This document shows positions 1-64,000 of a DNA stretch of 64,000 nucleotides, piece by piece. The notes beneath the pieces are model-generated. The model ran no database searches. It was not told the origin of the DNA and worked only from the letters and a program-made list of their open reading frames with translations. A program made the translations under genes and the position numbers. Each line of letters begins with the position of its first letter. The stretch's first letter is position 1. This stretch comes from Podarcis liolepis (Eukaryota): the NCBI GenBank assembly GCA_965112155.1, contig OZ218107.1; one strand, written 5' to 3'.

Positions 1-129
1 AACCCTCTTCTTGGCGTCTTCTTCGTCGGTGACCCCTTTGGCTTCTAGGAGGAAGGTGAAACGGGAGGCGTACGCTTCCCAGTCTCCGGATGCTGGGTTG
101 AACGGCGAGAAGCTGCTGTTGGTTGCCAT
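1..129 (-). CDS. Gag N-terminus of a Ty3/Gypsy LTR retrotransposon (runs off the window)
   Basis: ATG at 129 gives MATNSSFSPFNPASGDWEAYASRFTFLLEAKGVTDEEDAKKRV, open to the window edge. Resembles the PFnP..DW..Y..R.F pattern of Gypsy Gag N-termini and lies just after the LTR and PBS. Confidence 0.8.
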   Translation of the reverse strand, partial: MATNSSFSPFNPASGDWEAYASRFTFLLEAKGVTDEEDAKKRV

Positions 130-235
130 TCTGGGTTCCTTGTGTCCCGGAGCTGAAGCCTGGATACACGGTGCGAGGCAGCGGTGCGGCAGGTGGCGGT
201 GCTGCGGTGCTGTGTGTGGCAGTCAGCTCAGCGGG

Positions 236-253
236 ATCCCATCCTCGTCGCCA
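236..253 (-). other. Primer-binding site complementary to the 3' end of tRNA-Ser(GCU)
   Basis: Minus strand TGGCGACGAGGATGGGAT starts 1 nt after the LTR's CA. Plus strand ATCCCATCCTCGTCGCCA equals the vertebrate tRNA-Ser(GCU) 3' end with CCA as I recall it. Confidence 0.85.
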
Positions 254-254
254 G

Positions 255-624
255 TGAAATATACTCAGAGTCGCAAAGTGATTTCATGCTCTTTATTCAG
301 CTCATAGTGGTGAGGAGGAATGAATGAATGTCCCCTCAAAGTATCTGCTTTATATACATTATTTACACAATGGGCTGCACATGATTGGCTAATTCCGGAA
401 TTCTACTGTAAGCCAATCAGGTTGTGGATTCACTTCTATCTGGAGCATGATTGGGTGGTTCCTGCCAACCAATCATAATGCTGCATTGTTCTAGGACCAA
501 TCAGACTGCTGCATTCTGAATCCTATTGTTCTAGGACCAGTCAGACTGCTGCCTTTTGGATCCTATTGTTCTAGGACCAATCAGACTGCTGCAGTTTGGA
601 TCCTATTCAACTCAGTACATAACA
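255..624 (-). mobile_element. 5' LTR (370 bp) of Gypsy-type retrotransposon
   Basis: Minus strand TGTTATG...TTTCA termini; TATAAA at 349-354; AATAAA at 292-297; several CCAAT boxes; followed by PBS and gag. Confidence 0.85.
485..604. repeat. Three 40-bp tandem repeats in the LTR U3 region
   Basis: Unit ATTGTTCTAGGACCAATCAGACTGCTGC...ATCCT starts at 485, 525 and 565. Confidence 0.9.
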
Positions 625-885
625 CCTCCCTTTTTCGGCTCTTAGATATGGTGGTCATTTGGTGTTAAGCCACACCCCCATGGCAGCCATTTTGTGGTAG
701 GCAACGATGACCCTTTCTCAAAATGCCATATAAGCCCAGTGGCCTGAAAAGTTTGGTAGCCACCGGTGTGGGAGTTAAAACTTACTTTGTAGCGGGAGTA
801 AAAGCTCATGTTTTTGAACAGCCACAATCGGCAGGTACTATACAAAGAGCAATGAAGGTAACATCACTGAGATCTAAAAGACATA

Positions 886-1098
886 CAATGGTACCTGGGG
901 TTACATACGCTTCAGGTTACATACTCCGCTAACCCAGAAATAGTACCTCGGGTTAAGAACTTTGCTTCAGGATGAGAACAGAAATCGTGCTCCGGCGGTG
1001 CGGCAGCATTAGCTAAAGTGGTGCTTCAGGTTGAGAACAGTTTCAGGTTAAGAATGGACCTCCGAAACGAATTAAGTACGTAACCAGAGGTACCACTG
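886..1098. mobile_element. Tc1/mariner-type MITE, family A
   Basis: Ends CA(G/A)TGGTACC...GGTACCACTG flanked by TA; same internal sequence as five other copies in the window. Confidence 0.85.
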
Positions 1099-2585
1099 TA
1101 CCACAAAAATGGAAAGCAAAAGGATTGAAAATGGGAGGTGAGTCATAAAGCTGAAAGGGGGGGAGGAGAAAAACGCACAAAGGCTGAAGCAGCCCTAAAT
1201 GCAGTCCAGGCTTGTTCATTAGGGCATATAAGGCGCTGCCTCACCAACCTCGCTCTTGCCATTAATGGGAACCCCCTACATGTCTTCCTGTTTGTGTCCA
1301 GGCCAGGAATCGGCTTCCACTTTATTCCTTACTAGAAGTCCACGGTCAGTGGGTCTGTTCTGCATATGATTTAGTTGGGCGTCACCCAGAGTCTTTAAAG
1401 GGTACTGCATTTAATTTAGATTGCTGGTCCTCACTGGCCATTCCTGCTGTATATTCAGCTTTGGGAACGTTATGCACGAGGTACCTTCCTGTCTGAATTT
1501 CTGTAGCATCTACAAAATGTTCACATTCCCATCCACTCACCTCTTTTGAATTGGACATGCCATTCAGACAATGCATCTAGGACTTCTTTTTTTAATTCCC
1601 TTTTTTCCCTAGAAGTATAAAGAATAAGTAATTTGCCACCACAGCAGCAAATTACAAACACAATATTTGCAGAGACATCCTCATTTTCCTTTGCAAGTAA
1701 AGGAATATTTTCAAAGGCACAAGGAGCAGTGTCTGGGAGAATTATGCAGGCACTATTTCACTACCAAAAAGAATTAACTTCTCTTTTTCTTCTTTCCACA
1801 CTACATTGTATATAATGGCTCGCCTACAAATAAGTTGGCCAAAGAAACTCTGGCTGCTTTTCAAGAACTGCCAAGACATCTACCAAGTATTGAGAAAATA
1901 TAATCACTTCCACTGGTAGCAGCTCATCTACTACTAATATCTCACATTAGTTTCCTGGGTGTATGTGTGTGCCTGCATAGAAAAGGATAAACATTGGCCA
2001 TAAAGTCTTAACATCGGGAGGGGGGCTTCACTAGCTTAAAAAGATCAGTTTTTATCTGTTTTTATTTGTGTTGCTCACATGACAAAAATGGCAATTGATT
2101 CCTACTCATCCCTATCTATATCTCATACAGAGAGAGAGCGAGAATTCAGTGGGGTTTACGTGCTAGAAATCATGGTTTAGGTTAGGCATACTCTCCAGTT
2201 AACATGAATTCTAGGATTTAAAAACGCAACAGTTCTGTTTAAGTGAGGAGTGCATTTATTATTTATAACAGTTTTCACTGATGGTTTCAAAGGGCTTAAG
2301 AACAGAATGGCACAAAACAGAGTTAAAGTACTGTGAGACAATATTAGCGTGTGAACTGCTTTGGTATTAGTTTTTGTGCTGAAAAGCACGGTAATCCTAA
2401 TCATCTCTACTAAGTCTCATTGAATTCACTGGGGCTTGCTCCCAGGTAAGTAGGGATAGCATTGCAAGCCTAAGCAATGAAGGCCAGAATTGCTTTGTCT
2501 GTTTGCAGAGTATCAGAAGGAAACCCCACAGAACAACCCCCCTACCGCCTTCAGAAATTTCCCTGGAAGGAGGAATGGAACCAGG

Positions 2586-2966
2586 TAAAAAAAAGGTAAA
2601 GGACACCTGGACGGTTAAGTCTAGTCAAAGGTGACTATGGGGTTGCGGTGCTCATCTCACTTTCAGGCCAAGGGAGCCAACGTTTGTTCACAGACAGCTT
2701 TCCAGGTCATGTGGCTAGCATGACTAAGCCGCTTCTGGCGCAACGGGACACCGTGACAGAAACCAGAGTGCATGGGAACGCCATTTACCTTCCTGCCACA
2801 GCGGTAACTATCTGCTTGCACTTCCATACTTTAGAACTGCTAGGTTGGCAGGAGCTGGGACAGCAATGGGAACTCACTCCGTCACGGGGATTTGAACCAT
2901 TGACCTTCCAATTGACAAGCCCAAGAGGCTGAGTGCTTTAGACCACAGCACCAACCGCGTCCCTTT
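2586..2966 (-). mobile_element. Sauria SINE (divergent subfamily)
   Basis: tRNA-like head near 2963 and ACCTTT-type tail near 2590. TSD ATGGAACCAGG (2575-2585) / ATGGAATCAGG (2967-2977). Confidence 0.85.
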
Positions 2967-4613
2967 ATGGAATCAGGACAAGGTGGTATCCCATATTTGC
3001 GTGCCACAAAGGCAGTCTGGAAGGACATGCGTGACTGATGGCACTGAATCGCAGATGTAGCCGAGAATCAAAAAGACAGGAAGAATTGAGGCTTTTATGA
3101 ATGCACCATCGTTTCAAAAAGCATGGAAGTTGCAAGTTAAAAGCTTTTGCTATCCTTCAGAAATGGATGATGAAAGTCTGTTCAGCTACTTTGGCTCTTT
3201 ACAAATTCAGATGTGATGAGAGGGACTGTATGGCATGAAGCTCTGCTCACTATTTGCAACACAGAAGGGCAGAGAGGTCCTGACTTCCTTGTACAAAGAC
3301 CTTCAAAAGCATAAGACAAAGATGGGCTTGGCTTATGTCAAAGATTTTTCAAAGGAGAGGAATCGAGTTCACTCTGACAACTGAAAAACAAGAGAGATGT
3401 CGGGAACGATGACTGGTGGCTGAGAATGAAATATTTGAGTGCATGCTGTCTCTGTCAGCCTGGCACAATTTTTATGTTGGTCTGAAATGTGTTAGAATCT
3501 TGTATCTTGGAGGAAAACCAGTATCTGCTAAAGCAGACCTTTGAGAGCAATCTCTAAGGCAATAGGTCTGTTTGGTCCCCTGGGGCATTCTGGCTTATCT
3601 ATGCTATTTTTGTAGTGTAGGCAAGCAACGCTCACAGCAGGAAAGGGATTCAAAAAGGTAAGGCCAATAAAAGAGGGACTATCTCTGAGCTGCAGAATAC
3701 CAAGCACACATGCATTCCTTTCCACTGATACTGGCAGTAGTTGGTGAAGATAAATAATAAGAATTATATATTATTATTATTTCCTTTGGTGGCGATAGGT
3801 GTCCTCAGGACTAAGGACTGTGCAGATGGCAACTTTCCTCATGTGCCTCTTAATAAACTCTCATGTAAATAAAACAAGTATTCTTAATTTTCCTTATTAT
3901 TCCCGGCAAAAGGTATTAAGAGTGACTGCTTTTTCTGGCACCCTTGTTTATCACAGAACATTTGTGAAGCGCTACATTCCCCTTTTCTTTTAAATATAAT
4001 AAGTGATAATTACCCCCCTGGGTACACCTTGCCCGCTGCTGCCTAACACACATGGCAAGTTGTTTTCTAGAATAAGCTTGAAATGAGGATGGTGTCACAC
4101 ATGTGGAATTAAATATGAATATACCCCAATTAACGCACAAGCCCAAGCAACTGTAGGAGAAAGAACACTCAGTGTCATTTTCAGTGTCTCCTGTTTCCAC
4201 ATTAGCTAAAGAGACACCCATCCTAAGGATTTTCTGGCCCAGTACACTGTGTGAAATGGGCCCTCAAACCCACTAGGAAAAGAGGACACAATTTGCATAA
4301 AAGTTGTGTATTTTTTGTTCCTATTGTGAATTTGTGTCCTCTTTTCCTAGTGGAGGACCCCAAAATAAATCCATGGACTCGTGATAAAATGACTGCGCAG
4401 GCAGAATATGAAGAGATGAAGTTTGTCCCATAACTGGTGTTTCCAAACGAATAAAGGCTTAAACTGTTGTACATCTATCTGTTAAAGGTACCAAGGACCC
4501 TGCTTTTCCCCACTGCCAGCTCTAATACAACACTTAGACTTCAATCCTGTAATGGGAGTAAGCTCCATTAAAAACAGACTTATTTCTGAATAATATAATT
4601 AATAATAATAATA

Positions 4614-4834
4614 CAGTGGTACCTCGGGTTACATACGTTTCAGGTTACAGACTCCTCTAACCCATAAAAAATAGTACCTTGGGTTAAGAATTTTGCTTCA
4701 GGATGAGAACAGAAATCGTGCTCCGGTGGCAGCTAGAGGCCCCATTAGCTAAAGTGGTGCTTCAGGTTAAGAACAGTTTCAGGTTAAGAACGGACCTCTG
4801 GAACGAATTAAGTTCTTAACCTGAGGTACCACTG
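4614..4834. mobile_element. Tc1/mariner-type MITE, family A
   Basis: CAGTGGTACCTC terminal inverted repeats (TIRs) with TA flanks; inserted in the (TAA)n tail of an L2-like fragment. Confidence 0.9.
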
Positions 4835-4836
4835 TA

Positions 4837-5100
4837 ATTTATTACTTATACCCCGCCCATCTGGCTGGGTTTCCCTAGCCACTTTGGGCGGCTCCCAACA
4901 GAATATTAAAAACAGAATAAAACATCAAACCTTAAAAACTTCCCTAAACAGGGCTGCCTTCAGATGTCTTCTAAAAGTCAGATAGTTGTTCATTTCCTTG
5001 ACATCTGATGGGAGGGCGTTCCGCAGTGAAGGAACCACCAGAAGGCCCTCGGAGTTGGACCTCAGTGTTGAACGATGGGGGTGGAGATGCTCCTTCAGGT
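4837..5100 (-). mobile_element. L2-like LINE 3' fragment
   Basis: TTTATT...ACCCCGCCCATCTGGCTGGG...CAGGGCTGCCTTCAGATG end, shared with copies at ~5755, ~18640, ~38150 and ~55075. Confidence 0.7.
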
Positions 5101-5239
5101 AGTAGACTTGTATACCATAGTGCTGTCAGTTAACTATGCCTCAAATGCTTAAGTGCCTGATCTTTAGGTTTAACTAAGCATGCAGGCAAAGTTATCCCAG
5201 GCTCCATCTGTTCAAGAACTGTTTATAATTGTTTTTGTA

Positions 5240-5468
5240 CAGTGGTACCTCAGGTTAAGAACTTAATTCGTTACGGAGGTCCGTTCTTAACCTGAAACTG
5301 TGCTTAACCTAAGGTACCACTTTAGCTAATGGGGCCTCCCGTTGCCGCCACGCCGCCGCCGCCGCACGATTTCTGTTCCCATCCTGAAGCAAAGTTCTTA
5401 ACCCGAGGTACTATTTCTAGGTTAGCGGAGTCTGTAACCTGAAGCGTCTGTAACCCAAGGTACCACTG
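5240..5468. mobile_element. Tc1/mariner-type MITE, family A (opposite orientation to 4614 copy)
   Basis: CAGTGGTACCT TIRs, TA flanks. Confidence 0.9.
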
Positions 5469-5754
5469 TATATGGAATTACTTTTAGTTGTTTTATATAT
5501 GGAACTGGTTCAGTTTTTGCATTTTTCTTGCTTTATGGTTGTAACCGTTTGATTTGCTTTTATAATTGTGTATTTTATTATTGCAAAACACCCTGATAAA
5601 CGTATGGTAAAGAGCAGGTATGGAATCTAACTGAACAGACTTGCTTTCCGCACTGGGATTTTTGCAGTATGGAAAGTGGCAGGGAAAGTATGGGAGAACA
5701 AATCATAATGAATGCTCAATAAATTGCCAACACCCTGCCAACAGATCAGAATAA

Positions 5755-6055
5755 TAAATTATTATTATTTGTACCCCAGCCACTCTGAGATAACTGCTTC
5801 CAGCACATATAAAAACATAAAACCTTAAGCCTTAAAAAGCTTCCCTATACAGGGCTGCCTTCAGATGTTTCCTAAATGTTAGGAAAGTCTTCACATCTGA
5901 TGGGAGGGCATTCTACAAGGTGGGCACCAATACCAAGAAGGCCCTCTGCCTGGTTCCCTGTAGCTTCACTTCTCGCAATGAGTAAACCGCCAGAAGGCCC
6001 TCCAACACTGGATCTTAATGTCTGGGCTGAATGATGGGGGCTCCTTCAGGTATAC
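5755..6055 (-). mobile_element. L2-like LINE 3' fragment
   Basis: Similar to 4837-5100. Confidence 0.65.
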
Positions 6056-7107
6056 AGGGCTGTATATCCAATAAATGGAAGTGGCCTGAGGCCAGTGACA
6101 CTTACTCCTAGGTAAATGCATATAGTATTGCAATCTGCGCTTTGAACTCAAGCATCAGTGATTATCCTGCCCAGAGAATGTGTTCTGTAGTCATTTGTGC
6201 TATGTATGTATATCTCTATATATATTCCAAGAGATAATTGATTGCTCAACTGTCAGCATCAAACAAGTTCTGCCAACTGATGGGCCTTTGACTGGAATGA
6301 GAGTGAATCAGCAGACATGCTCATTAACCCATGGCCTGTTTATTCTCACATTTTTGAATGCCAAAACGTTTTCCGTTTTAAATAATTTTCTCCATGTGAA
6401 AAATTCCTATGAAGATGCTCCCTGTTACCATGAGTCTATTTTAATTTTTCTACAGTTGGAAAAATGATCCACATTCACAATTGTTTTTCTAAAAAGATAC
6501 TCTTGTGGATTTTTCGATTTTTCGTCTATACATTGATGACCCTGGTGACTTGTATATGCTCATGTACTCTTTTCCCTTTCTTTTCTTTCACTTTGGATTT
6601 TTGTGTCCTTTTCAGCTCCTTTTGTTCTATTCATTCATGGCTTTCAGAATACTCCATTATCCTGAGGCTCTTCCGTCTTCCGTTAAAGTCTCTTTAAATA
6701 CACTTCTTAAAGGTTGTTTCATGCAATGCTCTTCTAGTATCAGTGCTTGCCTTCTCAGCAATTTATATCCATATAAATTACCTTAAGTAATGAGCGGGTT
6801 TTCTCCACACATGAAATTCTCCTGAAAGCGCATCGTATTTCATTTCTAGAATGCTTTTCCCTCATTCCCTCATTACCCTTAACTCCAAACAAATGTGGAA
6901 GTAAGTTTTCCTTCAGTTGGCTCTTCACACAATGGTTGTTTTTAGGGAGGGGGGTTGGCCAAAAAGTCACTATTGCACTGTAGACTGTCGGCTGGATGGC
7001 AAGCTACTCCAACCCTTTAAGTGCCCTCAAAAGTTGGCAAGAATCCATGAATCCCTTGATTAAGTTAGCAACAATGGTATACTCCTCAGAGTGGGGATAC
7101 TGTAGCC

Positions 7108-7219
7108 CAGGCTTCCTCAACCTTGGCCCTCCAGATGTTTTGAGACTGGTCCTGCTAGCTAGCGATCATGGGAGTTGTAGGCCAAAAAACATCTGGAGGG
7201 CCGAGTTTGAGGAAGCCTA
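7108..7219. mobile_element. Short palindromic hAT MITE
   Basis: AGGCTTCCTCAA TIRs; exact 8-bp TSD CTGTAGCC (7100-7107 / 7220-7227). Confidence 0.85.
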
Positions 7220-10200
7220 CTGTAGCCTTTCAGATAATGCTGGACTCCAGCTTCTGTCATTCCCTGCAAGCATAACCAATGGTTAGGAATAGTGGGAATT
7301 GCAATCCAACAGCAGCAGGGTGGTCACAAGTTCTTTAACACTGCTCTGCATTTCTGCAAATGAGCATATAAGCGAGACTCAGCACAATTGTCTCAGAAGT
7401 TCATCAGGGTTGATCACTCCTGTGAGAAAATGTGTGAATTCTATGTATGTGGTTTGCCTCCCTTCAAAGCCAGTTGATATCAATTCTGTTCATTAGGTTT
7501 GGACTCTTTCTGCTTGAAAACTAACTAAAACAGTCCTAATTGGTTCAAAACCATCTGATTAATGATCCAACTCTACCCAAAATGAATCTGGCTTTCAGTG
7601 GAAAGGGGCGCAATTCTTCCTTGAGCAACGTTGAGATACCAGCTGGCTGGATGCTGCAAAGCAGATCTTATTAGCTGATTGGTGACACATAAGTGAGGGC
7701 AGAAGACTGGCAAGGATGGATGGTATTGACCATTGCCAGAGAAACAGAAATGAAGAATAACCTCTATGCAAACGAGTAAAGGTCATTTTCATCACTCTCA
7801 TAACTAGGTAGGGGTGAATCTGGCAATTTCATTTCCCCCGTGTTTCTCATTTTTCCAATCAAATTCTGTCTGCAGTCTGCATTTTTTTTAATCATCATGA
7901 AATTATACCACAATTTTAGGGCATATTTCTCATTAATATGCACATTTTTCCAAACCAATTTCCCTCAAAACAACGTATGTAACATGTTTTTATGTACACA
8001 CTACCCCATGTATATGTATTTTTGTACACATTACTTGGCTGGAGAATGCCATGCAAAATTCAGAAATATGCAAATTTCAATGGGTGGCTTGTATTTTGGT
8101 TTGCACATCACTTCAGAAAGAGCATATCAGGCAGAGTTGCCTTGAAATGCAAACAAAGTTCACCATCTTTACTCATAACAAAATTATTGAGATGTTACTA
8201 TATATCTGCACCAATCTGAAATATTACTGTTGCTCTGTTTAGCTGCCCCATACATAATTTGCTTCAGTTAATAAATGCTGGGACAGACAATGCTTGCTAA
8301 GTCTTCTCAGTTCTCTGGAAACTTATGAGATGCGAGACTCTAGATAACTGAAGCAATTTTTGGTGTGTGTGTGTGTGTGTGTTTATTTTCTCATCCCTTT
8401 TACTTTACAACTGTTTTAGGCTCCTTACGACTCCTATGCATTGCTGCTTTGTCTTACTTTTGGTTCTTCTTACAGAGATGATCACCATCACCAGATTATT
8501 TCTTAAAATAAAAGCTTTAAAACGAAGTTGGAAGTTTCCTGTGACCTCATTCCCTGCCTCACTAACCCCAGAACTATTTTGATATCGAACTTCTGTGATG
8601 CAGTTTAATCTTTCTGACATGCATGAGTTAAAATGTGGTTTTCAGAAACCATACATAAAGTCGTTTGCCAACCTCTCCTCTTGTTCAGCTTCAACATAGC
8701 TGCACCTGTTGCTGACACCGGCTTGTCAGCAACAGGTAATTTTAATGGTGTCAGCAATGCAAGAGAAACTTTATTCCGGCTGAAGAGCTTAATTGGAGAA
8801 GAGCAAAGTTATCCATAGCCAAAAGAGTGAACTTCATTTACTGTATCGTTCTGAAAGCCATACTTTATGTATTTGGATAATTATGCCTACCTTTTTAATG
8901 CATGTTTCTATTGCCAATTTTTAAACATTTCATTGTATTTAACCTAAACTACTTAAGATTTATATACTACTCAATTAAAAAAAAATCTGTTACATAAAAT
9001 AAAAATAAATTTATGATCAGATGCTAGATTAATCTAAGGCTCCATCTTGACCTGGATCAAATCCATTATGTGAAGATAGTAAGTCTGCAAAGATGTATAT
9101 CCACTTGGCAAAATTTATTATGGCTCAGCGAGTAAGAGAGAGGATTTAGATGAGAGTACAGGCCCTTTGACCAATAGGCAGACAGCCTTCTCGCATGCCA
9201 CAAAGGACTGGAGACTTGTATTTCACACACACAGGGATAATAAAAATAAATTAACAATCCATTAGTATTATTTCTTTAGTAAAATCCAGCTGATATAGGA
9301 CTGACTGCCACCTCAGATCATGTCCCAGGGTGAAACTACACATTACATTAATAGCATAGATTCATGTTTATTGTCTGGTTTGGGGCAGGGTGTGTGTGTG
9401 TTACTTTAAAAATGGTTGCTGTGTCAATCTTGCAGAAAAGACACCCTCACCCTGAATACATTCCTCTTACATTACAAGTACTTTATGCTACTAATACTAA
9501 TACAAGAAAGGAAGACCATTGAGGAGTACTAGAATTTAATTTTCGGTGGCAGTGGAATGGAGCCAAGTAAATTTATATTGCTTGTATTGTGTGCGGGAAA
9601 GGTTTTATGTGGACAGAAGCCTGAGGACATGGAAAGAATTTCAACTAAAGGAGCAAACAGCACTTTGGGAGCGGGGGGGGGGGAATAGCACATAGGGGGC
9701 AATTTTCAGGGGGAAAAACAAAATGGAGAAGAACGAACAAGACCCTCCATTGAGAAGCCCACAGTCCAAAGGCAGATGATGGACCCCAAGTGGTTACTCC
9801 CCGCCCCTCTTAAAAGAGGGGCTAGGACATCTTTTTTAAAAAGTGCTTTACCTCATAGAGTTTGGTGACCCTACTTTCTCTATTACTATTAGTACTAAGC
9901 CCCCCTAGTTTCCAAAAATCACTTTTCTCGTCTTTATTTTCCTGTCAGAATTTGCTAACTCCTTACAACTAAAAAAGCACAGCATCTCAGGATTCCAGGA
10001 CACGGACCAACAACAGGATTTGAAAATTTAAACCAAGGATGGCAAACCTGTAGTCCTCTCCCAGCTACAGTTCCCACAATTCCTGACCATTGGGATGGAT
10101 GTGCCTTGTAATCCAACATCTGGAGGACCACAGCTCCCCCGATGTGCAGAACAGCATGCACAAAAATTTATTAATCTACAGCTCCTTAGCTGATCAATGA

Positions 10201-10838
10201 ACCAAAGTTGTCCAGGACTTTTAGCAAGTTCCTAGAAGTTTTTTTTAAAAGCCAAAACTTGTCCATTTCTTGCTGTTAGTAGTATCCATTCCTTTCAGAT
10301 CCTGCACTACTCCTTTGCTTGTCCTACAAAATATAGCTTCACAGAAAAATGAGGCTTTGGATCTGAGTCAGGAGATCAGCATGTCTGCTTCAGCTGCATT
10401 TAATGGGCGTGTATCACTCGCCTGAGGACTTCCTTAATCACAGGTACAGGTTGAGTAACATCAGGGTTCAATTGCACTGTATGTAACACAACCTACATTT
10501 TAAAAATAGAAGCTACACATCCTGCAATTGGCCTACTTATCTCACTGATTTTCCCACCCTGCTCTTATAAATTTGTTGCTTCTGAATGAAAATTTCCCAT
10601 CTTGATTCCTATTAAAAGTTTAAGATAATTCCAAGTATTCAGTCTGTGAAATTATCCTTCTGACAATTTTGATCTTTGTATTGTTCATGTCTAAGCGAGG
10701 CAATCCTGGCATCCCTGGGACTTCAAGCTTACTGACATCATCATCATATTTAGTTATAATCCGCCTCTTTCCCTGACAGGCTTACAAGTAAGAATCACTA
10801 ATAATGTCAATAAAAAGCAATCATTTAAAACAATTAAA

Positions 10839-10999
10839 NNNNNNNNNNNNNNNNNNNNNNNNNNNNNNNNNNNNNNNNNNNNNNNNNNNNNNNNNNNNNN
10901 NNNNNNNNNNNNNNNNNNNNNNNNNNNNNNNNNNNNNNNNNNNNNNNNNNNNNNNNNNNNNNNNNNNNNNNNNNNNNNNNNNNNNNNNNNNNNNNNNNN
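10839..10999. other. Assembly gap
   Basis: Run of Ns. Confidence 1.
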
Positions 11000-12051
11000 A
11001 AAACAGCACTGAACCAGCCCTTTCATTAAAAGCAGTCAGTTCCCAAAAGCCTGTTGGAACAAGAAATTCTTCAGCTGCCAGTGGAAGGACAGCAAGCAGG
11101 GAGCAAGTCTAGCATCTCAAGAGGGAGTTTCAAAGTCTGGGAGGAGCCACTGAGAAGGGCCTCTCCCATGTCCCTACCAAGGGTGCTGGTAAGGGTGGCA
11201 GGACCAATAAGAGAGTCTCCCCAAATATCTCAAAACACAGGCAGGTTAATATGAGATAATACAGCCATCAGAAAGCTAGGGCATAAGCCACATAGATGAC
11301 AAGGACACAGAAGAGAACAGCCCCACCCAGTCCATCACTTTGTCCTGAACTGTGTTGGAAGATATATCCTGGTGGCAACTGAGGGTGTCAAACGGGGTTT
11401 TTTCGCTGTTTAAACTATAAAATCAATTCACCAGTTGTATACAAGTATCTGCTCACACAGTGTTGGCTTTCCTACCACTGATACAATATCTCTGAACACT
11501 GTTATCCTTCAATTTTAGGCTGTGCTCCTATATTCACTTACCTGAGAGCAGGTCTCATTGAACTTATTTCTGAGTGGACATGCATTTGGTTGCACTGTTC
11601 TTTGAACGCATAGCTTTATTCTTTCCTGCAATTTAATCTCATTGTGTTCTGAACTTGACTTTTTCCATCTTCACACCTTTCTGAAATCTGTTATTTTGGA
11701 TGCTTTATTCTCTCGGTGCACAAGGTATTGGCAGAGAGAACTCCCGTTACCAGCTGCTAATGGGAATTTTGTGCTTAAGTCTCCTGGGCGTTAGAAGTGA
11801 GAACGTTCTCTTCCTCTTTGAAAGCAGCTCTCTTCTTTGAGCATTCGCAGAAAGCACAAAACAAATCGATGCCCTGCCTGGCTAGAGACTTCTTCGACTA
11901 GCTGAAGTGTCCGATTTTGGTCCCAAACTCTCAGATACGGAACGTCCATTAACAGTCCAGATTAGAATTCTAATAAACTGAAACATGATGGCCTTCCAGA
12001 GCTCAATATTCAGAAACCCAAATAGGGAAAAGTTGAATATTTAGAGAAATA

Positions 12052-12310
12052 CCATATTTTTCGCTCTATAAGACACACCAGACCATAAGACACACCTAGT
12101 TTTTGGAGGAGGGAAACAATAAAATAAATATTCTGAATCTCAGAAGCCAGTACAACAAGAGGGATTGCTGCACAGCGAAAGCAGCGATCGCTCTTGCTGT
12201 TCTTGCTTCTGGGATAGCTGCGCAGCCTGCATTCGCTCCATAAGACGCACACACATTTCCCCTTACTTTTTAGGAGGGAAAAAGTGAGTCTTATAGAGCA
12301 AAAAATACGG
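12052..12310. mobile_element. Tc1/mariner (Tigger-like) MITE, family C
   Basis: TA-CC(G/A)TATTTTT...AAAAATACGG-TA ends. Confidence 0.8.
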
Positions 12311-12386
12311 TAAGCCATGGGAGTGGGGCTTTTCTGCTTCTCAATCTTAGGAACAGCTGGTTGTGAACTCTTCACATGCCATAGAA

Positions 12387-12522
12387 CAGGTACCCCCAAC
12401 CTGCGGCCCTCCAGATGTTTTGGCCTACAACTCCCATGATCCCTAGCTAACAGGACCAGTGGTCAGGGTTGATGGGAATTGTAGTCCAGAACATCTGGAG
12501 GGCTGATGGTTGGGGATGCCTG
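12387..12522. mobile_element. Short palindromic hAT MITE
   Basis: CAGG...CCTG ends; exact TSD CCATAGAA (12379-12386 / 12523-12530). Confidence 0.85.
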
Positions 12523-13089
12523 CCATAGAATGAGGTGACTGAATGCTGAGGAAGTACAGCTGGCTGCATCACCTCAGACGCCGGCTCTGGAGTTGAGTCA
12601 TGTTTTTGAAAGCTCACCTGTGGAGCAATGTAGAAAAACAAACTCAGAAGGGAGAAACTTTTCTCTTTGATGGGCTAGTTTGCTGGTAGTTAGCACCCCA
12701 CCTGCATCCTGAAAAGGTAAAATCGGGGCCACTTTGTGGCTTGAGGGGCTTCAGTTGCTTTTAGGTGGCTGAAAACCGCCATTTAAATTTCCCACAATGC
12801 TCCTGGCAACAGTACGATAGGGTTGCCACAGGAAATCAAAATGGCAGCGGTCCCTCTTACTGTTTTAAAGCAGGGCCCAGGGCAGCTGCCTGAAAGTGCT
12901 GTGTATTGACACACATGGTGGCTACAGAGAACAGTCCTGTGGTTGAAGGCGTCTTCTGCTTGAAGTGTTGTCTGGTTCAAATCTGGGTTAAATGCAATGA
13001 GCTAAAGGAAAGGAAAGGTCTCGCAGTTCTCCATCAACTGTCGGTATTTGACTGAGCTGGGATGCAGGTCACCTGGCTGCAGTCATTCC

Positions 13090-13290
13090 CACAATGGTAA
13101 AATTGATTTCTAGTCCCAGGTTCAAATCCACACTCAATCTATGACACTCACTGGGTTACTAGGGCCAGTCACTGCCTCTCAAACTAGCCTATCGCACAGG
13201 GTTGCTGTGAGGATAAAATACGTTTGTGGGTGTCGGTATGTAACCATTTACACCATACTGAGTCCATTGGGTTAAAGATGGGATATAAAT
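13090..13290 (+). mobile_element. Old MIR/CORE-like SINE remnant
   Basis: B-box-like GGTTCAAATCC followed by CAGGGTTGCTGTGAGGATAAAA; boundaries approximate. Confidence 0.5.
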
Positions 13291-15664
13291 GTAGTAATAA
13301 AATGTACATTCATACATATAAATTATTCTTATTCTAATTAATTTGCATACCACCCTATAACCTGCATATCTCAGGGTGGTTCACAACATAAAAATCACAA
13401 AATAAAAACACGAAATACATAATAAAAATGAAAGCAAGTACAACCCAACAATCCCCCCCAACAACACATTTTAAAAAGACATTTATTTTGCATAAAAGTG
13501 GTATATGTTTATATCTGAAATGACACAGACACGGACACACACACACTTCACTTTTCTCAAGGTAATGGTTTCCTCTTCTGATTTTTCTGCTTGCCTTTGG
13601 CTGCTAAATGAAAGAGTTGCTCCCTCTACAGGACACTTCTGAAAGTAATAATCAACTTATTTTAGGGATGAAGTGGGTATACGATTTCTATTCCACTGTA
13701 ATAGAAATAGGAAATAAGTGTTGTAGCAATTTACATTTATTTATTTATATTTTTATTTACTTATTTCATAAAATTTATACACCACTTGATAAAAGTTCAA
13801 TAAAGATGACTGTTTACCACTACCTGTGACGTACTGCCAAATGAGTGAGGATAATTTTCTTACCCCTTTCTTCTGATCATATGCAAAAAGGTGGTAAAGA
13901 TTTTCCCCCTCTGTTTGGCAGAATGCTTCAGATGACTGGCTTGCCATTTAGCTTACCATCTTCAACTATGTAGTGAGAAATGGGCAAAGTGGAGGTCCTG
14001 AGTCATCGTAATCTTTCAATCCTTAGAAGATAGGATGGTTTGGAAGCCGGTCCCCAAACCAGACTGAACAGCTCTGGATTCAGAGTACATTAAAGCCTGT
14101 ACAAAGCATATTGAAGTAATCAATTCTATCCCGTTTCCTCCAGAACCGGGTAGAAAATATCTTGTCTAATGTGTAAATAAACTATCACATTCAGTTCACA
14201 TTTAAAGGCGTACCTACCTAATTCACAATTTCTGAAACAACACAGCTGAAATCCATCCATCCTTCAAAATTCACATTTCCCTAAATTTTGCAGTACTCAA
14301 GCTGTGTAATGCATACAGAAATGTATATCTTAGGGTAAATTGCCTAATACACATATTAGGCAAAATTGCATATAAACATGGGTATAATAGGAGAAATTTG
14401 CATTAACATGCTTATGAATTTTTATGAGAATTTTCAGAAAAATCACAAAATGATGTGAAAATGTGGAGAGCAGTTTTTAAGACTGGGGGGGGGGGGGGGG
14501 AGAAAAACTGAACAACTGACAGACTTGCCCATCCCACCTATTTCAGTGGGAAGGAGTAAGTATATGTGTAACTCAACAAGGATCAATGGGACTAGGCCTC
14601 AGTTATCTACAAATATTTACCTTTGGCTGAATCATGCCTCTAATCACCTTAAACCCCAATTTTTCATTCCTCATTTTATTGTCCACATGGGGGAACCAAA
14701 TGTATTGACTTTAGGCAGCTGTATGTAAACAAACACCTATAAAGACTTTGCAGAGTAAAAACCAAACTCCTGACAGAGCCTTCTTTCAGTTTCACAGGCA
14801 TTGTATTCTAGCAGTAAAAAAAGAAAAGGAAAAATCTGGCATAACAGATTAAAGTGTAAACAGAAAGTCTGCTGAACCTAAAGGACAGGAGAGAGCTATA
14901 GCTCTTTATTAACCTGGAGAGATTCATCTATCAAGATTTCACATCTGTCTCTTGCTTCTTCTTCTTCTTAAGACAAAGATTTAATGTTTGCCCTGCCACT
15001 CCCCAAGTTTGGATTTAGAGCTTTGACCTTGGATCCCTTCCCATATGCTTTTGGTGCTGTGCTTATTAGCCTAAAAGTACATGCTGTATTTGTGTGCTTC
15101 AGAGGGTACAGTTGGACTGAAAGGCTGGAGACTTTAGGTGCAACCAGGAGCAAATATTAGAGCAACCGTTCCCCCACCAAATGAAGTTGGTCTAGGGCAG
15201 AAGTGGGGAATGTGTACCTCCTTAAGATGTCTCTGGACTGCAGCTCCCTGAGTACTGGTCATGCTGACTGGGTCTAATGGGAGTTGGAGTCTTAACAACT
15301 GGAAGACCATCTTTGGTCTCAGGGGGGGGGGGAGACTCGAGATACATTGTATTAGGCATTGTGGATATTTTCCTCCCACATATGCCAACATTTGTGATCT
15401 CTCTTATGTCTCTATCTTCAGATCAAGCTCTAGGAACTCGACGCTGTTCTCTTTTCTTGAGTGAACGCTTTTCTCCCCCCCTCCCTTTTCTCTCCTTTAA
15501 TTTGTTAGATCCATTTCATTATTTTTTTTCAGGCAGACATCAATATTTTCATTTTTTTTAAGGGTGCCAGCATGTAATATCAAAATGCAGTTTCCAATAC
15601 GTACGATATAAGTAAAAGCAACTGTAAAAATAAGTAAAACAATTGTTTAAAATACAACAGACTA

Positions 15665-15894
15665 CAGTGGTACCTCTGGTTACAAACACCTCGGGTTGCA
15701 GACTCCACTAACCTGGAAGTAGTACGTCAGGTTAAGAACTTTACCTCAGGATGAGAACAGAAATCGTGCGCCGGTGGAATGGCGGCAGCAGTGGGAGGCC
15801 CCATTAGCTAAAAGTGGTACCTCAGGTTAAGAATGGTTTCAGGTTAAGAACGGACCTCCAGAATAAATTAAGTTCATAACCAGAGGTACCACTG
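15665..15894. mobile_element. Tc1/mariner-type MITE, family A
   Basis: CAGTGGTACCTCTGGTTA TIRs, TA flanks. Confidence 0.9.
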
Positions 15895-17037
15895 TAACAG
15901 CAGATAAAGCCTTATCAGCTCAGTTTGTTTGTTGTTGTTTTTTTTAAAAGTAAAATATTTTCTACAGCAGCCTTTCCTTTCCCTTTCTTTTCTTAAATTA
16001 CAGTTTCAGCAGGAGCCAGGATTGGGACTACAATGAAGGGGTCATGCTACAGACCTGACAAAAAAATAAAATAAACCACCCTCCAACTTATTCACAATCA
16101 ACAGGTCTGGATGGAGACTTGATATTCCACACACACATCCTGAAGCAGAAAAATCACAACTGGTGCATTGCTGCTAAATCACTCATATCTGGAGGCATCC
16201 TGGACTTTATATATGAAACAGGTAGTCTACCACTGAGTTATGAACTCAGTCCAAATAGATCCTAAAGCAATCATGTACAAGGCAAAGCGGCAAAGTATCA
16301 GACTCTTCAGGGAACTACTCAGCAAACACTGTCAAGTCAAAAGTCTGGATATTTGAATTAGCCTTCTTTTGGGATTCAAAACTTGAGACGCTTTTGCAGT
16401 TCCATCCCTTCCTCAATTTGTGCACCATTGTCAATAATAAAATAATTCACCAGACTGGCCTTAATTTTTTCATTAAAAAAACCACATACCCAGTGGACAC
16501 ACGTAAAGCCCAATTAAAATAAAACTAAATCTGCAAAACAAGGCGGCTTAAGTGTTCTTACACGTATTTCAGGCACACGTTATGGCTTGGTTTGTCTCAT
16601 GAATACCTCAGCACTAATATCCCCAGAGTCTGTTTAAATGAACTGGCTGTACCCAATATGAAAGGGCATGAGTTTCAATCTAGTTCAATTCCAGACAAAC
16701 TATGTGAAATCAAACAAAGGAAAGCTGGAAGAATTGCTTGCCTCAAATTACACTGTAGATATAAAAGACTTATCCTGAAATAATAGCTTATGGCAGGAAT
16801 AATGGGCTTTATTAATATATTCAATTACTCATGGCAGTGCCTATACATTGAATTGTATGAATAGTTCACCATTCACACATAATCTTAGAGGGGGGGAAAT
16901 ATTCTGCTTGAGGCTAAGATGGAAATTAATTTGTTTGTTGAAGCTTGCCCTGTTTACAGTTTTAGCTATTGTTTCTGCAGTTGAAAGGGTTGCACTTAGT
17001 ACTGCCAACAGATTTAATAAAGTTTATTCCCGATGTT

Positions 17038-17521
17038 AGAGACATCACCTTGCCAACAAAGGTTCGTATAGTAAAAGCTATGGTTTTCTCAGTAGTGATG
17101 TATGGAAGTGAGAGCTGGACCATAAAGAAGACTGATCACCGAAGAATTGATGCTTTTGAATTATAGTGCTGGAGGAGACTCTTGAGAGTCCCATGGACTG
17201 CAAGAAGATCAAACCTATCCATTAAGGAAGGAAATCAGCCCTGAGTGCTCAGTGGAAGGACAGATCGTGAAGCTGAGGCTCCAATACTTTGGCCACCTCA
17301 TGAGAAGAGAAGACTCCCTGGAAAAGACCCTGATGTTGGGAAAGATGGAGGGCACAAGGAGAAGGGGACGACAGAGGACGAGATGGTTGGACAGTGTTCT
17401 CGAAGCTACTAGCATGAGTTTGACCAAACTGCGGGAGGCAGTGGAAGACAGGAGTGCCTGGCGTGCTCTGGTCCATGGGGTCACGAAGAGTCGGACACGA
17501 CTAAACGACTAAACAACAACA
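17038..17521 (+). mobile_element. BovB (RTE clade) LINE, 5'-truncated 3' end
   Basis: Encodes RDITLPTKVRIVKAMVF...RRIDAFEL* and KLRLQYFGHLMRREDSLEKTLMLGKMEG...VHGVTKSRTRLND; (CAA)n tail; TSD ATTCCCGATGTT (17026-17037) / ATTCCTGATGTT (17522-17533). Premature TAG and a frameshift. Confidence 0.93.
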
Positions 17522-19780
17522 ATTCCTGATGTTGAAAACTAGGAATACAACTGATTTGCAATATTTGGAGAAGGGGCAAATGTGAAGGAGAGTGATGTTT
17601 TGACCTGCACATTAGTCTGGGAGTTGTGGATCAGCTCAGCTCATATTGGAATCCACAAGAATCACATTCCTTTTGCATCTCTAGTCCAGGGTATCTGATG
17701 GAGTGCTCTCCTCTGAGTTCTACCTGTCTCTGAGGTCAGATTTCTAAGTCTATGGGACACAACCTTCTCCATAATGACACTCAGATCCTTGAATTCCCTT
17801 CCTTAGGAGGTGTGTTTCTTTCGCACACTTTTTCTGTTAAGTGACCATTTTTATTCCCCGATTCTAATGTTTTGTTGCTTTTATTTTGCAACTGGGAGAT
17901 TTGAATCATTTATTTCTTGGTTGTATTTGATTAGGTTGTTTACTTCCTTGCAAACACACCCCTTCAGGCTGGAAAGTGGCATGTAAAAATATACAACAAC
18001 AATTAAGACTTATAGAATACCATGTTGTCATGGTGCCTAGAAAATGCTGAGATCTTCTTCCATGGCCATCAGCAGACCAAGTTGCCACTATAATCCATTA
18101 TCTGGCCACAATAGGTGGGGAGTAAGTGAACAAAATGGACCCTGGAAACTCATGGGGCTGTTGCATTTGTGATGGGCTTCTGAAGACCCGGCATGAAATA
18201 AACCTTTCACCAGACACAATGCTAATAGAGTCATCAGTCTGGCACATCAGTAATGCTGAAAAGAAAGTCTGCTAATCCCCTCTGCAGTCTCCCGCTTTAT
18301 GCCCTTAGGCTGCAAAGAGACTTGCCAAGTAAAGGGAAATAACTGGCTGCAAATATCTTCTCTCAGCTGTTATCTACTCCATTAAGGATCTAGGTGAGAC
18401 CAACCTCTGCTGAGGACAATGCTGTACAAAATATCTGCGATTATCCTGCTGACTTTGCTATGAGATTTATAGTCATCCTCATCCCTCTCTCTGCTCAGGT
18501 TGAGGGACTGCCCAGGGCTTTCAGATCATGCCATTTACATCTGGAGGAGAGCAGTTCACCATAGAATTAATTCTCTTCAGTTGCAATCCTTAACTCACTT
18601 ACCTGGGAGTTAGCCCCATTGAACTCCATCAGACTTAATAATAATAATTTATTTATACCCCACCCATCTGGCTGGGCTGTCCCAGCCACTCTGGGTGGCT
18701 TCCAACACATAAAATAATAATAATAAAACATCAAACATTATTAGTAACAATCTGATCCTATATAAAAAGTCTGGGCAGACATGGTAAGGATCATATTGTT
18801 AGTATGGTGGCAGCATCAGTATGCATGCATTATATACCAAGAAATGAATTTCTGCCTGCGAACTGGGAAAAAAGGGGTTGTACATTGTTTACAACTGGTT
18901 AAATGAACTGACAAATAACATGATTGGAAAAAAAGAGTGCTGAGAATTCTATAGGGCAAAAAATAAAAATTGCAGCTCTTCCAGGAAATGATTGTGCATT
19001 TTTCTCCCAGTAAAGGACTTCTGTGTAAAAAAGAAAAAAGTACAACATTTGTGCATAGCAATCATTGCACATGACAAATGCCTAGACAAATGTTTTGCAT
19101 GTGTGCCGTTTGGTAAACTGCTATGAATGGCAGCTTACACTATGGGCTTTGCAATACTCAGTTTTAGGTACCTACACACATGCATGATAGCCACATGCAA
19201 CACATAGGTTCCATGCTTTTGCCAGTATGGAAATAATCCCAAGTGTGTAAGAAAAGTGTGATGTGCAAAGTGGCATAAGATAGTCTCCAAAGCAGTTGCT
19301 GTTCCACCCCAATTTCTTTACAGTCATTGCAAATACAGTTAAAAGCAAGTAATAATCACAATGGATTGTATCTTAGTCTATTCACTGCCACAAGATGTGG
19401 TGAATGCTAGGACAACACCTTTGTGGCATGTGGTTACCACTACTAGGAATACGCTCATGAGTTAATCTAAGGCCCCCATCCCAAACTGAATTGGGCTTTG
19501 GTAGAGACAGTCAGGCAGGTTTTAAAACCCTGATTACGCATGTGGTTGCGAGGGGGTGTGCATCTCATTTTGCCCCCTTCCAACCATGTTTAATTAGGAT
19601 TTAAAATCCTAATAAAACATTAGGGCTGGCTCCCAAAATCAATTCAGGACCTCTGCCTGGGTCAAGCCGGCTCTGGATTGTCCCATATCATATTTGTGCC
19701 AATCCAAAGTTCTGGTCCCAGATCAATATTTGTGTGTGCGCAGCCATAACTACTGTACTGTACAATTGTAGCATCACATG

Positions 19781-20440
19781 TGTTCCAAACCCCTGGCCTA
19801 CCTGGCAGCAAGTCAGTAGGCCAAGTCCAAAGTCTGAGGGTTGATTCACACAAGCAAAGTCCAAAGGTCAGGAAATGAGGCACAGGGTCAATGCAAGTAG
19901 CCAAGCCTGAAGTCCAACAGCCAGGTACAGTCCAGAGTCAAACCCAAAGCACAGTCCCATGGCGGTCCAGGAACATCCAAGTCACGGTCCCTCAACATGG
20001 ACAGTTGAGAAGCCACTGCACCTCACTTCTGCTTCCCTTTTATACTATTCCTGCTGATTGCCTCATCTGGGCTTGATGAGGCAGGTGATTCTCATCTGCT
20101 CCAAGCCTACTCCAGCTGAGGAATCACCCAGCTCCTCCCAGAGCTAGTGAGTCCCACCTGGCCAGCTAGGGAGCTGGGCTGTGGGCATTTGCCTGCCTCA
20201 GCCTCCTAGAGCACCTCACCTGCTGCTCCCTATGCCTCAGAGCCCGCCATATTTGTGGAGACTGGGGCCCCTCTGGGTCTGGTGATAGGTCCTGCTGCTC
20301 TGGTTCCTGTGCCCTGACCCTCATCCCCTCACCATCCTCCATCACCCCATGAGTACTTCCTACACCAACCTCCCCTTTCCCACCTCCAGCTTGTCCCGGT
20401 GTTTCCCAGTCCTGGCTACAGCCCTTGCTGGTTCATGACA
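19781..20440 (-). mobile_element. Probable solo LTR (660 bp)
   Basis: TG...CA termini; TATAAAA on minus strand at 20038-20044; 5-bp flanks ACATG/AAATG (4/5 match); no internal sequence adjacent. Confidence 0.65.
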
Positions 20441-21102
20441 AAATGAATGGAGATGCACATATGCACATTGGGCATGGCTACTTTTGAGGTCCTGAGCATC
20501 TCCGGTAATTGCTTGCATGCTTGCTTGTTTACATGATTTCTAACGCACCCATCACCAAGAAGACTCCAGGGTTTTGTGAGACCAAAGCTGCTAAAGGTGG
20601 CATCTTTTAATGTCTGCTATGCCTGTTCAGTTTTGAATCGCAGGGTTATAATGAAGATATGCGTAGATAGAGCTATATTCTGGCATAGCCTGTGCACTTG
20701 GGACAGGGTGGGAAAGATAAATTTATCAATTTAGTTCTAGTCAAGTGAAGCCATGTGTTTAAGTCATGGCAGGAGAGCATAGCACAGATTCTTTATTTTC
20801 CTCATTAAGTGTTTCTCTCTCCACCTTGCTCAGTGTCTATTCATAATGTGGATGGTCTAGAAGACTCATTTGCATAAAACAGTTACTATGATAGGAGTCC
20901 TTAAATATATTTACAAAATGTTCTGGCAGACTGAGTAATACTTTCACTAGCCTCAGCTAAAATGAATCCTATGACTGCAAATAAAACGTGTTAAGTGTGT
21001 TTTAAGTGCAAGATACAATGTGACACTAGATAGTGATGGTGAGCCTGATGGAAAATTCAGTGTGTTTAAAAAAAGAACTTTTTTTTAAAAAGTCTTTTCA
21101 GA

Positions 21103-21449
21103 GTGGTGCTGTGGGTTAAACCACAGAGCCTAGGACTTGCCAATCAGAAGGTCGGTGGTTCGAATCCCTGCGACGGGGTGAACTCCCATTGCTTGGTCCC
21201 TGCTCCTGCCAACCTAGCAGTTCGAAAGAACATCAAAGTGCAAGTAGATAAATAGGTACTGTTCCAGAGGGAATGTAAATAGTGTTTCTGTGCGCTGCTT
21301 TGGTTTGCCAGAAATGGCTTAGTCATGCTGGCCACATGACCCGGAAGCTGTACGCTGGCTCCCTTGGCCAATAAAGCGAGATGAGCGCCGCAACCCCAGC
21401 GTTGGCCACGACTGGACCTAATGGTCAGGGGTCCCTTTACTTTTACCTT
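21103..21449 (+). mobile_element. Sauria SINE
   Basis: GTGGTGCTGTGGGTTAAACCACAGAGCC head, GGTTCGAATCCC B box, CTTTACTTTTACCTT tail. Confidence 0.9.
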
Positions 21450-21505
21450 AGATTCCACGTTATTTAGCTCATGAACAAGTCATTGGCCAAGACCACACCC
21501 CCATT

Positions 21506-21762
21506 CAGAGGCAGAGCTACCTGCTCCAGCACCCAGAGCGGTGCGGGGGCGGGGCTAGCTGGCCCGGGGGTGAGTGTCGGGATGAGCGTCCGGAGGGGTG
21601 GTGGTGCTGCTAGCATCTTACTGCCCGCTCCTTACTGCCCGCACGGCGAGTGTCAGGGCAGGGTGCCACCATCTGCCCGTGTAGCCAGCGTCCGGGGGGG
21701 GGGGCACAGCGAGGGTGACCCGGGGCAGACTGCACCCCCTGCACCCCCTTCCTCTGCCAGTG
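21506..21762. mobile_element. GC-rich non-autonomous hAT-like element
   Basis: CAGAGGCAGAG...CTCTGCCAGTG ends; 8-bp flanks CCCCCATT/CCCACATT (7/8). Confidence 0.65.
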
Positions 21763-23343
21763 CCCACATTTTAAAGTGACATTTGAAGAGGGGAATACTA
21801 AAAATAAAATAAAAAATGAGACCTATTTTTAACATTTAACATGGCTGAATTTTCCCAAAAAAGCTCTGCTGTTAAAGGAACATTTATCTTCCTTTACGCT
21901 GCGTTTTTCTACTGTAATAACTAGTTGCTACTAATCCATAATTCTTCCAACAGGTGTTTGGCACAATATGGCTTCAGGCACCACTGAGCTATAAACTCCC
22001 TTGCCTGTTTTCCAGCTTTCCCAGTACAAGAAATAAAAAAGAAGACGACGGTTCTTGTGTGATTTGTCAATTCCCATGTGAGATTAGTACGGATGCGGGT
22101 GATTAAGTGCCAGCCTCTAAATCCTAGTTGTCCCCCAAGTTCTCAGGCAGGCAGGAAGTGTAAAATGTGGAAGAGAAAGAGGGGGTGGGGAGGATATTGC
22201 ATGTTTGCAGCTGATGAAATATGAGTCATTCAAGCTAGGGCGGTGTTAAGCAGGAAGAATATTTAACAAAAAAACTGGTTGATTAAAGAATTCCTGGAGT
22301 GAAGTTTGTTAAAAGAAGCTCTGCTGCTAAACTGCAAGTTAAGTTGCATTCATTTAGATGGAATATTTCTAGTGTAACAACCCCTCATTAATTCAGAATC
22401 CTTGAACCAGATGTATGTAGCGGGTCGCAGTAACAGGAGCCGGTGACCACTTGGGTATAAAAACTGGATTGCGTAAAGTGGGGGCAGAGCAACCACCAGT
22501 TGTACATTTGTGGAAATAAGCATGCCTGCTTATTCACTCAGCCACTCTATGTGTCAAGGGAGAAGAGGAAGAAGTTGGTTCTTAATGGGCTCAGCTTGTT
22601 TAAAAACAGCTTAAAGCCACTTCCTGTGCTATTAAGTCCCTATGCCAGTGTGTGTGTGTGTGGGGGGGGGGGACAGTGCTGTCCCAACCCCTTCCTCCTC
22701 AGTCTCTCAATACATCTCAACAGGGTCTATTTTACATTTTGTTCAATTTAAACAATAAAAAAGGGAATGCACCACCCGATCACCTCAGACCTGGAAGAAC
22801 AGTTGCTGCTTGGATGAATTTAATGTGGTAGACTCATTGCTACAATTAAATGACAATTTACTAGTAGCAGTGAATCATGGATTAGGCGCAACTTCCTCTG
22901 TATCCAGCTGGCCTATGACATCTGGGCAGGGCAGAGGAGTGGTGAGGGCTTTGTGGACATTGGCCAGCGTGCTGCGTTGCCTCTTCCAGTGTGTCGAAAT
23001 AGGATCACCCTCACCACCGCCTTGCTCCCTCCTAGCACTTCTCACATAAGCTCTGCGGCTTACAGTGCCAGGAAGACACCTCCATGGCCTTTTCCCACCA
23101 CCACGACTTCCACTGGCTTTAGATCATTTATAGACTTTATGTTTCTTTCAAGAAAATTGCGTTCATTTGTATGTAGCACTATGTGTTCAATGTTTCGGAT
23201 AATTGAAAACTTACAATCTGGCAAAAGTCATAAATAAACACCCTCTCAATAACACTTATCGGTAGATTATTCAGTGTTGCAGTCGGGGTTGTTGTTTTTT
23301 TTAAAAAAGGCCAGTATTAAGAATGTTACATTATAAAATCAAC

Positions 23344-23349
23344 TTTATT
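23344..23349 (-). terminator. Candidate distal polyadenylation signal of ANO6
   Basis: Minus strand ...TTTATTTATTATCATTGT-AATAAA-GTTGATTTTATAATG. Confidence 0.45.
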
Positions 23350-23824
23350 ACAATGATAATAAATAAAGAGAGGAGGGGAAAAAATCAGTTCAGAACATAA
23401 TAGTCAATATTACCAGAAAAAGTACGGAGAACATGTTCTTAGTAAATACTATTAAGCCAGGGGAATCCTCTGAAATATTCATTCACAGCTTGATCCCCCA
23501 AATGCTGGTCCAGCACTTCTTGCTGTGAGACGCCTGGGACTTATCACTATCACAGTTACTGTCTGTTGTTGACAAAACAGCTTGTGTTACGGTTATAGCC
23601 AAAGCCAATATATAACTAATGAAAGTAATAATTTGCAAAACAATCTTCCAGACTTTATTCCTGCGTAAACTCTTTCTAATTTCTTTAGGTCATGTACCAA
23701 AAGTCTTGTTGGCTTTTTAATCTGGTGCATAGAAGCTCTGTAAAGTGTATAATACCACTTACTGGCTGCTCTTCTTTTTAACCTCCAATTTCAAAATTAT
23801 TGTGTAGCAGTGATGTAATTAGAA

Positions 23825-24661
23825 CAGTGTTTCCCAACCTTTTTTGGGCAAAGGCACACTTGTTTCATGAAAAAAAATCTCGAGGCACACCACCATGCCA
23901 GATGGGGAAAGGTCACTTTTTACTTATGTAAAAAAAAATAAAAAAATAGTAACAGCATAGAAGGTAATGGTTAGGCTAGCATCCCTCTTCCAAATATGCT
24001 AGGTTTTTATTTGCAGGGACTGTTCTACATGGGAAAGCATTCAGCACTGTCATTCTCCCATCTGCCATCTGAATTGGTACTATTCTGGGTCAACTTACTC
24101 TGCTGCATGTGTAGATGAAAATGGCACCAAGTGTGGGGGAGGCGGCAGAAGAGGTTTCAGATACAGGATATTAAGCATACACGTACTTCAGATTGAACTG
24201 GTTGCTTGCTTTGCAAGTTTTCATTTCCCAAATGACTGCCTTGGCAAGCGCAATACCTACCAGGCTCAACGCCGGTCTCGCGCTGCCGCTTCCCACGCTC
24301 TCAAGGACCCGGGAGGAGGAAGGCGTGAAGGGAATCCCGAAGGCGCAAAAACCTCGCGCATGCGCAGGCCTTCCGCCTGCGACAGCCCAGTAGGCCGGCC
24401 GAAGCGAGCGGCGATGGGATGTGGGAGGGAGCTCGCTCACCACCCCGCGTGTGCCTATGTGGGGCACGTTACAGCCCCGTGACGTCAGCGCCACGCAGGC
24501 AGCCAGGCAGGCAGACGGCGAGAGCCCCGCGCTGGGCGGCCTCTCCTCGCCGTCGCCACCCCGCCTCTCACCGCCCGACTCGCCCGCCTCCCTCCCACGG
24601 CACACCAGGCAACGTCTCGCGGCACACTAGTGTGCCGCGGAACACTGGTTGGGAAACACTG
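23825..24661. mobile_element. Non-autonomous hAT (Charlie/Buster-like) element with CpG-island-like internal segment
   Basis: Perfect 15-bp TIR CAGTGTTTCCCAACC; exact TSD AATTAGAA (23817-23824 / 24662-24669); subterminal GGCACAC repeats. Confidence 0.9.
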
Positions 24662-24768
24662 AATTAGAAAAACATTTTTCCCCATTAGCATCATTATTGG
24701 GCCTACCTAAGTTGTTGTGGTTTTTTTAAAAAAACTGTCTGACAGAGCAGTCTTATATGGGTTTAAGT

Positions 24769-24895
24769 TACAGATAGGTAGCCGTGTTGGTCTGCCATAG
24801 TCAAAATAAAAAAATTCCTTCCAGTAGCACCTTAAAGACCAACTAAGTTAGTTCTTGGTATGAGCTTTCGTGTGCATGCACACTTCTTCAGATAC
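24769..24895 (-). mobile_element. Penelope-like element terminal (pLTR) fragment, 127 bp
   Basis: Exact 12-bp flanking duplication ATGGGTTTAAGT (24757-24768 / 24896-24907); carries a minimal hammerhead motif typical of Penelope pLTRs. Confidence 0.75.
24858..24895 (-). ncRNA. Minimal type I hammerhead ribozyme motif
   Basis: Minus strand GUAU-CUGAAGA-A-GUGUGCAUGCACAC-GAAA-GC-UC^AUAC: core CUGANGA and GAAA, palindromic stem II, minimal palindromic stem III (AGCU), UC site, 4-bp stem I. Confidence 0.8.
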
Positions 24896-26561
24896 ATGGG
24901 TTTAAGTAAGGATCCATTGAGTTAAATGGGATTCACTCCCAGGTAAGTGTGCAGGAGACTGCAGAAAAAGTTCAAGATAGAGCAGGATGGTTCAGATCAA
25001 TAAATATAGATTCAAAAAGCAGGACTGTAGATGTCTGGTAAAAGCTCACACCCCTTTTGTTCATGCATCTTTTGGGAATTCTGCCCCACGGTTCATGCAC
25101 TAGATATAATATTGTAGATAAAGACTAATTGAGTTAGGAAGGGGAGAATAACTCTTATGTATTATGGGAAACTTATGGATAAACTATTACTGGATGGTAA
25201 AAATGCTGCTCAGGGAAGAGTGATTCCCATGTCAGGCAATATGCCCAAAGAAAGGGTGAATCTCCAGAGCCAACAGCACAGGAAGTCTTTCATATCAATT
25301 CAAACAAACACCAATTTGAGCAACCAAGTCTTGAGACACGAACCTCTGGTTATTTGATGCTGAATGTAAAATATTAGCCTGAAATCCATGAACTCAAATG
25401 ACGACTTCAGTTTTCAGAATAGATGAAACAGAAATTTTAAAATCTATGTAAAGTGGGTGTACAAATAAAGGGTGGGATCCAAGACATACCCAGAGTAGAC
25501 CCATTGAAATTAATGGACAAAAGTAACATGGGCATAATTAGCACTGGACATCAGCCAAAATATATGCATTATAGTGTAGAAATTTTAATTATCATGCCTC
25601 ATGGTAAGTCTCTGCATAACACTTGGTATGATCCAGAATTTTGGGGAGCTAAAGTAGTCTGCAAACAGGGAAAAATAAGAGACAGATAAGGCATGAAATG
25701 GGATACTAGAAACTGTCATTTCAGTTCAGGATTTGAACCTGGGATGGATATCTAATTTTTCTTTGTTGATACCCTATCTGAAAAAAGCTATATATTCTCA
25801 TCACCGTTCTACCCAAGCATACTAGAAATAGGTTGTGTTGTATTCAGTGAATCTTATTCCCAGTAAATCTGCATGTGACTGCAGCCCCAGTTGCTCTCTG
25901 AGGAAAAAGACCCACTGAACACAGTGCAATTTACTTTTGAGCATAAGATTGCATCAGGCCTCATTGGAGGTATCTGTAGAACATATTCATTATGGTATGT
26001 GCGCATATTATACAACATAACAAATATGTCAAGTTGCATTGATGGGAGATTAAATGAAGCAGCAATACAGAAGATTATCTACATGCAAGCATTACATCAA
26101 TATTCTTTTCTGTTACCATGATTAAAACAAAATCAATTACCCAAAACTGCAACTCTGTATTCATAATATATAATCATATATAAGTAACACTTATGGCTCC
26201 CCTAATACATATTAAATGTAAAGTTAGCCACATTGCCTCATAGCTGATACACAATTAACACAGTGAAACAATAGATCTTTTGAGTAAGTCTCTTAATTTG
26301 AATGTCAGAACAAGTTGTCAGTGGTCAGAGTTTCACAGCACACTTTATCATCATCAACACATCCGTCTATTCTTGGAAAAACCACTTAATAAAGCAGTCA
26401 TTACTGTCAAATATTCTAAACCGTATTCTGTACCTCTATTTGTAATCTTTATTAGATCAGTCAAAAGCTTTGCAAAATCAATTGGCACAAAGACTTTCAA
26501 TGCTCTGTGAGCCAATGTACTCCCTACAATACCAGCCAGTTGTTCCTGAAACAGTGATAAA

Positions 26562-26751
26562 CATAGGAGCCAACTCCTAGGGGCTGAGGTCCCTTTGTCC
26601 CGTCCCCCCCCCATAAAATATTTGAGCTCCTCCCCAGTTGATGGGCATTGCCATTCAAATGGAATGCGTGCACCACATCTTGTGATAAATTTTGTGGGGC
26701 CGGGATTATCTCCACACACACCCAAACATTTTATTCAAGTTGGCACCCCTG
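26562..26751. mobile_element. hAT-like MITE in putative ANO6 3' UTR
   Basis: CATAGGAGCCAACT...AGTTGGCACCCCTG ends; exact TSD GTGATAAA (26554-26561 / 26752-26759). Confidence 0.8.
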
Positions 26752-27115
26752 GTGATAAAGCACTATAAGCTGCACCCCATTCTAAATATTCCTTTGCTGG
26801 TGACACAAGTTACACATCAGACTATTGTCTTCATTGACCTCTTTAGAATCAGAGTTAGCTCTACCATTAGGCCCAAGGAGGCAGCTGCCTCAGGTGGCAG
26901 ATTATGAGGCTGAGGCTCAATGGTGAGATGTTGGAGGATAGAGTTGTGTGTGTCATGTACTTCTACTGCCAGTCTGGTCACCTTCAGCACACAGAATACG
27001 TGGGTGTACCATTTCGTCCTTCACCTCAAGCAGCAAAATGTATTAGGCCAACTCAGAATTCACACATGGTTTTGTAGATACACACACTCACCCCACACCT
27101 ACCTGAATCAAATTA

Positions 27116-27433
27116 CAGTGGTGCCCCGCAAGACGAATGCCTCGCAAGACGGAAAACTCGCTAGACGAAAGAGTTTTCCGTTTTGGAGGTGCTTCGCAAA
27201 ATGAATTTCCTATGGGCTTGCTTCGCAAGACGACAATGTCTTGCGAGTTCCTGCTGGTTTTTTCCCCTCCCCCCCTTTTTCTAAGCTGCTAAGCCGCTTA
27301 TCAGCTGATCCGATAAGCCGCTAAAAGCCGCTAATCCGCTAATCCGTCAATGGGCTTGCTTCGCAAGACGAAAAAAACCGTTAGACGAAGAGAATCACAG
27401 AACGGATTCTTTTCGTCTTGCGAGGCACCACTG
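27116..27433. mobile_element. Tc1/mariner-type MITE, family B
   Basis: CAGTGGTGCC(C/T)CGCAAGACGAA TIRs, TA flanks; close copy at 48690-49031. Confidence 0.9.
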
Positions 27434-27568
27434 TATTATATACACAGCCACATGGAGATATCTCTTCTTCTATGTGGCTGCATATCCATGTTTATGTTCA
27501 CTTAAGTGAAGTGAGGGGTTAGTGTTTGTGTATTGGATCAACAGGCACAATGCTCCCATGGTCTGGAA

Positions 27569-27821
27569 AATGGGTAGGCAAACTAAGGTCTGGGGGGCCG
27601 GATTTGGCCCAATCACCTTCTAAATTCGGCCCGCAGACAGTCCAGAAATCAGCATGTTTTTACATGAGTAGAATGTGCCCTTTTATTTAAAATGCATCTC
27701 TGGGTTATTTGTGGGGCATAGGAATTCGTTCATTATTTCCCCCCCAAAATATAGTCTGGCACCCCACAAGGTCTGAGGGACAGTGGACCAGCCCCCTGCT
27801 GAAAAAGTTTGCTGACCCCTG
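27569..27821. mobile_element. hAT-Charlie-like MITE
   Basis: GGGTAGGCAAACT...AGTTTGCTGACCCCTG ends; exact TSD GTCTGGAA (27561-27568 / 27822-27829). Confidence 0.8.
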
Positions 27822-29038
27822 GTCTGGAAGTTGGGAGTTGAATATTAGTTCAACATTCTGAATGACTGAAAAGGCTTTCTCCATCCCATTTAATATTTCT
27901 CGGTGGTGTCTTTTGTAATGCATTACATTGATCAGGTATGACAAGTCCATAGTCTGAACTACAAACCAGTGCAAGATCTTCCACTCTGCATTTCGAAGCT
28001 AAGATGGCAGCTGAACACTCAAACATTCTTCAGAAATCAACATGAGCTTGGGATTCCAGTGAAACAGAAGAATGGCTATAGATCCATGAAACAAGAGTAA
28101 TGTCTGCTAGCACTGTGAACTACTTGCCAGAGACTTCTAGGGACATTCAGGTTGAAATGAGAGGTGGATAATTAGAAGAGCACAGAGCAAAAACGGAAGC
28201 AGGTCTGAAATGTCCACTCTTCTGTGGCTCTTCTAATCAGTAGAGGTGCCAGTGGCAGTACGGCTCTGACTGGGATGCAAATCCCTTCATATTATGCTGA
28301 ATGCAGGAGTAGCCAGTGCAGAGTAGCAAGGCCACGCGGCTGCTTGTACAGCAGTGGTTCAGCTGCTCCTTAATGGGATGGGGCAGCATGGCAGTCAGGT
28401 TGGGCCAATGTCGGAAGGAGACACTGGATTTGCTCTACTGCTGCCTTCACTGCCACCCAGCCCCAGCCCTGCCCCATTGAGCAGCAGCAACACTGCTGTC
28501 AGGGGAGCTGGGGCATGTCGCTGCCCCACTGCACTGGCCATTCCTGGTTGAACATTACTGCATTCCCTTCAGTATACATATCTCTTAAGGCTTTATGGAA
28601 CACAAGAGTGGTTTCCCCCCCTTACCTTTGGATTGTCATTTTGCTTAAATTCATTTTGTGCAGACTGTACATTTGAGCGGAGGGGGCTCGAGTCTGAGGC
28701 CAGCGTAGGCAGCCCTGTTTCCCCTCCTTGCCACAGTGTCCATTTCTACCCAGTTTGATAAAGCTGGAGAAGGCAATCAAAGTACTCAAAACTGGTCCGA
28801 ATAAGCCGTGTCCCTCTTAAGACAAGTGGTTTGGTTTCTGAGGTTTGGTTTCAAATGGCATACAGTTGGAAGGCACACCACAAAAGTCTAGATTAGGACA
28901 GCCCCTTTATAACAGCCAACATTCACTTCTTCCTTTGCAATTATGTTCTACCAAGTCTTTGGTCCGATCCCTTTGTTTGTTTGTTTTGGTAGAAAGATTC
29001 ACACACCACTGGCTAGGCACTGTCAGGCTGTCATGTCT

Positions 29039-29245
29039 CTATTCAGTTTTAGGCCGGAAAGTCCCATCTGCGCCTTTTAATATTTTGTCGGCGATGCTCC
29101 CCATATTCTTCTTCATAGCTTTCACAGGATTCTCATGCAGGAGTGTCTGTATTAGATACTTCTCCCGTTTAATTTTGCTTTTGGTTTTCTTTGACACATC
29201 GGGAATTATGTGTGAAATAGCAAATGTCACCAAGTAGATGATATG
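29039..29245 (-). CDS. ANO6: ANO6 last coding exon
   Basis: CAG|[31 protein letters not shown]...RPKTE*; TAG at 29039-29041. Confidence 0.95.
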   Translation of the reverse strand, partial: HIIYLVTFAISHIIPDVSKKTKSKIKREKYLIQTLLHENPVKAMKKNMGSIADKILKGADGTFRPKTE

Positions 29246-32200
29246 CTGGATGGGGGAGGGGGAGGGAACACAAACAGAGTCAGCTACTCAGAATATACAA
29301 CCATTATAAAAGAGAGTAATATTGCCCCGTTATTGACTTTTGCCGCAATCTGGAAGTCTGTTGGCCACATCTGCAAAACGCATTTAAAGCGCTGCTACAC
29401 CACTTTAACTGTCCCGGCTTCTCCCAAAGAATTCTGGGTATTGCAGTTTCTTCAGGGTGCTGAGAATTGTCAGGTTAGGTGATTCCACAGAGCCTAGGAC
29501 TTGCCGATCAGAAGGTCGGCAGTTCAAATCCCCGCGACGGGGTGAACTCCTGTTGCTCAGTCCCTGCTCCTGCCAACCTAGCAGTTCGAAAGCACATCAA
29601 GTGCAAGTAGATAAATAGGTACCGCTCCAGCGGGAAGGTAAACGGCGTTTCCGTGCGTTGCTCTGGTTCACCAGAAGCGGCTTAGTCATGCTGGCCACAT
29701 GACCCGGAAGCTGTACGCCGGCTCCGTCGACCAATAAAGCGAGATGAGCGCCGTAACCCCAGAGTCGGTCACGACTGGACCTAATGGTCAGGGGTCCCTT
29801 TACGTTAACCTTTATTCCCTGCACAGAACCGCAATTCCCAGAATTCCCCGGGAAAGGAGACTGATTGTTATACCACTCTGGCAACTGTGGCAGGGCGATA
29901 GAGGTCTCCCAACATTTCTCAGCACCCTTAACAAACTGCAGTTCCCAGGATTGTTTTGGGGGGAGGAAGCCATTACTGTTCAAAATGATACAATAGCACT
30001 TTAAATTCATAGTGCAGATATGACCTATGTGCACTCAGATAACAGACGCATGAGGATCTGCACATTCACATTCATTTCAAAGGATCAATCTAATTTGGAG
30101 ATGCAAAGAAACAGCCTCTAATGCACGGCAAGGGGAAATGTTTCTTTAAGGTTTCCTGCTGGTTGCTAAGAGAGTTTCTGAGAGCATGCCCAGGTGGCAA
30201 TTTATTTCTCTCTCCGCTCCCTGCTAGGAAAGCGCCAGCCATGCAGCTGTTTATCTTTGCCATCCCAATGTGCTACCTACCATGGAGACCACAGAGCTAG
30301 GCACTGTTTGTGCAATATGGACAGAGAAGGACCCTCATTGGAGTCCTCCCTGGGGACAGACTCTGGGGGGACAGCAGCTTCCTAGCTGCCCATTTACCCC
30401 CTTTGTGAAGAACCAGTGTTTCCCCGAGCTGAAAGTTCGAATGTATTTTATGTTTTGCACCATCGCTGCCATCCTGCACATTCAGTGTTGTGGGCCCAAG
30501 GCTGTGGGATTCCATCCCAACTGAGATTAGACAGGTCCCTCCCCTTGCAGACAGATGGGCGGGGTATAATTAATAAAATTATTACTATTATAAAATTATT
30601 ATTGCTGAACTTCAGGTGCCTAAATCAGACTTTCTTGTTCCAGCCGGCACTTTTGAGGTAGTCTAGTTTTGTGATAAACATTTATTGCTTCGTTGTCCCA
30701 TTTTCTGTGGATTGTTTTGATGTAAAAGGACACTGCTTAGAAGTGTGAATAATTAAGCAATACACAAATGTCTTAAAAAAAATAAATAGTTAACCAAGGG
30801 AAGGCGAAAATTTGGATTTTTGTGCAATGGCTCTTTTTTTTTCTTTTTTTGCAGGCTTTACTTTTAACTCCCAACTAGGGTGGCAGGCAGAGATCTTAGT
30901 GGAGTTTAATATCCTTACAGACAGAGTTAAAAATAGCTACTAATAACATAATTTTTTTAATGCATTCACAAACTTTTTGCCTTTTTGTCCCCCCCCCCAT
31001 CTCAGTCTCCAGAAAGGCAGTTCAAAAAACCACACACCCCGAAAACAGTATTCAAGATTTGCTCAGTATTTCTCCACCCTCCACCGAAAAGGAGAAAGGG
31101 AAGAGCTGGTAGCTTTTGTTTAGACATGCTTTAGATGGAGGACATTCATGAGGATTTCATTTTGCACAATTTTCATATGTTTTTCTTCCGAAATGTATGC
31201 CATTGAGGCAGGCTGCACCAAAACTGCATGGCAAGTTTTGTTTCCATTGAGATCAGAAAAATCTGTTTGCTGATTCCACCCCCTCTCAACTCCCCCACTC
31301 AAATTTATTGATTTTCATGAGGATCGCACCAGGAAAATTCTGAAAAATATGCCTGAGAAATTTCCACCCCATTGCATGGCTGGGCTGGGCTTACGCAAGG
31401 TATACAAAGGGTACTACTGCAACTTTAGGATGAAGGAATGGAAGACACATGCTGACATGGTTTTTAATCCAAAATGATGAAGAAACTCCTTTTAGGAGGA
31501 AATATACTGACCTCCATGACAATGATGAATGAGAGCTTGGCTGCAATAACATGCCAGTAATAGATATTGTGTTCATATTGATGTTCGTGCCCAGGGGGGT
31601 ATCGGAAATCCCGGTACCTAACAGTCAAAGACAATGAAGCAATCATTTCAGCAGACTCTGCAATATGGCACACAGGCCAGAAGGGGGAGCAAAATCCATC
31701 CCATTCTCCTGATAAGGCAACACACAAGTTAAGCAGAATGTAATCGTAGAATTGTAGACCCGGAAGGGACCCTGAGGATCATCTAGTCTAACCCCCTGCA
31801 GTGCAGGAATATGCAGCTGTCCCATAATGAGAACAAAATGCAGATAAATCACATCTACTGAATTGCATTATTTTGTCGACACTAAAATTATCTTCTCTTT
31901 TGACCATTGTTTACTATTACTTTACAATGCTGAGAGGTAAAGNNNNNNNNNNNNNNNNNNNNNNNNNNNNNNNNNNNNNNNNNNNNNNNNNNNNNNNNNN
32001 NNNNNNNNNNNNNNNNNNNNNNNNNNNNNNNNNNNNNNNNNNNNNNNNNNNNNNNNNNNNNNNNNNNNNNNNNACCTTGGAAGTCGAACAGAATCCGTTC
32101 CAGAAGTCCGTTCGACTTCCAAAATGTTTGGAAACCAAGGCACTGCTTCCAATTGCCAATTGGAAGCTGTGGAAGCCATGTTAGACATTCAGGTTCCAAA

Positions 32201-33180
32201 GAACGTTTGCAAACCGGAACACTCACTTCTGGGTTTGCGGCGTTCGGGAGCCAAAATGTTCAGCTCGCAAGGCATTACAGAACCAAGGTACGACTATATA
32301 CCGTATTTTTCTCTCTATAACACGCAGATTTTTTCTCCTAAAAAGGAAGGGGGAATGTCTGTGCGTGTTATTGAGCGAATGTGTGGTCCCTGGAGCCGAC
32401 TAGGGCAAGCGCAGGAACAAAAATCAGTCAAAAATCAAATCGCGGTGGGAGAAGGGAAACCTGAAAAGAGGAAGTTGCTGCTTTCCTGCATTCTGCCTCA
32501 GGGTCTTACTGCCCACCCTCTTGTGTTTCGTTGCTGTGTTTGCTCAAACGGAACAAAGAGCAGGCAAATCCCCTCCCCTCCAGGCAAGCAGAGGGGAAAG
32601 CAGAGCGTCCTTCCTTCTATTTCCTCTCCCTGCTCCTCACAGGCAGCCAGAAAACATGCAGGTGGGAGAGAGGGGGAGAGAGAGAGGGAGAGAGAGGGCT
32701 GGCTTGGGTGGGGTGGGGGGACTTTTGTCTTTCTTTCCTCCCTCCCGTTAAATTCCTCTCCTGCATTCTTATGCTCCTTGTCCCTTCTGTGTTTTTCTTC
32801 CCTCCCCACTTAAAATGCAGTTACAAAGCATGGATCCACATGGATCCTCAGGATCTCTGCATTGGGTCACCCCAAATTCACCATCAGATCACATAGCATG
32901 TCCATGGCTATAGCCTGCCCCCCCAAAATCACGCACCCACTGTTGCTTGGTGCTGCAATGGTGCAAAAACATGGTTACAAAGCATGAATCCACAGGGATT
33001 CTCGGGATTTTTGCATTGGGTCACCCCAAATTCACCATCACATCACATGTCTGTGGCCATAGCATGAAGCACAAAAATGATACATCCACTGTTTCATTCA
33101 GAATTCCCCCCCCCCTGTTTTCCTCCTCTAAAAATGATGTGCGTGTTATGGTCAGGTGCGTGTTATAGAGCGAAAAATAC

Positions 33181-33227
<47 letters not shown>

Positions 33228-35958
33228 GCTATTTTAAATGGGAAAATAGACTTGCCTGCATGTTGTCTGGTTGGCAAACATGGGAAGAGCGGCTGGCTTG
33301 CTTTCGTTTCTGAAGTCTGACACAGCAAAGACGGAAAGTGTGTTGTTTATGTACCCCTTCATGGAGTAAGTGCTCTGACTTCCATAGGGAGGAACGGAAA
33401 ATGACCAGTAATACACCAGGCGTGGAATCATATCGGACGTAAAAGCAATTATCATTGCCTGCATTTGAAAAGAGAGGGAAATGGGCAAGATTTAACTGCA
33501 TCTAGGTAGAATTTTATACAACGAGAGAGGGAATGTGTGTGTGTGTGTGTATCTGTCTGGAAATGGGAAATATATTATTGTACAAAACAGAAGCGCAACA
33601 CATCCAGATCTCTCCAGTTTCTGGCTGTCAAAAAATCTCAACTCCCTTCCTGTTTCCATTCTGATTGTACCCACAACAGGCTATGTGCAATGGTCTGTGT
33701 CCCTGGTGAGAGGGTGGGATAAAACATAAGCAGCTTTTCCCTGACAGACGACCACACAATGCATGCAATAAACTGTGGATGTAATACCCTGGTGGCTTTG
33801 CAGAAATGATTATAAGAATCAGGTTTATGCATGCTAGTAGGGAACACCCTCTGAGTGATCACAATATTATACCTTTCTAATGCTGCCCCCGCTTCCCACT
33901 TTTCCTATGCATAAGAACATTGAGTTATTGCGAAACGTTATTTGGAATTCAGTGTAACCTATTTGCTCTTTACGCTGCCTTTCTCTCTTCACCCCTCCAG
34001 TATTCTTCCCACATAAACTTTCACCTCTTTCAAATGATTTCCAGATGTGCAATAGCAGTGATGACACACACAGGAGAATATATTCTTCTGGATGCTCTGT
34101 AAAAATAAACTCCCCACCCCACCATTTGTAGGCTGTTTTTTTAAAAAAGAGGATCACACACAAAAAAATTCTGATTTCAATGTTCCAAGACGTGATCACT
34201 TTTCCTATTACCCCAGAACAAATGAAAGCTGGGCTTATGCCTGGCAACTGAATATAGCAATGTCAGCTCTGCTGCATGAACTCTTAAGTGCCAAGGTAGC
34301 TTTGTACAATATCCACTTAAAGTTCTGCCAGTTTTGCAGAGTAATCCATAAAGTGGAAAGAAATGGAACTTGCTGTGAAAGAAGCATGGCATCAACTATT
34401 TTGGGGATTTTTATTTTTTTATTTTAGAAAGCCTCTGCTGCGGTTATGACAGTCAGGCTTCCTGGGCCACTGTGCATTTTCAGTGGCTATTGTTACTAAG
34501 GGTTGCAATCCGTGCTAGTTCTACTCAAGAGTAGACCCACTTGAAATTAATAGCCATGGCAAACTTTGATCCATTAATTTCAATAAGTCAGCTCTCGGTA
34601 AAACTTAGGAGGCAATAATTATTTGGCTGTTCTATGATCAAACCACCTGAGTCCATTTGAAACAATTGAACTTTTTAGATGAAGAAAACATCGGCTCAGG
34701 AGGAAAACCACACAAGATTTCTTTTTAAGTGACTTACTAGTTAGTGTTGCCAGAGGCATCTCAGAAGATGCATTCCCTCCTCCTGTGTAAAAGAGTAAGG
34801 GGAATGCCTCTAGCATGGTGCCAGCTAGCAGTAAATTTTGGACACTAAACCTGGCACCAGCCAGTTTAATTGAGTGGAAACTCCTACCGCAGAGCCTTAG
34901 CAAAATTCATTGCAGTAGGGTTTTGTTGACCCTGTCCTCAAAGGGAGAAAGAGAAAGCAAAGGGAATATGCTTATTTAATTTATAATATTTATATACCAG
35001 CTGTCCTCACACATTGTCTTGCAATGGGTCATAACAATTTAAAGCGCAATACAAAATAAGAACAAAATAGAATGTGCAATAAAGTACAACCCAAGATGGT
35101 CAGCTTGTATACAAACAGATATCACAAAGGCACCATGAGTCTTAATTGGTATCTCATAAAAAACCAACCAACCAACCAACCATTGGTACCACTGTCGCTG
35201 GACTTCTCATTCCTCAAGGAAATGGAGAACATCTAACATGTCAACAATTTCATACTGTTCGAAGGTGCGAATATGGAGAACGGACTTTACAACTGATTGA
35301 AGAACACTTCCCCATGGGAAATAACTGTTTGGCATTTCAGATCCCAAATTGTCACTACTTAAAGACTGTACTTACATTGGTCACCACAGCAAGAAGAGCT
35401 ATTCCTTGCATGATGGGCTGCCATGCTCCTATGTCCTGAGCTTTCTGAGGAACTATGCGCCTGAACTGTGTGGTAATCTTCCAGGCGTCTATACGTATTT
35501 CCAGTAAATTGTTCATAAGTGCCAGAAGGGGAGCCAGTGGGAACGAGGCCACAAACAAAGTGACAAATCCAAACTGTATAACTGCCAATGAGAAATGTGA
35601 CAAACACTGGTGAAATATTAATTAGCATTGTGTGCGCTTTCAAAAGTCAGGCATGCCAAACCCAGTGGCTAAACAGAGCTACTCTAGATCACTTGAAAGA
35701 GCTGGGTTCTTGGATCAGAAAAGTATGGGAAAGTTACCCAAAGTCTATGGGTGATATTCAGCTAAGATTTACTCAGACTAGATCCATTGAAACTAATGGA
35801 CCCATCTTAGTCACCTTCATTAATTCACTCTGAGTAAATTACTTTGAGTAATACTTAGTTGATTCCATTCATTATCTGCACTCTGTAGCCAGCAAGAAAC
35901 CAACGCCATTGTAAAAAGGAATTTATAATGCCAATCAGGACATGGGGTGTGTGGAAAT

Positions 35959-36005
<47 letters not shown>

Positions 36006-39000
36006 AGAGAGCAACATTAAATAGTACAGTTAGAGAAGAATCATGTGGTTGTTCACTCTGTAGTAAAGCCCCACTGTATCCAGAGGTGTTTACTCTCAGG
36101 TAAGTGCAACCATAATGTCTTGTGTACAACCACAGTTAAATACTTTGTGTTCAGATTTTTTTTTAAAGAAAGGAATAGCCCAGCCATCCAATCTAGAAAA
36201 AACCACCCATCCCGCTTTTATTTAATAGAATGTTAATTATTAAAAAGAATTATAGGAGCCAGCTTACCCATTTCAAGATACTCATAAAACAATCCAAGTT
36301 TGCCAATGGGTTGTAGGTGGTAGTCCTGTTCCCAGCGAGGGACAACTTTCTCAGACCGTGAAGCTGAACAAAATCTTCCAATCAGGTTCTTAAGCCACCT
36401 ATGAATGGAGATCACCAGCTAGATTTATTCTTTATGGTAGAAATCATGCAATTTTTTGTCCAATATGGAATAGCTAAGTCTGCCTCTTTGCTTTTATAAT
36501 AATGGGCTCAGTTTTGCCTTTTCTGGCAGATACAGCCAAGGTCAAGCTACATGTTACACTGGGAGAGCCATCCATTAGTTCATCTGTATAGGCTCTGATG
36601 GATTTGACCTGTTTGGATCCTCATTTTTCTACCTTAAAAAAATAATGGAGACAAAACAATAGAGAATAGGGATTCCATTCATGACCTCTTCATGGTCAAA
36701 AGCATATGTTGCTGTGTTTTCCATTGATGGAGACTAATGTTTCTGGACCTTGCTTTAATCCTCTGCCACTTGTTTCTTAAAATTTCCAGCATGCCATAGT
36801 GTCATAGTTTGAACCAGTCCTACGTTTCAGAAAGTAAAATAAGGCACAACTATCACACTGTTCATTAATATTTCCCAAATCTGTAGGATTGGATGAGGCT
36901 GTTTCTCACCTCCTATGGAGTCCTCATGAATTTCTGATCATTAAAACAGTTTTTTTAAAAAAATCGGTTGCAGCTTTTTGTGTTTTAGGGGCTGCCTTCT
37001 GCTGTGAGCTCAAAGCAACCAAGAGGTTTAAATTCAGGTTCACTAAAAACAACCACCCTGTATTCAAATTCAGGTTTGGTTTTGACAACTAGCTATCAAC
37101 ACTATTTACTTACGGAAGAAGCACTTCTTGTATATTATTCCAGATTGCTTTGCCTCCCATTATTATTGTCAGTTGTGTTGTAAGTTCAAGGAGACATCCA
37201 CCTGGATCACACTAGGATTGGAAGAAGAAGGGGGAGGGTGGACATGAATTTTTCCAGCTCATTAGCTGCAGGGAATGAACTTTCAATTAATGAAAACATA
37301 TTAAAATATATTCTGTTACTTCAAAAAGACTAGCATAATGTTTTGTTTGGCATCATTCTATTCAGATAACTCTCCAGAAAAATGCACAAACCATCTAACA
37401 TTGGTGATTATTACTAAAAAAAGTAACACCTTCATTTTTAATAAATTTGCTTCATTTATACCAGACTTTTTCTTCGAAAAGCAAAGAATAGCTTACATAT
37501 GGCTCCTGTAGCCTTCAGCTCACAGAGTTTAGAGGTTAAACTTGTCTGCAGCAGAACTACATTTACCTTTAACCATAATCTGTGCCCTCCAAAATAATTG
37601 ATTACCAGCGTGGGGATAGCATATAGTTAATCTTGCAGTCAAGGACACTCGCTCAGAAGCCTACTTCCAGAACTTGCCCTGCTTTTAGGCAGTGAAGCAA
37701 GAAGTTGGAGGGTTCTGAGTGCCTTGCAGTTGCCTGCCTTGGGTCTAAAAGTTAGCTTGCTGTCCTCGGATATGGTGCAGGTTTGCGTCCTATTGTCAGT
37801 GTTGAAAGAAGAATCACAGAGTGAAAGGCACCATATTGCCTTTGTCCTGGGCAGCAAGATGTCTTGGGCTGGCCCTATCTGCTTCTGTCAGTGCCCTGAC
37901 CTGAATCAGGGCACTTACATTTCTCACACTTTAGTTATGTGGGGTAGTGGTGGGGAGAGTGGAGGGGCTGAAGCAGCCCCAAAGATTCTTTTTACAGGTG
38001 TGGAATAGTAACAGCGCCGTGTTGTCTATAGTGGTATTGCCATTTGCAGTGTTCACAGCCATTAAGGGAAGTAAGCAAATCACCTGCTATTTCAAGCAAC
38101 GTTGACCATTTTGTGAGGCCTCTCCATCATCATATTATCATCACCACCATGTTATTATTTCTACCCTGCTCATCTGGCTGGGTTTCCCCAGCCACTCTGG
38201 GTGGCTTTCAACAGAACATTAAAAACAGAATAAAACTTCAAACATTAAAAACTTCCCTAAACCATTGTAGCTACCGTATTTTTCACACCATAGGACGCAC
38301 CGGACAATAGGACGCACTTTGTTTTAGAGGGGGGAGAACAAGAAAAAAAAATTCTCCCCCTCTCTGCCCAGCGCCCCTTCAGTGAAGCAGCAGGAGGCAA
38401 TGCACAGAGAGGGGGAGAACTTTCCCCCTCTTGTTTTCCCGCTCTAAAACAAGGTGCCGTTTAAGGTGCGTTCAGGCGGCTACCTTGGAAGCCTGGAGAG
38501 TGAGAGGGGTCGGTGTGCACTGACCCCTCTCGCTCTCCAGACTTCAGGTTCCTTTCGACCTGCTCTTTGGGGCTGGGGGGGGGAAGCCCACCACCAGCCC
38601 CAAAGAGCAGGTCAGGGAGCAGCGGAAAGGCGCAGCGGAGAGGCTCCTGCCATAGCCGCGCGTCACCTCTCCAGCCGGGAGAGGGTCGCGGGGGGCTGCT
38701 TTAGCCCCCCCCACGCGCTCTCCCGGCTGGAGAGGTGACGCGCGGCTATGGCAGGAGCCTCTATAGCCGTGCGTCACCTCTCCAGCCGGGAGAGGATCGC
38801 GGGGCTATGGCGTCTTCGCTCCATAGGATGCACACACATTTCCCCTTCATTTTTGAAGGGGAAAAAGTGTGTCCTATAAAGCGAAAAATACGGTAAGTTA
38901 TTTTTTGGGGAGAGGGGGATCAGTGGTGGCTGCAAGAAGCTACGGCACCTGAGGTTTGGTGGAATATGAGCTTGGAGGACTTCGGACTCAGCTCAAAATG

Positions 39001-42000
39001 GCGGTAGCTGTGAAGCTGAGTTCTTCAGTTTACCATTGCGAGATCGCAATCCCACCAAACCTTAACACCATCACTGCTTCCCATGTATCTCTTGAAACTG
39101 ATGAAGTGGCCAAGATTCAGGGCCACACTAGATGTTACACGCATACATGTATAATATTACCACGATGGGCTTTTCAAAAGTCAAATTAAGCTTTTGAAGG
39201 GGGAACTGGGAAACGTGCAGCAGAAGCAGCAGTGTTCATCTTCTGTCTGTTTTCCTACTTTGAAGTTTATGAAAAGCAGTTAGTCAGGAAAGGGTTAAGC
39301 ATCTGCTTTTCCTTCTGCACAAAAATTCTTTAAAAATGATATTTGGCTAATGTTACTTCCATCTATGTGTAACATCTGGTTTGACCCTAAGACTTCTAGC
39401 TGAAAAAAAATTAAAAATGAAGAGAGGACAGCCCACTGCAGGTAGTTCATTCATACCTCTTCATTTCTGTATTTCCCCAGCCAATAAACAGGGTCGCCAG
39501 GGTAACCTACAAATTTACCCTTAAAGAATGCAATGTAGAAACAGGAAGAATAATAGTTGACAAATTGGAACAAGAACATCTTCATGGTGAGGCTGTTTTC
39601 ATAATCGGTCTGCGTCCTTGGCAGTTCTGTAGTTTAAGGGGTGAGGGAGAGAGAAATGGTTAACTCGAGAAGAGCTTTCGAGATATGTATGTCGTAGACT
39701 TGAATACAATTTACATCTTTATAATTTAGATTATTTGGAGTTCTCTAATATACTGTAGCCATTATGTTAATTTCATGACAACGTGTTATAAAAAGGGGGG
39801 GAAATATGTGCTCTTCCACACAAGAACAAGCAGCAATTCTCAATGCAAAAAGCCTCCAGCAGATTCAATACATAATGAACATAACATTTTGATGTGATGC
39901 AAATGAAAGAATATTAAAATGAAGCTACTTTAGATGCGCCAAAATAGGACAGCTCCTTTAATGTAAATGACCTGGATGGGAAGGAAACCAGCAGTGTTTG
40001 CTCTGTTTTCGCTATTTACTAAGGCATGAAGGGTTTCAAACAGTGATTCTTTCCCTTTTTATTTACAAGAAAATGACTACGCTATCTATAAACAGTACCG
40101 AATGTAATTGAATGCATTATGCAGTGCTGATCCATTTTCATAAGGCTGGAATTATTACAGTAATCTTCCGTGCTTTGTCAGTTTCATAAATATACAGCTG
40201 TAAACAATTGATCTTTCATGCTGGCTATAGAAGGATTCCTTAGGCAAGGAGCTGAATGTCATTTCTTTGTTAACTGAGAAAGCCTGAACTTTAAAATCTT
40301 TAGAAGTCGTTGCAAGCAATGGTGGGGAAAGTTCTCAAATACATGGCAGAGGCATCCTCTTTTGCTGAGTTACCCCTTAAGAACACAACGTTTTTCTCCA
40401 TTTACTCTGAAAGGCTTTGTAGCTGGGGCAAGAGATCATCTTACCAAAGTCAGTAATCATGATTGCTACTTTCTCATAGATCATGTTCAGAATCATAATG
40501 ATGATGAAGCTTATGATGGAAGCAGAAACTGAAGTTGCTGCTTGCGGAGTCAAGTACTTCTGGATGGCTTCAGTGCCATTGATATGCCTTGGGAGCGTTG
40601 CGGAAAACACCAGGAAAACAGACAGCCTGTAAACGATTATGCCAATAACCGAGGCGATAATGAGCAGGATCTGAAATCAAATAACAACATAACTGCTATG
40701 TAATAAGCATGATATATTTTATGTGTCACATATATACGCATACATAGCGTGCACACACAGATATTTAATTGATGAATTTATTATATAAACACAGTAACAT
40801 ATATAATTACAGAAAAAGTAAATGAAACTATAAATACAAATATATTAGATTTATACATTATTCAAAAGTGTGATTAAATGTATCAGTAAGTGTCTATGCA
40901 ATCGTTAACACCGACTTTCCTTTATGCCACTGATTGATTGTATATAGCAATCAATATACTATTATTCTGATGCATATACCTACAATGCATTTCATTCCTC
41001 TCATAATAAAACTTCCTGAACATAATTAAACTCCCAAATCGTAACTCATTTTTTAAGACATTAAATTTCCCCCAGCAGTAAATATGGGTTCGCTGAATCT
41101 TAGGGCTGCCATATGATCAGATTTTCCTGGACAGTACTGGGATTTCCAAGCTGGAATTGAAGTCTGGGGGGAATTTCTGGGCGGAAATTGTCCTGGATCT
41201 TACGCAAGTCAATTGAAAAATTGTATTTTGGGGGCTTATCTCAGAAAAAAGCTTGGGTCTTCCTAAGAAAAAGCTCAACAACTTCTTGTCCTGGATTTTA
41301 CTTCTTGAAAGCTGGCAACCTATGAATTTTCTACTTCATTTCTGGTACAGAAAACATTTCCTACAACAGCATCCACAATATCTATTTGTGCGGGAGAAAA
41401 CAGGTAGGTGAGCACTGGGAACTGGAAATGGAGGGTGAAAGAAAAAGTGGAGAAAGGGAGATAGACAGGAACACAAGAATAGCATGCAGTGCAACACTCT
41501 GTAATAAATTTCACCCCTCCAGCCCTGAATATAATTTTAGTTTCCTCCTTTTGCCAGTTGCCTCTGCTCATTGCAATGTCCTTCCTTCTCATAGCCCTGT
41601 GGTATGTTCCTTAAGAGGAAGATTACAGTAGCACTTCCATGGCAGTATCTACAGCCGTGCTAATGACAATCCTACCACTGGCATTGGCTAGTGCACATTG
41701 GAACTATTTTTGAAACTCTTCCAGGATGCCACACATTTCCCCCCATGGCTGTATAGACTTCTTTTAGTTTCTCCTTTGAATTAAGCTGGAATTGGGGTGG
41801 GGTGGGGAGCAAAGGACACCCAGCTTTGCTCTCTTAATCAGATGAAATGGGTAGGAAAAGACGCATTACAGTGGTACCTCTGGTTATGTACTTAATTCGT
41901 TCTGAAGGTCCGTTCTTAACCTGAAACTGTTCTTAACCTGAAGCACCACGTTAGCTAATGGGGTCTCATGCTGCTGCTGCGCCGCAGCCACGCGATTTCT

Positions 42001-45000
42001 GTTCTCACCCTGAAGCAAAGTTCTTAACCCAAGGTAATATTTCTGGGTTAGCGGAGTCTGTAACCTGAAGCGTATGTAACTTGAAGCGTATGTAACCCGA
42101 GGTACCACTGTAATCTGTAACACACTATTGAACCAGATGCCTGGAACAACACATCCGAAAAAAGTGGCAGGAAAGGTAACGAGGTTTAGACTGACCATCA
42201 CTTCATGGCAAAAAAACCATTATGTTTTCTCCCAAGTGCCAGGCCAGCCGTTATCTATCTCAGCTCCCTAGAACATGAGTCCTATTATAGAAGCTGCTGG
42301 TATCATGTTCTGCTGTGCACATACGTATCATTTGTAGATGTTTTAAAACGTACCTTTGAAATATAACCTGTGAAGGAAATGAGCCAAAGTATCCAAGAAC
42401 TCAAGCTGATGCAGAAGAGGTAAGAAGGGGGTTCAGAAGAGATGGGGGATCGAGATGGGAGTAAGGAGACAGAAATCCAGAAATGGAGCCATCAGGAGAG
42501 AAGTCCAGCTAGGCAAAAACACCTGAAATTCAATGCAGGATAGCATAAAAAGAGGGAGAATGGGACAAGGTAAGGGATCAAGCCTGGCATAAGGAAGAAA
42601 GATGCTTTCTTGGAGGTGAGGGAGAACAAAGTGAGGAATCCTTGCCATTCTGAGATCCAGTTTAAAGGCACAGTTGCTCGCATGGCTCAATTCTCGCAGT
42701 GCCTCGCACTGTCTCCTTTGAAAGGAGAGCTGTTTTCAATGTGTTCTTAAGACAAAAATAACCCATGAAAAGCTTTAAAATGTCAGGCTGGAACTTTCTC
42801 CAATATTAGATTTCCATGTGCAGAAATGTATTAATGTAGCAAGTTGCGTTTTGTTCTGTTTTTAAGAAAAGTCCTGTGCAATTCTGAAGCAGTACAGCCA
42901 TGAGAAATGAGTCCACCACAGGAACAGCCGTCCTTCAGGAAGGGGCCATAACCATTTAAGCTTTACAGAATCTATCATGCTGACGAAGCTAAATAAATGA
43001 CAAGCAGCAGTTGTGGAAACTTTACCCAGAATAAGACAGCACTCGTGCAGAAGGTCATTCTCACGCACTTTCCACAAGCCGTGTAGGGGATATGCTCTTC
43101 TTGCTGTGAAGAAAGGGGATCGAGAAAGAATTCCTTTTGTTAATATGCATATTTCTTTTCCACGTAGCTCAGTGTTTCAGGAAAACAGTTCGTTTGTGTG
43201 GTTTTTTTGTTTCCAGATTAAAATACTTTGCTTCACATATCGCCCTCAACCTGTCTGAGCATTGTTGAATCTAGTTTTGAGAGGTTTAGTGGGTTATCAC
43301 GCTAAAATCACATACTCCCCCCAAAAAACATGGGCTTCCCCCAAAAAACTATGCAACTAGTTCCATGCATCTAAAGGAGCTTTGAGTTTCTCGGAACAAT
43401 AGTTCTCCCAATATCATTTAGGAAAAGGCTTTTGGAATTGTAAGGAATTTCAAAAGCAGTGCACGATATCCCCCAACACTGGCCCTGTTGTTAGATAGAG
43501 AGAGGTTGTTACCTCAGGCAAAAGGTTTTGGGTGTCATGGAAGGGCAGCAAATGGTTAACTTATCTAATTTATGATCACCCTATCTTCTCTCTGAAGGTG
43601 AAAATAAACTAATCAGCACTGGGTACTTGGCACCATGACATTTGTGTCAGTGTGTGGGTGATGGCAGTGGTGGGACCATTTGGTGTTTTGCCTCAGGCGG
43701 CAAAAATGTCTTGGGCTAGCCCTAGATATACGTTGGAGATATGGTCTTCAAAGGAGAAAAGGTTCCGAAGCCCTTGGCCATGCCTAAAGTAATTCTGTGG
43801 ATCATTTCCAAATGTATGAAAAACATACTGTGAAAAATATATTGATTTCTTTGAATTGCTGTCATATGACATTGCCCTCTCAGAGTCTGGTTCTACCTCT
43901 CCTGCACTTGAATGATCACAAATATTTTCTGCTTTATCCATGGACAATGATTTGTTCCAAGGCAGACATGCCTCTTCTCCTTCCCTGGCATCAGTTTAAA
44001 AGTTGCTCTGCCACCTTTTTGATTTTAAGTAAAAGTAAAAAGCAAAATGTGCTTTTAAGTTTCTGTCAAAGGAAAAGCTTACAATTTGAAGGGATTATAG
44101 AAAATTCCCTTTGCTGAAAGCAGAGAGACAGCACTGAGATTTGCTTGAAAATAATGCAGTTTCAAAAATCTCACTACTAACATTAGCTATTGTTTAACAC
44201 AAGATGCAAGCAGTTGAGACCCATTCAGGTCAATAATCAACTGACTTAAAAGTAAAAGTAAATTATACTCGCTGTGCAATAACAAATAGGTATCTGATCA
44301 CCATAGCATAACCTGAAAGCAGTTTTCCCCTACATGAGAGTGGTAGGTGATATGCTTTTTGATGCTATTACAGAAACATTAAAGAATTGGCAACAAAGAA
44401 CAAAACAGTGAGAAAAACAATTTCATTGCTTTTCAGCACCAAAAATGGAGAATAAAAGATTTTTCTTCAAAGGGCTGAAGCTAGATTTCAATACTGGAGG
44501 ATAATAATCTTACAATAAAAATATTGTAGGAAAAATGCCACATATTCATAAATGCTAATCTGGAATTCTCCATGTTTGGGAAGATGATATTAGGTGCAAA
44601 TTAGCTGGCATGCCTTCATGAGTATCAATATTCTTGCTATATTGGACTACAGAATGAAAGAGATAAAGCGCAGGTGAGATATTTATTTAGGTCAATTTAG
44701 CAAATTGAATTTAATGCATAGGTGTACAAACATCAATACCAGCCGTGTGTCACAAAAATTCTTAATATCTAAACTATATTCGGTCTTCATAAAATTGAAA
44801 TTAAAATAGTTTCTTGCCATTCTTCAGCCACATATATATTGTTAAGCTTGACATTTTAGCCACCTTCCAATTTTTTGCTGACCATTCTTTCAGAGTAAGG
44901 ACAAAGTCATCACACTATTTCTTGGTAATGAAACTATTTGCGACAACAAATTCCAGACTCTTTCAGACAACTCAAAGTACTGCAGCTGTTGTTTTTGTTT

Positions 45001-45526
45001 AACCAGTAATGCCCTGAGTATCTCAGGGAGCTTCTTTCTCCCATACAACTTGCATAGTGTTTCAAGTTCTGCCAATAAGTTCTGCTCTAGAGTTTGTCCT
45101 TGAGAAGATAAGGATTCAAGGCATCAGGAATTCTGTCCCCTGGGAAGTGCCAGCAGTAGTCTCTGCTCAGAACCAGGCAGTGGGAGGTTGTTCCACTAGA
45201 GCTAATGGGGCACAGCCCTACCAAGGATAATGGCAAGTGATTACAAAAAATATATATATAAAATGAAATCAAAACCGCATACTGTTTCACACACATTGAA
45301 TCCTTCCATTTGAATTCAAGAGAGGCTCTGCAGACATTTCTGTCAATCTACCATTCTATAGCCAATCAGATCTCTGAACCACTCAGCCAGTCCTTATCCA
45401 AAAGTATAGCTCAAAGCAAAGAGGTCCCTCTCACGTATTTCTGAGCTGAAAAGCCATGTGAAAGTTGAATATTGCTGGTGAAAGCATTGTTATCCAAAAT
45501 TAGTTTGAGGTTTCTTACTTTTAAAC

Positions 45527-45584
<58 letters not shown>

Positions 45585-48500
45585 AGCTTTAAATTGCTTT
45601 ATACTGTAAACATTGGATTTATTTTCATGTGTATGTTTGGTTTTTTTGGAAACCACCTGTGAACACTAAAAAAGAAAAGAAAAAAAAGCTGGTGCATCAA
45701 TATTACAATAAATAAATAAACTTCTGTTCACATGGTACCCATTGTAGTCATAGAATGATTTTCTTTTTCATCATATAGCTTTAGATTTGTGTTGTAGTAT
45801 ATTATGCAAGCACCTGCCTCATACCCAACATCATATTAAATAGTTCCCCTGCTTTAGAAAATATAAATCAATTCATTTCAGATGGAGATTATGGGAAGGC
45901 ATTGTAAACTATCCCCCTTTACTCCATAATCCTCCACGTAAATTACAATCTGCTATGAAATATATCCTTTGAGTCCTAGTTATGGCTGATGACATGAGCC
46001 TTATTTATTGATGGCGAGACTTGCCCTCAGAACAGCCTCCTTTCGAGGATGAAATAAAGTTCTAATATGAGAACTTTACTAGGTCATTAGAATAAGTTTG
46101 GGTCTTTCCCCCCAGAGCCGAACTATGAATTTAAAATGTGCAGTACTCAGGCAGTGACAAACTTATTATATAATTGAAAACATAATTGAAATATAACAGA
46201 ATGAGGGCCAGAGCTCAGTCGTGGAGCATATCCTTTAAATGTGTGAGGTTCTTGGGATGAATTCCCAGGCTAGGAAAACTCCTGCCTGAAACCCAGGAGA
46301 GCAGCTGCCAGTCTGTGTGAACAGATGGGTTAGTGGTCTGCTTTAAAGCTCGTCCACCCTTCCACACTAGAATGCATGGGTCCGAATGGTTTTCTGCTTG
46401 ATCCATGCTTTCTTAGGCATGGGACTGAACAGCTTTTCATTTGCCCCAGGGGTGTAGCTTAGGTTGCCAGAGCCCGGGGCCATGCGGAGGGGTGGGAGGG
46501 AAGGAAGGAAGGAAACGGACAGAACGCACTTGTGCATTCAACTGCCTAATAGTGTCCACATCACCCAAGAGATCGCAGCCACTGAGATAAGAAAAGAAGA
46601 GCCATTCCATTGTCTGGAGCAGGCACAGGCAAACTCCGGCCCTCCAGATGTTTGGGACTACAATTCCCACCATCCCTAGCTAACATAGGGTTACCAGATG
46701 TCCCCGGTTCCCGGGGGCAGACCCGGGATTTGCAAATGTGTCCCCAGACAAATTCCGTCCCTGGAATGTCCCCAGATTTGCAAATCTGTCCCTGGGAAAT
46801 GTGGCAGCGGCAGCCTCAGCAGCCCAGAGCCAGCCTGTTAGCGCAGTTGGCTCTGGCTGGCTTCAGGAGCTGCTCACTGCCGTGGCACCCAACATTTTTC
46901 CTGCACCACGGCAGCAAGCAGTGAGCAGCTCCTGAAGCCAGCCAGAGCCAACTGCACTAACAGGCTGGCCCCTCCTGGATAATGGCCGCCCACCCATGAC
47001 TCCAGAGCCTCCTCTGATCTGTTAAAACAAAGGGGGAAGGGGGAAGGAGTTCAAGGAAGGCTTGGAAGTCACGGGCATTTATGTTTCACAGAGTGCAAAA
47101 GAAGGGCTTTGCACCTTTGTACAATATGCATGTGTGCTTGGGCCCAGGGTCTTTTGCCTCACCATCCCCACAATTGACTCCCTGTTGCTACTCTGCTTAA
47201 AAAAAAAGTGTCCCTGGATTCATTGAAAAAATCTGGTAACCATAAGCTAACAGGACCAGTGGTCAGGGATGATGGGAATTGTAGTCCCAAACATCTGGAG
47301 GGTCAGAGTTTGCCTATGCCTGGTCTGGAGAGGTCACTTCCTGGTTCACATGGAGAAGCCATTTCCAATAGAGCCCAGCAAAAGAAATGTGCATTGGGTA
47401 TTGAAATTTTGTGCTCCTAACAATTTTGTACCCAGGGCAACTGCCCCGTGCCCACCTCCACTACGCCACTGGTATGCCCCACCACTTTCCCTGGGGAATC
47501 CCCCTCTTCACTGCTGAATTGGAGCAGACGTCAATCCTTGGGAAACCCAACTAATGTTTGCTCTGAGTCTGTGGTAAAGAGTGGCTTTCCCTGGGGAAGC
47601 AGTCGGACAAGAAGAAGTGTGGACGACCCCATAAGTATATGGAACCTCCCTATGCTCCTATGTAAAGCTTCTTTACCACCGCTCTATTCTCTGTTAGCAA
47701 AATCTCTTGGTTAATCAAAGATTATTTTGTTCTCTTAATTTTGAGTAATTCTTGTAGGAATTCAATTGGCAACACATTTGCCAATTTTCGTTACGAAAAG
47801 CTGATGGCCTCTGAAGTGGTGAGAATCGATGTAACTGTTAGCAAAGACAAAGATCATCACACTAATTCACTTCACCTAAATGTCTGATCTGACTTTTAAA
47901 ACAACCCTGTCAGAATTTCTAGGTTTTTAAAAAATATCTTTATATTTTGAGCATCTTTAAGCATTAAAACTGCTGAAAACCAAGACTGGGTAACAGGAAG
48001 TGGAATAAGACTATAAAAAGCCGCTATATCTCAAAACTAGTGTCTGCTCTCTCCTAGTATTGCCAACAGTGATGTGGACTTCAAATTCATCCTTCCAACA
48101 TTTCTCTGATGAAAACAGGGACATCCTATTCCATACCCTCCAACATTTCTCCAGTGGAAATAGGCATGTCCTAAGTAGGACCTTCCAGGATCAAGTCAGA
48201 AACCAGTACAGCTTCTGTAAATCCAGGACTGTCCCTGGAAAATAGCGACACTTGGAGGGTCTGTCAACTCGGTTCTAACTAAGTTATACTCAGAGAAGAA
48301 CCACTGAAATTAACCAGCCCATGTTAGTCATCTTTGTTCATTTATGCCAAGAATTACTAACAGTGAATACAACCCCAGGTTTCCTGAAGATGCTTTTCCA
48401 AGCCTTTCCACCCCAAATTCCTGAGGTTGGAGTTTTATCTATGTAATATTTTATTTTATATATTATTTGCTTAAAGTATTAATACCAAGGCAGGGTACAA

Positions 48501-50823
48501 CATAAAAAATGCAAGTTAAAACTGCCAGTAATCAACAACAACATTCTTAAAAATACCAGAAAACAAGGGCATAGTAATGAAAAGTGATTCTAGGCAGAAA
48601 TACCAGAAAACAAGGGCATAGTAATGAAAAGTGGTTCTTTGTCCGTATTACATTATATTCCGCTTAGCTGATATACATTTCTACAAATACAGTACTGCCC
48701 CGCAAGACGAATGCCTCGCAAGATGGAAAACTCGCTAGACGAAAGAGTTTTCCGTTTTGGAGGTGCTTCGCAAAACGAATCTCCTATGGGCTTGCTTCGC
48801 AAGACGACAATGTCTTGCGAGTTCCTGCTGGTTTTTCCCCCTCCCCCCCTTTCTAAGCCGCTAAGCTGCTTATCAGCTGATCCGATCAGCAGATAAGCCG
48901 CTAAAAGCCGCTAAAAGCCGCTAATAACGCTAATCCGCTAATCCTTCAATGGGCTTGCTTCCCAAGACGAAAAAAACGCTAGATGAAGAGAATCACAGAA
49001 CGGATTCTTTTCGTCTTGCGAGGCACCACTGTAGATCTGGCTCCTGACAAAAATACTGGACTTGATAGAGTCCAAAGAACTTTTCTTATAATATTTCTAA
49101 GCACATTTTTTAAAAAACAAACCTATCCAGACCTGTGTTATTTCGTTCACTACGACGCGATGGCATCTCGCTTCATATTCGGGACGTACTTGTTCTTCTT
49201 GCTCCAAGAACTCAACAGTGTCCCATTCGTATTCCAGCTCAGCCTGCCGTCTTTTCCAAAACTCCAGAAACAAAGTAACTGATGAAAGAAGGATTAAGCA
49301 AGGATTATTTTAGCTGCTGAGGATTACGAATCCAAGGTTTATTAGTTTTCTTTGCCAATCTGTGAAGAAATGGAGTCAAATCTTGCCAGTTGATGGAATG
49401 GCAACTAGGTGTTTATAAGGAAAACAGTAGAAACTATTTTTTGTTGTTGTTTTTACTTAAATTGTCTTCTTTTTGTGATGCATCATTATTTCTATATGTG
49501 CAGAAAGAACTCACAGCAGCCAGTGTGGCCAATGGTCAGAAATTATGTGAGCTGTACAGTCATATCTCATGTAACGTTTGCTTCATGTTACGTTTTTTCA
49601 GGTTGCGCCCCACAGCGACCTGGAAGTACTGGAAAGGGTTACTTCTGGGTTTCACCACATGCGCACAAGCTCCAAATCGCGCCGCGCACCTGCGCAGATA
49701 CGGTGCTTCAGGTTGCGGGCTTTTCAGGTTGCAAATGGGCCTCCAGAACGGATCCCGTTCGCAACCAGAGGTACCACTGTACTTCAATAACATCTGGAAG
49801 GCCACAGGTTCCCCACTCCTGACCTAAAACATACTCAAGTCTCCTTTAGAGATACACATTGCAGGGGAAGGTTACCACTGTTTTTCAGGGACCCTTCTCT
49901 GCTGTTACTGTTCTTTTCATTGAGAAAAGGTAAAGGTAAAGGGATCCCTGATCATTAGGTCCAGTCGCGGACAACTCTGGGGTTGTGGTGCTCATCACGC
50001 TTTATTGGTCGAGGGAGCCGGTGTACAGCTTCCGGGTCATGTGGCCAGCATGACTAAGCTGCTTCTGGTGAACCAGAGCAGCACATGGAAACGCCGTTTA
50101 CCTTCCTGCCAGAGCGTTACCTATTTATCTACTTGCACTTTGACGTGCTTTCGAACTGCTAGGTTGGCAGGAGCTGGGACAGAGCAACGAGAGCTCACCC
50201 CATCGCGGGGATTTGAACCACCGACCTTCTGATCGGCAAGCCCTAGGCTCTGTGTTTAACCCACAGCACCACCCGTGTCCCCTGGTAAATTTCAAGCTGC
50301 TGGCTTTGGTGTATAAAGCCCTATACAGTTTGGGACCAGGATATCCAAAAGATTGTCTCAAACCTTATATACCCAAATGATCAAAGTACTGTGCAGATGA
50401 GGGCCTTTGCCAGAAGCCAGGAGGTCCTTTCTGCACAATGTAGGAATTGGGCCTACATTGATTACAATGGAGAAAAGAGGAATGCTTCACTAGTGTTGCA
50501 AAAACTGTGCCTTTTGAGCACATATGGAAGCTGAAGGACTTAAGGAGAGCTGTGCTTCTCTGGACTGGACCAAAGGCCCAGCCAGTCCAGCCCTACATCC
50601 TCACAGTGGCCAATTGGATGCCTATAGAAAGCTCCAAAGCAGGCGGGACATGACTGCAACAGCAGCATGTTTCACATACAACAAACAATGCAACTCAATA
50701 ACAGTGCTGGATGATGTGCTTTCTTCTAGCTACACGTTGCCTCAATACACTTTTTTTGTAATCCACAGCTCTTGTTAGAAACTTGAGGATCTCTGTTATA
50801 TGTATGAAAGCTGTGGGTAACGT

Positions 50824-50871
<48 letters not shown>

Positions 50872-53453
50872 GATGCAATGCTAACTCAACCATGGTGTTT
50901 TTTATTGAAGATTTCTTAGTTTACAAAAATACGTGCATTGTCTCTTTTTCTAAGTTGTGTTTTCTACAGATCAGTTCCAGTTGTGGTGAGACATTAGTGT
51001 TGCATGCAGTGTTGCATGGGAGGAAAACAGGTGGAGGGAGATGGTAATGCTACTCGTCTTCTACTTAGTGTATGTGTGGGGTTTTAACTCAGCCATGGTT
51101 AAGACAAGAACAAGGGCCTGGGACTTACCCCCACCTGTCTTTGGTATACATTGCCCCTGCTCACCTTAACCATGATTGGTGCCTACTCTAAGTAGAGTTT
51201 TCAGTTAGCAAGGATTTGAATCTTGCAGAAGCTATGCTGTTAGAACACCACTGTGGGAAGTGTGCATGTTACTATAATGCACTAAAATAATGTGTTGCAT
51301 CATTGGAAATCCCTGTATTAAATTATAATAGCACCAGAAAGCCATTTCGCATGGTGAAGCAGTTGGCTGTTGGGTGACATGACCCATGAGCACTTCAGTA
51401 AGTTGTTCTTCCATTACTGTAATTATTATTGTTAATAAATATTTAAGAATTATGAATTACTGGCAAGTCTTTTATATTCAATTTAAATATTGTAGAAAAT
51501 ATGTAGTTTTGGTCCATTTTAATGTTAAGTGTCGGAGGACTAAGTTGCAACATACTTAACATTGAAAGCCTGTCGTTGTCAATTTGTAATATTTGCCTAA
51601 AATGTTACAACGGCACCTTTCTGTATATTCACCTTTACAGAGTGCTAATGGTGGCCTAAATGTTATGTGACATACTGTGCAATTAGATTTCAATACAGCA
51701 CTAATTTTAATCACCAGCAAGCAAGCATGGTGATTAAACAGGGTGGATTAATGCTAGTTATTGTGACCTTGTAAATAGCATCTATTCAGTGAAACAAGAT
51801 GCTTTCTGGGTAAAAAACAACAACCCAAAACTTTACCATGACCATTTAATACATTAGTTGCTAACAACTGTTATGTGTATAGAGTCATAGAATAGAATAA
51901 GGGACCACGAGGGTCATCTAGTCCAACCCCCTACACTGTGGGACTCTTTTACCCAACATGGGGCACAAACACATGACCCTGAGATTAAGAGTCTCATGCT
52001 CTACCGACTGAGCTATCCAGGTGTGCAGTAGTATATGAACTAATAAAATGAGGAAAGAAGCAAACGTTTTCTCACCCACACAAGTGCCTCTTTCCTGATG
52101 TAATAGTTTATCACATGCAGGGTTCTTTTTAAAGGGGGAGCACACACAAAAATGAAACCCTTACCTTCAGTCTGAAATGGGACACTCCAGAAGTCTACCC
52201 ACAGCAACAAAGCCATACAGTGGTACTTCAGGTTACAGACGCTTCAGTTTACAGACACTTCAGGTTACAGACTCCGCTAACCCAGAAATAGTACCTCAGG
52301 CTAAGAACTTTGCTTCAGGATGAAAACAGAAATCGCGCAGTGGTGGCAGCGGGAAGCCCCATTAGCTAAAGTTGTACCTCAGGTTAAGAACAGTTTCAGG
52401 TTAAGAACGGCCCTCTGGAACAAATTAACCCGAGGTACCACTGTATTTTGGCTTTGGTTTGGATTTAACCCCCCCAGCCCCCCCAACCTCCTGCCTCAAA
52501 TAATGTATTTGAAAATAGCTTACCCCATACTCCCATAAATACTGCAAACACAAGTGTTCCGAAGCTATCGAAGATACACAGCTTCTGGAAAGCATTCGGA
52601 AAAATAGGGGTTAGCATACAATTTTGCATTGTTTTTTGGCACAGCTAAAGAACATAGGCTGTTACACAACACCTAATTTCATAAGAGGGGCTACCTATGC
52701 ATGGAAACAGATTTCCACATGGCAGACCATCTCTTCTGCCATGGAAATGGAAGCCCCACATAGACATTTGGCATCCTTGCAGGTTGCATACAATGCCACA
52801 AGAAAAGCATTCTTTATCATTTATGGGGAAGGACTGAACTCAGACACCTCCTTGCTGCTTTCTTGCCCCACAGCTAATCAGCTGAAGACATTGACCATCT
52901 GCTTGCTAGAGGGGAGGAAGCGTTTGCCAACTGGAAGCAATGGCCATGGCACACAGCTTGCTACTGTTTGAGAAGTTGCCTTGATAACAGCCTGCATTTT
53001 ATAGTTAAATAAAGTTTCCTTTTTTTAGTGTTCTGCCAAGTTTTAGAAAACAGAACTGTAACGCCAATCTAGTCCCACATTATGGAAAACAGCAAAATAT
53101 GTGATACATAAGGTTTTTTGTTTTGTTTTGTTTTTAAAGGCAAATCATTTTATAACGCCTACTTATCCTGAAAAGAGAGGCAAAATACGTTTCAGTGCTG
53201 GGAATATTAAATGCATACATAAAAACCTGAGCAAACTGAAAACAAATGAAATGTCAAAAATTATATATTCCCAATGTGATGGCAGCAACCATCAGATGAT
53301 AATATGGTTGTGTAAAACTAATATCACAGATTAGCAGCTCCAGCTGCTGCATTCTTATCATCATATAAACAAAAGATCTACCAGTGGAAGGCAAACTATA
53401 ATGTGATAAGCTTATCACATGAAAAGCATGCTAAGTCTAGGTCTATTAAAACA

Positions 53454-53492
<39 letters not shown>

Positions 53493-56400
53493 AAAATGAT
53501 TTCATATCTTTGCTCTGTTTATTCAATTTATTTCATTCTCATCTCTATCATATCCCTTATATTACTCTTCTAAAGTGAGGTTTGGGTCACTCTATTTATG
53601 AAGGAGAAGAAAACAGTTTGTGGCCAGGTCTGCCTTGCCATAAGAAGCACCAGACTATCACTCTTGCTCCTTCAAACACAGATGCGCAGGACAAACCACA
53701 TGTAGACAGGAGCAATTCAAGTTAATGGACTATCCATTTTCCTAAGGATACTTCATAAAGCCAAAACTCATTTACCTGAGCAAACAGATGGGATACTGAA
53801 AGACAGTATAGGAACTTGCCTTCAAGTTTCACATCCCAGTCAAATAAAAATAGACACATTTATCTAATGAGCTTTTCCCTGAGGTTGTCTTTTAACTTAA
53901 CCTTCGCACAAGTTCAATGATTGTAATCAGTAAGTTGCATTCTCCCCTTTTCATTAGTGGTCTCGTATTATTATGTAGTATCCATCCTCTTTTCTTTTCT
54001 TTTTTTCTTTTGCATGTATTTCTAACTTCGCTTCAAAATAAAATTTCATGCCCCAGAAAACAATGCCTTTCCATAATCCGCTAGAGTAAATGTTGTTGTT
54101 ACCTTGGATGATTCACAGGTGATTGTGAGGTTCCAGTATGTACATTCTTGATCACATTGGGGGCACATGATGATTTTACCTCCTATGTTCGGGTCACAGA
54201 CTTCCTGGCTAAAATTGAAAGGATCCATCTGAGAGGTTGAGTAATTCAATGAACAAATTGCTTAATTCACTGCTTTCATAGTTCTCCCTGCATGCTATAC
54301 TCCCTTAAGTTTCCACTTTGCAGTTACTTCTCTAAGGCCAAAGTAGACTTTACATACAATAGTGCTTTTTACCATAGTGACCCATTTGTACAGAAAAAAA
54401 CAAGTTATGGAGAAGTGATAACTTCTCCATAACTCCATTCTCTAGGAAAATGATTGAGTGGAGGAACTGCTTAATCTTCTCCCATCTTCTGTTTCTCTTT
54501 CCAAAATGCCACCCCTCTAAGTGACTTCTTGCAACTGAGTTCCAAACACATCTTCTGTATGTAGACTGCAGTAACTTATCTTTCATTGTTCTTCAGCTAT
54601 AATCTTAAAACCCTTTGTGTAGCATAGCCCTGTTGATTTATTTTTCCCCATCACTATTTTGTGTTTTATTTTATTATCGTTAGCACCACAATTTTTAAAA
54701 TTCATAAATCAAACTAATATTTATACGGGTTTGTGAGTTTCAACAGCAGATTTTCTTCAACTGATTTCAGCTGAGAGTTGTATAAAAAGAACTGTTGAGA
54801 TTTCCCTCTAAGCCTATGGTATGTCCAGAAGAGAGGATCGTTAAAGATTTGCAAAATATATTACTCTAGAGAACTATGAAACAAAGGAATAAGAGCAGAG
54901 GCAAAAAAATAAGTTTGAGAAATTGGTCATAGATGATAGGAGATTTGTGGGGCAATACAGTACCACACACTGAAGATTAGCTGGCCTTAGCATACTTTAA
55001 CCTTTTCACACTGAATGCATACCATTCAACACTTCAGAGAAGACAGATGTCCCATTCCATAATGATAATTTTACTATTTATACCCCACACAACTTACTGG
55101 ATTGTCCCAGCCACACTGGGCAGCTTTCAACATATATAAAAACAAAATAAAACATTAAACTTTTTTTTAAAAAACTTCACTATACAGGATTGCCTTCAGA
55201 CAGCTCAGGGGTTCAGATAACGCCATACCCTCCAACATTTAACCAGTGAAAATAGGGACATCCTAAAGGAAAATGGGACATTCTGGGATCAAATCAGAAA
55301 CCAAGATGGCTTCTCTAAATCAGGGATGTCCCTGGAAAACAGGGACACTTGGAAAGTCTGTGAATGTGGTTACTCAGTAGCAAAAGGGGTGGCAACTTTT
55401 TCTAATCTTTCAAAATATGTTTGAACACTTAAACAATAACTTGACCATTCGTATGTTATTATAAAACAACAAACAGTGCAATCCTATACGTGCATGCTCA
55501 TAATTTAGGCTGCGGCCTCAACCCCACTGACTCAAAAATAATCCTCATTGAATTCTGAGTTGATAAGTTTGAGATTTCACTGAAAATCTACTGAGTTCTG
55601 CTGAACTCTGGAACAACAAATTATTATTTGGGAATGGTCCACTTAATGACATTTGGATCTTTATGCTGGATCATATGCATGCTGGATCATATCCAACGTG
55701 AACGACATGAACTAGTGCAGGTTACCTCCAAGTGCAGTTGTCCTTCATGAAATAGCCATACAAAAAGCACCCGAGTCCAACAACTGCTGCCAGGAGTAAC
55801 ATCTGAGTATAGAATCCTAGCCAGGCAAAATAGATTCCAATTTTCTCCCCATAATATTTCCTGCAGATAAAAACACATATTTAGAAACTATGGACAAATA
55901 TACAATTCCTCTCAATCCAATTATTTGGGGAAGCGAGAAACTCCTTACATTTAATGTTGACACACATGGATCATTGTGTATTGCCATCAGTTTTGTGCTT
56001 CCAGATTTCTTAAAGCAGGCTTCCTCAACCTTGGCCCTCCAGATGTTTTGAGACTACAATTCCCAGCATCCCTGACCACTGGTCCTGCTAGCTAGGAATC
56101 ATGGGAGTTGTAGGCCAAAAACATCTGGAGGGGCAAGGCTGAGGAAGCATGCCTTAAAGGAATTGAACCTTGAGGCCTCATTTGATGTGTTTATGAATGA
56201 TCTCCAAGAGCATTCAGAAGCAGCAATTCCATCTTCTTCTTCTTTTTTGTCCTAGCAAGTTTAACAAGACACTTCCTGGCACAGAGGTACAGAAATAGAA
56301 AATACTTTTTGTCTTTTAAATTTCTGCTTGTCACACAGATGTTAAGAAACCTTGGGAGCCTTGTCCCAAAGGAACTCTATCAGAGCACCACAATAACAAT

Positions 56401-59400
56401 TTCACTTGTGTTAAAATTTGTATTATATCCACAGTTGGATTCTCTACTAATGTGAAACCTCCTTATTTTGTAATTTTGCTGACGTGTAAGCCTGGTAATT
56501 TTTGGTTTAGGGCTGTTTTTATAGCTTTTGCTTAACATTTTTTTGGGGGGGGTTTAACATATTTATTTCATTTTTTAGAAACCTGGTTTCAAAGATTTCC
56601 ATTTATGCTACAGTGTTAGGGATAAGGTCAATTATAAATATCAAGAAACAAATAATTCAGTTGAATGAAAACTGCAATCCAATGCAGTCTTAGACAATGA
56701 CTCAGGAGTAAGCTCCACTGAATGAGAAGGGGTATACAGTGGATAGACATGCATAGAATTGTGCTGCAAACTACATGGCTTTGAGATAACTTCCAAGTGG
56801 GACCTTGGTTTTCTTATTCATTACACAAATATATTTAGGCATCTTGAACATTCTCACAAATATGTAACCAGTAGATGATTATACAAAATCAAACTGTCTC
56901 CAAGGAACATCAAGAGAAACAAATTAAGGTGACTTGACTAAGCTACCTGCACTCTGCATGTTTTCTCTAAAAATAATGATTATACATGGAGCAGGGAGGG
57001 ATCACATTAGAAGAAGACTTTCAGCCTCTCTCATGCTTGTCCATACCTACCTGACAAGATCTAAGGGCTGTAACTTGAAAATATTTCGAGGATGAGCCCA
57101 TTCTCTGTACAGCAGATACCGTTCATTTGGACAGTTGGGATCCTCTGACTGGTAGTTGAATCTTGACTGTGAAACAGAGTATTGAGTGGATAATTAAAAA
57201 ATTCCCACCTTCTTGAAGGCACAGTTCATGTCATGCCTTTTTAATGTCAGCTGTTGTTCAGACTCCTGCTCAAAAAAGGAATGGCTTCTCTTGTAGCGTT
57301 TGCAGTGCCTACCAGGAAATTCCTGAGGGTCAAATTACACCATTTTTCATTTAGAGGAAACTACAATCTGATGTTTTATCATGATCATTATTTTTGTATT
57401 GCTGTTGCTGTAATGTGCCGCAGCAGTCATAAATGATTTCCTGGTAGCTGCTGCAATTGACACAGAAGCTTCCCACACTATGCAGAAAAAAACCACAGAG
57501 ACGGTTAATGCTGCCCGTTTTGACATGTGAATGTCTGAGGCTATTTCTAGCTTCCTTCGAATGATAAGAGATATTAAGTAGAATAATCTTCTTCAACCTG
57601 GTGCCCTCCAGGAGCTGTTGGACTCTTGAGCTCCCATCAGTCCCACTCAGCATGGCAAACTTTCAGGGATGATGGCGTACCCTCCAAGTGGCCTGATTTT
57701 CCATGGACAGCCCAGGAATTCCGAAAGCCATCCTGGCTTCTGATTTGATGCTGGAATGTCCCTATTTCCCCCTCCAGTGCTGTTGCTGCTGAGCTCAGGG
57801 AGGAGATTGAGCCTGCGCTCAAGCAGTGGTGGCAAGGGAACATCTCGTTGCCTCTCCATAGTCTTTCCCTGGCTGCTACTGCCAGCCTCCTCTCTTGAGG
57901 AGAAGGTGCTGTCGTACCTACGGGACCGCCTCTCCTGATATGCCCCGCGGAGGACCTTAAGGTCCACAAATAACAACACTTTGGAGGTTCCAAGCAGCAA
58001 GGTGGTTAGATTGGCCTCAACGAGGGCCAGGGCCTTTTCAGTACTGGCCCTGATTTGGTGGAATGCTCTGTCACAAGAGACTAGGGCCCTGTGGGACTTG
58101 ACATCTTTCTGCAGGGCCTGCAAGACAGAGTTGTTCCGCCTGGCCTTTGGTTTGGACTCAGTTTGGACCCTTATGTTTCCCTCCCCTTATGGTTTTGATT
58201 TATGGACTACTATTAAAATGAGGCTGCATTTTAAATTATACTTTAACCCGTATTTTAACAAACTGGGGGGCTTTTTTGTCCCTCCCCCCATTATGTTTTA
58301 CTGTAATTTTATTGGTGTTAGCCACCCTGAGCCTGACTCTGGCCGGGGAGGGCAGGGTATAAAAATATATATATGATGATGGTGATTACACTAGTTGCAT
58401 TTTATTTTTTATATTATATTTATTTATTTTCAAAAAAGTGCAAACGTAACCAAAAAAAGAAGGAAAGCGAAGAACAAAACATGTGAATCACAAAACGCCG
58501 CAGTCTAGAAGGGCAAAAGCACAAAGGCGGATGATAAAGCATTATCTCACAAAAAGATTCTGTTTACAAATAATAAAGCTATAGAAAATTAAGTTTTCTT
58601 CACCTTTGAGTGAGCCATCATTACTGAAAATAAAGGTTTCATAATACCAGTTTTATTTCAGCTCAAAGAATAGTTGACAGCCTTGGGAAAGGTGATTGCA
58701 CTAGTCAAGGGAGAAAGCTCTGCTGTGAGTCTAAGGGGCAAAAGCTACCCACCACAAGCATGGGTCAAATTGGCATCTCTGAGTTAAAAGAAAGGAGGGA
58801 AAATGCACACGGCTAAAGAATAAAACCAACTCAGAGCTCAGGAATTCTATTTCAAAACCAACATGGAAGATATAAAAAAAAATGCTGAAAATAAAGCTTG
58901 GGTTTTCATCTTTTGTTCCAGCTTGAAAATCCGAGTACTTTTAAAAGGTTCATAATCTTCCTTCATATGACGCTAAACATAATTAGTTTTGTTATTTGGT
59001 CCATGGGCCAATATATTCCCCAATACTAGATGGTATTTTGCACAGACCGCTCTAAATATACATAATTCTTGTAAAGACACTGACGGCAAAAGCCAGGTAG
59101 TGACTTTGTTAAAACTGTGTATAAAATATATACTGTATTTTTCCATGTATAAGACTGCATTTTCCCCAAATTTTTAAAGTTTAAAATTGGGGGTCGTCTT
59201 ATACACGGAATGTTGCAATTAAATATTCTTAATTTTGGGCTCAAAAATAGGGGCTGTCTTATACATGGGGGCATCTTATACATGGAAAAATATGGTATAT
59301 ATCACTTAGTGTTTGCCCATTTTGCAGTATTCCAGAAAATGTACTGTTTGTCCACTGAAGTAGCTGCAAAAGAGACAGGCCACAGTTTGGCATACAGGGT

Positions 59401-62400
59401 GCTTCCAGATTGCTATGATTTTTGGGTGTGATTTTGGGTGTCAATCGCATACTGACATATTCAGGTAGAGCAATTATAATTGCTTTGGTGATGTTGTGCA
59501 ACAAATTCACTCCCCATCCCCAAATCAGGCTTTTTGTGATAAGTGAAATGCACTGGAAAGTGTATGATAATAATTCCTTGATGAAACACCAATATTACCT
59601 TCCCACAAACAAATCAGAATGAATGCTCAATATGTAGTTAATGTTTTTTTAGCCTCCCTGCAGTTTTTGCGCAAGCAAATAAGGATGAATGTTCAACAAA
59701 CAGCTAAAAGGCCAGCTAGTATTTTCTTATTGGCTTCTATAGAACCTTTTGTATCATTGTTTCTAGGATTATTTCTAGGATTGCAGGGTTGTTTCTTTGG
59801 TTTTTCAGAAAGGTACTTTTTAAAAATATTGCACTTACATCATGGAGTGGAAAAGCTGCTTTGTAGATCCCAGAATCCAGCAGCTTATTGATTCCAAACT
59901 TTCTCACGTTGTCTCTTATAGCATATTCCCCACGGCAAAGAATAAAGTGAACCTGAAAAACCCCCAAAGTTCTTTATTAATGAAGAATTGGACCAGAATA
60001 AGCTCAGGGGACATCTATCATGTGGTAGGAGTGTCTAAAATTATGCATTGTCTTGATCATTGACCTCCAACTGGTCCAGACCAAAGACCCACCACCGACT
60101 CCCACCCGGCAAAAGGGGACCGACTTTTACAAATTCACTTCTGATGTATACTTAATAGTGCTAATCAGGCACATTATTAATCCTAAAATGGCAGTTCATG
60201 GAGCAATATACATAGTGTTCCTTAAGTATTACTACTAAATGAAAACCACTGAAGTGGGCAGGTAGCCTGAACAGATATTCTGAAATGGGAGGTAGGTTTA
60301 CGCTGTGAATCAGGGAGAAAGGAAATGGAAGCAGGATCAGTTGAGGCATTTGGAACTTGGCAAATGGATAGAGAGAGGCTTCTCTGCCCAGCAAGGAACT
60401 TTCCCCCTGACTCAGGTCTATTTCAGGTTGCAGTTAGTGAACTAAGGGTGATGTGGCATCCCTGCTCCTTCTAACTCTCACATTCTGCAGCCAGACTCCT
60501 GTTGTCACTTACAGAACTGAGCTACCCACCACAAGTGTCCCGATTTTCCAGGGACAATCCTGGAATTACGAAAGCCATCCTGGATTCTGGTTTTATCTTG
60601 GAATATCCCTATTTTCCCCAACAGTTCTACCGCTGCTGAGCTTGGGGAGGAAGATGAGATGGTGCTTGTCCCACAAGACGGTGGTTGTGGCTGCAAGGGA
60701 GCGTCCTCCAGATGTTTTGGGACTACAACTCCCATCATCCCTAGTTAACAGGACCAGTGGTCAGGAATGATGGTAGCTGTAGTCCCAAAACATCTGGAGG
60801 GCCGAGTTTGCCCTTCTCCAAGCTACAACCCATCCCCAGAGATTGATTGTACGGTGCAAAACATTGTTCGTGCATTGTTTGGCTGGTCTGATGCTCAAAA
60901 CAGCTAGAAAAAAAATAAGTCTAGATATCTACACCAACAGAAAGTAAATTCATCCTTATGTAAATGTTGGGAACTTACTATCCGGCTCCTGGTTGCTGGA
61001 TTGAAGAAAGTTTCCTTGTCCTGTATGTAAAAGTCTGACAAACGGTCGATTTCAAATGGCGCAGTGAAAAACTCCTGCTCTGGTTTGATGATATTTTCAT
61101 CCACACTGAAGAATCTGCTAATCCACTTAAATGGTGAGTCACGTGTTTTCAGGTCATTGGGTTGCAGGGGCAATTTGATGTGCATAATTTCAGCGAAGCT
61201 GCACAGCAGTTCCCAAGGTGCGTGCACTTTTACAAATATAAGCTTTTCATCCACAACCTGCAGTGAATGGAGATTCATAGATAAAATTTCACCACTGTTT
61301 TAAGCCATTACCAGCAAAGGGACATTTTTGGACAAACTCAGCTGAGAAGTTCTCCTGCACTTGACATACCGAAAACAGTAGGAGCATCATAAGATTACAA
61401 CTGAAAAGGTGGTGCTTATTTTTTAAGAGTGCAAGGCTTGCTGGAAGTCATCATCCTCCCCTAACCTGGCATACTATTGGTTCTTCAGGGATTAAAGTGT
61501 GAATAGGAAAGACTGGTGTTCAATGAAGAAGTAGCTATTTCCTGAGGGAGAGCCTGGAAATTTCTGCTTCAACATGGCTGCTGGTCTTTCTTACAATACT
61601 TCTATCCTTGAGCTTGGGTTGCTGTCTGCTAGGCATCCATGCACACACAGAGAGATGGATGGAGAGGGAAAGAGAAAGAGACCATGCAGCGTCCAATATT
61701 GCTTCTCCTTCTGCATCCCTCATCCCTCCAAGTAGGCCTGAGCAGAGGGAAAGGAAGAAGATGCAAAGAGGTCTAGGAGTTTGCAGGTATGCATGTGTTA
61801 AGTGTAAGGTAAGTCATGAGGACTTTACCCATCACTCCTTCTGATGATTCAAAGATGATCAGAAGGTATGATAAAGATACCCAGAGGCACTTTTGGCCTT
61901 ACTGTTCTTTCATTGTTTTGAGGCTGAGACCTGGCACTGAAAGTAGATTTGTGAGTTTAAGCCATGGCACAAACTAAGCTCCAAGGAAAAGGAGATATAG
62001 GTTTTCACTGGAGAAAAGTGTCTATTAAAGGGACAAATAACTGTCTTGTTTTAAGTCAATAAATCCATCAAGCATGTTATAAACAAAGTTGTATAAAGAA
62101 ATTCTATTACTAGTTGTGATTACAAAATTTACCTCTGAGAGCAAGGTTGCTGTTTCTAAATGTTTTGATTGATGAACAATGCCAGTTGATGACACTAGCA
62201 TAAAAATGACATACGGTCATAAATATGACCAAGTTGGCTCTAAAGCTTGATTTGCTCTTGATTTTTATCACTTGCCACATGTAATATATGCAGTTGACCT
62301 TCATTGTCCACAATATAAAATATCTGGGAATTGGCAGAGGCACTGTAAATTGTGCCGGTTTGAAGAGGGGTAATTTTTCTCTCTTCAGCTTACTATATTT

Positions 62401-63217
62401 CAGCAATATGGGTGGATGGAAATCTGAAAGAAGGCATGATTGTTGTGCATAAATGAGAAACTGTGCAATTTTTATCTGATTTTTTCTTTTCTTAAAAAAG
62501 GTGGAATAACATAGGGCGTTAGAGAAGCTGAACCATATCACTTCATTTCTAGCAATCGTAGAGTCATCCCATAATAGCCCAGCAAGTGCAGAAACAGAAT
62601 GAACTTCTAATAGTTATGCAGGAACACCAGAAGGAGCAGTTGACAAGACAGAAATACTCTGCAGGCATTACAAATCTACACTATTTCAGATAAAAGCAGA
62701 TTAACTTGCAGTGGAGAAGGTACACTATGAACCAGAGCACTGACTGTGTTGCAATGTACAGACAGAACTCTTGTGTAAGCTGCCTTTCCTTTTCCTTTTG
62801 GTGGAAGGGACAGCACCATTAAAACATAACAGAAAAGGCATGGTTCTCCCATAGTGAAAGTGCAGGCACCTCTCTTTGCTGTAACATTTAAGACATTCTT
62901 TTGTGCAACCCACTTCAAACCAAGTGTTCTGAATGTATTGATTTGTCACACACACCTGAGAAACAGAATATATATAACAAAGAGGGAGTTGAGATTCCCC
63001 CCTCCCACTATTGCCAGATTAGAGAGAGAATGGTGTGAAAAAATGCAAGCACCTGGATAGATTTCAATGCCACTTCCATACAAATTCATTTTCTCCCCTT
63101 TTGATGAAAAAATTCACACTTTGCCAAAAGTACAAAGGAAGCTGCACTCACCGAACTTGTTGCTTCAAGCTGCAAACCACAGTTTATCAAGTTAGACTCA
63201 TACGCTAGCCTCTTCCT
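29039..63217 (-). CDS. ANO6: Anoctamin-6 / TMEM16F, 17 coding exons, 5'-partial (2448 nt, 815 aa plus stop)
   Basis: All exons splice in phase into one open frame matching ANO6 throughout (e.g. [64 protein letters not shown]-terminal RPKTE*). Confidence 0.97.
29363..30025. mobile_element. Palindromic MITE interrupted by a Sauria SINE
   Basis: Inverted ends GGCCACATCTGCA / TGCAGATATGACC and internal inverted arms (GGGTGCTGAGAA / TTCTCAGCACCC); boundaries approximate. Confidence 0.55.
29485..29812 (+). mobile_element. Sauria SINE, slightly 5'-truncated
   Basis: CCACAGAGCCTAGGACTTGCCGATCAGAAGG...GAGTCGGTCACGACTGGACC...CCCTTTAC. Confidence 0.9.
31512..31617 (-). CDS. ANO6: ANO6 exon (106 bp)
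   Basis: [35 protein letters not shown]; TAG acceptor, GTCAGT donor. Confidence 0.96.
31743..31825 (-). mobile_element. CR1-type 3' tail (SINE/LINE remnant)
   Basis: Minus strand GGGGTTAGACTAGATGATCCTCAGGGTCCCTTCC...ATTCTACGAT. Confidence 0.6.
31943..32073. other. Assembly gap
   Basis: Run of Ns within an ANO6 intron. Confidence 1.
32074..32296. mobile_element. Tc1/mariner-type MITE (left end lost in gap)
   Basis: ACCTTGG...CCAAGGTACGAC inverted ends; abuts the next element at a TATA site. Confidence 0.6.
32301..33182. mobile_element. Tigger-like non-autonomous element, family C (882 bp)
   Basis: TA-CCGTATTTTTC(T/G)CTCTATAACACGCA TIRs; internal ~90-bp direct repeat (~32820 and ~32974). 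Confidence 0.85.
33183..33226. repeat. (TA)n microsatellite
   Basis: Directly visible. Confidence 0.95.
33256..33458 (-). CDS. ANO6: ANO6 exon (203 bp) with non-canonical GC donor
   Basis: [26 protein letters not shown]...NQTTC(R); donor CAG|GCAAGT. Confidence 0.95.
35376..35581 (-). CDS. ANO6: ANO6 exon (206 bp)
   Basis: [34 protein letters not shown]...AVVTN; AG/GT boundaries. Confidence 0.97.
35963..36002. repeat. (AT)n microsatellite
   Basis: Directly visible. Confidence 0.95.
36268..36398 (-). CDS. ANO6: ANO6 exon (131 bp)
   Basis: WLKNLIGRF...[24 protein letters not shown]. Confidence 0.97.
37114..37211 (-). CDS. ANO6: ANO6 exon (98 bp)
   Basis: [32 protein letters not shown](P). 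Confidence 0.97.
38274..38893. mobile_element. Tigger-like non-autonomous element, family C, with GC-rich hairpin-forming interior
   Basis: TA-CCGTATTTTTC...GAAAAATACGG-TA; internal perfect 45-bp inverted repeat. Confidence 0.85.
39457..39626 (-). CDS. ANO6: ANO6 exon (170 bp)
   Basis: [56 protein letters not shown]. Confidence 0.97.
40445..40670 (-). CDS. ANO6: ANO6 exon (226 bp)
   Basis: [19 protein letters not shown]...[25 protein letters not shown]. Confidence 0.97.
41101..41322. mobile_element. hAT-like MITE
   Basis: TAGGGCTGCCA...TGGCAACCTA ends. Confidence 0.55.
41869..42110. mobile_element. Tc1/mariner-type MITE, family A (reverse orientation)
   Basis: CAGTGGTACCTC TIRs, TA flanks. 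Confidence 0.9.
43026..43103 (-). CDS. ANO6: ANO6 exon (78 bp)
   Basis: [26 protein letters not shown]. Confidence 0.95.
45527..45582. repeat. Compound (AT)n(AG)n microsatellite
   Basis: Directly visible. Confidence 0.95.
46202..46345 (+). mobile_element. Degenerate tRNA-derived SINE
   Basis: AGCTCAGTCGTGGAGCA head followed by CCTGAAACCCAGGAGAGCAGCTGCCAGTC body. Confidence 0.55.
46620..47322. mobile_element. Palindromic hAT MITE split by a nested element
   Basis: CAGGCA(C/T)AGGCAAACTC TIRs; exact TSD GTCTGGAG (46612-46619 / 47323-47330). Confidence 0.88.
46686..47244. mobile_element. Innermost hAT element with 52-bp internal inverted repeat
   Basis: TAGGGTTACCAGAT / ATCTGGTAACCATA TIRs; exact TSD AGCTAACA (46678-46685 / 47245-47252). 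Confidence 0.88.
48690..49031. mobile_element. Tc1/mariner-type MITE, family B
   Basis: Close copy of 27116-27433; TA flanks. Confidence 0.9.
49133..49278 (-). CDS. ANO6: ANO6 exon (146 bp)
   Basis: (V)[48 protein letters not shown]; donor CAG|GTCTGG. Confidence 0.95.
49557..49779. mobile_element. Tc1/mariner-type MITE nested in a short hAT-type MITE
   Basis: TA-CAGTC...GGTACCACTG-TA, flanked by the two halves of the ACATCTGGAAGGCC-type MITE. Confidence 0.7.
49926..50282 (-). mobile_element. Sauria SINE, full length
   Basis: AAAGGTAAAGGTAAAGG tail at left; head GGGGACACGGGTGGTGCTGTGGGTTAAAC on the minus strand. Confidence 0.9.
50825..50869. repeat. (CT)n microsatellite
   Basis: Directly visible. 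Confidence 0.95.
51884..52022 (-). mobile_element. tRNA-Lys(CUU)-headed SINE with CR1-type 3' tail
   Basis: Minus strand TAGCTCAGTCGGTAGAGCATGAGACTCTTAATCTCAGGGTC (tRNA-Lys-like), degenerate B box, then GGGGTTGGACTAGATGACCCTCGTGGTCCCTT...ATTCTATG. Confidence 0.8.
52218..52443. mobile_element. Tc1/mariner-type MITE, family A
   Basis: CAGTGGTAC TIRs, TA flanks; 80 bp from an ANO6 donor. Confidence 0.9.
52524..52584 (-). CDS. ANO6: ANO6 exon (61 bp)
   Basis: [20 protein letters not shown]. Confidence 0.96.
53458..53490. repeat. (CA)n microsatellite
   Basis: Directly visible. Confidence 0.95.
54103..54208 (-). CDS. ANO6: ANO6 exon (106 bp)
   Basis: [35 protein letters not shown]. Confidence 0.97.
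55726..55860 (-). CDS. ANO6: ANO6 exon (135 bp)
   Basis: [44 protein letters not shown]. Confidence 0.97.
56016..56151. mobile_element. Short palindromic hAT MITE
   Basis: Same family as 7108-7219; flanks TCTTAAAG / CCTTAAAG (7/8). Confidence 0.8.
57051..57166 (-). CDS. ANO6: ANO6 exon (116 bp)
   Basis: [38 protein letters not shown](R). Confidence 0.97.
57910..58375 (+). mobile_element. L2-clade LINE 3' fragment (ORF2 C-terminus and tail)
   Basis: Translation [22 protein letters not shown]...[14 protein letters not shown] is typical of L2 ORF2 ends; terminal TTAGCCACCCTGAG...GGGCAGGGTATAAAA. Confidence 0.8.
59133..59295. mobile_element. Tigger-like MITE (short)
   Basis: TA-CTGTATTTTTCCATGTATAAGA...TCTTATACATGGAAAAATATGG-TA. 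Confidence 0.75.
59839..59952 (-). CDS. ANO6: ANO6 exon (114 bp)
   Basis: [38 protein letters not shown]. Confidence 0.97.
60979..61257 (-). CDS. ANO6: ANO6 exon (279 bp)
   Basis: [35 protein letters not shown]...[10 protein letters not shown]. Confidence 0.97.
63152..63217 (-). CDS. ANO6: ANO6 exon (66 bp), most 5' exon in window
   Basis: CAG|[22 protein letters not shown]|GTGAGT. Confidence 0.93.
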
Positions 63218-64000
63218 CTGTTGAAATCGATTGAAAAATAGTTCAAGATTTTATTTTTTCCCTATGAAGAGCATAACAATTCATATTCCCAACAGAAATG
63301 CACCAAGGTCTTCGTGCAAAAAGAACAAATCAATGCGTTTAACTTATCACCAAGAAGCTTTAGAATCCGGCTTTCTTTGCATCTGTTTCACACATCAAAA
63401 TATTAAGCTCTACACACAATGTGATGAATCCATACAGCAAACACATGTATATGTTTGAACGTGTGTGTGCTCTACAAGCACACAAGTCAGGGAGTTGGCA
63501 TTGGCCATGGTTCTGTGAGTGTGCAAGGTGGCAAGTATGGGTTTGCCACTGAGTGCGAAGCAGGCGTTTTTCTTACAAACAGACATTGTTCATAAAACAG
63601 AACAAAAGTAAATATATAACAATACTGAATTTTAAGAAATAATTCTATAAATAACACAGACCACGTTTTCAATTCATAGAGTCTGTTCTACAGGTCAGTT
63701 ACATTCAGTTACATTCATGGGAATTTTGAGTTTGGGGGAGAAAGAGGTGGGGAGAGAGAGGTGGGAGAAAGAAAGGGGTCATGATCTTTCATTCTTTTGC
63801 ATAATGTATGTGTGGAGTTTTTGCATCAGTGTCACATGGGTAGGTTCTTTATTAATTTGTTTGTTTTTGTTGGCAGTGTGAGACACTGGAGTGCCCAGAG
63901 CATGGCTGGTTGCATTTGGTTGACTGCAGTGAGGTTTTTTCGTGTGTGCAAGGGGGTGGGGGTTGTTGGGTCAAATTAGTCATACCGATTCACACTATTG

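What the first reader, a model, noticed from the sequence alone, without database searches (positions are those of the whole stretch)
24757..24907. Hammerhead ribozyme motif in sense orientation in the putative ANO6 3' UTR
Seen: a 127-bp insertion with an exact 12-bp duplication contains, on the ANO6-transcribed strand, GUAU-CUGAAGA-A-[GUGUGCAUGCACAC]-GAAA-GC-UC^AUAC. All core nucleotides are present; predicted cleavage is between 24862 and 24861, ~4.2 kb after the stop and upstream of the distal poly(A) signals. Known: Penelope-like elements carry such minimal type I hammerheads, whose short palindromic stem III is thought to need dimerisation. Inference: long ANO6 mRNAs could be cut, perhaps only when paired in trans with another RNA carrying the same repeat. 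That would be a repeat-seeded, concentration-dependent mRNA-cleavage system. Caveats: stem I is only 4 bp here, and the family is probably high-copy, so this copy may be inert.
Basis: partly seen in the sequence, partly recalled or inferred. Interest (0 to 1): 0.8.

Follow-up and report, generated by a model that had tools for sequence, protein, structure and literature searches.

The report
Ordinary Penelope-element hammerhead copy near ANO6
The hammerhead-ribozyme motif is really there, but it is the standard passenger of a very abundant, recently inserted Penelope-like jumping element that is missing from a sister species, and nothing shows that it lies in, or cuts, the ANO6 messenger RNA.

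Summary
A 127-bp insert (24769-24895) sits between exact 12-bp duplications. On the ANO6 strand it carries a complete minimal type I hammerhead (24895-24858), with a predicted cut between 24862 and 24861, 4,177 nt after the ANO6 stop. It is not chance: a relaxed descriptor gives one hit in the window and none in 200 shuffles.

It has every published hallmark of the Penelope-like-element (PLE) minimal hammerhead. The insert's 3' end lies 117 nt after core base A9, inside the reverse-transcription start window (111-118) measured for the Anolis Poseidon element. The family is high-copy. The insert is young: a related species' contig shows the empty site with one copy of the duplication.

The functional reading is not supported.
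- No RNA evidence reaches the site, and three AATAAA signals come first.
- There is no partner copy within 64 kb.
- The AGCU stem III contact is predicted at a Kd of about 3 mM.
- With native flanks the ribozyme fold is predicted to be lost.
- Published PLE hammerheads are inactive as monomers.

This scan has already noted such motifs on other DNA of this genome (113 notes). Verdict: a known kind, low interest.

The parts
24757..24768 (.). Target-site duplication, left copy (ATGGGTTTAAGT)
   Evidence: Exact 12-bp direct repeat. A related species' contig has a single copy at the empty site (tables 5 and 5c).
24769..24895 (-). 127-bp Penelope-like-element-derived insertion, sense on the minus strand: hammerhead at the 5' end, AC-rich terminal region at the 3' end
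   Evidence: Bracketed by the duplication. High-copy family: summed contig depth is 11,000-17,000 against 15-25 on unique bins. Absent in organism B. All three sense frames are closed. No other copy in the window.
24858..24895 (-). Minimal type I hammerhead motif: stem I 24895-24892 / 24861-24858; CUGAAGA 24891-24885; bulged A 24884; stem II hairpin 24883-24870; GAAA 24869-24866; GC 24865-24864; U16.1 24863; C17 24862
   Evidence: The isolated 38-mer folds into stems I and II at -6.8 kcal/mol; the 46-nt stretch 24900-24855 folds the same way at -7.6 kcal/mol, z = -0.78. No Rfam hammerhead hit.
24769..24843 (-). 3' module: predicted stem-loop (24843-24786) whose 3' arm is the AC-rich tract CAGACCAACAC, then the terminal GGCTACCTATCTGTA. 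Proposed counterpart of the PLE reverse-transcription initiation region
   Evidence: Fold (not better than shuffles, z = 0.07). The insert ends 117 nt after A9, against RT starts 111-118 nt into the Poseidon_Ac ORF in an AC-rich stem-loop (PMC11167929). This is an analogy of position, not shown homology.
24896..24907 (.). Target-site duplication, right copy (ATGGGTTTAAGT)
29039..29233 (-). Context: last coding exon and stop codon (TAG, 29041-29039) of ANO6
   Evidence: phmmer against PDB: Anoctamin-6 residues 849-911 of 911, E = 1.1e-15. ORF listing.

Best explanation
This is a young insertion of a short Penelope-like-element (PLE) derived unit. It was made by the PLE endonuclease and reverse transcriptase through target-primed reverse transcription, which left a 12-bp target-site duplication. 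The unit is the terminal module of such elements: a minimal type I hammerhead, about 70 nt of body, and an AC-rich region where reverse transcription starts.

I favour a non-autonomous mini-unit (about 60:40) over a 5'-truncated autonomous element, because all reading frames are closed and the family seems to share a discrete 5' end. The hammerhead is a passenger of the element, and its role, if any, belongs to the element's own life cycle.

As a lone copy it has a 1-bp stem III, a 4-bp stem I and no partner nearby. I expect it to be catalytically inert, or nearly so, in any host transcript that reads through it. Its position 4.2 kb downstream of the ANO6 stop codon is incidental.

Shown: the motif, the duplication, the empty site in a relative, and the high copy number. 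Inferred: the insertion mechanism (by analogy with Anolis Poseidon_Ac) and the inactivity (from published assays on other PLE hammerheads and from folding predictions).
For: - Exact 12-bp duplication around 127 bp.
- Empty site in organism B. Contig X5 joins 24749 + ACTTAT + 24896, which gives one copy of the duplication and no insert. Contig X1 has about 93 letters between 23816 and 24896, the length expected if both this insert and the neighbouring transposon are absent (tables 5, 5c, 8).
- The family is high-copy in all DNA runs. It is present in RNA reads equally on both strands, and 94% of those reads run on into unlike sequence, so they come from other copies.
- Every hallmark of metazoan PLE minimal hammerheads listed in PMC4209133 is present: helix I of 4-5 bp, a long helix II, an unpaired base between positions 9 and 10.1, the G10.1-C11.1 pair, and a palindromic 15.2-16.2.
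- The 3' end of the insert is +117 from A9, matching the 111-118 RT-initiation window in an AC-rich stem-loop of Poseidon_Ac (PMC11167929).
- The insert includes the 34 nt upstream of the cut, so its template RNA was not cleaved. [quoted passage not shown]
- Inactivity: published monomers show no detectable cleavage and dimers show low cleavage. Eight of nine Xenopus dimers did not cleave. There is no partner in the window. Predicted P(stem I) is 0 and P(stem II) is 0.11-0.43 with 85 nt or more of native flanks.
Against: - I could fetch no other family copy: the metagenome, viral and prokaryote collections held none. Family consensus, covariation, unit ends and the link to an autonomous PLE are therefore untested here.
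- The positional match to Poseidon_Ac is an analogy. The two sequences are not visibly homologous.
- The 3' stem-loop folds no better than shuffles.
- Inactivity is inferred, not measured. PAc's hammerhead is protein-assisted, so a PLE protein in the cell might activate copies.
- No usable RNA data exist for the window's own species, so read-through transcription is neither shown nor excluded.
Confidence: 0.85

Rival explanations
1. One reading: the motif cleaves long ANO6 mRNA isoforms when it pairs in trans, through the palindromic stem III, with other RNAs carrying the same repeat. That would be a concentration-dependent control of the mRNA.
For: The core is intact and in the same orientation as ANO6. 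The family is abundant and present in RNA reads. PLE hammerheads are thought to act as dimers (PMC4209133). In Xenopus, exon-overlapping retrozyme copies lie mostly in 3' UTRs.
Against: There is no evidence that the transcript reaches the site, and three AATAAA signals lie upstream of it. The insert is absent in a related species, so it is not conserved. The AGCU/AGCU contact is predicted at -3.5 kcal/mol, Kd about 3 mM, many orders of magnitude above cellular RNA concentrations. The much stronger predicted same-sense dimer goes through the 14-nt stem II palindrome, which puts the two AGCU tetramers at opposite ends of one long helix (the geometry is my inference). Family RNA is present equally in antisense, which would favour duplex formation rather than a ribozyme. 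Native flanks are predicted to abolish stems I and II. In Anolis no RNA-seq ends were found at the cut site.
Confidence: 0.03
2. Incidental low-level cleavage. Read-through or independent transcripts that contain the copy are occasionally cut, perhaps helped by PLE protein acting as a chaperone as for Anolis PAc. There is no selected host function.
For: The PAc hammerhead cleaves only when the element's protein is added (PMC11167929). The family appears young and active in this genome: perfect duplication and an insertion difference between samples.
Against: In PAc the RNA needed for protein action extends to +172. This copy ends at +117, because reverse transcription starts internally, so it probably lacks part of the binding region (inference). 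Stem I is only 4 bp. No pile-up of read ends was flagged at 24861/24862 among about 200x of family RNA reads. That is a weak test, since it was a single-cell library of another species (table 6).
Confidence: 0.1
3. The insert is a 5'-truncated copy of an autonomous Poseidon-type PLE, not a dedicated non-autonomous mini-unit.
For: Most PLE insertions are 5'-truncated and keep a single terminal repeat. The 3' end matches the PAc RT-start window.
Against: All three sense frames are closed within 127 nt although the insert is young. In PAc the ORF runs through this region. Reads from other copies stop matching exactly at the insert's 5' end with heterogeneous continuations, which suggests a discrete family boundary (table 7).
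Confidence: 0.3
4. A chance resemblance to a hammerhead in ordinary non-coding DNA.
For: No Rfam hammerhead model scores, even at E <= 10. The fold of the isolated motif is not better than shuffles (z = -0.78).
Against: Descriptor: one hit against none in 200 shuffles. The motif sits in a duplication-flanked, high-copy mobile unit. It shows features that were not required by the descriptor and are typical of PLE hammerheads.
Confidence: 0.01

Closest known systems
Minimal hammerheads of metazoan Penelope-like elements (Cervera & De la Pena 2014, PMC4209133; Lunse, Weinberg & Breaker 2017, cited but not held in the library)
   Same: Type I topology. Helix I of 4 bp. A long, here palindromic, helix II. 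An unpaired base between A9 and G10.1. The G10.1-C11.1 pair. Helix III reduced to A15.1-U16.1 around a palindromic GC. Mostly single dispersed copies, massively abundant, and reported in reptiles.
   Different: Nothing of substance. This exact sequence was not found in the searchable literature. Helix II is 5 bp with a 4-nt loop (6 bp if the two-base AU centre is ignored), against the 7-8 bp typical of Schistosoma families.
Poseidon_Ac (PAc) of Anolis carolinensis (PMC11167929)
   Same: A hammerhead followed about 110-118 nt later by an AC-rich region where reverse transcription starts. That region defines the 3' end of genomic insertions. Uncleaved RNA is the template.
   Different: There is no visible sequence homology: PAc has CUGAGGA, an ACGU palindrome and a different helix II. 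The PAc ORF starts in the hammerhead and stays open, whereas here all frames are closed within 127 nt. Whether the element's protein assists cleavage is unknown here.
Animal non-LTR retrozymes (PMC7229834; 10.64898/2026.07.22.740005)
   Same: Short, non-autonomous, PLE-related units with a type I hammerhead. Monomer copies are dispersed, and those in exons lie mainly in 3' UTRs.
   Different: Retrozymes are defined by tandem copies that give circular RNAs. Here there is a single monomer with no tandem partner, and no circular RNA is shown.
Discontinuous hammerhead in rodent Clec2 3' UTRs (Martick et al. 2008; from my own knowledge and the reference list of PMC4209133)
   Same: A hammerhead on the sense strand downstream of a stop codon.
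   Different: The Clec2 ribozyme has stable helices and tertiary contacts, is conserved among species, lies in a documented UTR and cleaves efficiently. None of these holds or is shown here.

Membership tests
Hammerhead ribozyme (catalytic core) | Conserved boxes C3-U4-G5-A6-N7-G8-A9 and G12-A13-A14, the A15.1-U16.1 pair, and H17 at the cleavage site | tested here: met
   CUGAAGA 24891-24885; GAA 24869-24867; A15.1 24866; U16.1 24863; C17 24862.
Hammerhead ribozyme (catalytic core) | Three helices around the core that are stable in one molecule | tested here: not met
   Helix I has 4 bp and helix II has 5 bp plus a tetraloop. Helix III is a single A-U pair around GC, which cannot close (one search gives an impossible loop energy). 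With native flanks P(stem I) falls to 0.
Hammerhead ribozyme (catalytic core) | Match to the curated covariance models (Rfam Hammerhead_1, Hammerhead_3, HH9, HH10, Hammerhead_II) | tested here: not met
   No hammerhead family was reported at gathering score or at E <= 10 on 24700-24960. These models expect a real helix III and loops, so this says little about the minimal variants.
Hammerhead ribozyme (catalytic core) | Self-cleavage 3' of position 17 | not testable with these tools
   Needs in vitro transcription or end-specific RNA sequencing. No end pile-up was flagged at 24861/24862 in family RNA reads (table 6), but that library is a weak test.
PLE minimal hammerhead (min-HHR, PMC4209133) | Short helix I (4-5 bp), a helix II longer than the canonical 4 bp, and an unpaired base between 9 and 10.1 | tested here: met
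   GUAU/AUAC; a 14-nt palindromic hairpin; bulged A at 24884, compared with the description read.
PLE minimal hammerhead (min-HHR, PMC4209133) | G10.1-C11.1 pair and palindromic 15.2-16.2 | tested here: met
   G at 24883 pairs with C at 24870. AGCU lies at 24866-24863.
PLE minimal hammerhead (min-HHR, PMC4209133) | Carried by a Penelope-like element or its truncated or non-autonomous derivative | tested here: inconclusive
   A duplication-flanked, high-copy unit whose 3' end falls in the PAc RT-start window. No RT/GIY-YIG ORF is linked to it in this window, and no other copies could be fetched.
Non-LTR retrozyme | Two or more tandem units, each with a hammerhead, able to release a unit-length (circular) RNA | tested here: not met
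   A single motif and a single family copy in 64 kb. At most a retrozyme-type monomer.
Host mRNA-embedded regulatory ribozyme (Clec2 type) | Lies within a documented transcript of the gene | tested here: inconclusive
   The three 'RNA?' runs have flat depth and are DNA. The single true RNA run, from another species, gave depth 0-1.8 on unique UTR bins. Three AATAAA signals precede the site.
Host mRNA-embedded regulatory ribozyme (Clec2 type) | Conserved at the orthologous position in related species | tested here: not met
   Empty site in organism B (X5), and apparently in X1.

The most novel reading that the evidence does not exclude
The insertion is polymorphic or lineage-specific and lies in a long ANO6 3' UTR isoform. 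When the element's protein is expressed, or when the transcript pairs with another copy, the hammerhead cuts that isoform. Carriers and non-carriers of the insert would then differ in ANO6 long-isoform stability. That would be a natural case of a transposon-delivered ribozyme acting on a host mRNA.
Probability: 0.04. Interest if true: 0.55.

Novelty: already known. Interest (0 to 1): 0.12.

Why it matters
It would also suggest a mechanism that could apply to hundreds of genes at once. The evidence points the other way. This is one routine copy of a published class of motif (PLE minimal hammerheads) in a young, non-conserved insertion.

Its modest value is descriptive:
- It gives a clean filled-site / empty-site pair for a tiny PLE-type unit.
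- The copy was made from RNA that its hammerhead had not cleaved.
- Its 3' end falls in the same position window as the reverse-transcription start measured for the Anolis Poseidon element.

All three fit the 2024 internal-initiation model.

Tried and rejected
- **Rfam:** scans at gathering score and at E <= 10 gave no hammerhead model hit. The only listed hit near the motif (bglG element, E = 9) is noise.
- **Fetching other family copies, to test covariation and define unit ends:** two metagenome scans with a body word and a hammerhead word, one viral scan and one prokaryote-genome scan all found nothing. No covariance model could be built.
- **Exact motif in the literature:** no paper holds it.
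- **Papers not held:** the Lunse et al. 2017 paper and the supplements of PMC4209133.
- **RNA evidence:** the runs offered as 'RNA?' proved to be DNA (flat depth). The one real RNA run was single-cell data from another species that lacks the insert.
- **Earlier findings by sequence:** blank.
- **Bacterial-type promoter and terminator scan:** irrelevant to a vertebrate and found nothing.
- **Double-hammerhead energy:** it cannot be computed directly, because the kissing helix III crosses both stem I helices and is formally a pseudoknot. I estimated the helix III contact alone instead.
- **Comparison with Poseidon_Ac:** The comparison was by eye.

Full report
**What is there.**
Reading both strands and the repeat finder confirm the anatomy. 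An exact 12-bp direct repeat, ATGGGTTTAAGT, lies at 24757-24768 and 24896-24907 and brackets a 127-bp insert, 24769-24895.

On the minus strand the insert begins with GUAU-CUGAAGA-A-GUGUGCAUGCACAC-GAAA-GC-U-C-AUAC (24895-24858). In hammerhead numbering:
- stem I is GUAU/AUAC (4 bp);
- C3-A9 is CUGAAGA;
- one extra A follows A9;
- stem II is a 14-nt perfect palindrome (5 bp plus a CAUG loop) closed by G10.1-C11.1;
- G12-A14 is GAA;
- helix III is only A15.1-U16.1 around GC, so positions 15.1-16.1 read AGCU;

A relaxed descriptor asked for stem I of at least 3 bp, CUGANGA, an optional bulge, stem II of at least 4 bp with G-C closure, GAAA, a palindromic 0-6 nt insert, and UH. It finds this one site on both strands of the 64-kb window and none in 200 shuffles.

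No Rfam hammerhead model matches, even at E <= 10. Those models expect a real helix III, so this shows that the motif is not a canonical hammerhead. It does not show that the motif is spurious.

**Gene context.**
The minus-strand ORF 29233-29039 matches the last 63 residues of mouse Anoctamin-6 (849-911 of 911, E = 1e-15) and ends in a stop. The motif is on the ANO6 strand, 4,177 nt after the stop.

Minus-strand AATAAA hexamers occur at 27682, 26730 and 26448, that is 1.4, 2.3 and 2.6 kb after the stop. The next ones are at 24006, 23654 and 23344. An ANO6 transcript must therefore ignore three canonical signals to reach the motif.

**What the reads say.**
The three runs offered as 'RNA?' cover all unique bins at flat depth (about 15-25), so they are DNA. 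They are still informative.

In organism B (X5), one contig joins 24749 + ACTTAT + 24896. That is the unoccupied target with a single copy of ATGGGTTTAAGT and no insert. The same contig also lacks 23824-24667. X1 carries the same species label as the best holders of the window. Its contig has about 93 letters between 23816 and 24896, the length expected if both insertions are missing.

The insert is therefore lineage-specific and possibly polymorphic. With its perfect duplication, it is young.

The bin holding the insert has a summed contig depth of 11,000-17,000, against about 20 for unique sequence. The tool warns that this is not a copy number, but it does show a high-copy family.

The one true RNA run (single-cell, organism B) gives about 98x on each strand over the family bin. 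Of those reads, 94% run on into unlike sequence, so they come from other copies transcribed in both orientations. Unique bins just after the ANO6 stop have depth 0-1.8.

The run therefore says nothing about ANO6 read-through, and organism B lacks the insert anyway. No pile-up of read ends was flagged at 24861/24862. That is a weak negative, given the library type.

**What it is.**
Cervera and De la Pena (PMC4209133) describe the metazoan PLE minimal hammerhead as follows:
- helix I of 4-5 bp;
- a longer helix II;
- an unpaired base between positions 9 and 10.1;
- a conserved G10.1-C11.1 pair;
- a palindromic 15.2-16.2;
- thousands of mostly single dispersed copies, including in reptiles.

Every one of these features is present here.

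The 2024 study of Anolis Poseidon_Ac (PMC11167929) explains the rest of the anatomy. Its reverse transcription starts internally, in an AC-rich stem-loop 111-118 nt into the ORF, and that ORF begins at core base A9 of the hammerhead. These start sites define the 3' ends of genomic copies.

Counting the same way here, the insert ends at +117, and an AC-rich tract (CAGACCAACAC) forms the 3' arm of the predicted terminal stem-loop. This is a match of position and composition, not of sequence. The stem-loop itself folds no better than shuffles (z = 0.07).

The insert keeps the 34 nt upstream of the predicted cut, so its template RNA had not been cleaved by this hammerhead. The same paper found that uncleaved RNA is the dominant substrate.

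All three sense frames are closed within the 127 nt, although the copy is young. Reads from other copies stop matching exactly at 24896, with heterogeneous continuations (table 7). I therefore lean towards a dedicated non-autonomous mini-unit rather than a truncated autonomous element. With a single copy in hand this stays open.

The first and last 12 nt share TATCTG (P about 0.01, post hoc). That would fit a tandem or circular template, but it is only a lead.

**Would it cut ANO6 mRNA?**
Several independent lines say this is unlikely.
- **Published assays.** Single PLE minimal hammerheads show no detectable cleavage, and dimers and trimers only low activity at high Mg2+. Eight of nine Xenopus retrozyme dimers did not cleave. 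The Anolis hammerhead needs the element's protein, and no RNA-seq reads begin or end at its cut site.
- **No cis partner.** There is no second motif or family copy in the window.
- **Weak trans contact.** The AGCU/AGCU contact is computed at -3.5 kcal/mol, a Kd of about 3 mM. That is far above any cellular RNA concentration.
- **A competing dimer.** The thermodynamically preferred same-sense dimer uses the 14-nt stem II palindrome and swapped stem I strands. By my reading of hammerhead geometry, this puts the two AGCU tetramers at opposite ends of one long helix, where they cannot form helix III together.
- **Antisense RNA.** Family RNA is equally abundant in antisense, which would favour plain duplexes.
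- **Native flanks.** With 85 nt or more of native flank, the predicted probability of stem I is 0 and of stem II is 0.11-0.43. An upstream UGCACAC competes for the stem II strand.
- **No conservation.** The insert is missing from the sister species, so there is no sign of selection.

These are predictions and analogies, not measurements.

**Comparison and novelty.**
The motif works like, and by every testable feature is, a PLE minimal hammerhead (PMC4209133). The unit resembles a monomer of the animal non-LTR retrozymes, now argued to be non-autonomous PLE derivatives (10.64898/2026.07.22.740005). It fails their defining tandem arrangement.

That ribozyme differs in every respect that matters: stable helices, conservation, a documented UTR and measured cleavage.

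Earlier notes of this scan list 113 hammerhead/Penelope observations in this same genome. One follow-up, on a 'KCND3 3' UTR' copy, reached the same conclusion as mine. I treat these as leads only, but they agree that the motif is routine here. The class is already known, so interest is low.

**Limits.**
- No family alignment could be made: four collection scans were empty.
- There are no RNA data for the window's own species.

Noticed in passing
window 23817-24669: An 837-bp hAT-like non-autonomous DNA transposon (23825-24661). It has perfect 15-bp terminal inverted repeats, CAGTGTTTCCCAACC / GGTTGGGAAACACTG, at 23825-23839 and 24647-24661, and an 8-bp target duplication AATTAGAA at 23817-23824 and 24662-24669. 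It is absent from organism B and apparently from X1 (joint 23823->24668), so it is a second young insertion only about 100 bp from the PLE insert.
   Followed up: partly
window 24250-24600: The inner part of that transposon is CpG-rich, with GC up to 0.74 against 0.42 for the window. It carries the palindromes TGACGTCA (CRE-like), GCGCATGCGC (NRF1-like) and GGCCGGCC. It looks like a captured promoter or CpG-island fragment. It might start transcription close to the hammerhead copy.
   Followed up: no
window 51950-52022 (minus): A tRNA-like sequence at 40.8 bits with several mismatched stem pairs. It resembles a tRNA-derived SINE head rather than a working tRNA gene.
   Followed up: no
window 27060-27455 and 27654-27851: Very high-copy repeats (summed contig depth 7,000-49,000) lie inside the first 2 kb after the ANO6 stop. 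One contig form in X1 and X5 skips 27114-27433 (320 bp). This is another insertion difference between lineages in the putative 3' UTR.
   Followed up: no
window 24769-24895 (minus): The first and last 12 nt of the PLE insert share TATCTG, and the 5' end coincides exactly with the first base of hammerhead stem I. This would fit copying of slightly more than one unit from a tandem or circular template of about 118 nt. It cannot be tested with one copy.
   Followed up: partly
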